A stretch of 63,619 bases of DNA, the filler included, from Candidatus Nanoarchaeia archaeon (GTDB lineage Archaea > Nanobdellota > Nanobdellia > Woesearchaeales > DATDTY01), in NCBI GenBank assembly GCA_035290625.1. It is 6 parts of 6 records of this genome, joined end to end, with 100 filler letters (N's around TTAATTAATTAA, not from the genome) between each part and the next. Parts side by side here need not be neighbours in the genome. Positions count along the whole stretch, not along the records: positions 42,218 to 49,003 come from DATDTY010000019.1; 5 more parts are not named here. The stretch is one strand, 5' to 3'. Shown here piece after piece: positions 1-63,619 of this stretch (within the stretch, counting starts at the first letter, position 1; the number at the start of each line of letters is the position of its first letter). Both the position numbers and the translations under genes were made by a program. A model generated the notes under the pieces. That model had not been told where the DNA came from and did no database searches. It saw nothing but the letters and a program-made list of their open reading frames with translations.

Positions 1-138
1 ACCTGTTGGAAAGTCACGAAAAACAACGTCACAAAATCACAATACTTTCCAACCATTGATGATCTGCAAGAATCCCTTGAGAACTTTTGGAAAAAACATA
101 TTTTTATGCAGAACTTCATGCGTTACTTATGTCGTTAA
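1..138 (+). mobile_element. IS630-like transposase, C-terminal fragment and right end
   Basis: Frame 1 reads TCWKVTKNNVTKSQYFPTIDDLQESLENFW...YLCR*, resembling the IS630 DDE C-terminus (W-x3-K...F-x-T-x2-DL). It is followed by CGTTAACTA, ending in TA. Confidence 0.6.
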
Positions 139-158
139 CTAGATAGGCGGGAAGAAAA

Positions 159-491
159 CTATGTAGTGAATAGATCCACTATCCCCTTTTCCACTTCTTT
201 TATTTTTGATTCCTTAAGGGAACCAATCTTGTATAGAATGATTGATTTATCGGCAGTAAATAGCTTATTTGGCCTTATCATGCTTGTTAAATTTAAGCTG
301 CCTTTTTTGAAATCGCTGCTTATCAGAGTGATAGAATAACTGTCAACCCTTGATTCGCTTGTTATTTGGCAGAGAACTATGTCGTCTCCTTCCAAGATAG
401 CTGCTACCAAAGCAGGCCTCTTTTTTGACTTGCTTAAATCTGAAAAAGGAAAAGGCAAAACTATTACCTCCCCTTTCACAAATTCTTCCAT
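159..491 (-). CDS. PemK/MazF family toxin
   Basis: GEVIVLPFPFSD...KKRPALV...LCQITS motif, typical of MazF; overlaps the upstream antitoxin. Confidence 0.9.
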   Translation of the reverse strand: MEEFVKGEVIVLPFPFSDLSKSKKRPALVAAILEGDDIVLCQITSESRVDSYSITLISSDFKKGSLNLTSMIRPNKLFTADKSIILYKIGSLKESKIKEVEKGIVDLFTT

Positions 492-724
492 GCTTCTTCG
501 TCCTCTCTGCTATTCCAATCTTTAGCTAAGGATTTTTCACTAGCAATTGCAGTTGCCATTTTTTCGCTTACTTGCCCCAATGGCCTTAATTCTACACGGT
601 CTTTAAAGGTTAGAATGGCTATCTTGGACCCTGTTTTGAATCCTTCAATCTTCCGTATCTCTTTTGGGATAGCTATCTGCCCCTTTTCAGTTATTTTAGC
701 TGTTTTAATTTCAAGTAATGGCAT
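476..724 (-). CDS. AbrB/MazE family antitoxin
   Basis: AKITEKGQIAIPKEIR AbrB motif. Start placed at ATG 724. Confidence 0.85.
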   Translation of the reverse strand: MPLLEIKTAKITEKGQIAIPKEIRKIEGFKTGSKIAILTFKDRVELRPLGQVSEKMATAIASEKSLAKDWNSREDEEAWKNL

Positions 725-829
725 TTTTATCACCTTCTTATTTGTAAGATAAGTAAGGATATCTATATAAACTTTTTGGTTTTCTTCCCCCCATAAACAT
801 AAGTCTTTCCTCCGCTTCAAATAAAGACG

Positions 830-891
830 ACCGCGCTAATCTCCCACCTAAAGCTTGGGGGTTTCCACCCGGCAAATTTTCAATAAAAAGG
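830..891 (+). repeat. Dispersed palindromic repeat, IS200/IS605-end-like, copy 1
   Basis: ACCGCGCTAATCTCCCACCTAAAGCTTGGGGG...AATTTTCAATAAAAAGG matches the reverse complement of 32204-32263. Confidence 0.65.
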
Positions 892-1123
892 GGCACAGCA
901 TGGCACTTCAATTCTTACTATCTGATGAGCATTGCACACAACATACGGAAGATTTTGAAGTTAACAAGAGGGCTTCCGAGTGTTAAAAGAAGGGATTTTA
1001 TTTTTTTCTTCGTTAATTTGGCAATCCGGAAAGTAATTGCGGGACAGCGTCGTTCGTTAAACGCATCATAGGCCCGTCTGCGGCTCTGTTGCCTTTATAA
1101 ACCCTCAGCACTTCCCGGCCTGA

Positions 1124-2209
1124 ATGCCAGAATTCCCAAAGCCATTCTTCAAGGAGCCATCAGCAGCAGAGATCCTTAAAGCAGATTCGATCAGGATAAT
1201 AACAGGACCTTCTCTTGTGCAGAAGATAAAGGACATAGAGAAAGACCAGGCAGGGATTATCCTCTGTGACCTGATTCCCAAACAATTTGACGGAAAAGAT
1301 GAGTTTGACCGGTCCAGGAAATTCATGAAGCACGGCCCTGAACTCAAGATCAGGAGGCTTCACTCGCTTGCGGATGCAGAGAAGGAAGAGCGGCTGCCTG
1401 TGGAGTTAAGGAGGGAAGCCTTCGGCTCACTGGCAAATAGGGCATATCCAGGCTACTCCACCAAGCCTTTTTTGCGGCCAGACAAGCGGACAAGAAGGTT
1501 CTCACTAGGAGAAAATTGCGCAGGCACCCAGCTCTACTGCTATGCAAGCCACTTCAACGAGGAAATAGTGATTAAGCCTTATGACGATGCAAAACGAAGC
1601 GGAAGGGAAGGAGCGAAAATTGCTGCAAAGATCCCTTCGCGCACTCTTGGAAAGGATCCCTATGAGTTTATGGTGTATTCTGTCCCTATTGAAGACGGTC
1701 CGGAAAAACTTGCCCTTGCATGGCATGTGTGGACAACGCATTCCTGCAGGAAAAAGCAGTGGAACATACGGTATAACTTCGAGGACGCAAAAGAAGATTC
1801 TGAGCAGATTTCTCTCTGCTCCCACGAAGTCGCAGCCTATCTGGCGATTATGGAGTACTATAAGGATGAGCAAAGCAATGCTCTGCCTGCTGACATGAAC
1901 CCCTTTGCTGTTCCCTCACAGCAAGATGTTGATTTCTATAAAAAGCTCTGCAACCAGTGCTTGATCATCCGGATGGACCAAAAGGCTGCGAAGGATATCG
2001 AGACTGCCCTTTCGCCTACATTAGAGGGAAGACTCTCAATGCAAAAGGTAGAAAAGCTGTTTGGCAGAAAACCGAGAAAGCTCTATGGTGCGGATACTGA
2101 GATACTCCTCTTTGGCAGCATATACGTAAATAATAAAAGGAAGGCTCGTGGCTTCCCCGATGAAGACCCGTTTGTTCCAAAGATTCCGCTATTGGATTAT
2201 CTATGGTGA
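1124..2209 (+). CDS. Hypothetical protein with a SWIM-like Zn finger
   Basis: 361-aa ORF with a TATA box about 25 bp upstream; H-S-C...C-S-H-E-V-A-A motif. Confidence 0.7.
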   Translation: MPEFPKPFFKEPSAAEILKADSIRIITGPSLVQKIKDIEKDQAGIILCDLIPKQFDGKDEFDRSRKFMKHGPELKIRRLHSLADAEKEERLPVELRREAFGSLANRAYPGYSTKPFLRPDKRTRRFSLGENCAGTQLYCYASHFNEEIVIKPYDDAKRSGREGAKIAAKIPSRTLGKDPYEFMVYSVPIEDGPEKLALAWHVWTTHSCRKKQWNIRYNFEDAKEDSEQISLCSHEVAAYLAIMEYYKDEQSNALPADMNPFAVPSQQDVDFYKKLCNQCLIIRMDQKAAKDIETALSPTLEGRLSMQKVEKLFGRKPRKLYGADTEILLFGSIYVNNKRKARGFPDEDPFVPKIPLLDYLW

Positions 2210-2262
2210 CTACTCCCTCATCCTAACATAAATTTATAAGACATCCGGCCTTACGAGGCATT

Positions 2263-2670
2263 ATGGACGCAGGCCCGACATATCTTATGAACACTCCAAG
2301 GGGGTCGCCCCAGGCTTCTGACGCAGCTCTCATGAATCAGGTCAATACGCTCAACACCAAGCTTCGCGTGCTTGAGGAGCGCTTCAACAACATACGAAAG
2401 AAATCCCAGCTTACCGAGCATAGCATGCTCAACAACCAGAAGAAGAGCGCGACAGAGTTCAAGAGCCTCCATGATGAAGTCAAAGAGCTGAGGCAGCATA
2501 TGCGGGAGATCAATGAGAAGCTGGCAAAGATTATCGATGAGCTCGGCAGGTTTGCAAAAAAAGAGGAGCTGAGGATACTCACCACGTATATCACACTTTG
2601 GGATATGTCGAGGTTTTTAACAAAGAAAGAGGCCCAGGAACTCGTGAGGCCGATGCAAACCTTTAAATAA
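2263..2670 (+). CDS. Coiled-coil hypothetical protein
   Basis: 135-aa heptad-rich ORF; TTTATAA upstream. Confidence 0.75.
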   Translation: MDAGPTYLMNTPRGSPQASDAALMNQVNTLNTKLRVLEERFNNIRKKSQLTEHSMLNNQKKSATEFKSLHDEVKELRQHMREINEKLAKIIDELGRFAKKEELRILTTYITLWDMSRFLTKKEAQELVRPMQTFK

Positions 2671-2691
2671 TTCAGATATCAGGAATGCAGC

Positions 2692-3309
2692 ATGCCGTTG
2701 TTCACCTTCAGGAAAAAAAGTGAAGAGGCAAGCCAGGGCCAGCCAGCGAGGGAAGAGATTCCTCTCCAAAGGATTCAGCAGATGCGCAGCCAGGGCATCG
2801 CGAACGACCAGATCATCAGCCAGCTGCAGTCCGAGGGGTATTCTTCAGCCCAGATATTTGATGGGCTTAATCAGGCAGATATGACGCAGGCTCCGGGCCC
2901 GATTATGGCCCCCTCCGAACCAGGCCCAATGGTTGCTGAAATGGAGGGCCCGTCCGATGAAGGCATGGACAAGGAGCGCGTTGAGGAGATGGTTGAGGCC
3001 ATTATCGATGAGCGATGGGAAGAGCTCATGAAAAATATCAACAAGATTGTCGAGTGGAAGGGAAAAACCGAAAGCAGGATGACCGTCATTGAGGAGCAGG
3101 TGAAGAGCATCAAGGAAGATTTTTACAAGCTCCAGGCCGCGCTTGTTGGGAAGATAGGGGAATATGACCAGAACATCCTCAATGTGGGGATGGAAATCAA
3201 GGCGATGGAGAAGGTCTTTCAGAAAGTCCTTCCCCAATTTACAGAAAATGTGAGCGAGCTTTCTCGGATTACCCAGGGCATCAAGAAGCCAAAGAATGCT
3301 CCAGGATAA
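2692..3309 (+). CDS. Hypothetical protein with a C-terminal coiled coil
   Basis: 205-aa ORF co-oriented with the previous gene. Confidence 0.75.
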   Translation: MPLFTFRKKSEEASQGQPAREEIPLQRIQQMRSQGIANDQIISQLQSEGYSSAQIFDGLNQADMTQAPGPIMAPSEPGPMVAEMEGPSDEGMDKERVEEMVEAIIDERWEELMKNINKIVEWKGKTESRMTVIEEQVKSIKEDFYKLQAALVGKIGEYDQNILNVGMEIKAMEKVFQKVLPQFTENVSELSRITQGIKKPKNAPG

Positions 3310-3425
3310 TGCTGCGAAGGGCATTCTTGCAGCCATCAATTTTTTTCTGGAAGTTTTTTAAGTAAAGTGCTGATCGCCAGAATAGCAAAGGACGAGTATA
3401 AAGAAGGTTACACATGCTACAACTT

Positions 3426-4016
3426 CTAATGATGCATGCCCGATCCATCCTCAGGTTCATGATGGGAGTCTGCAGTTAACCGATTCACGGCCGCAAGAGC
3501 AATCAGAAAGATAGCAATGAGTCCAAGCACCTTGGGATGGAACAGGATAGCCCAGAATGCTGAAGAGCCGGTCTCATCAACCCCACCAGTCGAAGTTCCT
3601 GTTATATTCACCTTTGTTGGAGCCCCTTCCTTGAAAGTAATCGATGAAAGCGAGCCTAAGGCAATCACTATAGACATCCCTATAATCCACCACCCGATGG
3701 TTACGGCATAAGGCCCATTAAAGACATCATGAACATCCTCATTTGAGGCTCCCAGGGTCTTAAACCCAACCATTGCAAAGAGGATGAACAGGAACAGCAG
3801 CACAAACCAGGGAGTCATAAGGTTGACCACTTCCCGCAGCGTTGGAGACAGGAGCACGAAAAATGCAAGGATAAGGGCCAGAATCACCTGAAGTCCCTTA
3901 TTATCTCCAAAAAGCTTTGTATAGGAGAACGCTCCGTAAAAGAAGACGAGCACTAAAAGAAAAGGAAAGATGATACCGAAACTGCTGATAAGTCCGGTAT
4001 CGAGTGGCGTCGCCAT
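3426..4016 (-). CDS. Multi-pass membrane protein (paralog 3 of 3)
   Basis: IFPFLLVLVFFYG motif; 4-5 hydrophobic segments. Confidence 0.8.
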   Translation of the reverse strand: MATPLDTGLISSFGIIFPFLLVLVFFYGAFSYTKLFGDNKGLQVILALILAFFVLLSPTLREVVNLMTPWFVLLFLFILFAMVGFKTLGASNEDVHDVFNGPYAVTIGWWIIGMSIVIALGSLSSITFKEGAPTKVNITGTSTGGVDETGSSAFWAILFHPKVLGLIAIFLIALAAVNRLTADSHHEPEDGSGMHH

Positions 4017-4022
4017 TGCCAG

Positions 4023-4610
4023 CTAATGGTGCCTCTTGAAAAAGTCAGTAAGATCGTTGAGGAAGCCGCTCACTCCCTTCCTCGTCTTGTTTTCTTCTCC
4101 CGTGATGAAGGCGATGATCAGGGCAAACACAATGAGGATGATGATGATTGCAGTAGCCTCAGCCCCGAAGAAGTTTGTGAACCAGTTCCATCCCTGCCAC
4201 CAATCAGCAGCAGCTCCGAAGATCCAGATCACAGCAATGATAGCAAGGACAACAATCGAGCCTCCAAAATAATTCGTCCAGCCTGCCTGCGCCCCAAAGA
4301 TTCCAATAAGCAGCAGGAACATGACCACGACCACCACCAGAACTGAGACTGTTGGCAGGAATTGGTTCACGATATTAACAAGATCAGCATTCGGCGGATA
4401 CGTATTCGTCACATGCGGGATGACGAACAGCAGGCCGATGACAAGGCTAATGACGAGATGTATGTTCTTCTTGTCATGCCCAAAGATCTCAATCTTCTGC
4501 AGCAATGCATAAAGGATTGCAAAGACCAGGATGAAGGGCAGGAGCACATCAGTAAAGCCCCATGTCTCCAGCATCCGTACAAAATTATCCAAAAAATATG
4601 CCTGTGCCAT
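4023..4610 (-). CDS. Multi-pass membrane protein (paralog 2 of 3)
   Basis: LLPFILVFAILYALLQK motif. Confidence 0.8.
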   Translation of the reverse strand: MAQAYFLDNFVRMLETWGFTDVLLPFILVFAILYALLQKIEIFGHDKKNIHLVISLVIGLLFVIPHVTNTYPPNADLVNIVNQFLPTVSVLVVVVVMFLLLIGIFGAQAGWTNYFGGSIVVLAIIAVIWIFGAAADWWQGWNWFTNFFGAEATAIIIILIVFALIIAFITGEENKTRKGVSGFLNDLTDFFKRHH

Positions 4611-4621
4611 GTTTATACCTC

Positions 4622-5206
4622 CTACGACTCGTGTTTATGAGAGTCATTCGTTTTTCTTTGCGGCTCACGTACAGTAAAGTACAGCAGCACGATGAGCACA
4701 ATAACCATGATAATCGAGCCAACAACCGCTGCGTTGTTGCCTGAAAATATATACTCCCAGCCAGCCTCCAGCCACGAATCACCATTGTCTGTCTTGATGG
4801 CCTGGAGGAAGATCAGGACAATCCCGATGAACATGATCCACATGAAGAGCTGTTTCCATCCCGCCTTCAGGAAGACTCCCTCCTCCTCTTTCCAAAAGGA
4901 GCCAACCAGCAGCAGGAAGAAGACCGACAGGATGAGCAGGATAACCATCTGGCCTGACACATCCGCGATGATCTCCACCAGCCGCGATGATGCAATGGTG
5001 ATGAATGCTATGGTGAATGCCACAATGGCATTCAGGTTCTTCTTTGAGTACTTTGCCCCTTCGATTTCCTCAGTGCCCAAGACCTTTGTTTTCTCCAAAA
5101 TCGCGAAAACAATGGTGAACACGAGCAAAAAAGGAAGGACAACGTCATAGATGCCGAGTTCGTCAAAAAAAACAATAGCGTCTCTAAATAGACTGGACTC
5201 TGGCAT
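4622..5206 (-). CDS. Multi-pass membrane protein (paralog 1 of 3)
   Basis: VLPFLLVFTIVFAILEK motif. Confidence 0.8.
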   Translation of the reverse strand: MPESSLFRDAIVFFDELGIYDVVLPFLLVFTIVFAILEKTKVLGTEEIEGAKYSKKNLNAIVAFTIAFITIASSRLVEIIADVSGQMVILLILSVFFLLLVGSFWKEEEGVFLKAGWKQLFMWIMFIGIVLIFLQAIKTDNGDSWLEAGWEYIFSGNNAAVVGSIIMVIVLIVLLYFTVREPQRKTNDSHKHES

Positions 5207-5252
5207 GGAGCGATTCTGGAATACAAGGTATATAAAGCTTTCGCTTCTCGCT

Positions 5253-5495
5253 GGCTCCGGCGAAAATCAGTGCTGCCGCCTCTCTGCGAGGCTCTTAAGG
5301 ATTAGCATGAGCTGAGTTGAGGGGGTTGTCCCTTACGGGCGAGGTGCCGCTCTTCGCTGAAAACCGCCAGAGCCGAGCTGCTCCGAAGGAGCGACCAAAA
5401 ATGCGAAACATTTTTGTGAACGGCGGCAGCCGGTGGCTTGTGAGCGAGTGAGAACGAGCTCACTCGCAAGCAACTGCGAGATTTTCGCCGGAGCC
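5253..5495. mobile_element. MITE-like hairpin element, copy 1
   Basis: Perfect 16-bp terminal inverted repeat GGCTCCGGCGAAAATC/GATTTTCGCCGGAGCC; imperfect flanking duplication GCTTCTCGCT/GCTTCTCCT. Confidence 0.85.
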
Positions 5496-5558
5496 GCTTC
5501 TCCTTAAGATTTGCTTCTCCCCAAAAATTTATATAGGCAAAAAAGCCATGAAGTGACC

Positions 5559-5987
5559 ATGAAGTACTATATCGGATCAGATCATGCAGGCTACAAAGTA
5601 AAAGAGCTGCTCAAAGCGGTGCTCAGGAAAAAAAGGATTCCATTTGAGGATCTTGGCACTCAGAGCGAAGAGCCAGTGGATTACCCAGATATTGCCATGC
5701 AGGTGGCACACAGGGTCAAAAAAGCACAAGGCAAAGGCATCCTCATCTGCGGGACAGGGACAGGAATGGCAATTGCAGCCAATAGGATGAAAGGCATCCG
5801 GGCAGTTGCCGCATCAGACATCTACACTGCAGCCATTGGAAAGAGGGACAATGATGCCAATGTCCTTTGCCTCAGGGCAAGGCAGTTTCCATTTCACAAG
5901 ACCAAGGCTATCGTTGAAGCCTTCCACTCCGCAAAATTTTCCGGATTCAAACGTCATAAGAGAAGAATCAGAAAGCTTGACCAATGA
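5559..5987 (+). CDS. rpiB: Ribose-5-phosphate isomerase B
   Basis: GSDHAG, DYPD, CGTGTGM and NDANVL motifs. Confidence 0.95.
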   Translation: MKYYIGSDHAGYKVKELLKAVLRKKRIPFEDLGTQSEEPVDYPDIAMQVAHRVKKAQGKGILICGTGTGMAIAANRMKGIRAVAASDIYTAAIGKRDNDANVLCLRARQFPFHKTKAIVEAFHSAKFSGFKRHKRRIRKLDQ

Positions 5988-6631
5988 AAAATATCATCGT
6001 TCCCGCGCTTCTTGAGAAACATGAAGCTGGCCTTATCGCAAAGCTCCAAAAGCTGAAACTCGTTGCAAAGCGTATCCAGATAGACATAGCAGACCATACG
6101 TTCGTCAGAAACAGTACCCTTGACCTTAAGAGGATACGAAGCCTGCCAAGGGGGATAAAGCCGGAAATCCATCTGATGGTAAAGCATCCTGGAGAGCACC
6201 TTGGACAGTGCCACAGGTTAAAGGCAGCTCTGGTGATTGCCCACATTGAAGCCTTTCCTGGCATGGAGGGATTGCATGAGTTCATTGCCAAAGCCAAGAG
6301 GCTGAAGCTGAAGATTGGACTTGCGCTTAATCCCGAGACTCCGAGCCGCTTTGTGGAGCCATATCTTCCGTTCCTGGATTCGGTGATGTTTATGGGCGTG
6401 CACCCGGGATTTCAGAACCAGCAGTTCATCTTCTCAACAATCAAGAGGATCCGGAAATTCAGGAAGAGCCATCCCAAAGTGTTCATTGAAGTTGATGGCG
6501 GCATAAAGAAAGGCATCGCAAAGAAAGCTGTCAAGGCCGGAGCCAATGGAATCGTCATCGGATCAGCAATAGTCAGCCAAAAGGATATCAAGGCAGCCAT
6601 CCAGGAATTCAAGAAAGAGATCTCGCATTAA
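5984..6631 (+). CDS. rpe: Ribulose-phosphate 3-epimerase
   Basis: IDIAD, HLMV, MGVHPGFQNQ and EVDGG motifs. Confidence 0.93.
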   Translation: MKNIIVPALLEKHEAGLIAKLQKLKLVAKRIQIDIADHTFVRNSTLDLKRIRSLPRGIKPEIHLMVKHPGEHLGQCHRLKAALVIAHIEAFPGMEGLHEFIAKAKRLKLKIGLALNPETPSRFVEPYLPFLDSVMFMGVHPGFQNQQFIFSTIKRIRKFRKSHPKVFIEVDGGIKKGIAKKAVKAGANGIVIGSAIVSQKDIKAAIQEFKKEISH

Positions 6632-6633
6632 AG

Positions 6634-6795
6634 GGCTCCGGCGAAAATCAGTGCTGCCGCCTCTTTGCGAGGCTCTTAAGGATTAGAATGAGCTGAGTTG
6701 AGGGGGTTGTCCCATACGGGGCTTCAACGATGCATACAGAAGTGCGGCGCAAGCCGAGCCGGCGGCAGCTGCGGAGCAAGATTTTCACCGGAGCC
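6634..6795. mobile_element. MITE-like hairpin element, copy 2
   Basis: Same terminal repeat as copy 1 (one mismatch). Perfect 9-bp target duplication GCATTAAAG at 6625-6633 and 6796-6804, which contains the rpe stop codon. Confidence 0.9.
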
Positions 6796-6840
6796 GCATT
6801 AAAGATTAAATATTTAAACCTCAACAGACGCGCTCCACCA

Positions 6841-7689
6841 GTGGCAAGAATTTCTGGCATCAAGGAATTGTATCTCAAGTCCAATGAGCTCCGCCAGGAT
6901 GTCATTCGGATGCTTGACAGCGCCAAGTCAGGCCACACTGCAGGCCCCCTTGGCATGGCTGATATTTTCGCAGCGCTCTACTTCAATATCCTGAACCATG
7001 ATCCCAAGCAGCCAAACTGGGGCAAGAGGGACCTCTTCTACCTTTCAAACGGCCATATCTGCCCAATCTGGTATGCAGCATTGGCACATGCAGGGTATTT
7101 TCCACGTTCAGAGCTTCTGACCTTCAGAAAGATCAACTCGAGGCTCCAAGGCCACCCGCATCGGGGAGAACTCCCGGGAGTTGAGAACAGCGGAGGGCCT
7201 CTAAGCCAGGGCATCTCTATCGCAGTCGGAGCAGCAATCGCAGCAAAGATGGACAAGCTCAGCCGCACAATCTATGTTGGCATGAGCGACGGAGAATGCG
7301 AGGAGGGCCAGACATGGGAGGCCTTTATGATGGCAGGAAACCGGAAGCTCGACAACCTTATCGCAGTCCAGGACAGGAACAATATCCAGATTGATGGGTT
7401 TACTTCAGATATCATGAGTATTGAGCCGTTTGAGCAGAAAATGCAGTCGTTCAACTGGAATACCATTGTTATCGACGGAAATAATATGGCAGAAGTCCTC
7501 AAGGCATTTGGAGAGGCAAAACGAACAAAAGGGAGGCCCACCATGATCATTGCAAAGACCATCCCTGGAAAAGGAGTCTCGTTTATGGAGAATGATTACA
7601 AATGGCATGGCAAGCCGCCAAAGCACGAGGAGGCTGAGAAAGCGCTCAAAGAATTAGAAGCTGAGAAAGAGAGAATAAGAACCTCATAA
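6841..7689 (+). CDS. Transketolase, N-terminal (TPP-binding) subunit
   Basis: SGH, LSNGH, LQGHP and SDGECEEG motifs. GTG start downstream of a TATA box; the ORF-track extension runs into the MITE. Confidence 0.93.
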   Translation: MARISGIKELYLKSNELRQDVIRMLDSAKSGHTAGPLGMADIFAALYFNILNHDPKQPNWGKRDLFYLSNGHICPIWYAALAHAGYFPRSELLTFRKINSRLQGHPHRGELPGVENSGGPLSQGISIAVGAAIAAKMDKLSRTIYVGMSDGECEEGQTWEAFMMAGNRKLDNLIAVQDRNNIQIDGFTSDIMSIEPFEQKMQSFNWNTIVIDGNNMAEVLKAFGEAKRTKGRPTMIIAKTIPGKGVSFMENDYKWHGKPPKHEEAEKALKELEAEKERIRTS

Positions 7690-7892
7690 AACCTCATTAA
7701 GAGAAAATGCTTTTGATAGTTTGGAAATAGGAAAAAACCAATTGTAAAGAAGGATTCAATGAATAAATAATCGAGTTAACCCTTAAAATGATAATAAAAG
7801 ATATGATTAAATTAAAAATGGAAATACCGATCATAATGATTAAAAACAATTTAAATTAAAACCATTGAAAGCCTAAATAACCCCAACCAACG

Positions 7893-8873
7893 ATGAAAAC
7901 CAATCCAGCAATGCACCTTCAGGATATTGAAAAGGCTGAGAAGGGAGCAACCCGGGACGGCTATGGAAAAGGCATGCTTGAATTAGGAAAAGCCAATAAG
8001 GACGTTGTAGTGTTGAGCGCAGACCTGACAGAGTCAACACGGGCAAACTGGTTCAAAGAGGCATTTCCTGATCGTTTCATCGAGTGCGGGGTTGCAGAGC
8101 AGAATATGATGGGAGTTGCAGCAGGGCTTGCCTACAACGGAAAGATTCCTTTCGCCTGCTCATTTTCGGTCTTCTCCCCGGGAAGGAACTGGGACCAGTT
8201 GAGGGTCAGCGTCTGCTACTCAAATGCGAATGTGAAAGTTGGCTCAACACATGCAGGCCTGACTGTGGGAGAGGATGGGGCAACGCATCAGGCTTTGGAA
8301 GACATCGCAATGACTCGCTGCCTCCCCAATCTCTCAGTGATTGTGCCTTGCGATGCAGAAGAGGCGAGAAAAGCGACAATTGCAGCAGGCAAGGCCCAAG
8401 GACCATTCTACCTCCGGTTCGGAAGGGAACCCCTGCCAACAATGACGACACCAAGAACGCCTTTCACGATTGGGAAAGCTTTAACATTCAGGCAAGGAAA
8501 AGACGTCGCAATTATTGCATGCGGCATTATGGTTGCAGAGGCTCTCAAGGCTGCAGGGATGCTCGAAAAAGAGAAGATTGACGCGATGATCATCAATTGC
8601 CACACCATCAAGCCAATAGACACAAATACAATTGTTGCTGCTGCCAAAAAGACAGGCGCGGTGGTAACAGCAGAAGAGCATCAGGTTTCAGGAGGGTTGG
8701 GAGGGGCAGTTGCAGAAGTGCTTGCAGAGCGCTGCCCAGTCCCGCTCGAAAGGGTTGGCGTAAAAGACACCTTCGGAGAATCAGGCAAAGCCCTGGAGCT
8801 TCTTGAGAAGTATGGCTGCACTGCAAAAGAGATTGTTGCTGCGGTGAAGAAGGTTATGAAGAGAAAGGAGTAA
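7893..8873 (+). CDS. Transketolase, C-terminal subunit
   Basis: GVAEQNM, GEDGATHQ and EEH motifs. Confidence 0.93.
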   Translation: MKTNPAMHLQDIEKAEKGATRDGYGKGMLELGKANKDVVVLSADLTESTRANWFKEAFPDRFIECGVAEQNMMGVAAGLAYNGKIPFACSFSVFSPGRNWDQLRVSVCYSNANVKVGSTHAGLTVGEDGATHQALEDIAMTRCLPNLSVIVPCDAEEARKATIAAGKAQGPFYLRFGREPLPTMTTPRTPFTIGKALTFRQGKDVAIIACGIMVAEALKAAGMLEKEKIDAMIINCHTIKPIDTNTIVAAAKKTGAVVTAEEHQVSGGLGGAVAEVLAERCPVPLERVGVKDTFGESGKALELLEKYGCTAKEIVAAVKKVMKRKE

Positions 8874-8912
8874 TCCGTGAGAAAGGGACAGTTGCATGTA
8901 CGTTGTTCGTTC

Positions 8913-9302
8913 TTATGGTTCGTGTGCTTCTTGAAGCAATGCCTGATACGTTTCATCGGCCCGCTTCTTGCGAGCAGCCCTTCTTATAAAGTCATCAGGC
9001 CTTGTTAAAGCCAGTTCCTCATAATCAGAGCCTCGTAAATAGTTGGCAGCCTGCTGCAAAAGCTGGTAGGTTTCATCCACCCTTTCCGGCGTGAAGAAAG
9101 AGATGGGTTCTTTGGCTGGATAAACTATCAAATCCGAAAGGTCTCGTTGAAGATAATTGATTCTTCTTAAATGTTCTGGAGACTTAGGAAATGCTCCTGC
9201 ATCCAAGATTGCCGTAATCTGCTGTGAAATATTTTGATATCGTTCAGCTAAGGGGGGATCCCGGCTTCTCCCAAACAATGCAGCGACAATTGAACCGATC
9301 AT
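8913..9302 (-). CDS. Hypothetical protein
   Basis: 129-aa ORF with no recognised motif. Confidence 0.6.
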   Translation of the reverse strand: MIGSIVAALFGRSRDPPLAERYQNISQQITAILDAGAFPKSPEHLRRINYLQRDLSDLIVYPAKEPISFFTPERVDETYQLLQQAANYLRGSDYEELALTRPDDFIRRAARKKRADETYQALLQEAHEP

Positions 9303-9384
9303 AAAGAGGAAAAGAGGATCATAAGTTAATAAAGGTTTCCAAAACCAAAACCAATATAAACCCGATTTTAATCTTTTAACATAC

Positions 9385-9496
9385 GGGCCCGTAGCTTAGC
9401 CTGGAAATCCACTCCCTCTCATCTGAGAGGATAATTGGGCAATGGAGTGCTCGACTGATAATCGAGTGGTCCCGTGTTCAAATCACGGCGGGCCCA
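9385..9496 (+). tRNA. tRNA-Ile(GAU) with a ~37-nt intron in the D-arm
   Basis: Acceptor stem GGGCCCG/CGGGCCC; anticodon arm CTCGA-CTGATAA-TCGAG; T-loop GTTCAAATC; extra hairpin CCTCTC/GAGAGG within the D-loop. Confidence 0.9.
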
Positions 9497-9617
9497 TTTT
9501 GATTCATCAAGTTCTCTTTAGTCTCTTTAGATAATCTTTTTATAATACCGCTAAATCAAAAAATGAACAAAATGGATAAACAGGAGATAAGAAAATAAAT
9601 ACGAATTCTGGTGGGTT

Positions 9618-9719
9618 ATGCAATCAATTGTACTATTCAAATATCTCTGCCTCATGGCAATAGGATTTATTCTCGGAAGGCTCACAATGGCAATTCAGAT
9701 AGAGATAATGCGCAGATAG
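9618..9719 (+). CDS. Putative small membrane protein (33 aa)
   Basis: MQSIVLFKYLCLMAIGFILGRLTMAIQIEIMRR with GGTGG upstream; one hydrophobic helix. Confidence 0.4.
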   Translation: MQSIVLFKYLCLMAIGFILGRLTMAIQIEIMRR

Positions 9720-9734
9720 ATGCAGGATAAGAAG

Positions 9735-9858
9735 CGCCCTGGACCAGACTCGAACTGGTGACCTCATGGTTTCAGCCAAACCCCGCAGGGTAAGGGTAAC
9801 AGCCATGCGCTCTTTACAGCTTTTGGACAGCCAAAAGAACCTGCTAAGCTACCAGGGC
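9735..9858 (-). tRNA. tRNA-Asn(GUU) with two introns (D-loop ~24 nt; position 37/38, 26 nt)
   Basis: Acceptor stem GCCCTGG/CCAGGGC; CATGG-CTGTTA[intron]A-CCATG; T-loop GTTCGAGTC. Confidence 0.9.
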
Positions 9859-9996
9859 ATGGCGTTCTAAGAACCATGTCGTTTATTTAAAGATTTCCTA
9901 AACCTGTACCTTTATAAACCCTTCCCGATTTCTCCATTTTCGGAGATGTGGGCGTTGGCTTGCCCGAATCCGATTATTCACGATAATGGAGGCCGG

Positions 9997-10554
9997 ATGG
10001 GAGCATACCAGTACATCAGAGAGGCTTGGAACAGTCAGGAGCAGCTAAAAGAGCGCCTCATGGCATGGCGGAGAGAGCCTGTAACCCTCCGCATCGACTA
10101 TCCTACACGGCTTGACAGAGCCCGATCGTTAGGCTATAAGGCTAAACAGGGGATTATTCTTGTTAGGCAGCGAGTCCTGAGAGGCGGCAGAAAGCGGCCA
10201 AAGGTGCGCGCAGGCAGGCGCTCAAAGCGCATGACGCAAAGAAAAGACTTGAAGCTCAACTTCCAGAGCGTGGCAGAGCGCAGGGCAAATCAGGCATTTG
10301 TGAATTGCGAGGTTCTCAACTCATATTTTGTTGCACAGGATGGAAAGAATATCTGGTATGAAGTGATCCTCATTGACAGGAGCCATCCTGCTATCCTTGC
10401 TGATTCCCGCTTTGCATGGATCAATGCAAAAAGGGGAAGAGCATTCAGGGGACTGACATCTGCCAACAGGAAAAGCAGAGGACTCCGCCATAAAGGCAAG
10501 GGAGCAGAGAAGATGCGGCCAAGCCTGCGAGCGCACGGACGATCAGGCAATTAG
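9997..10554 (+). CDS. rpl15e: 50S ribosomal protein L15e
   Basis: MGAYQYI, PTRLDRARSLGYKAKQG and RGRAFRGLTSA motifs. Confidence 0.97.
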   Translation: MGAYQYIREAWNSQEQLKERLMAWRREPVTLRIDYPTRLDRARSLGYKAKQGIILVRQRVLRGGRKRPKVRAGRRSKRMTQRKDLKLNFQSVAERRANQAFVNCEVLNSYFVAQDGKNIWYEVILIDRSHPAILADSRFAWINAKRGRAFRGLTSANRKSRGLRHKGKGAEKMRPSLRAHGRSGN

Positions 10555-10661
10555 CAATCTTCACCTTCAGCGGACCAGTATTGCTTCTGCATCATTTTGC
10601 CGACGGAGATAACAATCTTTATATACCACGGAGCAAACAGAAATCCGAAAGAGGTGACTAC

Positions 10662-10757
10662 ATGGACAAGCCAATCAGCTATGACACCATCAAAAAAAAT
10701 AAAGCACTGACGGAGTTTCTCGAAGACGAAAAATGCAGGGATACATCGCAGAAGTAA
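10662..10757 (+). CDS. Putative 31-aa small protein
   Basis: GAGGTG Shine-Dalgarno upstream; MDKPISYDTIKKNKALTEFLEDEKCRDTSQK; overlaps the next gene start. Confidence 0.35.
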   Translation: MDKPISYDTIKKNKALTEFLEDEKCRDTSQK

Positions 10758-11503
10758 CAGATCTGAACAAGACGCTCTTCAACAAAGAAAAGGTTCTCAC
10801 GGTCCTATTTTCAGGGTGCAATTTCCGCTGCCCATGGTGCTTTGTCCCGGAACTGCTGGAGTTTAAAGAGCAGAAGGACGTCCAGGGCATCAAGAATGAT
10901 ATCAGGCGCCTCTGCCCAGGAAAGAAGTCCATCATATTCAGTGGCGGCGAGCCGTTGCTGCAGAAGCTGACCCTGAGGGATCTCTGCATATTCTCAAAAA
11001 GCATTGGATTGAAGACCGGGATTGAAACCAACGGAAGCAGGCCTGACGTGCTTGGCTCATTGCTAAAGGAAGATCTCCTTGACTTTATTGCGCTGGATCT
11101 CAAGACCCAGTTTGACGAAGAGCAGTTTGAGCGGGCAACCCAGGCCCAGACATTTTTCATCTCAGGCTACCAGATCATGAATGATATAAGGAAAAGCTTA
11201 AGAATTCTCAAGGATTATGAAGATACCATCGACATTGAGATCCGTACGGTGATCATCCCGGGCATCCTTTTTCGGAAGGAGGACCTGATGGCAATCGCCG
11301 CAGAACTCAGGCACCTGCGTTGCACCTGGCGAATACAGCCGTTTATACCGGGGAAATGTGTTGCAAAGCAGATCGAGCAGATTGAGGCTCCGTCAGATCG
11401 GTTTTTGGAGACCCTCGCAGATGCCTGCCAGTCAAAATACCCGCAACTGAGGATCGAGATAGGAAACCAAAATGAAGAAACTCCCGAAGCTGTTCTCTAC
11501 TGA
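10733..11503 (+). CDS. Radical SAM glycyl-radical activase (anaerobic RNR activating protein-like)
   Basis: GCNFRCPWC, SGGEP and ETNGS motifs. Confidence 0.85.
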   Translation: MQGYIAEVTDLNKTLFNKEKVLTVLFSGCNFRCPWCFVPELLEFKEQKDVQGIKNDIRRLCPGKKSIIFSGGEPLLQKLTLRDLCIFSKSIGLKTGIETNGSRPDVLGSLLKEDLLDFIALDLKTQFDEEQFERATQAQTFFISGYQIMNDIRKSLRILKDYEDTIDIEIRTVIIPGILFRKEDLMAIAAELRHLRCTWRIQPFIPGKCVAKQIEQIEAPSDRFLETLADACQSKYPQLRIEIGNQNEETPEAVLY

Positions 11504-11777
11504 AAAGGGGAATGCCGCAGCAGTTGTCCTGATCGTGATTATCATCATCATTATAGTAGTCTGGATTGTTGTTCTGGTCGGAAGGGAATGCACGAATGAC
11601 AGCGACTGCGGTGAAGGCTATTACTGCGGCTCTGACAACAACTGCCATGAGCACCGGATTATAGAAAAGACCGTTATCCAAAACCAGTATGACCGCGCAG
11701 CCTATATCATTGCATTTGCGCTTATTGTCGGCGCGCTGATTCTCCGGTTCGGAAAAAAGCAGAAAGAGAAAAAGTAA
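11472..11777 (+). CDS. Small membrane protein with a Cys-rich extracellular loop
   Basis: KGNAAA followed by a TM helix; CTNDSDCGEGYYC...C; second TM helix. Confidence 0.75.
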   Translation: MKKLPKLFSTEKGNAAAVVLIVIIIIIIVVWIVVLVGRECTNDSDCGEGYYCGSDNNCHEHRIIEKTVIQNQYDRAAYIIAFALIVGALILRFGKKQKEKK

Positions 11778-11780
11778 ATA

Positions 11781-12434
11781 TCAGAGGACCCTTTTTACTG
11801 CTTGGAGAACCATCTCTGCAATCTCTTCCTCGCGAAGCATCGCTGAATCCCCTGCACAGGTAAGTTTTACCCAGTGAGGCTGCTTCGCCAGCTTAAGGTA
11901 CTCCTTAGCTACGCTTTCCTGATACCTGGCATCCTTCTCATGGACGTCCCCATGGCTAATCTGGCCCCTCGACTTTCTTAGGCTGAAAGATATGCGTACA
12001 GGCACATCAAGGAATACCACAAGATCCTCGTGAGGCATCTCATGCGTTATGTATTCAAGCTTAAGCATCCATTCCCGAAACTTCTCTTTTTCCTTGGGAT
12101 CCTCAATCCTGGCGCAGGGATAGGCTATATTGGAGGAGACATACCTATTGATGAGCACAACATCATAGCTATCCAACGCATCCCTGATCTCCTGCCGAGA
12201 TGACAGCCTGTCCAGAGCATAAAGCTCTGCAATGTCATACGGATCTGTCTTCCTAAAATCCCCGAGCTTTCCTTTCAGGTAATCCGCTATCTTCTTTCCA
12301 TATTCTTTATCATACTGGGGGAAATCAAAAGTCGCCACAGAATAGCCCAGGGCAGTGAGGTTCTCCCTTAAGAGACGCATCTGCGTTGCTTTTCCTGAAG
12401 AATCAATCCCCTCAAATGCCACCAGTTTTCCCAT
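11781..12434 (-). CDS. tmk: Thymidylate kinase
   Basis: AFEGIDSSGKATQ P-loop and NRY motif. Confidence 0.9.
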   Translation of the reverse strand: MGKLVAFEGIDSSGKATQMRLLRENLTALGYSVATFDFPQYDKEYGKKIADYLKGKLGDFRKTDPYDIAELYALDRLSSRQEIRDALDSYDVVLINRYVSSNIAYPCARIEDPKEKEKFREWMLKLEYITHEMPHEDLVVFLDVPVRISFSLRKSRGQISHGDVHEKDARYQESVAKEYLKLAKQPHWVKLTCAGDSAMLREEEIAEMVLQAVKRVL

Positions 12435-12478
12435 AAGGCCATGAAACCCTGATGCCTTATTAAGATTTTGGAAAATAA

Positions 12479-12738
12479 GCGCCATTGAAAAGCTATGCAG
12501 CGCCATCCGTGAGCCATTGAAGCAGAAGATAGCACACCGACAAGAGGGTCGGCTCAATCAAAACGCAGTCGGGCGTTTTGGTGTGCCAAAAGAGCGTAGC
12601 TCTTTTTAGCACCATCGGAGAATGTCGCTATTCTTCCTGACTTGCGCATGGCGAACTGCTCCGCAGGAGCGACCAAAAATGCGAAGCATTTTTGAGTACT
12701 GGCGCTGCCGAGCGAAGTGAGAAACTTTTCAATGAGCC
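12479..12738. mobile_element. MITE-like hairpin element, copy 3 (degenerate left end)
   Basis: CATTGAAAAG...CTTTTCAATGAGCC termini; shares the CTGCTCCGCAGGAGCGACCAAAAATGCGAAGCATTTTTG module with copies 1 and 4. Confidence 0.75.
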
Positions 12739-12823
12739 AGACAAATCTTAATTCTTAGGGCGTCAAAGTTATCGTATCCAGAAAATAATAACATATTTAA
12801 AGGAATGCCGGAAAAGAACAGGT

Positions 12824-13690
12824 ATGGACAATCTTCGCCTTATCCTTGCTGCCCAGAGAAACGAGATAACAGAGCACCAGGTATACAAGCGGCTTGCCCA
12901 GAGGGCCAGCAACACAAATAAGAAAGTGCTGGAGGCTATGGCAGCTGACGAGTTGAAGCATTATGGGATACTGAAAGGAGTGAGCAAGAGGGAGATGCAG
13001 CCAAATGCTCTAAAGGTATGGTGGTATGGGCTGCTGGCGCGAACCTTTGGTCTCGCATTTGGCTTGCGATGCATGGAAAGGGGAGAGCAATACGCAGAGA
13101 AAATCTACACGCAGCTTGCAGGCCAGTCACCCAGGTTTATGGTGCTGCTTCGGGATGAGCAGCGCCATGAGAAGGAGCTCCTCAATATGCTCTCTGACCA
13201 GCGTCTTGAGTATGCCAGCTCGGTCGTCCTCGGAATCAACGATGCCTGGGTTGAGCTTACCGGAGCCTTAGCTGGCCTCACACTGGCATTGAGGAACAGC
13301 AAAATGATCGCCATCATCGCGTTTATCACGGGATTGGCAGCTTCGCTGTCCATGGCAGCTTCTGAATATTTGAGGTCAAAAGAGGAGGGCGAGCACGACA
13401 AAGACCGCAACCCCTTGACATCCGCTGCCTACACGGGAACAGCATACGTCTTTACAGTGCTATTGCTGATTTCTCCGTACATCTTCCTCAGGAACGTCTT
13501 TGCTGCCCTGGCAGCAATGCTGAGCATTGGCGTCCTGATCATCGCAGGGTATACATCGTATATTGCCGTGGCAAAGGATATAAAGTTCTGGCGGCGATTT
13601 ACCGAGATGGTTATCATTGCAATGACGGTAACGCTGATCAGCTTCGCCGTAGGATCATTTGTCCGATTCTATTTCGGGATTGAGGCATAG
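12824..13690 (+). CDS. Rubrerythrin/ferritin-like domain fused to a VIT1/CCC1 transporter
   Basis: Two ExxH motifs; VLGINDAWVE and SMAASEY VIT1 motifs. Confidence 0.88.
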   Translation: MDNLRLILAAQRNEITEHQVYKRLAQRASNTNKKVLEAMAADELKHYGILKGVSKREMQPNALKVWWYGLLARTFGLAFGLRCMERGEQYAEKIYTQLAGQSPRFMVLLRDEQRHEKELLNMLSDQRLEYASSVVLGINDAWVELTGALAGLTLALRNSKMIAIIAFITGLAASLSMAASEYLRSKEEGEHDKDRNPLTSAAYTGTAYVFTVLLLISPYIFLRNVFAALAAMLSIGVLIIAGYTSYIAVAKDIKFWRRFTEMVIIAMTVTLISFAVGSFVRFYFGIEA

Positions 13691-13744
13691 CTAGAAAATG
13701 CAACGTTTTGTGGCTTCCCAATACCTACCTTAAGGTAACCATCG

Positions 13745-14614
13745 CTATAATGCGATGTAACTCATCAGCTTATAGACAAGCTTTGCAGCAAGGAAGTCTG
13801 ATGATTTGTCTGATGGATTCGGGCACAGCTCGACAACATCAAAGCCTACCACCTTTTTTTTCTTGATGACGTTCTTGAGGAATTCAAGGGTCTCGTACCA
13901 CTTCAAGCCGCCAGGCTCAGGAGTGCCTGTTGACGGAAGGATGGAAGGGTCAAAGCCATCCAGGTCAATAGTGATGTAGACAGGGCTCTCGAGCTTTGCC
14001 AGCACTTTGCCCATCCAGGCCGGGTCTTTTTGGATATCCTCTGCAAGAAAGCAGCGGCTCCGGTCAATAGAATGGTTTTCCTCAGAACTCACGCTCCGTA
14101 TCCCTACCTGTACAATGGGGCAGATATCCTTCACCCTGGCCATGACGCAGGCATGGTTAAACCGCGATCCCTCATAACGTTCTCTCAAATCTGTATGCGC
14201 ATCGATCTGCAGCACGTTGAGCTTCGGATACTTTTCCTTGTAGGCATAGACTGCCCCTGTAGTGACCGAATGCTCTCCGCCAAGGATAATGACTGCCTTG
14301 CCCTTGCTGAGATGCTTGAGGGTTGTCTGCTTCACTGCCTCAACCATTGCTTCAGGCGCAGATTTCACAATCGGGCGATCCGTAAAGATTCCTTTCCTGC
14401 ATACCTCAGTGTCAGTCTCAATATCATAGAGCTCCATGTTCTGGCTTGCCTCGATAAGGCTCGTCGGCCCCTTATCTGCCCCTTTCACCCAGGTAGAAGT
14501 CTTGTCAAAAGGCACAGGAACAACGACGAACATCGAAGATTCATAACTGCTGTCTTTGGGGCTAAGTCCTGCGAAGCCTGAGAATGCTTCCTTGGGGTCT
14601 GAGATGAGTTTCAT
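13745..14614 (-). CDS. speB: Agmatinase
   Basis: GGEHS, DAHTD and DLDGFDPS...GTPEPGG motifs. Confidence 0.93.
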   Translation of the reverse strand: MKLISDPKEAFSGFAGLSPKDSSYESSMFVVVPVPFDKTSTWVKGADKGPTSLIEASQNMELYDIETDTEVCRKGIFTDRPIVKSAPEAMVEAVKQTTLKHLSKGKAVIILGGEHSVTTGAVYAYKEKYPKLNVLQIDAHTDLRERYEGSRFNHACVMARVKDICPIVQVGIRSVSSEENHSIDRSRCFLAEDIQKDPAWMGKVLAKLESPVYITIDLDGFDPSILPSTGTPEPGGLKWYETLEFLKNVIKKKKVVGFDVVELCPNPSDKSSDFLAAKLVYKLMSYIAL

Positions 14615-14624
14615 TCTGGAAAGG

Positions 14625-15017
14625 TCATTTGGGATATTTATAAGGGTTTCCCCTTTCTGGAATAATGGTTCTAATCCCTCCCGATGGATCCCTTACATCT
14701 CCTTTGTATCTCGGAATAACGTGGATATGCAAGTGAAACACAGTTTGCCCTGCTTCAGGGCCTTCATTATATCCTATGTTATATCCGTCTGGATGGTGTT
14801 GCTGATCGATATGCCCTTTTACCATCACTAATAAATCACGCAGAGCGATAACCTCCTGATCCGTAAGTTCACAAAGAGAATCAACATGCCTTTTTGGGAT
14901 TATTTTCATATGGCCGGGGTTTACAGGATGTGCATCTGAATTTGCAAAGAATAACTCATTTTCCAGCTCACTCCTTGCTTTTTGATACTCTGGATCACAA
15001 TACTTGCAATCAGGCAT
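14625..15017 (-). CDS. HIT family hydrolase
   Basis: CxxC near the N-terminus; AGQTVFHLHIHVIPR. Confidence 0.92.
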   Translation of the reverse strand: MPDCKYCDPEYQKARSELENELFFANSDAHPVNPGHMKIIPKRHVDSLCELTDQEVIALRDLLVMVKGHIDQQHHPDGYNIGYNEGPEAGQTVFHLHIHVIPRYKGDVRDPSGGIRTIIPERGNPYKYPK

Positions 15018-15067
15018 ATGCAATGAGAATATCTTGTTTTTTATATGCTTAACGTTATCCTGTAATC

Positions 15068-15273
15068 GGCTCAGTAGAAAGTCTTGCTCCGCAGTTGCCA
15101 CCAGTCCTCAAAAATGCTTCGCATTTTTGGTCGCTCCTGCGGGGAGCAGCTCGGCTCGTGCAGTTTTCAGCGAGAAGCGGCATATCCCCGTGAGGGGCAT
15201 CCCCCTTGTCGCTGTGCTCTTGGAGACACAAAAGCCTCGCAAATGGGTGGCAACGACGGCTTTCTGCTGAGCT
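15068..15273. mobile_element. MITE-like hairpin element, copy 4
   Basis: Termini GGCTCAGTAGAAAGTC/GGCTTTCTGCTGAGCT; 9-bp duplication CCTGTAATC/CTTGTAATC. Confidence 0.85.
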
Positions 15274-15318
15274 CTTGTAATCAATATTTTTAAATAATGG
15301 ATAGATTCTTTGTCTCCT

Positions 15319-18300
15319 ATGGCAGACTTTATCAAGATTGCAGCCAAATGGCAGAAGAGGTGGGAAGAAGCCAGGATCTTCCAGTCCGAAGAGGACACTA
15401 AGAAAAAGAAATTTTACTGCCTTGAGATGTATCCCTATCCCTCCAATGCCCTGCACATGGGCCATTTGAGGAATTATTCCATCGGAGATGCGATTGCAAG
15501 GTTTAAGCGCATGAACGGGTTTAACGTGCTGTATCCGATGGGCTATGATGCCTTTGGCCTGCCTGCAGAGAATGCAGCCATCAAGCACGGTATAAATCCT
15601 GCTGAGTGGACATGGAACAATATCAATGCTATCAAGGCGCAGCAGAAAGCTATGGGCCTTAGCTACGATTGGGATCGGCAGCTGCAGAGCTGCGACGAAG
15701 GCTACTATAAGTGGAACCAGTGGATCTTCCTTGAGTTTCTGAAAAAAGGGGTAGCATACAGAAAAAAAGCCCCTGTGAACTGGTGCGCAAGCTGCGGCAC
15801 AGTCCTTGCTAATGAGCAGGTCATTGACGGAAAATGCTGGCGGTGCTCAAACACAATCACTGAAAAAAATCTGGAACAGTGGTTTTTCAGGATTACGGAT
15901 TATGCTGAAGAGCTGCTGAAAGATATCGATAAGCTTGAGCATTGGCCTGAGGCAGTCAAGACTATGCAGAGGAACTGGATAGGAAAAAGCTCAGGAGTTG
16001 AGATCGATTTTCGAATCAAGAACCCGGGCCATTATGTGTTTTTGCATGCATACAATAGCTCAGTCAGCAAAGATTTCTGGCCTTGGCTTAAAAAAAGAAT
16101 CGAGGCCCAAGGCGGCACGGTTGACGCAGTTAATCTCCCAGGCGGCGGCGCACCAAAGCTTGAAGCGCATCTGGCCGCCCTTGACAAGGCAACCATAGAC
16201 TCATCAACAACCCTTGTCTGCCACAGCCTTGGCTGCGCAACCGCACTGAAGCTGCTCCAGCAGCGTAAAACCCGAATCAGAAGGCTGGTCTTAATTGCTC
16301 CGCCGCTGCGGCCGCAGTTTTTGGATAAGCCGAGGCCTGCGATAGACCAGTATTGCGATTGGAGCTTTGACTTCGGGCAGATTAAAAGTGCCGCAGAACA
16401 AATTAGTATTGTTGGTGACTTGAATGACCCAATTATCCCTCAGGAGCATCTCATGATCCTGGCCCATAAGCTGGATGCCGATCTTAGATTGGTGGAGGCT
16501 CCTAAACCCCATTTTAATTGCGCGGAAAGCAGAGCCATTCTTCATGCTTCTGCAGTTGCAATTCCTGCATTCACGACAAGGCCTGACACTCTCTTCAGCG
16601 TTACCTTCCTTGTGCTTGCTCCTGAGCATCCTCTTGTGAAGTATATGGTCCATAGAACCGCCTATGATAAGCAGGTTGAGCATTGCCTGCACACCATTTC
16701 CAAGCAAACCAAGCAGGAAAGGACAACAGAATCAGGAAAGGACAAGATTGGGTGCTTTGTTGGAATGCATGCCATCAACCCTGCAACAGGGAAAGAGATC
16801 CCAATCTATATCGCCAACTTTGTACTTGTCGAATATGGAACAGGAGCTGTGATGGCTGATGCCCATGATCAGCGGGACTTTGAGTTTGCAAGGAAATATG
16901 ACATCCCTTTGAAATTTGTAATCTCTCCTGATGGAAAAAATGTTGATGCGGCAAAAGCAGGCAAGGCATTTACCGAGGACGGCATTCTGTTTGATTCAGG
17001 AGCGTTTTCAGGGCTGAGGAACAGGGAAGCGCTGCCGAAAATCGACGATTGGATCGAAAAGAGCGGCCACGGAAAGAGAACCGTGAGTTTCAAGCTGCGC
17101 GACTGGCTGATATCCAGGCAGAGGTACTGGGGGACTCCAATCCCTGTTGTATACTGCAAGAAGTGCGGCATAGTCCCTGTTCCTGAAAAGGAACTTCCTG
17201 TCAGACTGCCTGCAGATGTTAAGTTCACTGGAAAAGGAAATCCCCTGGAAACCTCGGAAGGCTTTGTCAATGCGAAATGCCCAAGCTGCAAAGCAAAGGC
17301 AAGAAGAGAAACTGATACCATGGACACCTTTGTTGACTCTTCCTGGTATTTCCTGAGGTACTGCGATCCAAAGAACAGCAGCAAGCCCTTTGGCCCTGCC
17401 CGTGTTCATTATTGGATGCCGATTGACCAGTATATTGGAGGCATCGAGCACGCAGTGCTGCATCTCTTATATGCAAGATTCTTCACAAAGGCTCTCCGGG
17501 ACTTAGGGCTTCATGCAGTTGATGAGCCATTCACACGGCTTCTGACACAAGGCATGGTTATAAAAGATGGGGCGAAGATGTCAAAGTCTTTGGGGAATGT
17601 GGTCAACCCTTCAGAGATTATAGACAGGTTTGGGCCGGACACCGCCAGGCTCTTCATCCTGTTTGCAGCATTGCCTGAAAAGGAACTCGAGTGGTCTGAC
17701 AAGGGCGTTGAGGGCAGCTTCAGATTCCTGAATCGTGTGCTCCGCCTGGCAGAAACTCCGAAGATACGGAAAACGATTACGCAGAAGGATGCTTTTATCG
17801 AGAGCAGGCTCCATCGGGCAATCAAGTCTGTGACTGCTGACATTGAAGAGTACAGGTTTAGCATTGCGATTGGGAAACTGATTGAACTTGTGAATGATAT
17901 CTACCAGTACCGAGAAGGCGCTGTGCATCCCAAAGTGTACGGCACTGTTGTCGAGCACGTGGCCTTGCTGCTTGCGCCCTTTGCTCCGCACACTGCTGAG
18001 GAGTTGTGGGAGAGGCTCAGCAACACGGGTTTTATCTCACTGGCATCCTGGCCAAAGGCTGATCTGAAAAAGATAGACGAGAAGGCCGAACAGCTGGATC
18101 GGTTTGCAAGCCAAACCAGGCAAGATATCAAGGTTGTGGCAGAGCTGCTGAAGGTTCAGGGAGATGCACATATAACCCTCTTTGTTGCAGCAAAATGGAA
18201 ATACCCATGTATGGCTGCATTGAAGAAAAAGCTTGCTGAGACAAGACAGCCTGGAGAATTGATCAAGGCTGCCATGGACAAGCATCATGGAAAGGAGATT

Positions 18301-18519
18301 GCAGCGCTTGTGGCTAAATGTCTCAAAGATCCAACAAAGATTCCTGAAGTTGTCCTTGACCAGAAGCTGGAAGCAGATATCCTGAAGATGAACATTGATA
18401 CCTTGGGTGGAAACCTTAAGGTTTCCTCGATTGAAGTTATTGTTGAAGAGGATTCCAAGGAAGCGAAGGCCTCGCAAGCAATGCCTGGCAAGGTTGCTAT
18501 TTTGATAAAGTCTCAATAG
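15319..18519 (+). CDS. leuS: Leucine--tRNA ligase, bacterial-type core with an inserted alpha/beta hydrolase
   Basis: [43 protein letters not shown] and KMSKS motifs. Confidence 0.95.
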
Positions 18520-18532
18520 AGCTTGGAAGAAG

Positions 18533-18807
18533 CGGCAAGCATGCCTGAAGATTGACTAAGCCAAGAATGCCTGGCTTCTCCTGGATTGTCCTTGGTTCCG
18601 CAACCCTCTGAGCACCAACGGTAAAGCTTAAGGCTGCTTCATTCCTGACCTGACCTGATTCACCAAACCATCAGTCCCAAAGGACAGAACCTCATTGTTC
18701 AGCCCAGGACCAAAGCATTCCTGAACATAACCTTTCTCCAGGCTTCAGCTCCGCCTCAAGTCCGTTGACGGTGACAGCGGAGGACTAACCCGCCAGCCTA
18801 GCTTGCC
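18533..18807 (-). ncRNA. ffs: Archaeal SRP (7S) RNA
   Basis: Ends pair (GGCAAGC/GCTTGCC); helix-8-like TCAGGTCAGGAATGAAGCAGC; TATA-like TTTAAAAA about 25 nt upstream on the minus strand. Confidence 0.85.
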
Positions 18808-18851
18808 AGTGCGCATAAATCCAACCTGCTTTTTAAACGTTTGCTCAACCC

Positions 18852-19000
18852 GGTGGCATTGAAAAGTCATGCAACCGAGCAAAGCGAGGTGCACAAAAAA
18901 TCTTTGATTTTTTAGTGCAGCGCCCTCTTGTGAGCCATTATAAAGGGGCAGTGAGAGATTCTATAGGCTGCTCTGCGTTGGTGATAATCATTTGATAGTG
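18852..19000. mobile_element. MITE-like hairpin element, copy 5 (degenerate; right end uncertain)
   Basis: GGTGGCATTGAAAAGTCATGCA...CTTGTGAGCC matches the end of copy 9, with an extra hairpin inserted. Confidence 0.6.
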
Positions 19001-19010
19001 ACAACAAAAC

Positions 19011-19024
19011 GAAAGGTTTAAATA
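19011..19024 (+). promoter_or_regulatory. BRE/TATA promoter for the leader ORF
   Basis: GAAAGG-TTTAAATA located 24 nt upstream of ATG 19048. Confidence 0.6.
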
Positions 19025-19047
19025 GTTGCTCAATGTTGCCACCTGAT

Positions 19048-19134
19048 ATGATAACAGAATCAGTTAGCCAGTATGAAAAGAGCAAGCAGGATTTTTCTAG
19101 TTTTACGTCTACAGGTTCTCATCATCATTTGTAA
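19048..19134 (+). CDS. Putative leader or precursor peptide (28 aa, ends HHHL)
   Basis: MITESVSQYEKSKQDFSSFTSTGSHHHL, positioned as a leaderless start relative to the TATA box. Confidence 0.45.
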   Translation: MITESVSQYEKSKQDFSSFTSTGSHHHL

Positions 19135-19270
19135 GTCTGGCTTATTTTCCAGACTGTGAATTTCTTTTAGATTAATCATAGCCCTGGTTTCTAGGTTCAG
19201 ACTGTCATCATCTCAAATTAATCTATGCTCTAACATAAAATGGCTTGCATCCAAAACTGCAGGAGAGAAA

Positions 19271-20723
19271 ATGGAAGAGAAAACAAGTATAAAACAAGCT
19301 GAGGCAGAGGCGCAGGAAAGCGCTGGTTGTATTCACTGATGATGGTGATAACTCTTTTCAGATACTTTCTACAATCGCAAGGGTGAGTGGGGGAACCTAC
19401 GATGAGTTGCCGGATATTGTTTCCGATTGGAGAAAATTCAAAGGCCCATTTTACAGATTCAATGACCCTCTGAGTTCAAAAGAGGAGATATCAATTGCAG
19501 AAAGATACCTGACTCCTATGTTGTTCTGTGGGAAGCCCGATTCAATTGATCTTAAAAGATGGTTTATTAAGTGCTTGAGTAATGACCAAACAGGATTTAC
19601 CGGCTTCACTTCTTTAGTTGATGTTGTTGAATCTGAAGCATTGGGATATGATGGCAAAATAAGATTGCTGCCGTCCGCATCTTTTGTTGAGCCATTTGCG
19701 GTTGAAAAGCTGGATAGCGCTGGTTGTGATAGGCTATTTGGAATTAAAGAAAGATTGGACAGATTAGACTCAACAAAAATAGGAGAGATAAATGATTTAT
19801 TAAGAGAGGCAGAAGCACTTTGCCCAGTCAGTATAAATAGAAAGAAAGGCAAAAGCCCAATCTTCTTTTATGGTGTTTCAGATAAACCATTTCAATTGCC
19901 TAAATTAATGTATGCCAAGCTAGCAAAAACTGCAAAGACGGCCTATACTGCTTTATGTTTGGCAACAGGAGAAACAGACAGAAGTATTTTCACAGGGTCT
20001 ATTGATTTTATGGTTTGCGGAGATGATATGTACTTAATAGATATCGGAGCTCCTGCAGTAGGTTATGTTGCAGACATACTCGCTGCGAGTAAAGCATTGG
20101 GTAGAAAGCCGGAAGTAGGAATTGAAAAAATTGTTTCTACACTTAATGGAGCAATTACAATACCTCAAAGCACGTTATCAAGAGAGTTAGGATTTTTTAA
20201 ACAAGAAAGAGGATACCTAATCTCCGAACTAAGAAGGGGTAGTGTTGCTGTTGAGGAGATATCAGATGAGGCTAACGAAGCAATAATTGATGGAAAACCG
20301 TTGCCTACGAGAGCATTTGACTATCTTAGTAGGAACCAACCCATAAGAAATAGTATCCTCTCGGGTATTAAAGGAGATTTAGCTATCCAGGGTATCAAAA
20401 TACCTGAGGGAGTAGTACTACAACCAGATGATTTTGCATTGGCAAGATTTTACGAAAGCTCTAGACTTGGAGAACAAGACTTTGGATTATTGATAAAGAA
20501 AAAGGTGTTCTTCAAAGAATATGAAACCGGAACCGGATATTTCAAGCCTTTGGTAACGCCTGTTTGGGGCAGAGAGATAAGAGCAGACGGCAACCGCAGT
20601 TGCCTCTTCGAGCAATTTGTTCCAAGTTTGATAGAAACTGATGTTGCAGGGGATAAGAGAGGCAAGCGCTGTTATGAAATCAGGATGTACTTTGTTGCAG
20701 GCGAACCGCAGCAACCCTTATAA
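19271..20723 (+). CDS. Circularly permuted ATP-grasp-like ligase, possibly frameshifted near the 5' end
   Basis: SIDF...YLIDIGAPAVGY, then LLIKKK...GTG, EQFVPS and EIRMYF in the order expected for CP-ATP-grasp. ATG 19271 has an AGGAG SD but is out of frame; the main frame is open from ~19293 (GTG at 19383). Confidence 0.55.
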
Positions 20724-20746
20724 ACAATGCCCATTTTTGCCGGCCT

Positions 20747-21667
20747 ATGGCGTATGAGCTCACAGGCATTACTGATTGGATCAATTCCAAGCCCCTAACC
20801 TTGCAAGGCTTGAAAGGGAACGTTGTGATGGTTGACTTCTGGACCTACAGCTGCGTCAACTGCATAAGGACCTTGCCTCACCTCATCTCACTCTATTCCA
20901 ATTACAAAAGCAGGGGGTTTGTCCTTGTCGGCGTGCATTCTCCAGAATTTGAATTTGAGAAGGAGGCCAAAAACATAAAGAAAGCAGTCAAGGACTTCGG
21001 CATTCCGTATCCTGTTGCCAATGACCCGGAGATGCAGACATGGGCTGCATTCAACAACCGCTACTGGCCTGGCCATTATCTCTTTGATAAGGAGGGAAGG
21101 CTCGTAGAAACCCATTTCGGCGAAGGAAAATATGCAGAGACTGAAAATCTTGTAAGGAGGCTTCTGGGCTTGAATGAATTGCCCGCTGCGGGAACCTCTT
21201 CTTTTCTGAAAAGGATCTTTTCTGGCTCTGTAACCCCCGAGACCTACTGCGGCTCTGACCGCGGCCCTGAAATCGGTTCAGCGGCAGTATGTTTGCCTGA
21301 CGCAAGCTGTAAGTATATTGACCAGGATCAGCATAAGCCGGGAATGCTGTATCTTGATGGAAATTGGGCCAGGGAGCCTGAGTTCCTTGAGCACAGAGGA
21401 AAAGAGGGCTGGCTTTCGCTCGTTTTTACTGCTTCAGAAGCGAATCTTGTCATGGCAGGGAAAGGCACGATTATTGCCACAATTGATGGAAAAGCCTTAT
21501 CAGAAACGGAGTCTGGAGAAGATGTTTCCTTTAAGGATAAGAAGTCTGTCCTCGCAGTTGATTCTCCCCGTATGTACAGGATATTTAAGTCAATGAAGAG
21601 AGAAACCCATGACCTGAAATTGATGGTATCAGGCAATGTTCAGGCATTTGCATTTACATTTGGCTAA
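20747..21667 (+). CDS. DipZ-like TlpA thioredoxin family protein
   Basis: DFWTYSCVNC, GVHSPEFEFEK and TPETY motifs. Confidence 0.9.
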   Translation: MAYELTGITDWINSKPLTLQGLKGNVVMVDFWTYSCVNCIRTLPHLISLYSNYKSRGFVLVGVHSPEFEFEKEAKNIKKAVKDFGIPYPVANDPEMQTWAAFNNRYWPGHYLFDKEGRLVETHFGEGKYAETENLVRRLLGLNELPAAGTSSFLKRIFSGSVTPETYCGSDRGPEIGSAAVCLPDASCKYIDQDQHKPGMLYLDGNWAREPEFLEHRGKEGWLSLVFTASEANLVMAGKGTIIATIDGKALSETESGEDVSFKDKKSVLAVDSPRMYRIFKSMKRETHDLKLMVSGNVQAFAFTFG

Positions 21668-21680
21668 CGAGCAGCATTGG

Positions 21681-21809
21681 TCAATCGTGCTCCAAAAAGG
21701 ACAGGTTGAGATGCCCGAAAGTCTCTTTTGCGCATGCTTCGCAATACCACTTGCCAGAGCCCTTGACATGGTAATGGGCCTCTTCCTTGCATGAGCTGCA
21801 CTCTCTCAT
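21681..21809 (-). CDS. Small Zn-finger protein
   Basis: CSSC...CEAC in 42 aa. Confidence 0.65.
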   Translation of the reverse strand: MRECSSCKEEAHYHVKGSGKWYCEACAKETFGHLNLSFLEHD

Positions 21810-21875
21810 AGAAGGGGATTGTTGCTGGCATATATTATTTTTTTGGTTTGCGAGAGCCCTACAACTCCTTTTCAT

Positions 21876-22172
21876 TCATCCATTAAATTTCATCCTTAGG
21901 GAATGGAGCCTCTTGAGATAGGCTCCAAAGGCTTTTTTATGAGTCCCTATACTCAGTAACCATATCGTATTTTTCTCAATATAATAAATCACTCGGACAT
22001 TATCTGTAATAGGTTCTCGATAACAATTTGATCCTCCGCTTAAATGCTTCAATCGTAAAGGATTCTCTTTTATCTTCTTTTTCTTGTCATAGAAGTTTTG
22101 TAATTCCCTCACGCCCAATTTATCTAAATCTTTGAAGAAGTCGGGATGCTATTTGATTTCCCAATCAGCCAA
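21876..22172 (-). pseudogene. RelE/ParE-like toxin with an in-frame TAG at codon 8
   Basis: MADWEIK*HPDFFKDLDKL...KHLSG...RVIY...IGTH; stop codon at 22149-22151. Confidence 0.75.
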
Positions 22173-22368
22173 CGTTTACCCCTCTTTTTTCGAGGTATTT
22201 GTCTAATTCTCTCTCCGACTTCCCTGCAATACGCCCTTCTTTGATATCTGTTATTCGCTTTTTTGCAACCTGATCTTCATCGATAAGCTCTTCAAAATGA
22301 GAAACTAATCTCTCAACATCAGACATAACCTCATCTAACTTCTGTTTGGGAATGCTTACGGTTTCCAT
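22165..22368 (-). CDS. Probable antitoxin
   Basis: 67-aa charged protein overlapping the toxin start. Confidence 0.7.
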   Translation of the reverse strand: METVSIPKQKLDEVMSDVERLVSHFEELIDEDQVAKKRITDIKEGRIAGKSERELDKYLEKRGVNVG

Positions 22369-22412
22369 GGATTAGAATGGTGTTCTTTTCTATATAAACA
22401 TATGGGTTTTGT

Positions 22413-23147
22413 TTACCGCTTTGCAATCTTCCAGAGCTCTCCAAAATACCTTTTTTGGCTTTCGGCCATCTGATCATTGCGTACCATGACGGCAAAGGGG
22501 TCTTTTGTCCAAGACTGCAAAACAACCCTGTCTCCGTAGATGATTGTTGCTGTTGGGATGCTCACTTTGATCGGCATAAACTTGTACTGTGCCTTCTTAA
22601 ACGTATAGGAATACTGCTTAACCCTTGCTCGCGCTTCGGGTGTATCGTTATAGATAATCCTCATAACCACGCCTTGCTTGATCCTTCTTTTATGCCAGTC
22701 ATCCATGAATGCCGGAATGATGGGATACGAGGACTTTGAGCTCCCATAAGATAAGAAACCCTTCACTTTGCTCCTGAGAATGTCATTCATAACAGTTTTC
22801 ATCCCTTCTTTCCCTTCGTAAATCTCAACGACAGGTCTGGACGAGCCCTTAGCTTTTTGCAGCGCCTCCAAGTCCGGCAAAACCTTAGAGATCCCCTCCT
22901 CTTTTTCATGGAGTATCCTGAGAAGCTCTCTCGGGTTTGCGGCAGAAAAGTATTTCTTGTTATTTAGTATAGCATAGGAAACCAGCCCAGAATCAATCAG
23001 CCTTTCAAGGATATCGTACACCAATGTCCGCGGCAGGTCGCTTTTTAGGCTGATCTCATTTGCTGAAGCATCTCCAATCTCCAGACATGCCAGATAGACT
23101 TTGGCTTCCTTCTCGCTCAACCCAAAATTCACAAGTGCAGCAAACAT
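22413..23147 (-). CDS. TrmB family transcriptional regulator
   Basis: GLSEKEAKVYLA...PRTLVYDIL HTH, plus a C-terminal effector domain. Confidence 0.9.
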   Translation of the reverse strand: MFAALVNFGLSEKEAKVYLACLEIGDASANEISLKSDLPRTLVYDILERLIDSGLVSYAILNNKKYFSAANPRELLRILHEKEEGISKVLPDLEALQKAKGSSRPVVEIYEGKEGMKTVMNDILRSKVKGFLSYGSSKSSYPIIPAFMDDWHKRRIKQGVVMRIIYNDTPEARARVKQYSYTFKKAQYKFMPIKVSIPTATIIYGDRVVLQSWTKDPFAVMVRNDQMAESQKRYFGELWKIAKR

Positions 23148-23256
23148 AAGAAGAGGGAGCGGGAACTGCTATATAAATCCTTCTATTGTCGTAAATTTTT
23201 TACAGCAAATATTTATAAGGTTGCCAGATTCGACACTATTATAGAGTGGTGAGATT

Positions 23257-24027
23257 ATGGCGTATAAGCAAAACATCAGGCCGCCTTCCGAAGAGGAAGT
23301 AAGGGAATTGCTCAGCGATTACCAGAAAGCAAACACAAAGGTAGAGGTTGACCCCTCATGGACAAAACATCTCCTGGCAACCCATCCGGTGCAGTATATT
23401 ACAACAGTCGGCAAGGTAAATCGCAGGCTCATGACCAACATATCTCCTTTTGCAACATGCCTGGATACAAGCTATGATCCTCCCTATGTGACAATTTCTG
23501 CTCACACTCGCCAGCACAGCATTATAGGCCAGCCTAAGAATAAGGGAAGGATGAACACCCACTCCAATATTATGCAGAATGGATTGTTTATTGTGAATAC
23601 GCCAGGAGCAGAGCTGCTTAATGTGCTTGACATCGTGGCTATTCCCTATGAACGCCAAAAGCTAGAAGACAAGATCCAGAAAGCAGGCTTAACCAAAGGA
23701 GTGCCATATGTGCTTCCCAAAGATCATGATGTGTACCCCCCAATAATCAATGAGTGCTTGGCTCATTTAGAATGCGAGGTTGTTGATATTCACAGGCCAC
23801 GAGGAAGCGATCACTATAATATTACTGGAAATGTGGTCGGGGCTTCGTATGACGTGTCTCTCGGAGAGGATTTAGATGAAGCCAGGAAGCATATCGCGGA
23901 GAGAAGCTTCCATCATTTTGGGCCAGTCTCAGGGGATCCAACCCAAAGGTATATCGCAATGTCTTCTCTATTCACAATACAGAATGAAACTCGGCTGCTT
24001 CTTGAGAAGAATGGCGAGAAAAAATGA
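23257..24027 (+). CDS. Flavin reductase family protein
   Basis: NISPF, THSNI...FIVN and ECLAHLECEV...SDH motifs. Confidence 0.85.
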   Translation: MAYKQNIRPPSEEEVRELLSDYQKANTKVEVDPSWTKHLLATHPVQYITTVGKVNRRLMTNISPFATCLDTSYDPPYVTISAHTRQHSIIGQPKNKGRMNTHSNIMQNGLFIVNTPGAELLNVLDIVAIPYERQKLEDKIQKAGLTKGVPYVLPKDHDVYPPIINECLAHLECEVVDIHRPRGSDHYNITGNVVGASYDVSLGEDLDEARKHIAERSFHHFGPVSGDPTQRYIAMSSLFTIQNETRLLLEKNGEKK

Positions 24028-25391
24028 GAGTTGGATTAGCATGCCCATCGAACGAAGGCTGGGGCAAGAGCCATACAAAGGGGATTTATTATCCTGGCGG
24101 AATTTTGGCAGTCGGCTCCAGAGTCAGTGATTTCATGCCAACATGGGATGTCACACTTCTTGATGGAGAATTGCTCTCCATGAGTGATCTGGAAGACAGG
24201 ATAAGACAGTCAGATTTTGACGTTTTAGGATTAAGTGCTAACACGAACAATTATCAGAATTGCTTAAGGCTGGCACAATCTGCGAAAGACTCCGGTGTTG
24301 AAAGGGTTGTGCTCGGCGGGCCTCATGCTACTGCAGTACCAGCACAAATCCTAAGGAACAGGGCATTTATCGATGCAGTTATTGTCCATGACGGCGAAGA
24401 TGCCTTTTTAGGATATTTGAGAAGGCTCGGTGCAAACAAAAAGGATTTTGCAGGCATACAAAACCTATACTGGAGGGATGAGAGAAGAGAAATAAAAGAA
24501 AACCGTGTCGTTCTTCCGGCACAGCCTCCGAGGTTTGACGATCTTGACTTCACACTCATTGATCTGGAGCCCTACTGGGAGCAACATGCTCAAGAATTTC
24601 CTGAAATCTCCTCCCATTTTGTTCAGGGGTTTACCCATGTGGGTTGCACTTGGAGAACAAAAACAGGCGGGTGTAGGTTTTGCGACATTCCCTACCCTGA
24701 CAATGGGTATGTGCCTCCCGGAAGATTCTGGAGGGAAGTAGATTCTGTAAAAGAGCACTTGGATATAGAATCGATGAAGGATTATGGGGATTGCATCACA
24801 GGGAATCCCGAGAGGGTAAAAGCCCTGTTGGATGCGCGGCCAGCCCATCTAAAAGATTTTGAATTCTCTTGTTATGCAAGGAGCGTTGAGATTGATGAAA
24901 AGATGGCAGATATGCTACAAGCGCTCAATGTCCGCTACGCGTATGTCGGTTTTGATTCCGGAAGCAATAAGATGTTAGCGTCAATGAGGCAAGGATACCT
25001 TGCAAAGCATAATCTTGACGCCGCAAAGAGATTGGCTAAAAGAGGGATCAACATCATGGGAAGCCTGATTGTTGGAGCAGAAGGAGAATCAGAAGAAACA
25101 TTGAAGGAAACAGAGGAATTTGCTGAAGGATTGGTATCAGGAAAGCAGAGGGTAACTCAACTCAATTGCGGTGTGTTAAATGTTACGCCAGGCTCTCCCT
25201 ATGGACTCCAGCTTAAAGAAAGATTCCCTGCATTAAAAGAGGATGATGTGTGGGATATCTTCGAGACGAGTAAGCTATGGATAAGCACGTATTGTAAAGC
25301 TCCGTATGACCAAATCGTAGAAACTGCAAAACGCATTACCAGCTTAAATCCGTCGCAAAGAAAAAGGAATCTTGGGTATATTGAAGAATAG
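24024..25391 (+). CDS. B12-binding radical SAM protein
   Basis: N-terminal B12 domain (LGGPHAT, DGE); CX8CX2C (CTWRTKTGGCRFC); GFDSG. Confidence 0.88.
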   Translation: MRVGLACPSNEGWGKSHTKGIYYPGGILAVGSRVSDFMPTWDVTLLDGELLSMSDLEDRIRQSDFDVLGLSANTNNYQNCLRLAQSAKDSGVERVVLGGPHATAVPAQILRNRAFIDAVIVHDGEDAFLGYLRRLGANKKDFAGIQNLYWRDERREIKENRVVLPAQPPRFDDLDFTLIDLEPYWEQHAQEFPEISSHFVQGFTHVGCTWRTKTGGCRFCDIPYPDNGYVPPGRFWREVDSVKEHLDIESMKDYGDCITGNPERVKALLDARPAHLKDFEFSCYARSVEIDEKMADMLQALNVRYAYVGFDSGSNKMLASMRQGYLAKHNLDAAKRLAKRGINIMGSLIVGAEGESEETLKETEEFAEGLVSGKQRVTQLNCGVLNVTPGSPYGLQLKERFPALKEDDVWDIFETSKLWISTYCKAPYDQIVETAKRITSLNPSQRKRNLGYIEE

Positions 25392-25474
25392 AGATCGCAT
25401 CTATATTCTCCACTACACTATTCTTTATAAATCCTCATCCTTTTGCCATTTTTTGAGGGGGAAGACAGATTCTT

Positions 25475-27085
25475 ATGGCGTGGGAACCGGCTGTTAAAGA
25501 CAGGCTTTCTTATTTTGTTTTGAATCCTGGAGAGGTAAAAGCCAATGTTGCTGTTGCCTTTCTCTGGACCATGCGCGATGTGATCCTTCCGAAGCTTGAC
25601 AGGAAGAACCTTGCCCTGGCGTGCAATTTCTACACCCCTGCAGGAATTGAGAGTATGGTGAGGAACGTCCTTGCGAACCCTTATATCCGCTATATCATCC
25701 TTCTGGGAGAGGAGTACTCAAGCAGAAAAGGAGATCCAACTGAGCTTACTTCTGCGAATGCGATGCGGACTTTTTTTTCAAAAGGGATAACTTCCGAAAG
25801 GAAGCTTGCTGGTTTTGAGAATGCAGTCTATTTTGACAAGAATATCCCTACTGATGTAATCACCAAAGTCAGGAATTATGTTGAGTTGATAGATTTGAAC
25901 GCCACAATGAAAGATGCGTCTTTTGTTGATAAGATCAGGGAGGCAAATAGGCTTATGGCTGTCTTGGAGAAGAAAGATGCATTTGCAGATCCGCAAACAT
26001 TTGCTGAGGAGAAGCCTTCAGGCATCATGCCCTTTGCAGGAGGCCCATGGCTTGTCAGAGGATCCACAATCCCAAAAACATGGATCGAGATCATGCATAG
26101 TATCTATAGGTATGGAAGGGAAAACCTGATGGATGCAAACACTGACCGCAAGGTGAAGGAGATCAATAACCTGGTTGCTGTGATCCATGATCCGCAGAAT
26201 CTTGATTTGAGCGTGAATCCTTTTTTGATCACATTGACGCCTGAGAAGATCAGGGCATATCAGCATGAAATCCTATCGCCGGAGCTGCCTGAAGGAAAAG
26301 CCTACACCTACGGAAATAAGCTGAGAGCATACCTGTTCCCTGCCCCTGAAAAAATCAAGGAATTATTAACAACAAAGGAGTTCAAGGATTTCGAGTTTGG
26401 CCAGGGAAAACACCTTGACGAGAATGTCGTGTACAAGGAAGGTGTTGCCGAGATTAACCAGATCAAGGACATGATCTATGCATTGGCAAGAAATATCTAT
26501 TCAAAGTCTGTCCTTGCGATAACATGGCACCCTGCAGATGAATTGACAAGGAAACACAAGAGCAGCCCTTGCCTCGTCCTTGTCCAGGCAATGGTTCAGG
26601 ATGAAAAGCTGAATCTCACAACCTACTGGAGGAGCCATGACATGGTCCAGGGCTGGCCTGAGAATGCGTATGGCATGGCAGCAATCCAAAAGGAGATTGC
26701 AGATGCTGTGCATATGCCCTGCGGCATTCTTACGATGATATCAAGCTCTGCCCAGATCTATAAAACGTATTATAATCAAGTGGAGCAGATGCTCGAGAAG
26801 TACAGGAAATATGAGATTGATTACCATGACCCACAAGGAAACTTTATAATCAACATCAAGGACGGAAAAATCCATGTAAGCCATACAGACCCTGTCACAA
26901 ATCGGGAGCTTGAGGCTTTTGAGGGGAAAACCTCAAAGGAGATTTATTTGAAGATGGCTGCTGCAATAGGCGCCCTGGATTTAGGCCATGCATTCTATTT
27001 AGGAACAGAATTGAAGAAGGCAGAGATTGCGCTGCGTGATCCTTCTCTTCGGTATGTACAGGATCAAGAATTGAAGAAAACTTAA
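25475..27085 (+). CDS. thyA: Thymidylate synthase with an MtrA-like N-terminal and a DUF4346-like C-terminal domain
   Basis: YTYG, SPCL and RSHD...GWPEN motifs; GIESMVRNVLANPYIRY at the N-terminus; DPQGNF...HAFYLGTELKKAE at the C-terminus. Confidence 0.88.
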   Translation: MAWEPAVKDRLSYFVLNPGEVKANVAVAFLWTMRDVILPKLDRKNLALACNFYTPAGIESMVRNVLANPYIRYIILLGEEYSSRKGDPTELTSANAMRTFFSKGITSERKLAGFENAVYFDKNIPTDVITKVRNYVELIDLNATMKDASFVDKIREANRLMAVLEKKDAFADPQTFAEEKPSGIMPFAGGPWLVRGSTIPKTWIEIMHSIYRYGRENLMDANTDRKVKEINNLVAVIHDPQNLDLSVNPFLITLTPEKIRAYQHEILSPELPEGKAYTYGNKLRAYLFPAPEKIKELLTTKEFKDFEFGQGKHLDENVVYKEGVAEINQIKDMIYALARNIYSKSVLAITWHPADELTRKHKSSPCLVLVQAMVQDEKLNLTTYWRSHDMVQGWPENAYGMAAIQKEIADAVHMPCGILTMISSSAQIYKTYYNQVEQMLEKYRKYEIDYHDPQGNFIINIKDGKIHVSHTDPVTNRELEAFEGKTSKEIYLKMAAAIGALDLGHAFYLGTELKKAEIALRDPSLRYVQDQELKKT

Positions 27086-27636
27086 GGCATGAACGGGAAC
27101 GGAATTGAAACGCTCTCAGCAATGGCTTCAAGCTCACTAGGCATTGTTGCATTTTTCTTAGTGTCCCAGAGAGTTGGAAAATCGCTCATGCCAAACACAA
27201 ACTGGTACAAGAGTGAGCATCCAATAACACGTATTGATGTAGTTTGATCCTCCAGTCCCTCAAAGCCGTACCGTTTCAGAACCCGCTTTGCATATTCCTT
27301 CTTGGCAGCCGCCTTAGGCAAAATATCGACAAAGGACTGGAAGAGAGTTATGAGAGTGTCAGCATAAGCGTCCAACTCCTTTGGCATACGATACGCGCTG
27401 CCAAGCACCGGAATATCAATAGTCCTATTACCAATGCATACCTCCTTGGTTTGAAGCTGGAAGGTATTCTTGTAGGTTCCTGAGCCGGCCCTAATCAAAA
27501 AAACAGGAGTGTCTCCATCAAGGATAATCGGAGCTGTACCCTCGATTTCGAACTTCTGCCTCAGCAGAAATATTCTGGCCTGCTGCCCTTCATTATAGTC
27601 AAGCTGCGGGCGTAAGATCACATATCCGGTAAGCAT
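27082..27636 (-). CDS. Hypothetical protein
   Basis: 184-aa ORF with a TATA box upstream. Confidence 0.65.
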   Translation of the reverse strand: MLTGYVILRPQLDYNEGQQARIFLLRQKFEIEGTAPIILDGDTPVFLIRAGSGTYKNTFQLQTKEVCIGNRTIDIPVLGSAYRMPKELDAYADTLITLFQSFVDILPKAAAKKEYAKRVLKRYGFEGLEDQTTSIRVIGCSLLYQFVFGMSDFPTLWDTKKNATMPSELEAIAESVSIPFPFMP

Positions 27637-27713
27637 GAGGAAGAGGGGTTCTGAGGATATTTAAATCCTAGCCCATCATAATCTTAATAAACAACCGAGC
27701 ATTGCTAGGCAGC

Positions 27714-28898
27714 ATGAATCCTTTCATACGCTCCTATCAGCCCTCCAGCCTCGCTGAAATACGAGGCCAGGAGAAAGCAGTGAAGGAGCTCAGAGCCATT
27801 GGAAAGCAGCCTCTTCTGCTCTACGGCCCATCAGGCTGCGGGAAGACATGCTCGGTCTATGCGTTAGGCAATGAGAAAGGGTGGGAAGTAATTGAGATTA
27901 ATGCATCAGACGTCAGAAGCAAGGCCGCAATCGAAGAGAGGATAGGGCCTGCATTGCATCAGCAAAGCCTGTTCGCAACCCAGAAGATTGTCCTTATCGA
28001 CGAAGTCGACAGCCTCTCAGGAAACAAGGACAGGGGAGGAGTTTCTGCCATCGTGCAGGTGATGAAAGGCTCTCCCTTTCCCGTCATCCTCACCGCAAAC
28101 AACCCATGGGACCCGAAATACAGCTCCTTGCGATCAAAGTGCAGGCTTGTTGAGTTCAACGAGTTGAGCCACGAAGCAATTCTAGTGATCCTGAGAAGGA
28201 TCTGCGAGAAAGAAGCGATTGTGTATGACGAGTCCAGCCTTTCAAGCATCGCGCATCGTTCAGGAGGCGACTGCCGCGCAGCGATCAACGATCTCCAGTC
28301 TCTTGCAGCAGGGAAAAGGCTCATGAAAGAAGACCTGGACGCGCTGTCCTACCGGAACAAGATTGAAAGCATGCCGAAAGCCCTGGTAAAAGTATTCAAG
28401 ACTACGGATGCTGACATCGCCTTACATGCGTTTGATGACATTGAAGAAGACCCCGACAAGGCAATGCTATGGATCGAGGAGAACCTTCCAAAGGAGTACA
28501 CCAAGCCGAAAGACTTGGCAGCTGCATTCCGCTTTCTTTCCCAGGCAGACATCTTCAGGAGAAGGATCCGGAGGTGGCAGCACTGGCGCTTTCTCATTTA
28601 TGTGAACGCATTAATGACTGCTGGCGTGGCAGTGGCAAAAAAAAACAAGTACAAAAGCTTCGTGCAGTACAAGCAAACAACAAGGATCCTGAAGATATGG
28701 AAAGCAAATATGCAGTATATGAAGCGGAAAGCCATTGCAGGAAAAGTTGCAAGGAAGACGCATTGCTCAACAAGGGTTGCTATTCAGTCTACCATTCCGT
28801 ATCTGGAGATTATCTTCAAGAAGGACAAGAAAGAGGGGGAGAAGATATCCAAGGATCTTGGCCTCCAGGAAGAAGAGGTGAAGTGGCTGGAGAAGTGA
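27714..28898 (+). CDS. rfcL: Replication factor C large subunit
   Basis: GPSGCGKT, EINASD, IDEVD, GDCRAAINDLQ and WIEEN motifs. Confidence 0.92.
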   Translation: MNPFIRSYQPSSLAEIRGQEKAVKELRAIGKQPLLLYGPSGCGKTCSVYALGNEKGWEVIEINASDVRSKAAIEERIGPALHQQSLFATQKIVLIDEVDSLSGNKDRGGVSAIVQVMKGSPFPVILTANNPWDPKYSSLRSKCRLVEFNELSHEAILVILRRICEKEAIVYDESSLSSIAHRSGGDCRAAINDLQSLAAGKRLMKEDLDALSYRNKIESMPKALVKVFKTTDADIALHAFDDIEEDPDKAMLWIEENLPKEYTKPKDLAAAFRFLSQADIFRRRIRRWQHWRFLIYVNALMTAGVAVAKKNKYKSFVQYKQTTRILKIWKANMQYMKRKAIAGKVARKTHCSTRVAIQSTIPYLEIIFKKDKKEGEKISKDLGLQEEEVKWLEK

Positions 28899-28899
28899 G

Positions 28900-29367
28900 C
28901 TAACTCTTCCATAACGCTTTCTCAACACACCTTGGCACCATGCTTGAAAGAGTTTCCTTATGCCCGAAGCTGGCAAGCTCCTTGACAAGTGTGGAGCTAA
29001 TATGGGCATATTCTTCTGAAGGAGGTATGAAGATCGTCTGCAGCCCAGGGTTCATCCTCGCATTCTGGAATGCCATCTGCAGCTCATAGTCAAGGTCAGC
29101 GCTTCCCCTCACTCCTTTCACAATGAGGCTGCATTTCTTTGCCTTTGCAAAATCAGCCAAAAGCCCGGAAAATGAGACGACTTCAACGCCTTTCGTTGAT
29201 TCCCGGATAAACTGCATCCTTTTGCTTAGGGAGAAAAACTGCTTCTTGGCAGGAGTCTCTGGAAGTGCAACAATAAGCTTGTCCACAAAAAGCAGCGCCT
29301 TTCTGACAACATCAAGATGCCCATGGGTTATGGGATCAAATGTTCCGGGGTAGATTGCGGTTTTCAT
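28900..29367 (-). CDS. coaD: Phosphopantetheine adenylyltransferase, bacterial type
   Basis: YPGTFDPITHGH, DYELQMA and ISSTLVKE motifs. Confidence 0.93.
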   Translation of the reverse strand: MKTAIYPGTFDPITHGHLDVVRKALLFVDKLIVALPETPAKKQFFSLSKRMQFIRESTKGVEVVSFSGLLADFAKAKKCSLIVKGVRGSADLDYELQMAFQNARMNPGLQTIFIPPSEEYAHISSTLVKELASFGHKETLSSMVPRCVEKALWKS

Positions 29368-29370
29368 AGA

Positions 29371-30255
29371 CTAAAGCGTCGTTATCGCCCTGCTCTGCAC
29401 GATAAACAACTTTCCTTTCTTGTCAATCACGAACTCAATATCCTGCGGATGCTTGTAATGCGCCTCAATCTTCTCTCCCATCCTTGAGACCATCTCTATC
29501 AGGCTGTGCTTGATCTTGAAATGCTCGCTCTTCTCCTCAATGATATGCGTCTTTTTATTGAGGAAATAGCTGTTCGGAGTGACCTGGCCTGAGACTAACT
29601 GCTCCCCCAGTCCTTCAACAACCTCAATTAAAATGTATTTCTTATTGACAGGATCGATTGTAAACACCACTCCTGCGTATTCAGGCTCAGCCATCTCCTG
29701 CACAACGACAGATATTAACACATCACGGTGGTGGAAATTCTTTTTTTCTCTATAATAAATCGCCCGGGAAGTAAACAACGAGGCCCAGCACTTCTGGACA
29801 GCCTCAACAACCTTCTCTGCTCCATAAATATTAAGGTAGGTGTCCTGCTGGCCTGCAAAGCTTGCTGTGGGCAAATCTTCAGCAGTCGCAGAGCTCCGCA
29901 CAGCAACCTTCTTGTTCTTGAGCTTCTTGTAATTCTTGAGAATCTCTTCCCGCAAGTCAGCCGGAAACTTCTGCTTCAGGATAAGCTTCCGTATCTCTTC
30001 AGAGGTCTGATCCAATTGCTCAGTGCCTTCAACATCAATCCTGTCAAGCAGCCCATGGATATGATCGCCTATCCCGGTCTCTTTCATGAATCTGATATAG
30101 CCATGGACAGTAATGCAGAAGCCGTTCGGAACAGGAAAATGGCTGAACATCTCTCCCAGATTTGCCCCTTTTCCTCCGACAGACGGAACATCCCCCTTCT
30201 TAACATCCTTGAGCCACAGGATGTTCTCTTCATGGAATGTTGGCGTTTGGGTCAT
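29371..30255 (-). CDS. Stand-alone PEP synthase N-terminal (ATP-binding) domain
   Basis: VGGKGANLGE, VRSSATAED...SFAGQ; ends QSRAITTL with no His or PEP domain. Confidence 0.88.
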   Translation of the reverse strand: MTQTPTFHEENILWLKDVKKGDVPSVGGKGANLGEMFSHFPVPNGFCITVHGYIRFMKETGIGDHIHGLLDRIDVEGTEQLDQTSEEIRKLILKQKFPADLREEILKNYKKLKNKKVAVRSSATAEDLPTASFAGQQDTYLNIYGAEKVVEAVQKCWASLFTSRAIYYREKKNFHHRDVLISVVVQEMAEPEYAGVVFTIDPVNKKYILIEVVEGLGEQLVSGQVTPNSYFLNKKTHIIEEKSEHFKIKHSLIEMVSRMGEKIEAHYKHPQDIEFVIDKKGKLFIVQSRAITTL

Positions 30256-30576
30256 TTTAGTAATTTCTCAGCTTCCTCAATGAATCTATTACATATATTG
30301 ATGAACATGGTTAAATCTTCATCTATGTCCACCTTCTCTGTGGAGTATTGGACATTATGCCTCAGGCTCATGATGGTTTCAAAGGAGTCTATGAATTTAT
30401 TTAAATTGTAGTGGTTTTCCAAGTATCGTGCGATACAATAATGGCTTCTTTCTTTGATTCCGTCCTTAAACAATAATGACCTTGCTGCATGGAAGAACGC
30501 ATTATATAAGGATAATGCTGCTATGTGCTTCTTTTTCAGATCTAATAATTCCTCTGCTTCTTTAAGGAAGAACTCT
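30252..30576 (-). CDS. HEPN domain protein (5' end lost at gap)
   Basis: YNAFFHAARSLL...ERSH...RHNVQY. Confidence 0.75.
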
Positions 30577-30676
30577 NNNNNNNNNNNNNNNNNNNNNNNN
30601 NNNNNNNNNNNNNNNNNNNNTTAATTAATTAANNNNNNNNNNNNNNNNNNNNNNNNNNNNNNNNNNNNNNNNNNNN
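30577..30676. other. Artificial contig linker
   Basis: 100 bp of Ns around TTAATTAATTAA. Confidence 0.99.
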
Positions 30677-30727
30677 CGGAACCCTCTTCATTCCCCAAAT
30701 CCATCTCAGAGAAAAACAACAGGCTGT

Positions 30728-30946
30728 TTAATAAGATTTCTCTATTTTCCTGTCCATCTTGGCCATCCACTGCTTTAGCTCAAACTTGTTGAAGAATTCC
30801 TGAGCCTTCACGCTAAAAACCCTTCCGCAGGATGAGCATTCCTGAAGAAGACCTAAAATGTCTGTCTCCTCACTGGCTGCAATCCCTCCGGCTACTGTTC
30901 CTCTGCAATACGGGCATGTTGTCTGTATCTCTTCAAGTGTTTCCAT
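30728..30946 (-). CDS. Small Zn-ribbon protein
   Basis: CPYC...CSSC. Confidence 0.7.
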   Translation of the reverse strand: METLEEIQTTCPYCRGTVAGGIAASEETDILGLLQECSSCGRVFSVKAQEFFNKFELKQWMAKMDRKIEKSY

Positions 30947-31021
30947 ACTATCCCTCTCGTAAGCTTATTTAACCCCGCTTATTAAGACAACTCACTTGTT
31001 TTTATAGCTTTCGCTTTTCGC

Positions 31022-31227
31022 GGCTCCATCCAAAAACCTCCTTTCAGTCGGGCTACCAATGAAAATACTCAGGTATTTTCAAGCGCTCCTTCGGAGCGCA
31101 TCGGCTCGCCTGAGCTTTCCAAAGTACAAAGCTGACATCCCCGTAGGGACATCCCCCCGTCAGCTGCACATATACCTGTAAAGAGGCTTGCAAAATTGAT
31201 GGCAGCCCTCATTTTTTGGATGAAGCC
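31022..31227. mobile_element. MITE-like hairpin element, copy 6
   Basis: Termini GGCTCCATCCAAAAA/TTTTTGGATGAAGCC; perfect 9-bp duplication GCTTTTCGC at 31013-31021 and 31228-31236. Confidence 0.9.
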
Positions 31228-32027
31228 GCTTTTCGCCACAGGATCCCAACCAAAGCCAGAAACAGTACGTAACCGACTGCCTCTGCCAAACTGGGGTTTC
31301 CATTATACCCAAATAACCCCTTCAGGAAGCTTCCTATCCCCCCTTTTTCATGGAATAAGGGATAGGTTCCATCAGCATTGAGGCTGGGATTAATGTCAAA
31401 AAGCGGAGTTATGATCCCTGAAACAATCCCTGCCTCTTCAAACTCATGAATACTCTGGCTGACCAGGCCTGCAGCAAACAAGATGAGCAATATGCTACTT
31501 ACCCCAAAGATCCTTCTAAGGTTCCCTACACCAATAAAGAAGGCGTATCCAAGGCCAATTGCTGCAATCATACCAGATATCCCCCCAATAAGGCTTATAC
31601 TGTTTGCATACCTGGCTGCATTCAGGAAGATAACTGTCTCAACCCCTTCTCGAATAATTGCAATAAAAATAAGGAGAAATATCCCAAAGTGAGAAAACAA
31701 AGGCTGCTTAAGATGGCCTGCAACCCTTCCCTCAATCTCCTTTGTATGGTTCTGTTGCCACATCCATAGAATCATTGTCGTCAATAGGAATGCACCAATA
31801 AGCATCGTGACCCCTTCAAAAATCTGTTCAGTGATCCCTTCAAATCCAGCAGCAAGGGTAAATAGGAATGCTGCCAGGATGCTTGCCGCAATTCCAAAGA
31901 AAATCCCGTAATACACACTCTTCTTGTGCTGCTGATTCCCTGTCTTGTTCAAATACGCCAGAACAATGCCAACTACAAGGCTTGCTTCCAGGGTTTCCCT
32001 TGATGTGATCAGGAATGATTCAAGCAT
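31209..32027 (-). CDS. FTR1 family iron permease
   Basis: Two RExxE motifs (RETLE, REGVE); about 7 TM helices. Confidence 0.93.
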   Translation of the reverse strand: MLESFLITSRETLEASLVVGIVLAYLNKTGNQQHKKSVYYGIFFGIAASILAAFLFTLAAGFEGITEQIFEGVTMLIGAFLLTTMILWMWQQNHTKEIEGRVAGHLKQPLFSHFGIFLLIFIAIIREGVETVIFLNAARYANSISLIGGISGMIAAIGLGYAFFIGVGNLRRIFGVSSILLILFAAGLVSQSIHEFEEAGIVSGIITPLFDINPSLNADGTYPLFHEKGGIGSFLKGLFGYNGNPSLAEAVGYVLFLALVGILWRKAASSKK

Positions 32028-32203
32028 ACTCTCTCCTAAAAGTTAACAATTGTTAACTGACGAAAGATAGGTTGTATATAATGCATTCTAATGCATTCGG
32101 TTTTGAGGCCCGATTGCAAGTTCCTATATAAAATCGTCAAGACAGATCCAAGATTGGCCGCGACGCATTGATTAACGTCGATAAGACAATTTGCCCAGTT
32201 TTG

Positions 32204-32263
32204 CCTTTTTATTGAAAATTCGGGGGTTAATACCCCGGGCTTTAGGTCGGGGATCAGTGCGGT
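32204..32263 (-). repeat. Dispersed palindromic repeat, IS200/IS605-end-like, copy 2
   Basis: CCCCGGGCTTTAGGTCGGGG hairpin; homologous to 830-891. Confidence 0.65.
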
Positions 32264-32348
32264 TTTTGTTATCAACTTTTATGAGTTAACTTGCAGTCGA
32301 GTCGAGATGACCGCCACCTTTAAATACGCTCTATTCATGGAATCGACT

Positions 32349-33392
32349 ATGCAGGATCAGGCATTGATAACGTACCTCAGGCAAAACCTTGCTCGGGGCT
32401 ATACTCCAGAGATGCTTAGAAATCATCTCATCAGCCATGGCTATCCTGCAAGGGTTGTAGACCAGGCGCTTCATCAAGCCTCTCCTATCATCGTCCATCA
32501 TACCCATCATGTGCCGGCATCTGTGATCCTATCAATTGCAGTAGCCCTGATGCTCATTGGGCTGGGCGGCGCGGGCCTTTATCTCTTCCAGGCTCCAAAG
32601 CCGTCTTTTCTTCTGGATCTGGAGACCGAACCTCTGGCATCAGATGCGCAGCCGGGCTCTTCCTTTTTCTTCACGACCGATCTTGTGAGCATCGGATCAG
32701 CACGCCGCTTTGATGTCAAGGTTCTTCACGAGATTCTTGATATGAGGGGCCAGGCTATCTCTTCGAAAGAGGAGGAATTCGGCGTTGAAACGCGCGCATC
32801 GAAGAAATCCTCGTTTCTCATACCTGAAGCCATGCAGCCAGGATCATACCTCTTGAGGACAATAGCTACCTATCCCGGCGGGAATGCAACTGCATCATTC
32901 CGATTTGATGTAAAAAGAATTTCCGAGCCAGCTCCGCAGCCTGAACCGCAAACTCAGCCATCACAGCGCGTAGAACAGGAGGTGTCGCCTGAGACATTGC
33001 CAACAGAAGATCCCTTTGCAGGCCTCAGCATCTCTGAAAAACTTGATAGAATTGCAGAGAGCGCAGCAACGGACCCGGATCAGGCTGGGAAATACTGCGA
33101 AGAAATTGCCCAGGATTTTTATAAGAACCAGTGCTACCTGAATATCGCAAAGGCCATGCGCTATGAAAGGCCGTGCACACGTATCAGCGACAGCAGGCCA
33201 AAAGACCAATGCTTTACCGAGGTTGCAAAGCTTACAGGGCAGAGCAGTCTCTGTGATTCAGTTACCTTTGGGGATGCCAGAGATGCATGTCTCATGGCAT
33301 TTGTGCTGAGGGGAGATTACTCTGTCTGCGCCAATTTACAGAATAGGTATTATATAGAGACCTGTGATGCGTTGGCTGCGAGAGAGGAATAG
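32349..33392 (+). CDS. Membrane-anchored protein with an Ig-like domain and Cys-repeat C-terminus
   Basis: One TM helix; repeated C-x2-I-x6-7-C motifs. Start is uncertain (32337 or 32349). Confidence 0.75.
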   Translation: MQDQALITYLRQNLARGYTPEMLRNHLISHGYPARVVDQALHQASPIIVHHTHHVPASVILSIAVALMLIGLGGAGLYLFQAPKPSFLLDLETEPLASDAQPGSSFFFTTDLVSIGSARRFDVKVLHEILDMRGQAISSKEEEFGVETRASKKSSFLIPEAMQPGSYLLRTIATYPGGNATASFRFDVKRISEPAPQPEPQTQPSQRVEQEVSPETLPTEDPFAGLSISEKLDRIAESAATDPDQAGKYCEEIAQDFYKNQCYLNIAKAMRYERPCTRISDSRPKDQCFTEVAKLTGQSSLCDSVTFGDARDACLMAFVLRGDYSVCANLQNRYYIETCDALAAREE

Positions 33393-33479
33393 GATTTTTG
33401 ATCACAGCAATCTTTTTAAACATCCAAAGTATCCCCCTTCAGAGAAGAATATCTTTAGACAAACTGGGGGGTAAGATAC

Positions 33480-34409
33480 ATGACAGGACCAATTCAGGTT
33501 ATGGTAAATGGCTTGAAAGGAAAGATGGCAACATCGATTGCCCAGGCAATCTATACCGATCCAAAAGGAAAAGCTTTTTGTAACTCATTGCATCAAGAAC
33601 CCGATTATGAATTCGACCTTTTGAGTCTCTCGCTAACAGGTCCAGAAACCAAAGCGAATGAAATAGATGGCACATTACCTAATTCGATAGTAAGCTTGAG
33701 ATTCTTAACTCTGAGATTTGAGCAGCAGCGTATTATGTTAATAAAGCCAGATGAAAGAGGCCAATTACCAGGCCTCCTTACTGAATCTGGACTTATCCCT
33801 TCGTCAATAATAGCTGTTGACTACACCCGTCCTGATGCGGTGAACAGCAATGCAGAGCTCTATTGTAGCTTGGGCATGCCTTTTGTCATGGGAACAACAG
33901 GAGGAGACCGACCAAAATTAGAGGAAACTGTGAAGAATTCAAAAATCCCTGCAGTCATAGCCCCAAACATGACAAAGCAGATTGTTGTATTCCAGGCAAT
34001 GATGCAGTATGCTGCAGAGACATTCCCCGGTGCGTTCAGGGGATATAGGCTCAAAATTAGGGAAAGCCACCAGACTGGAAAAGCAGACACAAGCGGAACA
34101 GCAAAAGCAATGGTTCAATACTTTAATCAATTGGGAATCCCCTTCACAACCGATCAGATTGAAATGGTAAGAAACCCTTGCGAACAAATGATGCTTGGGG
34201 TCCCAAAGGAAGCGTTAAGTGGGCATGGTTGGCATACCTACACCCTGCTCTCAGAAGATGGGAATGTCTTGTTTCAGTTCACGCATAATGTCAATGGAAG
34301 AGAGCCTTATGTATCAGGAACCCTTGACGCAATACGATTCCTGCATACAAAAGTGGAAGCAGGAGAAAAAGGCCTCTACACCATGATTAACGTGGCAAAG
34401 GGAAAATAA
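33480..34409 (+). CDS. dapB: 4-hydroxy-tetrahydrodipicolinate reductase
   Basis: VNGLKGKM, VMGTTG, IAPNM and ESHQTGKADTSGTA motifs. Confidence 0.9.
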   Translation: MTGPIQVMVNGLKGKMATSIAQAIYTDPKGKAFCNSLHQEPDYEFDLLSLSLTGPETKANEIDGTLPNSIVSLRFLTLRFEQQRIMLIKPDERGQLPGLLTESGLIPSSIIAVDYTRPDAVNSNAELYCSLGMPFVMGTTGGDRPKLEETVKNSKIPAVIAPNMTKQIVVFQAMMQYAAETFPGAFRGYRLKIRESHQTGKADTSGTAKAMVQYFNQLGIPFTTDQIEMVRNPCEQMMLGVPKEALSGHGWHTYTLLSEDGNVLFQFTHNVNGREPYVSGTLDAIRFLHTKVEAGEKGLYTMINVAKGK

Positions 34410-34541
34410 TCCTTCTTTAACCCTTTTTTTGTTTTAGCGTATCTTCGCCCCATACTTGATGTTACTGGAGCATCATGGAACTTGGAAAGTTTACTTGCCA
34501 CTTTACAAAAGCTTAAAAAAAGAGGCTATTTTCCATCCTCG

Positions 34542-35522
34542 ATGAAAAGGAAAAACGAGCCTATCCCAGCAAGTGAACTTCAAGGCGTGTATACCGCAAT
34601 CATCACCCCATTCAAGCGCAATGGAGACGCGGTCAAGCCTGAAATCGATCATGATAACCTGGCCATGCTCATTGAGGATCAGATTGCAGCTGGCATAGAC
34701 GGGATCGTTGCTGCAGGAACTACAGGCCAGAGCGCAACACTTACTCACGAAGAGCATGTGGAGCTTGTCCATTTTACCTTTGACAGGATCGATGGAAGGA
34801 CGAGGCTTATCGCAAGCGCAGGATCAAACTCAACCTATGAAGCGATCGACTTGTCAAACAGGATTGCTGAGGCCATTGGGCCAACCACCTTTCTCCATGT
34901 GACTGGCTATTACAATAATCCACCTCAAGAAGGCTTGCTTGCGCATTACACTGCTGTAGCCTCCAATTTAGCTGGAGGGAGCAATATCATCCTCTATAAC
35001 GTCCCTTCCAGGACAAACTCCAACATCGACAAGAAGACGGTTCTTACACTCTCCAGCAATCCTAAGATTATCGGGATCAAGCAGGCGATTGATGATATGA
35101 GGCTAATCGAGGATATACGCCTAGCCACAGACCCCTCCTCTTTTAGGATATTGTCTGGGGAGGACGGCATTGTGGCTTCAATGATATACAGAGGCGCCTA
35201 CGGCGTAATCTCTGCAAGCGCAAATGTTGCGCCAAAGCACTTTCTGAGTATTGTAGAGGCAGGGCTCGCAAAAGACCGGGAGAAAGCTTCCTTGCTCCAA
35301 GCGCAGATCAGGCCGCTGGTCAATGCAGTCTTCTCAGCAAAAAACCCAATACCGCTTGCGTATCTCTTCAATACTGCTGTGCGGTTGCCGCTTGTTGATC
35401 TCGAAATGATTGACCTTGCCAGAAAAGGGCAGCCAAGCATCCGGCATGAAATAGACGACATCATGTCTCGCTACACCCCAGAGCAGCTCGGCATCGACCT
35501 GAAAAAGTATAAGAACTCATAG
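34542..35522 (+). CDS. dapA: 4-hydroxy-tetrahydrodipicolinate synthase
   Basis: GTTGQ, YYN, LYNVPSRT, GIK and SGED motifs. Confidence 0.92.
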   Translation: MKRKNEPIPASELQGVYTAIITPFKRNGDAVKPEIDHDNLAMLIEDQIAAGIDGIVAAGTTGQSATLTHEEHVELVHFTFDRIDGRTRLIASAGSNSTYEAIDLSNRIAEAIGPTTFLHVTGYYNNPPQEGLLAHYTAVASNLAGGSNIILYNVPSRTNSNIDKKTVLTLSSNPKIIGIKQAIDDMRLIEDIRLATDPSSFRILSGEDGIVASMIYRGAYGVISASANVAPKHFLSIVEAGLAKDREKASLLQAQIRPLVNAVFSAKNPIPLAYLFNTAVRLPLVDLEMIDLARKGQPSIRHEIDDIMSRYTPEQLGIDLKKYKNS

Positions 35523-35569
35523 ACGTATCTATAAAGGGTTATTCTAAGGGTTTATCTTTCTCCTTCGCA

Positions 35570-37678
35570 TCATCTAATCCTTGCTCCGTCAGGACTGTCA
35601 ACAAAGACTTCTCCCGAGGAGGTTCTCAGCGCCTTGTCATGGAACAAAGCTTTCTTTCCCTTGACGCTCAGCCTCAGCCTCTTGAAGTCTTCGAATACTA
35701 TCTCTTTCCTCTCGATAGCAGCTCCGACAACATACACCTGCTCGCCTTCCTTTCCTTGCGGCTCCAAAAGCCGAACCCGCTTGCCATCATCTGCTGCTAA
35801 CAGCATTCCCTGGCTTTCAACTCCTCTGATCTTGGCATGCTGCAGATTCGTTACAACAACAATCCTCTTTCCCGGAAGCTTTTCTTTGGCATACTGGCCT
35901 TTCAATCCTGCGACCAGCTGCCGTTTTTCTAATCCGAGGTCAACCTGAACAACATACAGTTTGTCTGCATCGGGGTGGTCCTCAACTGAGAGAATTTTGC
36001 CGACCTTTAGGTCAAGCGGAAATTTTGAGCCTTCCGCCGAGAGCCTTTCTTTTCTCTCCTCAATCTTCTTGACAAGAATGGATGGCTTTGCAATTGCATG
36101 CTGCCTCATGCTGAAATTGATATCTCCCCATCCTAACCCTTTGAGATTCATCTGTCTTTGGAGCTCAGCGGAAAACCCAGGCAGCACCGGGCTTACCAGG
36201 ATGCCCAGATCCTTTACAATATTCAGGCACAGGCCAACAGCAGCTTCTGCCCCCTTCCTGTCCTCTTTCAGCAGTTTCCACGGCTCGTGCTCCTGGAAAT
36301 ACTTGTTGCCCAAGGAAGACACAGCCATAATCTCCTTGATCGCCTCATTGGTGTTTGCATCCTGATACTGCTGCTTGATCTTTTTTGTTGATTCCTCAAT
36401 ACTCTTGATTATCTCCTCATCCTTTGCGGCTTCAGAGATATTCCCTCCAAAATGAGTGTCAATAAAGGAAAGAACCCGGTAGCAGAAATTTCCAAGGTTT
36501 GCAACGAGCTCGTTGTTCACAACCTCTGCGAACTCATCAAAATCCATATTCACGTCTGCCAACTTCTTGCTTAGCATCCTGGCGTAGTAGAATCTCAGGG
36601 ATTCTGCATCGTATTGCTCGAGAAATTCACGGGCAGTATAGAATGTTCCCCTACTCTTGCTCATCTTCTCGCCATTCACTGTCAGGAAACCATGCACTAC
36701 AATGCTTTCCGGCAGGCTGAATCCTGCTCCCATGAGCATTGCAGGCCAGAACAGGAAATGGAAATACATGATATCCTTACCGATAAAGTGCACAATCCTT
36801 GCCTTGTTCCACTGCTCCTCAGCTTTCTGGGCATCTCCAATCCATGCACTGAAGCTTGCGATGTAGCCAATGGGAGCGTCAAGCCAGACGTAATAGAACT
36901 TATTCTCCTCTCCTGGAATCCTGAATCCGAAATACGGGCCATCCCTGGAGATATCCCAGTCCTTGAGACCCTCTTTGATCCAGTTGAGGATATAGTTCAC
37001 GGTTTCCGGCTGCAGGCTCTTGTTGCTTCGCAGCCAGTCTCTCAGCTTCTCTGAGAAAATACTGAGCCTGAAAAAGTAATGGGAGCTGCTCCTGAGCACT
37101 GGCGGGTTTCTGCAGATACTGCACTTTGCGTCGATCAATTCGGTGCTTTTGTACGATGAATTGCATTTTTCGCAGACGTCGCCATACTGATCCTGAGCTC
37201 CGCACTTAGGACACGTTCCCCTGATATACCTATCAGGAAGGAATCGCTTGCAGTGCTGGCAGTAGGTGTTTTCAACATCTTTGATGTAGATATACCCTTT
37301 GTCCTTGAGCCGGCTGAATATCAGATCGCTGAAGTACTGGTTCTGCTCTGAATGTGTTGTTATGTAGGAATCAAAGCCTATCCCAAAATCAGCAAAATCC
37401 TTTCTGTGCTCCTTCAGGACCTCAGCAATCAGCTTCTTAGGGGAGGTCTTTAGCTCCTCTGCCTTCAGCTCAATCGCAGTCCCATGGCTGTCATCAGCGC
37501 AGCAATAGACTACATCCTCTCCCAACAGCTTTAATGCCCTTACATAGATGTCTGTCTGGATATACTCAAGCATGTGGCCGATGTGGATAGGGCCGTTTGC
37601 ATAGGGCAATGCTGAGGTGACGATGATCTGCTTGGGTGTCTTCTTTTCCTGCCCCTTTTTTGGTTTTATCTTACTCAT
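35570..37678 (-). CDS. metG: Methionine--tRNA ligase
   Basis: ALPYANG...HIGH, Zn knuckles, KMSKS and a C-terminal tRNA-binding domain. Confidence 0.97.
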   Translation of the reverse strand: MSKIKPKKGQEKKTPKQIIVTSALPYANGPIHIGHMLEYIQTDIYVRALKLLGEDVVYCCADDSHGTAIELKAEELKTSPKKLIAEVLKEHRKDFADFGIGFDSYITTHSEQNQYFSDLIFSRLKDKGYIYIKDVENTYCQHCKRFLPDRYIRGTCPKCGAQDQYGDVCEKCNSSYKSTELIDAKCSICRNPPVLRSSSHYFFRLSIFSEKLRDWLRSNKSLQPETVNYILNWIKEGLKDWDISRDGPYFGFRIPGEENKFYYVWLDAPIGYIASFSAWIGDAQKAEEQWNKARIVHFIGKDIMYFHFLFWPAMLMGAGFSLPESIVVHGFLTVNGEKMSKSRGTFYTAREFLEQYDAESLRFYYARMLSKKLADVNMDFDEFAEVVNNELVANLGNFCYRVLSFIDTHFGGNISEAAKDEEIIKSIEESTKKIKQQYQDANTNEAIKEIMAVSSLGNKYFQEHEPWKLLKEDRKGAEAAVGLCLNIVKDLGILVSPVLPGFSAELQRQMNLKGLGWGDINFSMRQHAIAKPSILVKKIEERKERLSAEGSKFPLDLKVGKILSVEDHPDADKLYVVQVDLGLEKRQLVAGLKGQYAKEKLPGKRIVVVTNLQHAKIRGVESQGMLLAADDGKRVRLLEPQGKEGEQVYVVGAAIERKEIVFEDFKRLRLSVKGKKALFHDKALRTSSGEVFVDSPDGARIR

Positions 37679-37739
37679 TCTATTTACTAAAATAAGAGGT
37701 AGTTTAAATATTATTTGGAGATAACCCTAATTCCGGGAT

Positions 37740-39608
37740 TTAGGAGCAAGCCCCTGCCAAGCAACCGCCAAAACAGTCAGAAAACGATGTTCCCCTCTTC
37801 ACGCCGCAATGCTGGCCATCGCAGCTGAGTGCATATCCCCAAGGCGTATTTCCATAACGATTCGGTATTGGCTGGTTGTTTCCATACCAGTACGCGCATG
37901 ACGGATCTGTTGTATTCCACGCTATCCCTGCATATTGTGTCTGAATACTAGGGCTGCATCTTCCATCATTACAGCCAGCAGTAAAGATAGCGCAATCAAC
38001 CTTAAGTCCGGTATGGGCTGAGGCATCTGCATTGCAGTAAAATTCCCATTGATATCTGGTGTCCACACAGTGATCTGTGAAATTTCCTTCCCATCCTGTC
38101 GTGTAGGTGGTTGTTTTGGTCATGTAACTGACTCCATCACTGTCTCTGCATTTGGCTGTAGCGTTCGCTGCAGGACAGCTTCCAAACCATGCGTTGATAT
38201 ACGTTGCTGTGCTGTCGCACCAGCATGCAGACTCACCAGTCTTCACTCTTCCTCCATGAGCGTAACAATTGCTGCAGAAATCCATATTGGTTGATGTGCC
38301 GCAATACAGGCCTGAGGTGTTTGATGTTTGATTCGTTGTTTGGTTGCTCACACTTTGGATGCAAGCCCCATTCCGGCATCCATTTGGACATTGTATTGTA
38401 AGATAATCATAGGGGGCAGCATAACAGTTGGGGTAGTCTGCGCTCGTGCAGTTGCTAACAATGCTGCATTGCGGATTATTTGGGTATGGATTTAAAGGAG
38501 TTTGAGTTCTATAGCAATCCAAGCAGACAGGCACATGCGCAGTCTGATTCTGATTTGGGCAGGTTAAAGAGACTGCAGTTCCATTTGCCAGGTAGATTGT
38601 TTGGCTTACGCAGCTAGAGCAGGTATTATTCATACATCCCTGATTTTTGCAACTTACAGGGACTATCGTTCCATACCCCAATGAAGCACATCCAGAATCG
38701 CCTACGGGGCAGTTGTCCACATATCCCCAATACACATAATTGGGCACAGGATTAGGAACTGAGGCTCCTGGAGGGTAACTGTAGATGCATCTCTTCTCAT
38801 ACAGATCAACAACAGCATTAGGATCTGCCGTGATAACAAGGTATGTTCGGCTGCTTATATCTAAAATATAGCCCCTATAGTACCTGCCATTTGCATCAAC
38901 AAGCGCAACACTCCCTTTGAGAGTCTGTGAATTCACGCCCACTGAATAACCGGGAATTCCATCTAACTCGCTGAATCCGAGGTTTTCCAAGCCTGCCGCC
39001 ACATTCAAATACTCAAGGCGATACCCAATTCCTCCAATAAAAAATGACTCACCGACATATATCGGAACACCAAGCCCTTTAACGCCGCTCGCATTTGCTG
39101 TAGCATTTTGGGTTACATTTGTACTTGGGGTGACATTCGTTCCTGATGTTGCGTTGGTGCCTGTCTCCGCGATGCAGTTTCCAGACGAACATACTAAACC
39201 ACCGGAACAGCCGCACACATCGCACCTGCTAATGAGGCTCCCTTGCTCGCAGTACAATGGTTTTGTGTCAGAGCACCTGCTATAAACGGTTGAGTCTGAG
39301 CATCTCTGCAGCACAAGGCTTGCGTTTTCTATTTTTGTGCTGATCGAATTAATAGAATAGCCGGAGAAATCCCCTTCGACAGAACAGTTGACATTTTCCT
39401 TTTCCTTATCAATACTCAAGTAAAAAACCAGAAGATCCTTAATCTCGCTTATGCTCAGCTTGGCGCTTCCAGGAGACTTAAAATACTCAAACAAAGCCTT
39501 CTTCAGGCTGCTTCTGAGATCCTTAACCCCGCAGACCTGGGCGTCTGCTGCAACAGCCAAGGCAAGAACCACCAGAAAAAAAACTGCAATTGTCTTAATT
39601 CGAACCAC
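37740..39608 (-). CDS. Large secreted Cys-rich surface protein
   Basis: Signal peptide; many Cys; N-x-T/S-rich linkers; C-terminal domain shared with 40728-42116. Confidence 0.8.
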   Translation of the reverse strand: MVRIKTIAVFFLVVLALAVAADAQVCGVKDLRSSLKKALFEYFKSPGSAKLSISEIKDLLVFYLSIDKEKENVNCSVEGDFSGYSINSISTKIENASLVLQRCSDSTVYSRCSDTKPLYCEQGSLISRCDVCGCSGGLVCSSGNCIAETGTNATSGTNVTPSTNVTQNATANASGVKGLGVPIYVGESFFIGGIGYRLEYLNVAAGLENLGFSELDGIPGYSVGVNSQTLKGSVALVDANGRYYRGYILDISSRTYLVITADPNAVVDLYEKRCIYSYPPGASVPNPVPNYVYWGYVDNCPVGDSGCASLGYGTIVPVSCKNQGCMNNTCSSCVSQTIYLANGTAVSLTCPNQNQTAHVPVCLDCYRTQTPLNPYPNNPQCSIVSNCTSADYPNCYAAPYDYLTIQCPNGCRNGACIQSVSNQTTNQTSNTSGLYCGTSTNMDFCSNCYAHGGRVKTGESACWCDSTATYINAWFGSCPAANATAKCRDSDGVSYMTKTTTYTTGWEGNFTDHCVDTRYQWEFYCNADASAHTGLKVDCAIFTAGCNDGRCSPSIQTQYAGIAWNTTDPSCAYWYGNNQPIPNRYGNTPWGYALSCDGQHCGVKRGTSFSDCFGGCLAGACS

Positions 39609-39852
39609 CTCTACAGCAGTATCCGAGCACCTGGCAGCAGGCCTCCTTTGTGACAATCCCGACCTCTCCCAGCCGGGTGCCGCAACTTCCTGCACTGCTT
39701 GCAGTCTGGCATGCCACAATCTGCAACTCTGATAATTCTGAATCCATTATTTGCGAAGCCTCTCCTGAGAAATCCTCAGAAACTTGTCTGCATCCTATAA
39801 TTGCCACTGCGAAAAGAAGCATCATGCACGTCCATAATCCGTGTATCGTCAT
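39595..39852 (-). CDS. Small lipoprotein with a 6-Cys module
   Basis: Lipobox-like IIGC; CQ...C...CC...CC. Confidence 0.7.
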   Translation of the reverse strand: MTIHGLWTCMMLLFAVAIIGCRQVSEDFSGEASQIMDSELSELQIVACQTASSAGSCGTRLGEVGIVTKEACCQVLGYCCRGGSN

Positions 39853-39898
39853 TAGCCTTGCCTCTACCCATCTTTCTTTCTTGTCTTTATAAATCTTT

Positions 39899-40477
39899 TC
39901 ACTGGCAACATAATGTATATTGGCTGCAGCAGAGATCCCTGTAGCCGCTGCCGAACAGGATATCAAGACCTTCGCAGAGGCCCCCATCTTCTCCATTCTG
40001 GCATATCGTCTCATTAACTGTCGTGCTTTGGGAAACCTTTAGCAGCAATTCCCCTTTGGCAGACCGGGGCAGCCCTCCCGGACCCTTCTTGTATTGGATG
40101 CTCAACGGCGTCCTCACCTTCTGATTGGCCGTTAACAGGCACTTGAGGCTAAAATCAGCGTAGCTGTTTTTTTCTATGTTCTGGCCTCCAAAATAACTGC
40201 AGACAGGGTCAACAGTCTCTATCGCTTCAACAAACACTACTGTAGTGACTGCATTTTTCAATCTTAGAATCACTCCTTCTGCATTCACACTGAAATCATC
40301 ACAAAGTAATCCAGATCCAGTTGCAAGGACACACTTCTCTGGCCCTAATTGCGCGGGGCTCAGGATATCAAAATATACCAAAGCGCCGATGACAATCAGG
40401 CTTATAACAATTACCATTCCATAATTCATCAAGAATTCCATAGCTGCCTGGCCTTTCTCTGCCATATACCCTTCCAT
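39899..40477 (-). CDS. Pilin-like protein with a class III signal peptide
   Basis: EKG/QAAMEFLMNYG followed by a hydrophobic helix. Confidence 0.85.
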   Translation of the reverse strand: MEGYMAEKGQAAMEFLMNYGMVIVISLIVIGALVYFDILSPAQLGPEKCVLATGSGLLCDDFSVNAEGVILRLKNAVTTVVFVEAIETVDPVCSYFGGQNIEKNSYADFSLKCLLTANQKVRTPLSIQYKKGPGGLPRSAKGELLLKVSQSTTVNETICQNGEDGGLCEGLDILFGSGYRDLCCSQYTLCCQ

Positions 40478-40620
40478 AGATTTTCGTTATTTAAATCTTC
40501 CTATCGCCAGGCTTAGCCCACTGTTGATTAAGGGCAAACTATCGTGCCTTGAATGAGACTTATCACAATGTTATTAAGAAAATAACGGGAAGCTGTGTAA
40601 GGGCAATCAATGTAAAAATG

Positions 40621-40675
40621 CAAAACCTTGAAATTTCATTCAAGGTTTTGGCTTGCTCAGCTTATCGCCGAGCAA
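40621..40675. repeat. Tandem hairpins (REP-like or terminator-like)
   Basis: Perfect 12-bp stem CAAAACCTTGAA/TTCAAGGTTTTG, followed by TTGCTCAGC/GCCGAGCAA. Confidence 0.55.
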
Positions 40676-40727
40676 AGCGTTTATTTTATTGGGAACGTTT
40701 CTGCTAAGCCAAAAATTCATATGGAGT

Positions 40728-42117
40728 CTAGCAACTAGGCGTGCCATTAATGCAGCCGCCTACACAGGTGTCAAACTGGGTTCCTGTTTTCACTCCGCAA
40801 TGCCCTCCGTCGCAGCTGAACACATATCCCCAAGGCGTGTTTCCATACTGGGCTGGTGGAACGGGCTGGTTGTTTCCATACCAATACGCACAGGCAGGAT
40901 TAATCGTGCTGAAATTGATTGCATCATACTGTGTCAGCCTCGTATTCGCGCAGCGGCCATCTACGCATCCAACGCTGCAGAAAGCTTGCTGTCCTGTATG
41001 CGTCCCATCAGATCTGCACATAAACTCATAAACTGTAGTTGTGGTTACACAATGATCCGCAAAACTGCCCCATATCTGCGAATCCTTTGGCGTGACAGTT
41101 CCTTTGATGTTATAAACTGCCCCTCCGTCGCTGTCAGAACAAAATGAGGTATTCTGGCTTGTGGTCTGATTTGTCGCATTCGTTGTCTGGTTAGTCGTCT
41201 GGTTCAAAGGCTGTGTGAAATTCGTGGCATTATTTGTCCTTGTCATTATCAAATAGTCTCTGTTGCCTACATCAAACGTAATGTTCCATCTAAAGGATCT
41301 CTGATCAAATGCGGCAGTGGTAAGGCTCGCATTAATCCCATTAGCAAATCCAAGGCTAAACCCATACCCGCTTGCTGGCTCGTCAAGTCTAACTTGTGTA
41401 TAGATGGTTCCATCTGAGCGAAGATAGGCGAGTTTATAGGTATGCCCATTAACCGTAACCAGATCATTCAGATAGATCCGATCTCCCAAACCCTTTGGAG
41501 CGGTTGAGGTATTGTCTCCAGCGATCTGTTTGTTTAGGGAAGGCAGGCATTCAATTTCCCTTCCACCAGACACAATAAACACCTTCACTTCCTCGTCAAG
41601 CCGCAGATTTCTAAGTGTTGCAAAGTAACGATTCAGCCTTCCAAAAACATCAGGCACCAAGGATTCTCGTCGGAGTGTGGTTTGGCTTATGCAGTAGCTC
41701 CGGTTTAAGTCAAATGGGCCACTAACCTCAATATCACAGCCAATATATCCGGTTCCATTAGCATCAGTATACATTACCGTACCAAGTGTTCTGCATGTGG
41801 CATTCGCAGTCCCTGTCGTATTTGTTGCATTTACAAATCCTGGTCCTTTAACATATGTCCCAAGCGTCGAGCCAGAGCCTATCTGGACAATTTCGACATT
41901 ATAGGTGCATCGTACTCCGGATGCTGCTGCGCAGAAGACCTGTCCACTCATCGTGGTTGTATTCCAGGCAACATTTGCATAGGTAAGCCCGTGCTGGCTG
42001 CAGAACGTAGCTCCAGTAACCACCCCATAATCAGCAGAGCGCTGTGCATCGAGGAGCGTGTCGCTGCTTGCCGTAGCACTTGGGTAGACAACGCTTTGAG
42101 GGCAGGTATCATTCAAA
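40728..42117 (-). CDS. Cys-rich surface protein (5' end lost at gap)
   Basis: Paralogous to 37740-39608 (KGLG-x2-IY segment, CSDSDG, CAYWYGNNQP...YGNTPWGY). Confidence 0.8.
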
Positions 42118-42217
42118 NNNNNNNNNNNNNNNNNNNNNNNNNNNNNNNNNNNNNNNNNNNNTTAATTAATTAANNNNNNNNNNNNNNNNNNNNNNNNNNN
42201 NNNNNNNNNNNNNNNNN
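42118..42217. other. Artificial contig linker
   Basis: Ns with TTAATTAATTAA. Confidence 0.99.
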
Positions 42218-42308
42218 CGTCCCTCACGGGGATATGTCGCTTTGAGCTGAGGCATTCGGAGCCGAGACTGGCGACAGCCACGAAGTGAGACTTTCACCTG
42301 CTGACCCA
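42218..42308. mobile_element. MITE-like hairpin element, copy 7 (partial, at contig edge)
   Basis: CCCTCACGGGGATATG is the reverse complement of CATATCCCCGTGAGGG in copy 4; CGAAGTGAGA as in copy 3. Confidence 0.6.
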
Positions 42309-42343
42309 AAACCTTTAATAACCCTCTTACCGTAAATTCTTCT

Positions 42344-42751
42344 ATGTCAAAGAAAGGGGAAGTGACGCTTCTTGCAGAGCTGGTCAAGATGACCCCCCAT
42401 ATTATTCTCCTCATTGTTGTCCTCTTAATTCTAACCAAATTCTACCTTGTCATCGCCAAAGAGGAAGAAACCCAGCCCCAGGTTGACCTGAAGCGGATTG
42501 TTGAAGAGATAGAAGGCCTTGAAAAAAGCCAAACCCTTGTTGTTCCAATCCTTGGAAAAGATTATGAGATTCAAAGAATTGAGAATGATCCAAGCAATCC
42601 GGAATGCAGAAGGCAGTGCCTTTGCGTCATTGAAGCCAAGAAAACCTGCAGAGTCGTTGAAACCCCAATCGCTCCCACCTCTCTCACCATCACCAGCCAG
42701 AAAACCCTGACACTCTCCTATGGCAATCAGGAAATTGAAATCTCTTCATAA
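42344..42751 (+). CDS. Pilin-like protein 1
   Basis: MSKKG followed by a hydrophobic helix. Confidence 0.75.
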   Translation: MSKKGEVTLLAELVKMTPHIILLIVVLLILTKFYLVIAKEEETQPQVDLKRIVEEIEGLEKSQTLVVPILGKDYEIQRIENDPSNPECRRQCLCVIEAKKTCRVVETPIAPTSLTITSQKTLTLSYGNQEIEISS

Positions 42752-43697
42752 AAAAGGGAATGCCCTGGAACTCGTCATACCGCCGATTTTCCAGATACTG
42801 CTTCCGATCCTCTTAGTCATGCTGCCATTGCTTGCATACACAAATTCCCTGTCAGACAACAAAACCTTTGAAAAGGAGTTTCTTGCAAATGACATTGCGC
42901 TCACCATCACTTCACTTGCATCGTTGAATGCTGACGCCGAGCTCAGCTACCTTCCAGAGCCTGGCTTCACAGCAATTATCCAGGAAAACAATGTACGGGT
43001 TGTCAGAGGGCGAGACCCTCTGGCATCAACAGCAGCCTTCTCTGCTCCCAGTCATATCCATGTTCTTCCTGCAGAGGTCTCCTTAAACGAGCCGGTCTTC
43101 TTTATCAAGCATGGGGATAGCATTGAGCTAACGAAAGAAAGAAAGGCTCTCTCAGGCCTTGCCTGCTCATTCGATCCAGCATACGAGCCAGAAGGAAAAT
43201 CCATCCTTATTGACCCAGGCCATGGCGGCTCAGACCAAGGCTTTTCTGCAAATGGCATCATCGAGTCAGAAGCAGTTACTGCTCTGGCCCAGCTCATCCC
43301 TGGGGAAAAAACACGGGAAACGAACAGGGATCTAAGCCTTGAAGAGCGGCTCCAAAAAGCAGAGCATGCAGACACCACCCTCAGCCTGCATCTCGGGCAA
43401 GCATCCCCTTCATCCTCGCCTATCAAAGTCTTCTTTTCTACAGCATCCTCTCCTCAAACAAAAGACCTTGCCTGCAGGCTCGCATCCAGGCTCGAAGATG
43501 CTCTCCCAAACACAGGCGCAGCTATACTTCCGGTCATTCCCCAGGATTTGGATCCCAATGACCCCAAAAAAATACTCCTTGATGGAAAAACTGCAGTGCT
43601 CATAGAGCTCGGGAATGTAAACAATGCAGATTTTGTCAGTGAATTCAACCAGCAAAAAGGTGAGATTGCAAATGCGATGGTTTCAGGCCTCTCGTAA
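42720..43697 (+). CDS. Pilin-like protein fused to an N-acetylmuramoyl-L-alanine amidase (Amidase_3) domain
   Basis: KKG/NALE plus a TM helix; ILIDPGHGGSDQG, IIESE, LSLEER, SLH and AVLIELG motifs. Confidence 0.85.
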   Translation: MAIRKLKSLHKKGNALELVIPPIFQILLPILLVMLPLLAYTNSLSDNKTFEKEFLANDIALTITSLASLNADAELSYLPEPGFTAIIQENNVRVVRGRDPLASTAAFSAPSHIHVLPAEVSLNEPVFFIKHGDSIELTKERKALSGLACSFDPAYEPEGKSILIDPGHGGSDQGFSANGIIESEAVTALAQLIPGEKTRETNRDLSLEERLQKAEHADTTLSLHLGQASPSSSPIKVFFSTASSPQTKDLACRLASRLEDALPNTGAAILPVIPQDLDPNDPKKILLDGKTAVLIELGNVNNADFVSEFNQQKGEIANAMVSGLS

Positions 43698-44166
43698 AGC
43701 CCTGCTTGGAGAAAACCTCGATATGGTGATCATCATACCTCTTATTGCTATCATTGTCTTTACTGTTGTCTCTGTTGCAAACGCTTCTCTTGCAAAAAGG
43801 CTCGATACAAACTACCTTGAAGAGCGCCTCCTTACAGAGCAGGTCATTGCCTCGCTTGCATATACCGATTCAACGGGTTACACCATGCCAAACTCTGTTG
43901 ACCTTGGCCTCTTCCGGCAGGAACTCCTGCCAGCCCAACGCAGCTTCAGGCTTGCCTTGAAGCCAAATGACAGGCCTGAGGCGCAGATCTCCAGCCAGGA
44001 TTTTGAGGATCAGTATCCCTTGCGCGGCCTTTCATTTATCCTCCTAACAAAAACAGTGTCTATCAGTGTGATAGACGGGTCTCAGGCCTATCCCGCTGCG
44101 CTCACCATTGAGCAGCTCATACCGAAACAGAGGGCATTCAATATACAGGAGGATCCTGATGAATAA
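43672..44166 (+). CDS. Pilin-like protein 3
   Basis: RKA followed by a hydrophobic helix; overlaps its neighbours. Confidence 0.7.
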   Translation: MRWFQASRKALLGENLDMVIIIPLIAIIVFTVVSVANASLAKRLDTNYLEERLLTEQVIASLAYTDSTGYTMPNSVDLGLFRQELLPAQRSFRLALKPNDRPEAQISSQDFEDQYPLRGLSFILLTKTVSISVIDGSQAYPAALTIEQLIPKQRAFNIQEDPDE

Positions 44167-44578
44167 AAAAGCATTTCCAAAATACTTGAACCTTCTCTTA
44201 AGCATAGTCCTGATCGCCTTCTTCTTTGTAGCGTTCTTTATGTGGTATTCCTATGACGCAAATCAGGAGGCAGATGCTGTGGCAGCCTCAATGGCTGGTA
44301 TTCAGGGAGCCCAGCTGATGTCCAGCTATCTCCTCTCTTCCTATGAAGGAGTTCCGATGGATGAGCTCATCGCCTCTTTTTATCTCACGGAAGATGAAAC
44401 CCAGCTCAGGCAAGCAACCCAGGCATTCTTCTCTTCTATCTACCAAAACCCCTCCTGGGCGCTCACTGTAGGGGATGAAGTTATCACCCAGGGCAATCCA
44501 CAAGGCCAGGAACAGACACTCCAGATGCCTCTCCTCTCTCCAGCTCAAACTATCCCTGTAACACTCCAACTCCCATGA
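44159..44578 (+). CDS. Pilin-like protein 4
   Basis: MNKKA/F followed by a hydrophobic helix; GGAGG SD. Confidence 0.75.
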   Translation: MNKKAFPKYLNLLLSIVLIAFFFVAFFMWYSYDANQEADAVAASMAGIQGAQLMSSYLLSSYEGVPMDELIASFYLTEDETQLRQATQAFFSSIYQNPSWALTVGDEVITQGNPQGQEQTLQMPLLSPAQTIPVTLQLP

Positions 44579-45462
44579 GCAAAAAAGGATTTTCCATGCC
44601 TGTAGTCCTTGCGGTAATTGTAGTTCCTGTTGTCCTGCTCAGCTTAGCCATCCAGATCAATGAAAAGCTTGGAACAGAGCAACAGACAAGAGTCATTGGA
44701 AGGCAAGCAGCCTCAATCCAGGAAGCAAGGCAAACACAGCTGCAGCTCCAGACCACTATCCCAATCGCATTGAAAAACGCAGCCTATCAGGCACATTTTG
44801 ACATTGCAGAGCAGGGAGCAACATTCCAGTTTGGCGACTGCGGCCAGGCGAACGGAATCGCCTTGTGGAATTCTCCAGAAAGCTGGACAGGCCATTCCTG
44901 CATTCCAACACCTTCATCAATCAAAGATGCATATTCCAGATTCCTCAGAATCCGCCTTGGTGCATACCTTGCAGCTATCAATTTTCCGGAAGAAGGCTAC
45001 TATTTCCTGATTCAGGATGGCGGAGTTGTAACTGCCATAGCCATCTCTTCGATGAGAACCCCAATCACTGCCGGAGGTGAAATCGGGCAGCTCGCGTTCA
45101 AGCCAAATGCCAGGACCAGCATCCCCTTCAATTTCAATATCTACGGGCACGCTGCAGACGACGCAAAACAGCTCCTCAGCAATGTCTTTGAATGCCAGTC
45201 AGAAGGCTTTCTTCCTTCAGCCTGCGTTGAAAGGGCAATGACCCTCGCTCAAACGCCATGGACGCTCACAGCAAGCGAAAACTCCATCTATTTCTTTGAA
45301 GTCAATACAGGCTACTCATTTCCAAAAGAGGCAAACGGTATAATCCAGAACGAGCCGGTGGTCATCAAGTTTAGCCTTGCCATTCCTGACCTGTTATCTG
45401 GCCAACAATCTTTCCGGCCGCCTCTCCAGCCATCGCCTGCAACAATCCGGTCCGCAACCTGA
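44575..45462 (+). CDS. Pilin-like protein 5
   Basis: MSKKG/F followed by a hydrophobic helix; ATGA overlap with the previous gene. Confidence 0.75.
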   Translation: MSKKGFSMPVVLAVIVVPVVLLSLAIQINEKLGTEQQTRVIGRQAASIQEARQTQLQLQTTIPIALKNAAYQAHFDIAEQGATFQFGDCGQANGIALWNSPESWTGHSCIPTPSSIKDAYSRFLRIRLGAYLAAINFPEEGYYFLIQDGGVVTAIAISSMRTPITAGGEIGQLAFKPNARTSIPFNFNIYGHAADDAKQLLSNVFECQSEGFLPSACVERAMTLAQTPWTLTASENSIYFFEVNTGYSFPKEANGIIQNEPVVIKFSLAIPDLLSGQQSFRPPLQPSPATIRSAT

Positions 45463-45480
45463 ATGCCTCTCAATATCTAC

Positions 45481-45619
45481 TCTGGAGCGAGCCCAGCATC
45501 CTTTCTGCGAGCTTCTTCGCGCTCATAACCACTGCTGACAGAGGGTAGGCCCCTTCGGGGGTGTCAGCAATCGCAGATATAACCACAAGCGAGCCCGATG
45601 CTGATTGGCTTGCTCCAGA
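45481..45619. mobile_element. MITE-like hairpin element, copy 8
   Basis: Termini TCTGGAGCGAGCC/GGCTTGCTCCAGA; core shared with copies 10 and 11; direct repeat TCTCAATATCTACTC at 45468-45482 and 45622-45636. Confidence 0.8.
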
Positions 45620-45678
45620 CATCTCAATATCTACTCCATAACATAAAACTTTATAAACAAACCAACTGACCATGGTGT

Positions 45679-46662
45679 ATGATCAAGATTCCTTTCCAGG
45701 AGATTATTAACAAAATAAAGGAAGCCTCTGATCTTTCAGAAGAAGAGATCCACACAAGGATAGACGAAAAAACCAGGCAGCTTTCTGGGCTGATCAGCAA
45801 GGATGGCGCAGCCCATATCATTGCAAATGAGCTCGGCATCAGGGTCATCGACCAGGTCTCAGGAAAGCTCCAGATCAAGAATATCCTCTCTGGAATGAGG
45901 TCTGTCGAGACCGCAGGAAAAGTCCTGGAGAACTATGGGGTCAGGGAATTCAATTCTGCAGGAAGAGAAGGAAAGGTTGCATCCTTTCTCCTTGGAGACG
46001 AGTCAGGAACAATACGCGTTGTTTCCTGGGGGGCTACTGCAGATATTGCAGGTCAGCTTGCTCCGGGATCTATTGTCAAGATCGTCTCAGGCTATGTCCG
46101 CGACAACAGGGGATTTATCGAGGTTCATGTCAATGAGAAATCAAAGCTTATCGTCAATCCTGAGGGCATTGCTGTAGGAGACCTCAAGCCGGAGATTGCA
46201 AGAAAAAGCATCAAGGATTTGAAGGATGGAGACCGTGACATTGAGATCTTCGGGACCATTGTCCAGGTCTTTGAGCCGAAATTCTTCGAGGTCTGCCCCG
46301 AATGCGGATCCCGCGCAAGGCTCGAGGGCTCTGAGTATCGCTGCAGAAGCCACGGATCCGTCGTTCCTTCCTATTCCTATGTTACCACGATTGTGCTGGA
46401 TGACGGCACCGAGACGATGAGGATTGCATGCTTCAGGAAAGAGGCAGAATCCCTTTTGGGAATTTCGCAGCAGGAGTTCCAGCAGATCAGGAAGGATCCG
46501 GGGGCGTTTGAGCCATGGAAGACTGAGCTGCTCGGCAACCAGATCATTGTGAAGGGAAGGTGCAACCACAACCAGATGTTTGACCGCCTGGAATTTGTTG
46601 CAAGCTTCCTCAACACCAGCCCAAATCCGCAGGAGGAGATTGCCCGTCTTGAAGCCAAATGA
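45679..46662 (+). CDS. rpa: Replication protein A (OB folds and Zn finger)
   Basis: GDESGTIRVVSW, CPEC...CRSH and LDDGT motifs. Confidence 0.9.
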   Translation: MIKIPFQEIINKIKEASDLSEEEIHTRIDEKTRQLSGLISKDGAAHIIANELGIRVIDQVSGKLQIKNILSGMRSVETAGKVLENYGVREFNSAGREGKVASFLLGDESGTIRVVSWGATADIAGQLAPGSIVKIVSGYVRDNRGFIEVHVNEKSKLIVNPEGIAVGDLKPEIARKSIKDLKDGDRDIEIFGTIVQVFEPKFFEVCPECGSRARLEGSEYRCRSHGSVVPSYSYVTTIVLDDGTETMRIACFRKEAESLLGISQQEFQQIRKDPGAFEPWKTELLGNQIIVKGRCNHNQMFDRLEFVASFLNTSPNPQEEIARLEAK

Positions 46663-47114
46663 TGGCCAGGACTCATGTTGCTTTTGGAATCCTTGTTGGA
46701 TTGTTTTTTATAACTCCTTACTCTTTTTTTAATAAAATTGTTTTCATGGCATTCATTATCATTGGAAGCTTGCTTCCTGACATTGACACTCCCAAAAGCA
46801 AGCTAGGAAAGAAGATAAAGCCAATAGCCCATCTGTTTTCATTCCTCTTTGGTCACCGCGGCATTCTCCATTCCATTTGGCTCCCTGCTGCGTTATTGAT
46901 CATTCATTATTATTTTTTTAGCAATACTATCCTGTTCGCTTTGGCAATTGGCTGCATTTCACATTTAGTCTTAGACTCCTTCACAATCCAAGGAATAAAC
47001 TTCATCCACCCTTTCCAGAAGCTTCATGTCTCTGGGTTTGTGGAGACGGGAAAGATCTTTGAGTTGGCGGTATTCTTCATTATCATATCTATGATTATAG
47101 TAAAACTCCTATGA
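46659..47114 (+). CDS. YdjM-like membrane metal-dependent hydrolase
   Basis: TH, LLPDID, HRGILHS and SHLVLD motifs. Confidence 0.9.
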   Translation: MMARTHVAFGILVGLFFITPYSFFNKIVFMAFIIIGSLLPDIDTPKSKLGKKIKPIAHLFSFLFGHRGILHSIWLPAALLIIHYYFFSNTILFALAIGCISHLVLDSFTIQGINFIHPFQKLHVSGFVETGKIFELAVFFIIISMIIVKLL

Positions 47115-47221
47115 GCGGCAGCTTAGAACATCCAGGATAATCTTTCTCTAAAAAGAGGGAATCCTGCTACCATGCCAAGGAAGATAATGTTTGTCCAAGA
47201 AGAGCAAATCCTACTACCAAA

Positions 47222-47308
47222 CCCACTCGACACCCCTAACCTCTTCAAATTCTCTAAATACAGCCCTCCTGCCCCTAAAAACCATTTCTCACTCCCCACT
47301 CGACACCC
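47222..47308 (+). repeat. 14-bp direct repeat CCCACTCGACACCC (2 copies) upstream of a promoter
   Basis: Copies start at ~47222 and ~47295; TATTTAAA follows at ~47319. Confidence 0.6.
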
Positions 47309-47437
47309 TCGGATGAGCTATTTAAACAACCCCGTCCTATGAGTAGCCTGTGTACCAAATTCCCATCCCTGGGATCAAGTAAGATCCATAATCAAGGGGA
47401 TGTTGAAACAAAACGCGAAAGCAAGGAGGTTGGTAAC

Positions 47438-47719
47438 ATGGAAAACGAGGGAAATATCCCTGAAAGGAAATTCAGCACTGGAGCAATCAGTGCAACGGTC
47501 TGGAGAAACAACGGCAAGTCAAAGCAGGGAAGCAATTTTGAATTCCGCACCGTGAGCCTGCAGCGAAGATACGCTGACAAGAACGGCGAGTGGAAGACTG
47601 CAAACTCCTTCCGCCTGAATGACCTGCCAAAGGCAGCGCTTGTTCTGCAGAAAGCCTATGAGTATGTCGTGATGAAAGAACCCGACTTCATAGCCCCTGT
47701 GGAAGAGCTTGTTATTTAA
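47438..47719 (+). CDS. Small putative ssDNA-binding protein
   Basis: GGAGG SD; ISATVWRN...SLQRRY...GEWK...DLPKA, a beta-rich family seen in DPANN. The function is inferred. Confidence 0.7.
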   Translation: MENEGNIPERKFSTGAISATVWRNNGKSKQGSNFEFRTVSLQRRYADKNGEWKTANSFRLNDLPKAALVLQKAYEYVVMKEPDFIAPVEELVI

Positions 47720-47775
47720 TTTTTTTTATCATCCATATACAGTACAATACAAAAACTAAAAAAGGTGAAGCTATT

Positions 47776-48765
47776 ATGAAACAAAAACTCATTCAAATGG
47801 AGCAGCCTCAGGAAGAGATGCCGAAGGAAAAGACTTTGTATGATCTGCCAGGAGTAGGTCCGGCAACCGCAGAGAAGCTCGAGCAGGCAGGCTTTACGGA
47901 TCTTATGTCTGTTGCAGTCGCAACACCCGGGGAATTGATGGATGCGGCAGGGCTCACAGAGGTAGGAGCGAAAAAGATCATTGTTGTCGCAAGAGCATCC
48001 CTGCAGATGGGGTTTGAGTCAGGGGCCGACCTGCTCAAGAGGAGAAGCAACGTTATCAAACTATCAAGTTCCAGCAAGGAGCTTGATAAGCTGATGGCAG
48101 GCGGCTTTGAGACAGGCTGCATTACAGAAGTCTACGGAGCCTATGGATCAAGCAAGACGCAGATCGCCCACCAGCTTGCAGTCAATGTCCAGCTCCCTAA
48201 AGATCAGGGCGGCGCAGAAGGCGAAGCAGTCTACATTGATACAGAAAACACCTTCAGGCCTGAGCGCATCACCCAGATGGCAAAAGGGATGGGCCTTGAC
48301 CCAGAAAAAGTCCTTGAGAACATCAAGGTTGCCAGAGCCTTTAACTCTGACCACCAGATGATTCTGGCAGAGAAGGTGGAAGACCTTATAAAAAAAGGAG
48401 TGAACGTCAGGCTTGTTGTTGTTGACTCCATGACTGCCCACTTCCGCGCAGAGTTCATTGGCAGAGGCACCCTTGCTGAGCGCCAGCAGAAGATCAACAA
48501 GCATATGCACGTCCTCCAGAGGCTTGCAGACCGCTACAACTTCGTCGTCCTTGTGACCAATCAGGTCATGGCAAGGCCAGACATGTTCTTCGGTGATCCG
48601 ACTGAGGCGATTGGAGGCCACATCGTAGGCCACAACTCCACATTCAGGATCTATCTGCGAAGGGGAAAGAAGGGCAGCAGGGTAGCCAAGCTCGTTGACG
48701 CCCCTAACCTTCCGGAAGGAGAGGCAGTCTTCCAGGTTCTCGAGGAGGGAATCAGGGATCTTTGA
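47776..48765 (+). CDS. radA: DNA repair and recombination protein RadA
   Basis: DLPGVG HhH; GAYGSSKTQ, YIDTENTFRPER and GRGTLAERQQ motifs. Confidence 0.97.
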   Translation: MKQKLIQMEQPQEEMPKEKTLYDLPGVGPATAEKLEQAGFTDLMSVAVATPGELMDAAGLTEVGAKKIIVVARASLQMGFESGADLLKRRSNVIKLSSSSKELDKLMAGGFETGCITEVYGAYGSSKTQIAHQLAVNVQLPKDQGGAEGEAVYIDTENTFRPERITQMAKGMGLDPEKVLENIKVARAFNSDHQMILAEKVEDLIKKGVNVRLVVVDSMTAHFRAEFIGRGTLAERQQKINKHMHVLQRLADRYNFVVLVTNQVMARPDMFFGDPTEAIGGHIVGHNSTFRIYLRRGKKGSRVAKLVDAPNLPEGEAVFQVLEEGIRDL

Positions 48766-48866
48766 TCCTCTTTTTTTCTAATTTTTATTTTTATATGTCC
48801 GCGCATCCTGCATCCTGCGCTGGACCCAGTATATGCCACGGCTCTGCGCATTTCAACATCGCAACC

Positions 48867-49003
48867 TGTCTTATCCCGAAACTATTTCCCTACGGTGAGT
48901 TACATTGGAGCATGAAACTCACCAGAGGGAAGCTTATGGAGACCATAAGGCGCAAGAATGATGGCTGGACAACCTATCAAGCGAGGAAAATAGCCCGTGT
49001 TAG
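48867..49003 (+). mobile_element. IS481-like element: left end and transposase N-terminus (truncated at gap)
   Basis: Starts TGT; ATG 48912 gives MKLTRGKLMETIRRKNDGWTTYQARKIARV (HTH-like). Confidence 0.5.
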
Positions 49004-49103
49004 NNNNNNNNNNNNNNNNNNNNNNNNNNNNNNNNNNNNNNNNNNNNTTAATTAATTAANNNNNNNNNNNNNNNNNNNNNNNNNNNNNNNNNNNNNNNNN
49101 NNN
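49004..49103. other. Artificial contig linker
   Basis: Ns with TTAATTAATTAA. Confidence 0.99.
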
Positions 49104-49180
49104 TAGACCTCTTGACCTATAAAGGAGTCCATCGTTTGTTGAAAGAGAGAATACTCAAGGAAGAGGTTAAGATATTATGA
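49104..49180 (+). CDS. MntA-type minimal nucleotidyltransferase antitoxin, C-terminus
   Basis: DLLTYKGVHRLLKERILKEEVKIL*. Confidence 0.7.
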
Positions 49181-49248
49181 AAAGAGACCCATTGGTGTTT
49201 ATAGAGCACATCCTTGAGAGCATCGGGAACATAGTGTCTTTTTCTTAA
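49177..49248 (+). pseudogene. HepT/DUF86 toxin truncated after 23 codons
   Basis: MKRDPLVFIEHILESI... with an ATGA overlap to mntA; the rest of the gene is absent. Confidence 0.7.
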
Positions 49249-49264
49249 CTTTTATCGAAGATAT

Positions 49265-49906
49265 TTGGAAAGAGAGGTGAATTTTTTGGAAGAACTTATG
49301 TTGGGGGACCTGAATCTTATACCAAGTTTTCCTGAGTTTAGTAAAATAGATACGGGAGAAAATTTAATTCATACAGGACCGCTGTTATATGAAGGGCAGA
49401 GAAATAAAGTTAACTTCAAAGCTATAAGAGAAGCAATAAAAGTTTTTGTGTATATGGGAAACTTCCCTGATCCCGGATGGCACAAAGTAAGGAATTATCT
49501 TCAGACCCAACTAATGAATAAGGATATTGGATTTGTATGGGCGACTGGAAATCAGGAGGATAAGTCACAGAATAATCCTCCAATTTACTGGCAGGGGTAT
49601 GTTTCGGGTTCATCAGCAATTGAAGGCTGTGATTTGTATTTAAATCATGGCGGCCATTCATCATGCATGCGGGCGATGGCAAAAGGGACTAAATCGATTG
49701 TTATTCCAACAAATTCAGAAAGATTATGGAATGGAAGGCAATGCGAAGTGTTAAAGGTAGGAAAGGTTTTCCCTCTATCCGAGCTTTATGGGCTTACTGA
49801 AACATTTATTAAAGAGTACTGCAAAAGTAAAACCGATACAGTAAATCTCAGCAAATATGAGTCAGTAAGGCAAGATGCCGTCAACAGGATTATACGGCTA
49901 ATATAG
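49265..49906 (+). pseudogene. GT-B glycosyltransferase, C-terminal half only
   Basis: YLNHGGHSSCMRAMAKG...VIP...E motif; the N-terminal domain is missing. Confidence 0.65.
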
Positions 49907-49940
49907 CAAGAAATATAAAAAGCCAATACAATCCATCATT

Positions 49941-50681
49941 ATGACAACCCCTTTATTTGAGACATATGACCAAAAAGACGTTCTCATTAGTCCTCAGGAC
50001 CAAATCTCAAATTTCCATAGAAACCACAATGCCAAAATAACCAAACTGCCGTCGACCTGTATCCTGGCGGCTATGAATCCGAACAGAATAGAAAGGAATC
50101 TTCAAGGCTGGAAGCTCAAAAGGCAGATGCAATTTATTCCCGGATCTCCTGATTTCCCCTTAAAAATCTATCAAAAGGGGAATAAAGAAATGCTAGTAGC
50201 ATACGGCGGGATGGGCGGCGCAGCATTATGCAACACATTGGAGTTAGTTATAGCATTAGGTGTCAAAAAAGTGTATATGATAGGTATGTGCGGAGGCATC
50301 ACAAACGCAAGAATAGGGGATATTGTTGTTGCTGAGAAAGCCATCCGTGATGAAGGGATATCCTATCACTATCTTGAGCGATCCAAAGAAGCTAAAGCAA
50401 GCGTCTCAGTTAAACTCCCAGCTAAGTATGGGGCGGTCTGGACAACAGATGCTATGTACAGAGAAACACTCACAAAATATCACAAATATAAGAAACACGG
50501 AGTTCTTGGCGTTGACATGGAGACCGCTTCGGCATATGCAGTTGCAGAGTTCAGAAGGATAAAGATTGTTTCGTTGCTGGTGGTATCAGACATTGTAGAG
50601 CCAGAAAAATGGAATCCGCAATTTCATAATGATAAGGTTGAAGATGGAATTAAGAGGATACTGAAAGGACTGTCTATTTAG
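49941..50681 (+). CDS. Nucleoside phosphorylase (PNP/UDP family)
   Basis: IGMCGG, IRDEGISYHY, WTTDAMYRET and VDME motifs. Confidence 0.92.
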   Translation: MTTPLFETYDQKDVLISPQDQISNFHRNHNAKITKLPSTCILAAMNPNRIERNLQGWKLKRQMQFIPGSPDFPLKIYQKGNKEMLVAYGGMGGAALCNTLELVIALGVKKVYMIGMCGGITNARIGDIVVAEKAIRDEGISYHYLERSKEAKASVSVKLPAKYGAVWTTDAMYRETLTKYHKYKKHGVLGVDMETASAYAVAEFRRIKIVSLLVVSDIVEPEKWNPQFHNDKVEDGIKRILKGLSI

Positions 50682-50719
50682 AAAAAAGTATTTAGCAATG
50701 CCGATTTTCATAGTTGCTT

Positions 50720-50987
50720 ATGGGTTTTTTACAGTTTGAAGAATTTCCTAAGGACCTCAGAAGGCTCTGACCAGTTAAGCCTCTCTGACCTCAACCTAGA
50801 TGCAGAGGTGGACAGCATTGATGCTCATCTCTTCGCAGACAAGGTGGCAAGAGGCGAGGCAAACCAGAGCGACCTTCTTGTATTTATCGAAGAGTTCCAG
50901 AGAAGGAATCCTGAAGACCAAGCAACATTGGCAGTTCTCCAAGCATTGAGGACAAGCAGTGTTGAGGATTGGGGGATGTATAGGTAA
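50720..50987 (+). CDS. Small hypothetical protein, possible frameshift in a T6 run at the 5' end
   Basis: ATG 50720 is out of frame with the 50736-50987 ORF; the sequence is duplicated at 56741. Confidence 0.45.
50762..50902 (+). repeat. ~140-bp direct repeat, copy 1
   Basis: Near-identical to 56741-56881. Confidence 0.9.
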
Positions 50988-51010
50988 GAGTGTTTCTGGC
51001 TGAGAGATAG

Positions 51011-51410
51011 CTAAAGAAGATTTAAGAATTTCTCTTTTTTCATTCCAGCCTGCCGTATAATCTCAAGAAGGGTTCCTTTATCTATCTCTTTATGATTTGG
51101 AACAACTACTGCTTTAGTTCCATCTGTAGCCGCTCTCTTAAGGATAATATGGCTTCCTTTCTGCCGCGCAATAAGAAACCCATCCTTTGCCGGTCGCATT
51201 GAAAAGTTGCTCACTTCGTTCGGCAATGCCAAGTTCGCCTCGCGTTTATAGATGTGGTAAGCGACATTTCCCGTGTGGAGCATCCCCTGTGTCGCTGATC
51301 TCTTTTTTATTTCAGAGGCTCACAAGAAGGCATTGCATCACTTTTCAATGCGACCCCTTTGCCAGCACTTTTATAACTTCCTTTCCAGAAAGCCTAGGCA
51401 ATTTTTGCAT
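51011..51410 (-). pseudogene. hicA: HicA toxin interrupted by a MITE
   Basis: MQKLPRLSGKEVIKVLAK / DGFLIARQKGSH...VPNH...GTL. The reading frame is restored by removing 164+8 bp. Confidence 0.92.
51192..51355. mobile_element. MITE-like hairpin element, copy 9
   Basis: Perfect 16-bp terminal repeat GGTCGCATTGAAAAGT; 8-bp duplication CCTTTGCC at 51184-51191 and 51356-51363. Confidence 0.93.
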
Positions 51411-51615
51411 GTTCTTTTAAAGAAAATCTTGCAATAATGGCTTCCTTGCCCTTGAACTCTTTTGGAACTCCCATCTCTTCTATATACAATTCAACTGCTT
51501 CCTTAAGATTTTCCAAGGCTTCCTCTATTGTATATCCTTGGCTTACAACATCTATCTCAGGGCATAACGCAACAAATTGTTTCTCTCCTTTTCTAATAAT
51601 TGCTGTGAATTCCAT
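51394..51615 (-). CDS. hicB: HicB family antitoxin
   Basis: SQGYTIEEALENLKEAVELY. Confidence 0.92.
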   Translation of the reverse strand: MEFTAIIRKGEKQFVALCPEIDVVSQGYTIEEALENLKEAVELYIEEMGVPKEFKGKEAIIARFSLKEHAKIA

Positions 51616-51718
51616 AGCAGATCACAATTGTACGTGGAGTGCAATCTCTTTTATAAATCTTGTTATTTCGAGACCTAGGTCTCCGTAGCAATGTTTTTAA
51701 AGCATACGGGACTCAAAT

Positions 51719-52387
51719 ATGATTATGAGGTTAGGACTCTTCTCCCTCAATCTTGGAGGCATTTCAGTCATTGATCCTAAGTTTAACGTCCTTGTGAGTC
51801 TCTTATCAGAGTGTAATCCTGATATTGCTTTATTTCAGGAAATCAGAATTCGCAAGGGCATGCCTGATCTGCTTGGAACGCTGCAGCAGAGGATTGGACT
51901 GCCGCATAGAAGATACGATCAAAGCCACGATTTTGCTAAAGATTATGGCAAAGGTAAAACTCAAGACGAGCAGGTTATTGAAGGGCTGGGTGTCTTATCA
52001 AAAATGGAGTTTACGACTTCATCCAAAAAGCTTCCCATAATAAAGGGTGTAGATAGGTGGCCGCGCATAGCTGTCAAATATAGGTTTGATAGATTTACCG
52101 TATGCAATCTTCATCTAAGCAAGTATCCAAAGACAAGAAAACTCCAGGTGAATCGCCTCCCTGAAGCAGATATGTATGTTGGTGATTTTAATATGTCTCC
52201 AACAGAAGTAAGGCGGGCATTTCCCAGCATGGTTAATTCGTATGATGTGGATCAGTATACATCATTTCCATCAGAGAATGCAACTTACGATTATGTGATA
52301 TTGCGCAGAGGGAAGTTTATCGCCGTAAGTTGCAAGCAAGACTCCATTTCTGATCACAGGGCTATTATGGCTGTGGTTGATTTGTAG
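51719..52387 (+). CDS. Endonuclease/exonuclease/phosphatase family protein
   Basis: SLN, FQE, NLHL, GDFN, DY and SDH motifs. Confidence 0.9.
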   Translation: MIMRLGLFSLNLGGISVIDPKFNVLVSLLSECNPDIALFQEIRIRKGMPDLLGTLQQRIGLPHRRYDQSHDFAKDYGKGKTQDEQVIEGLGVLSKMEFTTSSKKLPIIKGVDRWPRIAVKYRFDRFTVCNLHLSKYPKTRKLQVNRLPEADMYVGDFNMSPTEVRRAFPSMVNSYDVDQYTSFPSENATYDYVILRRGKFIAVSCKQDSISDHRAIMAVVDL

Positions 52388-53477
52388 TTGATTTTATGAA
52401 CGATTCTATTTCAGCAATGACCTCTTGTTGTGTTTTGACACGAGGAGTAAGGATAGCGGCGTTGTCTTCACTAAAAGTCAAGTTTATCCTAGATTTCCCT
52501 ACACCCATGCGGGTATAAGAATAAATAGTTGGACCCCTATACGTGCGCTCAATTCCGATGTTAGACTGGTGATCTGAGAGCACTATCAAATTCGCATGAC
52601 TCGGCTCAAGATTTCTGAAAGTCTCCCCTATAAGATCATCAATGAATTTAAGACTCTTAACTTTGTCATCACGTGTTTTTTTTCTGGACGCCTCAGATGA
52701 TTCTTTGACATAAACAATAGCAGAGCAATCCCTCTCTGAATCACCAGCAATACATGGAAGGACTCTATCTGTGAAATCTTTCATTTTTGTATCATACTGA
52801 AAAAGGTCATTCTCCAGAATATCTGGATTTTGCGAGATACTGACCCCAACAAGATTAAAAGCTTCCACTAGAGATCCCACTGCCCAGCCATAAAGAGTTG
52901 TTGGGCGTATTGTTGAGAGGTTTGCCGGACTGTAATCTTGGAGTAATACGGGGTAAACATTTAAATCACGCTTTGAAACCAAAAATTGAAGTTTGTTTAG
53001 ATAGTCTTCCAAACCTTCTTTTCCTTGAGAAGCCACACACCAACAGTTGCCTTTCCTGCTGATGTTGCTTTTTGTTGTCTTGGTATGGGGAAATTCTTGG
53101 CTTAGGGAATCAAGGACATTTGACAGATGTTCCTCACCAATAAGTCTAGGCGCCTTATCCCATCCCTTCATAGGATCGTAATTCTTCTCAATTATTCTGA
53201 ATAAAGCAACACTAGAGAATTTTTGCAGATCGATGCCTGCTCTCATCAACTCAAGACCAGCCCTCCCTGGGTTATGATTAGGATCAAGGCCAAAGAAATA
53301 GGGAAACACAACATACGTTTCAGGATTTGGAACATAAGGTCTTGTCGATGGCTCATACAAACCAATTTTTCCCGTACTACTAATCCTATCAAGATATTGG
53401 TGGGAGGCGATATCTAAAGTAGTTGGTTCGTTTCCAAACGATTCCGTTAGACCGTCAAGCAGGAAGTAGAGATTCAT
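52365..53477 (-). CDS. Alkaline-phosphatase superfamily, phosphoglycerate mutase-like (divergent)
   Basis: LLDG...TTLDIA...LD, PGRAGLE and LSDH motifs; several metal ligands look substituted. Confidence 0.7.
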   Translation of the reverse strand: MNLYFLLDGLTESFGNEPTTLDIASHQYLDRISSTGKIGLYEPSTRPYVPNPETYVVFPYFFGLDPNHNPGRAGLELMRAGIDLQKFSSVALFRIIEKNYDPMKGWDKAPRLIGEEHLSNVLDSLSQEFPHTKTTKSNISRKGNCWCVASQGKEGLEDYLNKLQFLVSKRDLNVYPVLLQDYSPANLSTIRPTTLYGWAVGSLVEAFNLVGVSISQNPDILENDLFQYDTKMKDFTDRVLPCIAGDSERDCSAIVYVKESSEASRKKTRDDKVKSLKFIDDLIGETFRNLEPSHANLIVLSDHQSNIGIERTYRGPTIYSYTRMGVGKSRINLTFSEDNAAILTPRVKTQQEVIAEIESFIKSTTNQPQP

Positions 53478-54486
53478 GAAGTTCACCGATAGCTTTTTCA
53501 ACTGCCTTAAATACCTGAGAGGGGAGTATATAATTTATGCAAGGTGGTCCAATTGATTTGCAAGTTTCAGAATCTTTATTAGTATCACAAGGAAAGGGAC
53601 TGAGTACAGGTATCTCCGTTGAGGATAGCGTTCCCCAAATACTTGGAGTCGTATGCCCATAGAGACTTATAACGGGGAGCCCTAAATAACCCGCAATATG
53701 TTTTAGACCTGTATCAATTGTGATAACCAAGTCAGCAACAAGCAGATTTCTAACTTGGGTCTCAGGAGTTTCTGCGGCGTATATGATTGCCCCTATTGAT
53801 TGAGCAAAACCCAGTAATTCTGGCATCTCATATGTCGCGCAGTTAATTATTAATTGCGCACCTGTGCGTGTAATAAGACGATCCGATAACGCACACCAAT
53901 TATCTAGATCCCATTCTTTATAAGAGAAATTAGACTTCGGCACAAGGCTTACAATTGGACGTTTTGAATATCGAAGCTTTTCTTCCAATGAGTATTGGTA
54001 ATCATCTGCAGTAGGATACAAACGTAACATATCCTTACCCAAAGTAATGCCAAATGCACCGAGTCGATTGCTGTAGTTTTGTACATTGTGTACATCAGAA
54101 TCAATTATTCTATCCTCAAGAAGTTCTATAGGAGACATAGGATTAAAGAATGCAGGGCAACGGCATTTTGCCGTCCTTATCTTAGCAACATGCAACGTTT
54201 GTAACCATTCTATGTATTCAGGACTGTTAAAAGAAGACGAATGCAGATCTGATAAGACATCGATACCCATGTCATTAACGTGAGTTACTGAGATCTCAGG
54301 ATGGGATGGATCAAATGGTATAACCTGTTTATATGCTCCATAAACCTCGCTGAAACGACTGAATTTTTCGAGAGTAACCAGAGAAAATCGTTCAGAGGCC
54401 GTCTCTCCAATTAGATTACTGAATGCGCTTAATGCTGCTACATCTCCAAAGAGGCCGTAAAGTATTGCCAAATAATTCTTTTTCAT
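53455..54486 (-). CDS. Glycosyltransferase family 9 (heptosyltransferase-like)
   Basis: GD at the N-terminus; KEW; DTGLKHIA...SLYG. Confidence 0.85.
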   Translation of the reverse strand: MKKNYLAILYGLFGDVAALSAFSNLIGETASERFSLVTLEKFSRFSEVYGAYKQVIPFDPSHPEISVTHVNDMGIDVLSDLHSSSFNSPEYIEWLQTLHVAKIRTAKCRCPAFFNPMSPIELLEDRIIDSDVHNVQNYSNRLGAFGITLGKDMLRLYPTADDYQYSLEEKLRYSKRPIVSLVPKSNFSYKEWDLDNWCALSDRLITRTGAQLIINCATYEMPELLGFAQSIGAIIYAAETPETQVRNLLVADLVITIDTGLKHIAGYLGLPVISLYGHTTPSIWGTLSSTEIPVLSPFPCDTNKDSETCKSIGPPCINYILPSQVFKAVEKAIGELHESLLPA

Positions 54487-55628
54487 TGCGCTTGAGTAAC
54501 CTGATGGATTATCTTTAAGATCTTAAGCCCGAAGGAGAATGTTGATTGCTTGGGCGGGATTTTATCAGACCATGTCCTTAAGATAGTATCAAGTCCATAG
54601 AAGAAAGAGTCATGGGGGAAGTGGGGCCTAAAAACCTCGCATATTGGAGTATCTCTCCGTAAAGAGGTGGTAAGATTATATACTCTTTCTGAGCCTATTT
54701 TTTTGATTTCCATAACACAACTTCCTTCAGTACCTTCAACACGAATCCATGACTTGCCTGATGGAGAATCCTGATCAGGGCTATTAAGCCAAGAATTCTC
54801 CACAAGTAATGTAGTAGGGATGTGTCCTTCTTCACCTAAGACTATACTAACCAAGCTTCTGAGATCAATAGGAGTGGGAATGGGCTCACCAGAGATTTGT
54901 TGACCCGGCTTCGAATACTCGATTGAAAGGGTTTTGAGAGAGATAATTTCTTTATGAGGGCCCGCAAGATAAAGAGAGAGTCCTATTGTATGAGGACCCC
55001 AATCATAGAGCACCCCACCTCCAGATTTGGATTTATCAATTCTCCACAAAGGCGCGTCTCTCCATTTTGCTGGTCCTGGATTCGCCATACATGTTTCAAT
55101 GAGGATTGTATCCCCGATCGCTCCATGTTGGATTTTATCCTTAAGATGGTTTATAGGAGGATAATACATATAATTATCTAAGTATCGGACATTTTCTTCA
55201 AATAATGAGTTATAACAAGGTAATAAGTCTTGAAGTGCTGCTAGATCAGAGGTAATCGGTTTCTCTAAGATGGCCTTCTTGCCGTTTCTAATAATATCCA
55301 TGACTAAATCAATATGAGTGTAAGGGGGTGTTGTTACTAGGAGTACATCGCTCTGCGAGAGAATCTCTTCTTTATTAGAAACGGTTCGAAGTTGTTTATA
55401 AAATTTCCTTGCTCGTTCTTGAGCGGAAGGAAAGAAAGGATTATAAGACCTTTGGAATAAGCCTTCATCTAACCAGCTTTCAAAGTTATGCAGGGTTCTG
55501 TCGAGAGCTTGGGGATCTAGATCAAGTAGAGTAACTCCCTCTACAGTATCCAAGAAAGGTAAGATAGGAAGATAGGCATCATGCATAATTTGACCTGTAC
55601 CAATAATACCAAAACGTATGCCGCTCAT
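54483..55628 (-). CDS. Gfo/Idh/MocA oxidoreductase
   Basis: GIIGTG, TPP..H, EKP and GGGVLYDWGPH motifs. Confidence 0.9.
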   Translation of the reverse strand: MSGIRFGIIGTGQIMHDAYLPILPFLDTVEGVTLLDLDPQALDRTLHNFESWLDEGLFQRSYNPFFPSAQERARKFYKQLRTVSNKEEILSQSDVLLVTTPPYTHIDLVMDIIRNGKKAILEKPITSDLAALQDLLPCYNSLFEENVRYLDNYMYYPPINHLKDKIQHGAIGDTILIETCMANPGPAKWRDAPLWRIDKSKSGGGVLYDWGPHTIGLSLYLAGPHKEIISLKTLSIEYSKPGQQISGEPIPTPIDLRSLVSIVLGEEGHIPTTLLVENSWLNSPDQDSPSGKSWIRVEGTEGSCVMEIKKIGSERVYNLTTSLRRDTPICEVFRPHFPHDSFFYGLDTILRTWSDKIPPKQSTFSFGLKILKIIHQVTQAQ

Positions 55629-56614
55629 CAAAAAGTCTCCTCGATTAAGACTAATGACAATTCGGATATAGAATTGCCTCCAAAAAGCGCGGCTAATTTT
55701 CTAACTTTAGCTGCATAATTACTAAAGAGATTAAAATCCCCTTCTGCTAAAGCTTGCGCACCAAGAATAAAATTGTGATGGAAATACGCCCTCCACAGTT
55801 CATCTTCACTTAGATGATCGCAACGTTCTTGGATTATTTCTGTAATCTGAGCAAATGGAAGATAAACTCTGTCTGCTAGAAGTCTCCCAAAATCATACTC
55901 CTTTGGACCAAGTCTCAAATGATCAAAATCAATGAATCTGCCATCAATGATATTGCCGTTCCGAGCATCACCATGGATATAATAATGTTCAGAAGATTGA
56001 TTAAAGAGTGTATCGTAAACAGCACATGCAACTTCAGAAAACCAAGATCCGAATCTTTCATAACGTTCATAAAGATCAGAAGATCTGGTTGGAAGAGAAC
56101 GAGTTTTCATTTCTCCAAGGTAATCAATGCTATCAAAAACCAACCAGCTAAACAGTGGAACATCTTGTTGTAGCGAAGTGGAAGTGAGGAGATAACCCTT
56201 CCTTCCTAAGTCAATATTTTGCATTTCATCGTGCAAAAGCGATAATTGTTTGATGTTCTTTATTAGACTCGTTTCTCCATCAGAAGGGTGAGGGGTAATC
56301 TCTCTGCTGACGAGGCAATGGATATCCCTATTAGAGAAAACAAGTATACTTTGCTGTGCAATTGCGAGGTTATTAGGGGTAGTGCTTATTACAAGAGAAT
56401 TGTAGGGTCTCTGTACTTCTCCTTTACTATAGAATTTTAATAAGGTGCCTGAATGCTCTGCTTTGTGTACGATATGATGTTCAGGAGAAACGCTGGATGC
56501 ATTTAGAGTAGGAAGAATAGCATTTATATCATTAAGAATCGCTTCAAGATTGGAAGGTATTTCGATAAAAACAGCTTGCCAGGATTCAGTGAGAGGGATT
56601 GGTAGATTAATCAT
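55628..56614 (-). CDS. Aminoglycoside/choline kinase-like phosphotransferase
   Basis: IHGD...N and IDFD motifs. Confidence 0.82.
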   Translation of the reverse strand: MINLPIPLTESWQAVFIEIPSNLEAILNDINAILPTLNASSVSPEHHIVHKAEHSGTLLKFYSKGEVQRPYNSLVISTTPNNLAIAQQSILVFSNRDIHCLVSREITPHPSDGETSLIKNIKQLSLLHDEMQNIDLGRKGYLLTSTSLQQDVPLFSWLVFDSIDYLGEMKTRSLPTRSSDLYERYERFGSWFSEVACAVYDTLFNQSSEHYYIHGDARNGNIIDGRFIDFDHLRLGPKEYDFGRLLADRVYLPFAQITEIIQERCDHLSEDELWRAYFHHNFILGAQALAEGDFNLFSNYAAKVRKLAALFGGNSISELSLVLIEETF

Positions 56615-56740
56615 TGGGGATTGATTCTGGGCGTTTTAGTGTTTACAGATTTAAAGTAGATTTCTTAGTAACTACTAGAGAAGAAGTATTTGTTTAAATA
56701 GATTTCTTTTTAATTTTATAAGGGATTGTCCCTATCCGAC

Positions 56741-56881
56741 AGGCTCAGACTTGCTAAGCCTCTCTGACCTCAACCTAGATGCAGAGGTGGACAGCATTGA
56801 TGCTCATCTCTTCGCAGACAAGGTTGCAAGAGGCGAGGCCAACCAGAGCGACCTTCTTGTTTTCATTGAAGAGTTCCAGAG
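56741..56881 (+). repeat. ~140-bp direct repeat, copy 2 (runs into gap)
   Basis: Matches 50762-50902 with a few substitutions. Confidence 0.9.
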
Positions 56882-56981
56882 NNNNNNNNNNNNNNNNNNN
56901 NNNNNNNNNNNNNNNNNNNNNNNNNTTAATTAATTAANNNNNNNNNNNNNNNNNNNNNNNNNNNNNNNNNNNNNNNNNNNN
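56882..56981. other. Artificial contig linker
   Basis: Ns with TTAATTAATTAA. Confidence 0.99.
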
Positions 56982-57109
56982 TCTTAGCAACAACTTTATT
57001 AAGGTCTACATCATATGTTCTCTTTCGCATTGTGGGGTCTCCACCACCCCCATCTATCCATTAGATGGGGGCTGAAGCCCCCTTAAATCTTTCTAATTGT
57101 GAGTTAACT
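56982..57109 (-). mobile_element. Probable IS left end with the start of a transposase
   Basis: AGTTAACTCACA terminus resembles the reverse complement of the element end near 130-141; hairpin CCCCCATCTA/TAGATGGGGG; ATG 57030 gives MRKRTYDVDLNKVVAK. Confidence 0.45.
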
Positions 57110-57130
57110 TGCAATCGAGCCGATTTACGC

Positions 57131-57275
57131 GGCTCAGTAGAAAGCCAGCCGGCATCGGGCTCGCTTGCGCTTGGATTCGTGTATGCTGGCACCCCCGAAG
57201 GGGCCTACCCTCTGTCAGCAGTGCTGATGAAGCCGAAGAAGCTCGCAGAAATGATGCCGGGCTTTCTACTGATCC
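57131..57275. mobile_element. MITE-like hairpin element, copy 10
   Basis: Termini GGCTCAGTAGAAAGCC/GGCTTTCTACTGATCC; flanks GATTTACGC/GATTTATTACGC. Confidence 0.85.
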
Positions 57276-57319
57276 GATTTATTACGCATGGTTTATGCCT
57301 TTCCTAGGCAAATGGCCAT

Positions 57320-58297
57320 TTACTGAAGATTGATAATCTCTATATCTTTTCGTAGAGAAGTAGAGTAGCCATAGCTCAGCGCAATCTGAAGCGGCGTCAG
57401 GAATGCTGAATCGATGTTAGGCTTCGGGAACGAGCAGAACATTGTTCCCTTTCCCCCATACAGACGTATAGGATCTCCAGCATCTCCTCGGGGGGTGCAG
57501 GAAGGAGGTGAAGAGGGGATGCCAAGCTGCACATCAGCCTCTACCCTATCAATCTGGTTGGTGTTAAGGTTAAAGGGGCAGTCATAAAGAACTGACCCAT
57601 AATCAATCACAGAGCCTCCTCCGCTGTTGGTAACAGTGATTCTGAAAAAGAGCTTGTCTGCGCCCACTTCCTCAATGACAGAAGAGACTGCCACAGGGCC
57701 TCCCTGGCCTCCCCCCACTGGCAGGGAATACCCGTACTCTCCGATCCTGCATGCCTTGTTCTCCTGGACTGCAGAGAAAGGATCAGGATCGATGCAGGCA
57801 TCAGGAGATGCAATCGTCTTGTATTTATAGCACAAATGAGCGATGATAGGCGCCCGGTAGAGATCATTTCCCTGAGGCCCTGAAAACGGAACCCTTGCTC
57901 TTGCCAGGTAATTGAGGTTCTGTATCCCCCCTTCAGGATTAAACTGGCTCCTTCCTACAAGGCTCGTGCTCACGTCTGCATACGGGTCTCCTAATCCGCG
58001 GGAAGATCGCGTTTCCCACTGACCCTGGAGAGAGATTGGGTCAAATCCGCTCAGGACAAGATTGCCCTCAAAGTCGTTCGTGAGAGGGTATGCTCCCCGG
58101 TTGCGGAGCTCAACAATCAGGTCAACCTCCTCTCCATCAAATATCCGCGGCGGAGGCGCTCCAGGCAAAAACCTCATTTCCACTCCTTGCGTTCCGGTAT
58201 GAAAATCCCGCTCGACAATCCGGGTGTCAACCCCGCTCTGGCAGCCTGCAACCACTAAAGCAAGAAGAACAAGGAAAAGGACAGATTGAATTCTCAT
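57320..58297 (-). CDS. Secreted lipoprotein
   Basis: VAGC lipobox; TG..G...F...PP, CY.Y.....CI and GGP motifs. Confidence 0.8.
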   Translation of the reverse strand: MRIQSVLFLVLLALVVAGCQSGVDTRIVERDFHTGTQGVEMRFLPGAPPPRIFDGEEVDLIVELRNRGAYPLTNDFEGNLVLSGFDPISLQGQWETRSSRGLGDPYADVSTSLVGRSQFNPEGGIQNLNYLARARVPFSGPQGNDLYRAPIIAHLCYKYKTIASPDACIDPDPFSAVQENKACRIGEYGYSLPVGGGQGGPVAVSSVIEEVGADKLFFRITVTNSGGGSVIDYGSVLYDCPFNLNTNQIDRVEADVQLGIPSSPPSCTPRGDAGDPIRLYGGKGTMFCSFPKPNIDSAFLTPLQIALSYGYSTSLRKDIEIINLQ

Positions 58298-58334
58298 AAG
58301 TCATGCTTGGGATCGGGGATATTTAAAGGTTTTG

Positions 58335-59258
58335 TTAACGCGTCTTCTTAATCAGAACTTCTCTGCTTTCTGTCGCAGTATAGCCATAGGAGATATGCAG
58401 CTCAAGGCTTCCGACATACGTTGCAAAGTTTCTTGGAAGCCCCTCAGGAACAGTGCATCTGGCTTCACCTTTTCCTTGCTCAAGCAGTACAGGGCTGCAG
58501 TCCAAACGATGGCCCGACAGCGTTCCATCGATGGATATCAAAGTTTCCTGAGAAGGAGAGGTTGCGGCATATCCTGAACAGAGTTCATTCAATGCATCTG
58601 CTCGTACAACCTCCCCCTCACCTTGATTTGCAAGATGGACAGTTAGATAAGGGATAACTGCTCTTTCCTCTGATCTCATCTCAACCTCGATACGGGTAAT
58701 GACAAGAGGCCCTCCTTGGCCAGATGAGGATATATCTTTTGTCTCGCAGGCCTTTTCCGTTACAAAACTTTGTGGGGAATCAGTTTCAATGCAAATCTCT
58801 TCCTGAAGGGAGGACTCGTATACATAGCAGGCAAGCGCAGTGAGCGTTGTTCGCTGGCTTTCCTGCTGGATATTGAGGTCCTTTGCCCGCAGCTTCAGAT
58901 TCATGTATTCAGTCTCACCCAAAGGATTCCCAAGAGATCTTCCTCTGATCCTGACCAGCTTCCTCGGATCTCCTTCCTCCACATCAAGGACTCCATCATT
59001 ATAAATTATGCTTACAACGCCATTAAGATCGTATGCCCCTTTGTTGGCTATCATAAGCCTTGCAAAAAAGAGCTCATCTTCAAATACCTCTTGAGGAGGG
59101 CTGTTTTCCTGAAACTCAAGCTCCAAGCCTGCTGTTCCTGTGCGGATATCCTCTAGAGAACTGGCAATGCTCGGCCCGGAGCTGCTGCATCCAAAAAGAA
59201 AAAATAACACAAAGCATCCAGCAATAAGAGTTTTGGAGGTAGTCATATACATTCTCAT
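58335..59258 (-). CDS. Secreted lipoprotein, paralog of 57320
   Basis: LFGC lipobox and the same motif order. Confidence 0.8.
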   Translation of the reverse strand: MRMYMTTSKTLIAGCFVLFFLFGCSSSGPSIASSLEDIRTGTAGLELEFQENSPPQEVFEDELFFARLMIANKGAYDLNGVVSIIYNDGVLDVEEGDPRKLVRIRGRSLGNPLGETEYMNLKLRAKDLNIQQESQRTTLTALACYVYESSLQEEICIETDSPQSFVTEKACETKDISSSGQGGPLVITRIEVEMRSEERAVIPYLTVHLANQGEGEVVRADALNELCSGYAATSPSQETLISIDGTLSGHRLDCSPVLLEQGKGEARCTVPEGLPRNFATYVGSLELHISYGYTATESREVLIKKTR

Positions 59259-61402
59259 GAGGCGGCAACAGCCACTTCATCTCCTTGGCCTGAACTGGCA
59301 ATGGCGCTGGCTCGAACTGTAAGCATTGTTGATTTTGAATCTCCATTCTCTTCTCCATCCCAGGGCGTGACTGAGCAGGTGACCGTATCTCCTGCCTGCG
59401 CAGTGAGAGTAAGCTGCTTCTCGCAGCGATACGCGCCGTCGCCTTGCTGCTCACAACCCCCAATATCAGCAAGCTCATTGATTCCGTCAAAGCGGTAGGT
59501 TGCTGACACCGAATCTGAATCTGGATCCTTGACTGCAGCAACGCAGGAAAACGTGCTGCCTGCAGTTACCTGTTCAGGGCTGAAAGCCACACTCTCAACC
59601 TGCGGCTTGCTGTTGCCTACAGTGGCTTCTTTGAGATCGCTCTCCTCTTCGCCCTCTTTTGTAGTAGCACGCATCGTGCACCTGATGATGTCTCCTTTTT
59701 GCGTAAAGCTTGCTTGCAGATCAGCTCTGCATTCCGTATCGCTGCATCCAACGCTCTTTTCGCCCTGGATAGGCTGCTCGCTCCCCCCTGCAATCTTTGA
59801 AAAAGTATAGTATGCTGTGGCGAGCCCTTCCCCCTTGCCGATGCAGCTAATGGCCTGGTCGCTTGCTGGCTTTGCAGGACTCAGCTGCACATAAAATCCA
59901 GAGGGAGCCTGTACTGAGATAGGAATGCTCTTCTCAAGATGGTAACTGTACGTTGCTGTCGCTTTAAAGTTTTTGATTGCATAGGGGTTTTCATAGGAGT
60001 TTTGATTGAGGAGCTGGCCAGCGTTGCGCTGGGGGATGAAGAGGGGGCAGCTGTACGTGATGTAGGGTTGTGTGGATCTTCTGAGGCTCCTTTTTTCTCT
60101 CTCCCTGGCTGCGAGATGCAAGGCAAACCCATCCTCGATATCGAGGTTGTCGTAAGGTTCGAAGTCTGTGCAGGACGGCTTGACCTCAATCCCATCTGGA
60201 AGAGAGAGGACGATATCATTAAGGAGGTCAAGAGACCCGTCCCAATTGTTTGAAAGCGTCACGCCAAGCACGAATTCCTTATCCTGGCTGCCAATCTTTA
60301 TTGGCTGGTCTTCTAGCGTTCCAATGCCAATGGCAACAGGCCCAGGAGTGTATGTTGCATCGGGGTTTACTCCAAGGAACCCGGCATCTCGAAGCAAGGT
60401 GCTGTCCTTCGGAGATCCTTGAGGATCAACGAGAGGGTTGCCTCGTTGGATAAAATAGACTGGAAGGTAAGACAGGGTGGTGAATGAAAAGTCTGCTGCA
60501 ATGGTAATCATATGGCTTCCGAGCTCAAGGCTGTCAAAGCTGCAGCCGATGCTTTCCTGGTCCTTTTTCTCAACAATGATGTTGACAGGGCTGCCTTCAA
60601 AATAATCCGGCAATGTTGTCCCAACCTGCCTCTGTCTCGGACTGTTGCTGTCAGCCTCGCAGGAAAGCTGGATATGGGTGGGTGCATCAATCGTTTGAGC
60701 AGTAAGCTTCCCATAGACAGAAACAGGCTCGCCATCCCGAAATACAAGCTGCTGCGCCCTCACATCCTCAATGCGCACGCCTAAAGGCTCTTTTGCATTT
60801 GAATCAACCTGGCCGGTGTAGTAGTCTCCGGTGGTTGCGTAGGTGAGCCTGCCGTGGACAGTATCATTGAACGCATTAGTAACATCATCCCGGAAAGCCT
60901 TGAGGTTCTCCCAGAACCTGACAACAACCTGCTGCGCGCTAATAATCTCCTGCCGTGTCGTAGGCTGCACAAAGTTTCCCACAGTCTTGAACTCCTGGTA
61001 ATTTGCAAAGATAAAGAAGCCGATAATCAGAAATATGGCTGCCTTGCTCATAAAAGTCGGAGCATAGCGATTCTGCATATAGAGTGCGTAAAATACCCAG
61101 ATAGGGTAAAGGATGTGGTTTCCGCCAATAACGCCCAAAGCCCCGATAGGGACCGTACTAAGAAAGGAAAAGAAGAAAAAATCAAAGAAAAGTAAAACAA
61201 GGAGAGTGATGTTTGCGTTTTCCTCTGGAATGTTCGGACGCAAAAGAACAAAGTAGAACAAAATTCCAAAGAGGAGATGCAGCACAGCCCGGCCATCCCA
61301 TGCAGTGAAAGAAAGAATCAGCGCATAGAACCAAACCACAAAAGCATAAGAAAGGTAAAGTCTCATGTCCTGATGGCTCCGTATCTTTAAAAATCCGATA
61401 GC
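59255..61402 (-). CDS. Large membrane protein with extracellular Ig-like domains (probably 5'-partial)
   Basis: N-terminal TM helices and beta-rich Cys-containing domains; the frame is open up to the gap. Confidence 0.75.
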   Translation of the reverse strand, partial: AIGFLKIRSHQDMRLYLSYAFVVWFYALILSFTAWDGRAVLHLLFGILFYFVLLRPNIPEENANITLLVLLFFDFFFFSFLSTVPIGALGVIGGNHILYPIWVFYALYMQNRYAPTFMSKAAIFLIIGFFIFANYQEFKTVGNFVQPTTRQEIISAQQVVVRFWENLKAFRDDVTNAFNDTVHGRLTYATTGDYYTGQVDSNAKEPLGVRIEDVRAQQLVFRDGEPVSVYGKLTAQTIDAPTHIQLSCEADSNSPRQRQVGTTLPDYFEGSPVNIIVEKKDQESIGCSFDSLELGSHMITIAADFSFTTLSYLPVYFIQRGNPLVDPQGSPKDSTLLRDAGFLGVNPDATYTPGPVAIGIGTLEDQPIKIGSQDKEFVLGVTLSNNWDGSLDLLNDIVLSLPDGIEVKPSCTDFEPYDNLDIEDGFALHLAAREREKRSLRRSTQPYITYSCPLFIPQRNAGQLLNQNSYENPYAIKNFKATATYSYHLEKSIPISVQAPSGFYVQLSPAKPASDQAISCIGKGEGLATAYYTFSKIAGGSEQPIQGEKSVGCSDTECRADLQASFTQKGDIIRCTMRATTKEGEEESDLKEATVGNSKPQVESVAFSPEQVTAGSTFSCVAAVKDPDSDSVSATYRFDGINELADIGGCEQQGDGAYRCEKQLTLTAQAGDTVTCSVTPWDGEENGDSKSTMLTVRASAIASSGQGDEVAVAAS

Positions 61403-61502
61403 NNNNNNNNNNNNNNNNNNNNNNNNNNNNNNNNNNNNNNNNNNNNTTAATTAATTAANNNNNNNNNNNNNNNNNNNNNNNNNNNNNNNNNNNNNNNNNN
61501 NN
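61403..61502. other. Artificial contig linker
   Basis: Ns with TTAATTAATTAA. Confidence 0.99.
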
Positions 61503-61530
61503 CACAAATATCTATTAATTCATCTGCCAT
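61503..61530 (-). CDS. Gene start MADELIDIC (truncated at gap; resembles NUDIX/IPP-isomerase N-termini)
   Basis: ATG at 61530 with a TATA-like TTTTTAA upstream; only 9 codons are visible. Confidence 0.35.
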
Positions 61531-61585
61531 AATATTGGTTTGAAGTTTATAGGTTAAAAATGTTTTGTTTAGTAGCCCCAAAATC

Positions 61586-61659
61586 AAATGTCGTATAACA
61601 CCTATTCATCCACCTTTATACCCTGTTTAGTGCCTCTCAGATGGTTATTACGAACATTT
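61586..61659. promoter_or_regulatory. Imperfect inverted repeat, candidate recombinase att site
   Basis: AAATGTCGTATAAC ... GTTATTACGAACATTT, with two 1-nt bulges, abutting the integrase TATA box. Confidence 0.5.
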
Positions 61660-61683
61660 ATATACATGATAGCCATCCCCCCA

Positions 61684-62478
61684 ATGATGGGATATTCCGA
61701 AGAGGAGATGCAGAGCCTGCTTCAGAAGCTCGATGAAGAGATCAGGCTGAGAAAGTATTCACCGAGAACTGGAAAATCGTATGGCTCGATTGTTGGGAGA
61801 TACCTGAAGTCAGGCAAGGAGCCAAGGGAGTTCCTGTTGGGGTATGCGGACAAGAGCAGGTCAGCCATCAGGAATGCCTATTTTAGCCTGCAGTTCTTCT
61901 ATCAAAAGGTATTGCGCCATGAATTTCCTGAGCATATTCCATTGGCAAAGCACTCCGGAAGGAAGCCGGTTGTCCTGGGAAAAGACGAAATCCAGCAGAT
62001 GCTGTCTTCAACCTATAACCTGAAGCACCGCCTGCTTATTGCATCCCTGTATTACAGCGGCATGAGGCTGGATGAAGCCAGGAATCTCAAGTGGGAGGAC
62101 ATTGACCGCGAGAGAAAGACCATTCACCTGAAAGTCACCAAAGGCTCCAGGGACAGGATTCTCTTCCTCCATCCGGAACTTGAAAGGATGATCCTGCTTT
62201 TTGGTTCGAAAAGCTCTGGCCTGGTTTTCTCTTCAAGCCAGGGCATCTACAACGCGAGAAGCATTGAGCAGGCAGTAAAAAACGCAGCAAGAAAAGCAGG
62301 GATCCGTAAGCACGTTACCCCGCACACACTGCGCCATAGCTTTGCAACGCATCTTCTTGAAGGAGGGGCTGACCTGAGGGTTGTCCAGGCATTGCTCGGC
62401 CATAAGAGCCTGGCCACTACCCAAATATACACTCATCTTATGAACAGGGATTTGCAGAAGGTTTCCCGGCTGCTGTAG
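61684..62478 (+). CDS. Tyrosine recombinase (XerC/D or integron-integrase-like)
   Basis: YSPRT N-domain; PVVL; catalytic R-K-HxxR-H-Y (GMRLDE, KGSRDR, HTLRHSFATH, LGH, TTQIY). Confidence 0.93.
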   Translation: MMGYSEEEMQSLLQKLDEEIRLRKYSPRTGKSYGSIVGRYLKSGKEPREFLLGYADKSRSAIRNAYFSLQFFYQKVLRHEFPEHIPLAKHSGRKPVVLGKDEIQQMLSSTYNLKHRLLIASLYYSGMRLDEARNLKWEDIDRERKTIHLKVTKGSRDRILFLHPELERMILLFGSKSSGLVFSSSQGIYNARSIEQAVKNAARKAGIRKHVTPHTLRHSFATHLLEGGADLRVVQALLGHKSLATTQIYTHLMNRDLQKVSRLL

Positions 62479-62503
62479 AGCATTCTGAGCCCCCAACAAA
62501 CCA

Positions 62504-62648
62504 GGCTCAGTAGAAAGTCCGGCATCATTTTTGCGAGCTTCTTCAGATTTAGCTGCACTGCTGACAGAGGGTCGCCCCCTTCGGGGGTGTCAGCAAACAC
62601 AAACGCCATCGCAAGCGAGCCCGATGCCGTATGACTTTCTACTGAGCC
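62504..62648. mobile_element. MITE-like hairpin element, copy 11
   Basis: Perfect 16-bp terminal repeat GGCTCAGTAGAAAGTC; CCCAACAAA on both flanks. Confidence 0.88.
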
Positions 62649-62732
62649 CCCAACAAATCCATAAAGTTTAAATACTACCTGTTTACTACATATCGTATTG
62701 GTTTACTCTAAATCAACAGAAAGGTGAAAAAC

Positions 62733-63170
62733 ATGAGATTTGACCCATTTGAGGAGATAGCAAGGATGCATGAAGAGATGGACAGGGTATTTGCAAGGAT
62801 GTTTAAGAGCCATAAGAGCAAGGAATTGCAATGGAGCAGCTTCAGGTCTCCTGTGTCTGATCTGAAGGAGACAGAAAAAGGCATTGTAGCTTCGATTGAG
62901 CTGCCAGGGGTCGATAAAGACGGCATTGAGCTCAATGTGACTGATACCAGCATAGAGGTTAAGGCTGAAAACAGGATAGAGAAGAAGCATGAGAAAGAAG
63001 GCTTCTCAAGCTACGAAAACAGGATGTCCAAATTCTATAGGAGGATCCCACTCCCGAGTGAGATCGATGCAAGCCAGGCAAAGGCATCCTTCAAAAATGG
63101 CATACTCAGGATCGAGGCTCCGAAGTTAAAGGAACTTGAGCACAAAAGAAAAAGGGTTCAGATCGAGTGA
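62733..63170 (+). CDS. Hsp20/alpha-crystallin small heat shock protein
   Basis: ELPGVDK, FYRRIPLP and ASFKNGILRI motifs. Confidence 0.93.
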   Translation: MRFDPFEEIARMHEEMDRVFARMFKSHKSKELQWSSFRSPVSDLKETEKGIVASIELPGVDKDGIELNVTDTSIEVKAENRIEKKHEKEGFSSYENRMSKFYRRIPLPSEIDASQAKASFKNGILRIEAPKLKELEHKRKRVQIE

Positions 63171-63172
63171 CG

Positions 63173-63619
63173 ATGAAAGCAAAAGGTTCAGCGAAGCCCC
63201 AGGAGGATAAGGAGTATAGCGGTGGGGGTACAAAAGAGACAAAAGAGGATACTCTGGAGGAGAAGCCCGTGCCTACCCCTCTCGCAGAAAAAGACCAAGA
63301 AAAAGACCAGAGGATAGCTGACCTTACCGAATCCCTCCAGCGCCTTCAGGCAGAGTTTGAGAACTTCATGAAGCGGAACAAGAAAGAGACCGAGCTCTTA
63401 CGGAAATATGCCGAAGAAGAGTTCATCAGAAAGCTGCTTCCGATCATCGACAGCTTTGAGCATGGCCTAAAAGAGTGCAAAGAAGAGACAGAGTTTGCTA
63501 GGGGGATGCAGATGATCTACGGCCAGTTCTGGCATTTCCTGAAGCAGTCTGGCGTGGCTCCAATCAATGCAAAGGGGAAGTTTGATCCCAACCTGCATGA
63601 TGTGATGCTCCAGGAAGAG
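63173..63619 (+). CDS. grpE: Nucleotide exchange factor GrpE (runs off the window)
   Basis: LQRLQAEFENFMKR, LLPIIDSFE and KFDPNLH motifs. Confidence 0.93.
   Translation, partial: MKAKGSAKPQEDKEYSGGGTKETKEDTLEEKPVPTPLAEKDQEKDQRIADLTESLQRLQAEFENFMKRNKKETELLRKYAEEEFIRKLLPIIDSFEHGLKECKEETEFARGMQMIYGQFWHFLKQSGVAPINAKGKFDPNLHDVMLQEE

Follow-up and report, generated by a model that had tools for sequence, protein, structure and literature searches.

Minor pilin and pseudopilin tips such as GspI-J-K and PilV-W-X are encoded by overlapping pilin-like genes that end in a large last subunit, and archaea, the subject of this report, have no peptidoglycan of their own. The archaeal operon analyzed here follows the same tip-complex gene logic and, as in the S. 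sanguinis protein PilB, joins a functional module to the end of a pilin part (PMC8179133). Unlike in these systems, with which its genes A–E share no sequence family match, the modules are wall hydrolases, sit on several subunits and are swapped between relatives. Class III signals, one ATPase and two platform genes also relate it to the archaeal T4F system 1/Epd pilus (PMC13705601, PMC4858521); Epd pili take up DNA in Methanococcus, and in Nanobdellati pilins are reported to be encoded away from the ATPase, as they are in this genome. By contrast, none of the five proteins has the Gln at +1 that typifies Epd pilins, and the main texts of both papers do not contain the word peptidoglycan. Saccharibacteria offer a parallel in which an ultrasmall symbiont binds the wall of its bacterial host by type IV pili (PMC11623550, PMC9894109), but there a bacterium sits on a bacterium, and the text searched of PMC11623550 describes no pilin–hydrolase fusion.

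On the enzymatic side, bacterial-type wall hydrolase domains have been described in the modular archaeal peptidoglycan hydrolases (Strock et al. 2025, PMC12352652), which are reported as prominent in Nanoarchaeota and whose halophile examples kill bacteria. That survey, the main text of which does not contain the word 'pilin', required a catalytic and a wall-binding domain and reported secreted enzymes with a patchy distribution, often encoded on plasmids, in about 5% of genomes. In the present case, by contrast, the enzyme domain belongs to a pilin-like fusion in a near-universal, single-copy cassette adjoining RPA and RadA, and no recognised wall-binding domain (such as LysM or PG_binding) was found in gene B or in the scanned orthologs of the cassette genes. 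The fam00969/GH23 lytic transglycosylases of Woese- and Pacearchaeota, for which attack on or attachment to bacterial walls has likewise been inferred (PMC8204110, PMC9723730), have a median length of 1947 aa, and 79% of them carry a SignalP signal (Castelle et al. 2021, PMC8204110). The proteins analyzed here, 135–325 aa long and without an SLT domain, are set apart from that description, and the text searched of the two fam00969 reports holds no pilin link, amidase or M23. No description of a pilin–hydrolase cassette was found in the literature searched.

The window, that is, the whole stretch of 63,619 nucleotides that was analyzed, consists of several contigs joined by N linkers. Five ORFs on the plus strand overlap head to tail at positions 42344–45462, confirming the predicted row of overlapping genes. 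Gene A (42344..42751) encodes a 135-aa pilin-like protein with a class III signal and a Cys-rich head, and gene B (42720..43697) a 325-aa protein with a pilin-like N-domain, a Cys linker and an Amidase_3 domain. Gene C (43672..44166) encodes a pilin-like core subunit of 164 aa counted from the ATG at 43672, its longest ORF starting at 43624; its family is constant in size (about 150–200 aa) and shares the motif Y-P-G-x-I-D. Gene D (44159..44578) encodes a core subunit of near-constant size, here 139 aa, and gene E (44575..45462) a large pilin-like subunit of 295 aa that is the main polymorphic slot in relatives. The conserved neighbours downstream, on the same strand, are the OB-fold ssDNA-binding protein RPA (45679..46662), a YdjM-family membrane protein (46659..47114), a small conserved protein without a Pfam match (47339..47719), which may be SSB-like, judged by its appearance alone, and the RadA recombinase (47776..48765). 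Upstream, an N linker (42118..42217) joins contigs C17 and C19, and the operon starts 126 bp into C19; because the window joins separate contigs, genes to the left of 42118 are unrelated to the operon. Contig C57 ends in the same 141 bp with which C19 begins, and it carries, on the same strand, two small pilins and genes for proteins of 302, 64 and 1022 aa. The operon therefore extends upstream on C57, outside the window, and is longer than the five genes of the original prediction. The presence of RadA marks the contig as archaeal, and the closest RadA relatives are mostly labelled Woesearchaeota/Nanoarchaeota, in agreement with the DPANN lineage proposed. Contamination was ruled out, since the operon shares its contig with archaeal RPA and RadA and the fusion is encountered repeatedly within the order.

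The amidase of gene B was recognised by both profile and fold. Amidase_3 (PF01520) covers residues 162–324 in Pfam (E 3.3e-14; 53.7 bits against a cut-off of 27), and the domain (43203..43691, plus strand) aligned with 4rn7 over 159 residues (Z 21.9, rmsd 1.8; Foldseek E 1e-11). The full residue set claimed for the second gene is present as H168 (43221), E182 (43263), H224 (43389) and E296 (43605); the metal-binding Glu placed in 'IIESE' is there, the ligand being the first Glu of that motif (E182). At the equivalent columns, 114 outgroup amidases carry H in 114, E in 114, H in 109 and E in 114 cases; C149 and C252 are family-specific. The position after the third metal ligand is Gly in 18 of 19 intact archaeal copies and Asn in 70/114 outgroup amidases, although Asn is not invariant there, because 28/114 outgroup amidases carry Gly. 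After the catalytic E-x-G, Asn is found in 16 of the 19 intact copies and Phe or Tyr in 94/114 outgroup amidases. Since Gly and Asn replace residues of the usual groove motifs, H-x-N and E-x-G-F/Y-x-x-N, even in intact copies, the substrate groove appears to differ from that of the outgroup. The amidase of the window looks intact, and the gene B zinc enzyme should cut the MurNAc–L-Ala bond in this genome. In a quick tree the archaeal amidase domains fell on one side of a branch, separated from 45 outgroup amidases (SH-aLRT 92), and a recent transfer was rejected on this ground; we claim no donor.

Of 301 genomes from this Woesearchaeales-like order, 249 contain the gene B N-domain, almost always as a single copy. 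Gene-B states and cargo were counted in the best 150 of 257 matches, a sample tilted towards intact amidases, and 147 gene-B copies from it comprised 19 with all four residues, 78 decayed, 40 without the domain and 10 with another domain. The N-domain is thus widely conserved, whereas the amidase is decayed, absent or replaced in most copies. Conservation of the active site in orthologs, a check set out with the original prediction, largely fails, with only 19/97 amidase-fold domains among these best matches retaining all four residues, and a conserved active amidase is not supported. Judged by sequence, the amidase is not the conserved function of the cassette.

What relatives share is more apparent in their cargo. 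No cargo domain was detected by Pfam in gene E of the window, and 55 of 98 long gene-E proteins carry a peptidoglycan-directed domain (50 above cut-off), belonging to M23, SLT, NlpC/P60, M15, M74, GH73, 3D or Amidase_2. Gene B carries SLT, M15 or M23 in 4 loci; gene A carries SLT, M23 or Amidase_2 in three genomes of other orders, and the cargo of its orthologs in other genomes is sometimes SLT, M23, Amidase_2 or 3D. Among loci with a complete gene E (again from the best 150 of 257 matches), an intact amidase or another such domain was present in 66/93 and a recognised hydrolase was missing in 27/93. Other cargo was rarer beside an intact amidase (3/10 versus 56/83; Fisher p 0.034, kin not being independent). 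In 80 genomes counted by hand, the cassette, which makes up <1% of the genome, held 13/17 Amidase_3 matches and 19/70 M23 genes, the remaining 51 M23 genes lying outside it. At least two cargo types occur in 4/23 multi-genome families; the family/cargo tree is weakly resolved, serves within-family contrasts only, and includes locus L059 without its Pfam label and with an upstream ORF counted as E. Because unrelated peptidoglycan hydrolase families fill the same cassette in relatives, the idea of a bacterial-wall target is strengthened: the recurring feature, as far as domain content tells, is peptidoglycan as the apparent target and not one enzyme family.

The extent of decay raises the question of whether the cargo consists mainly of wall-recognition adhesins, catalysis being dispensable and the pilus serving only to fasten a commensal or syntrophic archaeon to a bacterium. 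Consistent with such a role, the fold persists in the 78 of 97 domains from which one or more of the catalytic or metal residues are gone, intact copies stand among decayed ones on the tree with 14 changes, and a motif is missing in about half of the M23 domains on gene E (both HxxxD and HxH in 11/23 by a simple pattern). However, the 19 intact copies are spread over many families and retain the complete set of four residues while sharing about 30% identity with one another, and the replacement cargo belongs to catalytic families, with no LysM or PG_binding among the scanned proteins; we regard a purely adhesive function as rather unlikely.

The gene series A-B-C-D-E-RPA-YdjM-(SSB-like)-RadA is also found elsewhere in the class, in orders other than this one; the wider sample consisted of genomes of that class only. 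RPA follows gene E within three genes in 63/111 own-order and 19/40 other-order loci, and gene D or E lies upstream in 23/39 RadA-anchored loci. This linkage, together with a scaffold that is mostly cargo-free in other orders (a recognised hydrolase in only 4/40 loci), would fit a competence-like DNA-uptake pilus whose hydrolases scavenge dead walls or clear debris, with no living bacterial host. In the same direction, a TctA-family protein is encoded in this genome, on another contig than RPA, RadA and the cassette; in Methanococcus, natural transformation depends on that family together with type IV pili (PMC10133366). A shared function does not follow from gene order by itself, though, and filament tethering and the swapping of cargo within families fit diverse living targets better, so that we consider this explanation unlikely. 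A requirement for YdjM in archaeal transformation was not borne out. The machinery expected for pilins is present in the genome, with three T2SSE ATPases above cut-off, four T2SSF matches and one A24 prepilin peptidase on contig C73. None of the ATPase or platform genes lies within this genome's cassette; in locus L313 an A24 peptidase follows the cassette.

All five proteins conform to the class III signal rule, under which a hydrophobic helix is preceded by G/A/S at −1 and by a charged residue at −2 (PMC4371748), and thus have the pilin-like N-termini anticipated. From A to E these read MSKKG/E, ..LHKKG/N, ..SRKA/L, MNKKA/F and MSKKG/F (the slash precedes residue +1), with a hydrophobic stretch after each. 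A motif-plus-helix filter was passed by 31 of 1462 ORFs of at least 70 aa in this genome, including the five consecutive genes A–E, and by 81–94% of orthologs (A, 100/118; B, 136/145; C, 112/138; D, 120/136; E, 98/109). Residue +1 is E, N, L, F and F; across the families Q is the commonest residue there, yet a minority. A pilin-like fold is suggested for one of these proteins. The mature N-domain of gene B (42759..43160, plus strand) was modelled (pLDDT 93) as a long kinked N-terminal helix followed by a beta-meander, and type IV pilins or pseudopilins, with GspI/EpsI/XcpV nearest, made up the top 5 of 48,161 structural matches (Z 4.2–4.9) and 15 of the 27 first rows (Z ≤4.9), but these low Z-scores fall short of the tool's reliable level. 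Foldseek gave no match to this domain at E 0.001 or better, and no Pfam family matched consistently across the 111 members of the gene C family or the 108 of the B N-domain. Sub-threshold profile leads were DUF7286, TadE and DUF4845 for gene E and DUF7287 and DUF7285 for gene C, although DUF7287 searched against this genome did not match gene C. Since profiles of A–E match at the N-terminus alone, paralogy of their heads is not established. Prediction of a complex of A, C, D and the B N-domain scored 0.00, which is no evidence for or against.

These data also bear on whether there is a filament at all, as opposed to membrane-anchored or bindosome-like surface enzymes with a borrowed class III signal. 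Class III signals are found on non-pilin proteins too, such as Sulfolobus substrate-binding proteins (PMC4371748), a strict FlaFind-type four-residue core is matched by only 2 of the 5 proteins, and similarity among A–E is limited to their N-terminal region; but the pilin-like topology of the B N-domain, with pilins as its top matches, and the small major-pilin-like genes upstream of the cassette make this very unlikely. Least probable of all is an archaeal polymer as substrate (pseudomurein of a host, or the S-layer glycan of either the host or the archaeon itself): despite the differing residues in the amidase groove and the fact that DPANN hosts described so far are archaea (PMC8204110), SLT, GH73, 3D, M74, M15, M23, NlpC/P60 and two amidase folds all point to peptidoglycan chemistry, and the linkages of pseudomurein differ (PMC12352652).

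The explanation that we favour, and hold to be probable, is a cassette of type IV minor pilins whose swappable, peptidoglycan-directed cargo acts on bacterial walls; that the proteins are processed and assembled into a filament, that the cargo is active and that the host is bacterial is what we infer. Under this minor-pilin model, A–E would be minor type IV pilins that join the small pilins encoded upstream in a surface filament, probably at its tip. The prepilin peptidase would cut behind K-G or K-A, and a VirB11-type ATPase and TadC-like platform proteins would assemble the cut subunits. C and D would be constant scaffold subunits, while B, E and, less often, A would act as modular carriers of putative peptidoglycan-directed enzyme domains. 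In relatives the often decayed amidase would be a probable binding module, or is lost, with another hydrolase on E. Such a filament would allow a small archaeon to hold on to a bacterial wall, breach it locally and reach the contents of its host or prey. The fixed linkage with RPA, YdjM and RadA suggests, more speculatively, that DNA or nucleotides may be among the things taken.

Conserved pilus-like proteins combined with interchangeable wall-cutting enzymes suggest that these tiny symbiotic archaea attach to and feed on bacteria. To our knowledge, the hosts of Woesearchaeales, which are among the largest uncultured archaeal groups, are unknown. Whether any DPANN archaeon lives on bacteria has been stated as an open question (PMC8204110), and prolonged contact with the walls of bacteria is indicated by a near-universal single-copy cassette in which peptidoglycan hydrolases repeatedly refill the variable slots. 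The cassette supplies purifiable enzymes and suggests baits for enrichment, the type of cargo would predict the Gram type or stem chemistry of the targets, and enzymatic cargo would be added to the known roles of type IV pilins. We tentatively propose, as a bolder and more doubtful step, that most Woesearchaeales may be cross-domain epibionts or micro-predators in which a core type IV pilus, its tip bearing repeatedly exchanged, polymorphic peptidoglycan hydrolases, breaches living bacterial walls and draws out DNA and other contents, the type of cargo helping to set host range.

Genes A–E, five overlapping plus-strand pilin-like ORFs (window 42344–45462), lie on contig C19 (window 42218–49003), which also encodes RPA, a YdjM protein, a small conserved ORF and RadA; the genome comprises 1.37 Mb in 84 contigs, six of which are N-linked in the window. 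An ORF and motif check confirmed the five frames, their overlaps and their N-terminal motifs as described in the original prediction. A loose pilin filter, which asked for a basic motif whose last residue is G/A, a hydrophobic helix after it and one or two helices per protein, was passed by 31 of the 1462 ORFs of this genome, including all five of these genes. The predicted five-gene operon is present but incomplete, as it extends upstream onto contig C57, whose last 141 bp are identical to the first 141 bp of C19 and which contributes two small pilins followed by genes of 302, 64 and 1022 aa. The 1022-aa protein, directly upstream of gene A (L317:1808–4873, a locus cut from C57), has a class III signal, is rich in Cys in its N-terminal part and carries a hydrophobic stretch of mostly Gly/Ala character at the C-terminus, and no convincing Pfam family was found for it; several relatives also have large genes of this kind ahead of A. 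Contig C17, unrelated to the cassette contig, encodes on the minus strand, within window 37740–42116, a KGQ-type pilin (39899–40477) and two surface proteins rich in Cys and Thr, which have a C-terminal repeat in common; this region gave no Pfam matches.

In its model (pLDDT 93.4), the N-domain of gene B has a long helix with a kink and, after it, a beta-meander. Its best match among 48,161 chains was EpsI (Z 4.9, rmsd 3.7, 65 aligned), the rest of the top five being GspI, a Thermus competence pilin, XcpV and PilA4, and pilins made up 15 of the first 27 rows. Because the Z-scores are low, the model is supportive of a pilin fold but not conclusive. The search of this genome gave three T2SSE ATPases over the cut-off, four T2SSF matches and a single A24 peptidase, all outside the cassette. 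According to PMC13705601, dispersed pilus genes are the norm in Nanobdellati. In a genome of another order, an A24 prepilin peptidase lies between the cassette and RPA (L313:5462–6286). A further pilin-like run of the present genome, on contig C22 (L319:1–8088), encodes a TSP3/Ig protein of 1019 aa, then proteins of 194, 383, 205 and 237 aa, and ends in small pilins paralogous to those of C57.

The closest 80 RadA relatives kept (61–73% identity) are labeled mostly Ca. Woesearchaeota, Nanoarchaeota or Nanoarchaeia, and on these labels we call the order Woesearchaeales-like; many records from a single third-party set carry the label 'uncultured Methanosarcinales', which we take to be a mislabel. 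A profile of the B N-domain, built without the amidase, detected a match in 249 of 301 genomes from the order, in nearly every case a single one (242 of 294 without seven unpublished genomes, which are used in no other claim). Gene C was present in 111 of 116 longer loci; among these 111, B-C-D-E occurred in order in 100 and RPA lay at most three genes after E in 63. In loci selected independently through RadA, with at least 6 kb upstream, D or E was found in 23 of 39. The motif and helix were kept in 100/118 A, 136/145 B, 112/138 C, 120/136 D and 98/109 E proteins. Across the class, gene C had matches in 195 of 251 genomes, many of those outside the order being weak. In other orders, 28 of 40 loci, chosen mostly from stronger matches, had B-C-D-E; 30 of their 33 B genes were short, and none of the 33 had an amidase match.

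Amidase_3 was confirmed at residues 162–324 of gene B. Its model (pLDDT 92.7) resembles amidases of solved structure (Z 21.9, rmsd 1.8 to 4rn7), and the predicted active-site residues, H168, E182, H224 and E296, sit on near-invariant columns of 114 outgroup amidases. Their conservation in orthologs largely did not hold. We surveyed 147 genomes from the best-listed 150 of 257 N-domain matches, a selection that omits two unpublished genomes, a second copy and 107 weaker matches; because both the seeds and this genome are part of it, it is biased towards intact copies. An amidase-fold domain was found in 97, another domain in 10 and none in 40; within these best-listed matches, only 19 of the 97 kept all four catalytic or metal residues, while three were kept in 9, two in 17, one in 33 and none in 19. 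All four residues were kept in 72 of the 147 best full-length homologs, selected with a profile that included the amidase. The amidase is not the constant feature of the cassette. A quick tree combined 45 outgroup amidases with 43 archaeal domains that retain two or more of the residues; the archaeal domains fell together on a single side of one branch (SH-aLRT 92), with intact and decayed copies interleaved (14 changes); this poorly resolved tree fits one old acquisition followed by repeated decay. Intact copies differ from outgroup amidases at two groove positions and have an extra cysteine, C252, co-occurring with linker C149; a disulfide between the two is a guess. Two genomes have gene B as separate pilin and amidase ORFs (L003:1483–2723 and L104:3–1230), which may reflect a frameshift or an error of assembly.

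In relatives, gene E is the main variable slot for enzyme domains, or cargo. Among 98 E proteins of at least 240 aa from 120 loci, 55 had a match to some family of peptidoglycan hydrolases with an E-value no higher than 0.001 (50 of them above the cut-off): M23 in 24, SLT in 22, M15/VanY in 5, NlpC/P60 in 3, GH73, 3D and M74 in 2 each and Amidase_2 in 1, some proteins having two. Such families were also matched by 13 of 73 genes just downstream of E and by 5 of 92 long A, C, D or small-pilin-type proteins, and SLT, M15_4 or M23 by 4 of 50 selected B proteins. The 129 proteins scanned from other orders had no cargo on E; A carried it in three (SLT+M23, SLT+Amidase_2 and M23) and one upstream gene carried SLT. 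At least two cargo types occurred on E in 4 of 23 multi-genome families. An intact amidase or other such domain was found in 66 of 93 complete-E loci (one by a C39-like domain alone), and 27 had no recognized peptidoglycan hydrolase domain. Other cargo accompanied 3 of 10 intact amidases versus 56 of 83 loci without one (p 0.034, uncorrected for kinship), a pattern that the window locus matches, its amidase being intact and its E bare. By a simple pattern, only 11 of 23 M23 domains on E had both metal motifs, so decay reaches other cargo too. Judged from these domains, the constant of the cassette is its predicted target, bacterial peptidoglycan. The original observation is real, and its extent is greater than was at first apparent: a pilin-like cassette whose peptidoglycan-directed cargo can be exchanged is conserved across a major DPANN order. 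In L081, L091, L119, L136 and L159, loci of relatives, large multi-enzyme genes that follow E bring together metallophosphoesterase, GDSL/SGNH, M15, NlpC/P60, NAGPA, GH3, M23 and Amidase_3 domains, a possible envelope-degrading toolkit.

As a control, positions were compared by hand in the first 80 genomes of the B survey. Gene B accounted for 13 of 17 Amidase_3 matches (one as a split ORF), and the cassette, less than 1% of a genome, for 19 of 70 M23 genes; the cassette is therefore a hydrolase hotspot but, with 51 M23 genes elsewhere, not the only arsenal. A search of this genome found no M23 and two SLT genes, both on contigs other than that of the cassette. Contig C13 (L318:847–9027) has a second surface operon with a class III-like 753-aa gene, an Ig-like gene of 1187 aa and an SLT protein of 790 aa, which may be the counterpart of the GH23 family described in Castelle 2021. 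On C72 (L321:224–3363), an SLT gene is convergent with an 800-aa membrane-anchored, lipase-like alpha/beta hydrolase.

Taking gene order, signals, domains, residues and their distribution as the observations, we infer that the A24 peptidase would process A–E, that these and the small pilins would together build a filament, and that cargo exposed at its tip would cut or bind bacterial peptidoglycan. We consider such an armed pilus moderately probable; the main rivals are adhesion without catalysis and scavenging of debris or DNA. More speculatively, DNA might be a product sought by the armed pilus, an idea prompted by the linkage to RPA, YdjM and RadA and by a TctA gene. The latter lies on contig C39 (L320:1278–4021) near a 112-aa single-helix protein that had no Pfam match, and the two resemble a Methanococcus transformation pair. 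According to PMC10133366, transformation in Methanococcus requires the TctA family together with pili.

Wall hydrolases in archaea are already known (PMC12352652, Strock et al. 2025), but that survey required a wall-binding domain, which the cassette fusions lack. Earlier work put forward both large GH23 proteins of Woese- and Pacearchaeota and a predatory or epibiotic lifestyle (PMC8204110, PMC9723730), with no pili mentioned in the text searched. The main texts of two archaeal pilus surveys (PMC13705601, PMC4858521) do not mention peptidoglycan. No description of a pilin-hydrolase cassette was found in the literature searched, a coverage that excludes most subscription papers, and supplementary tables of the Strock and T4F surveys could list some of the proteins. 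The cassette is a variation on the type IV filament theme, and the claim of a bacterial-wall lifestyle, for which precedent exists, now gains a concrete, testable apparatus.
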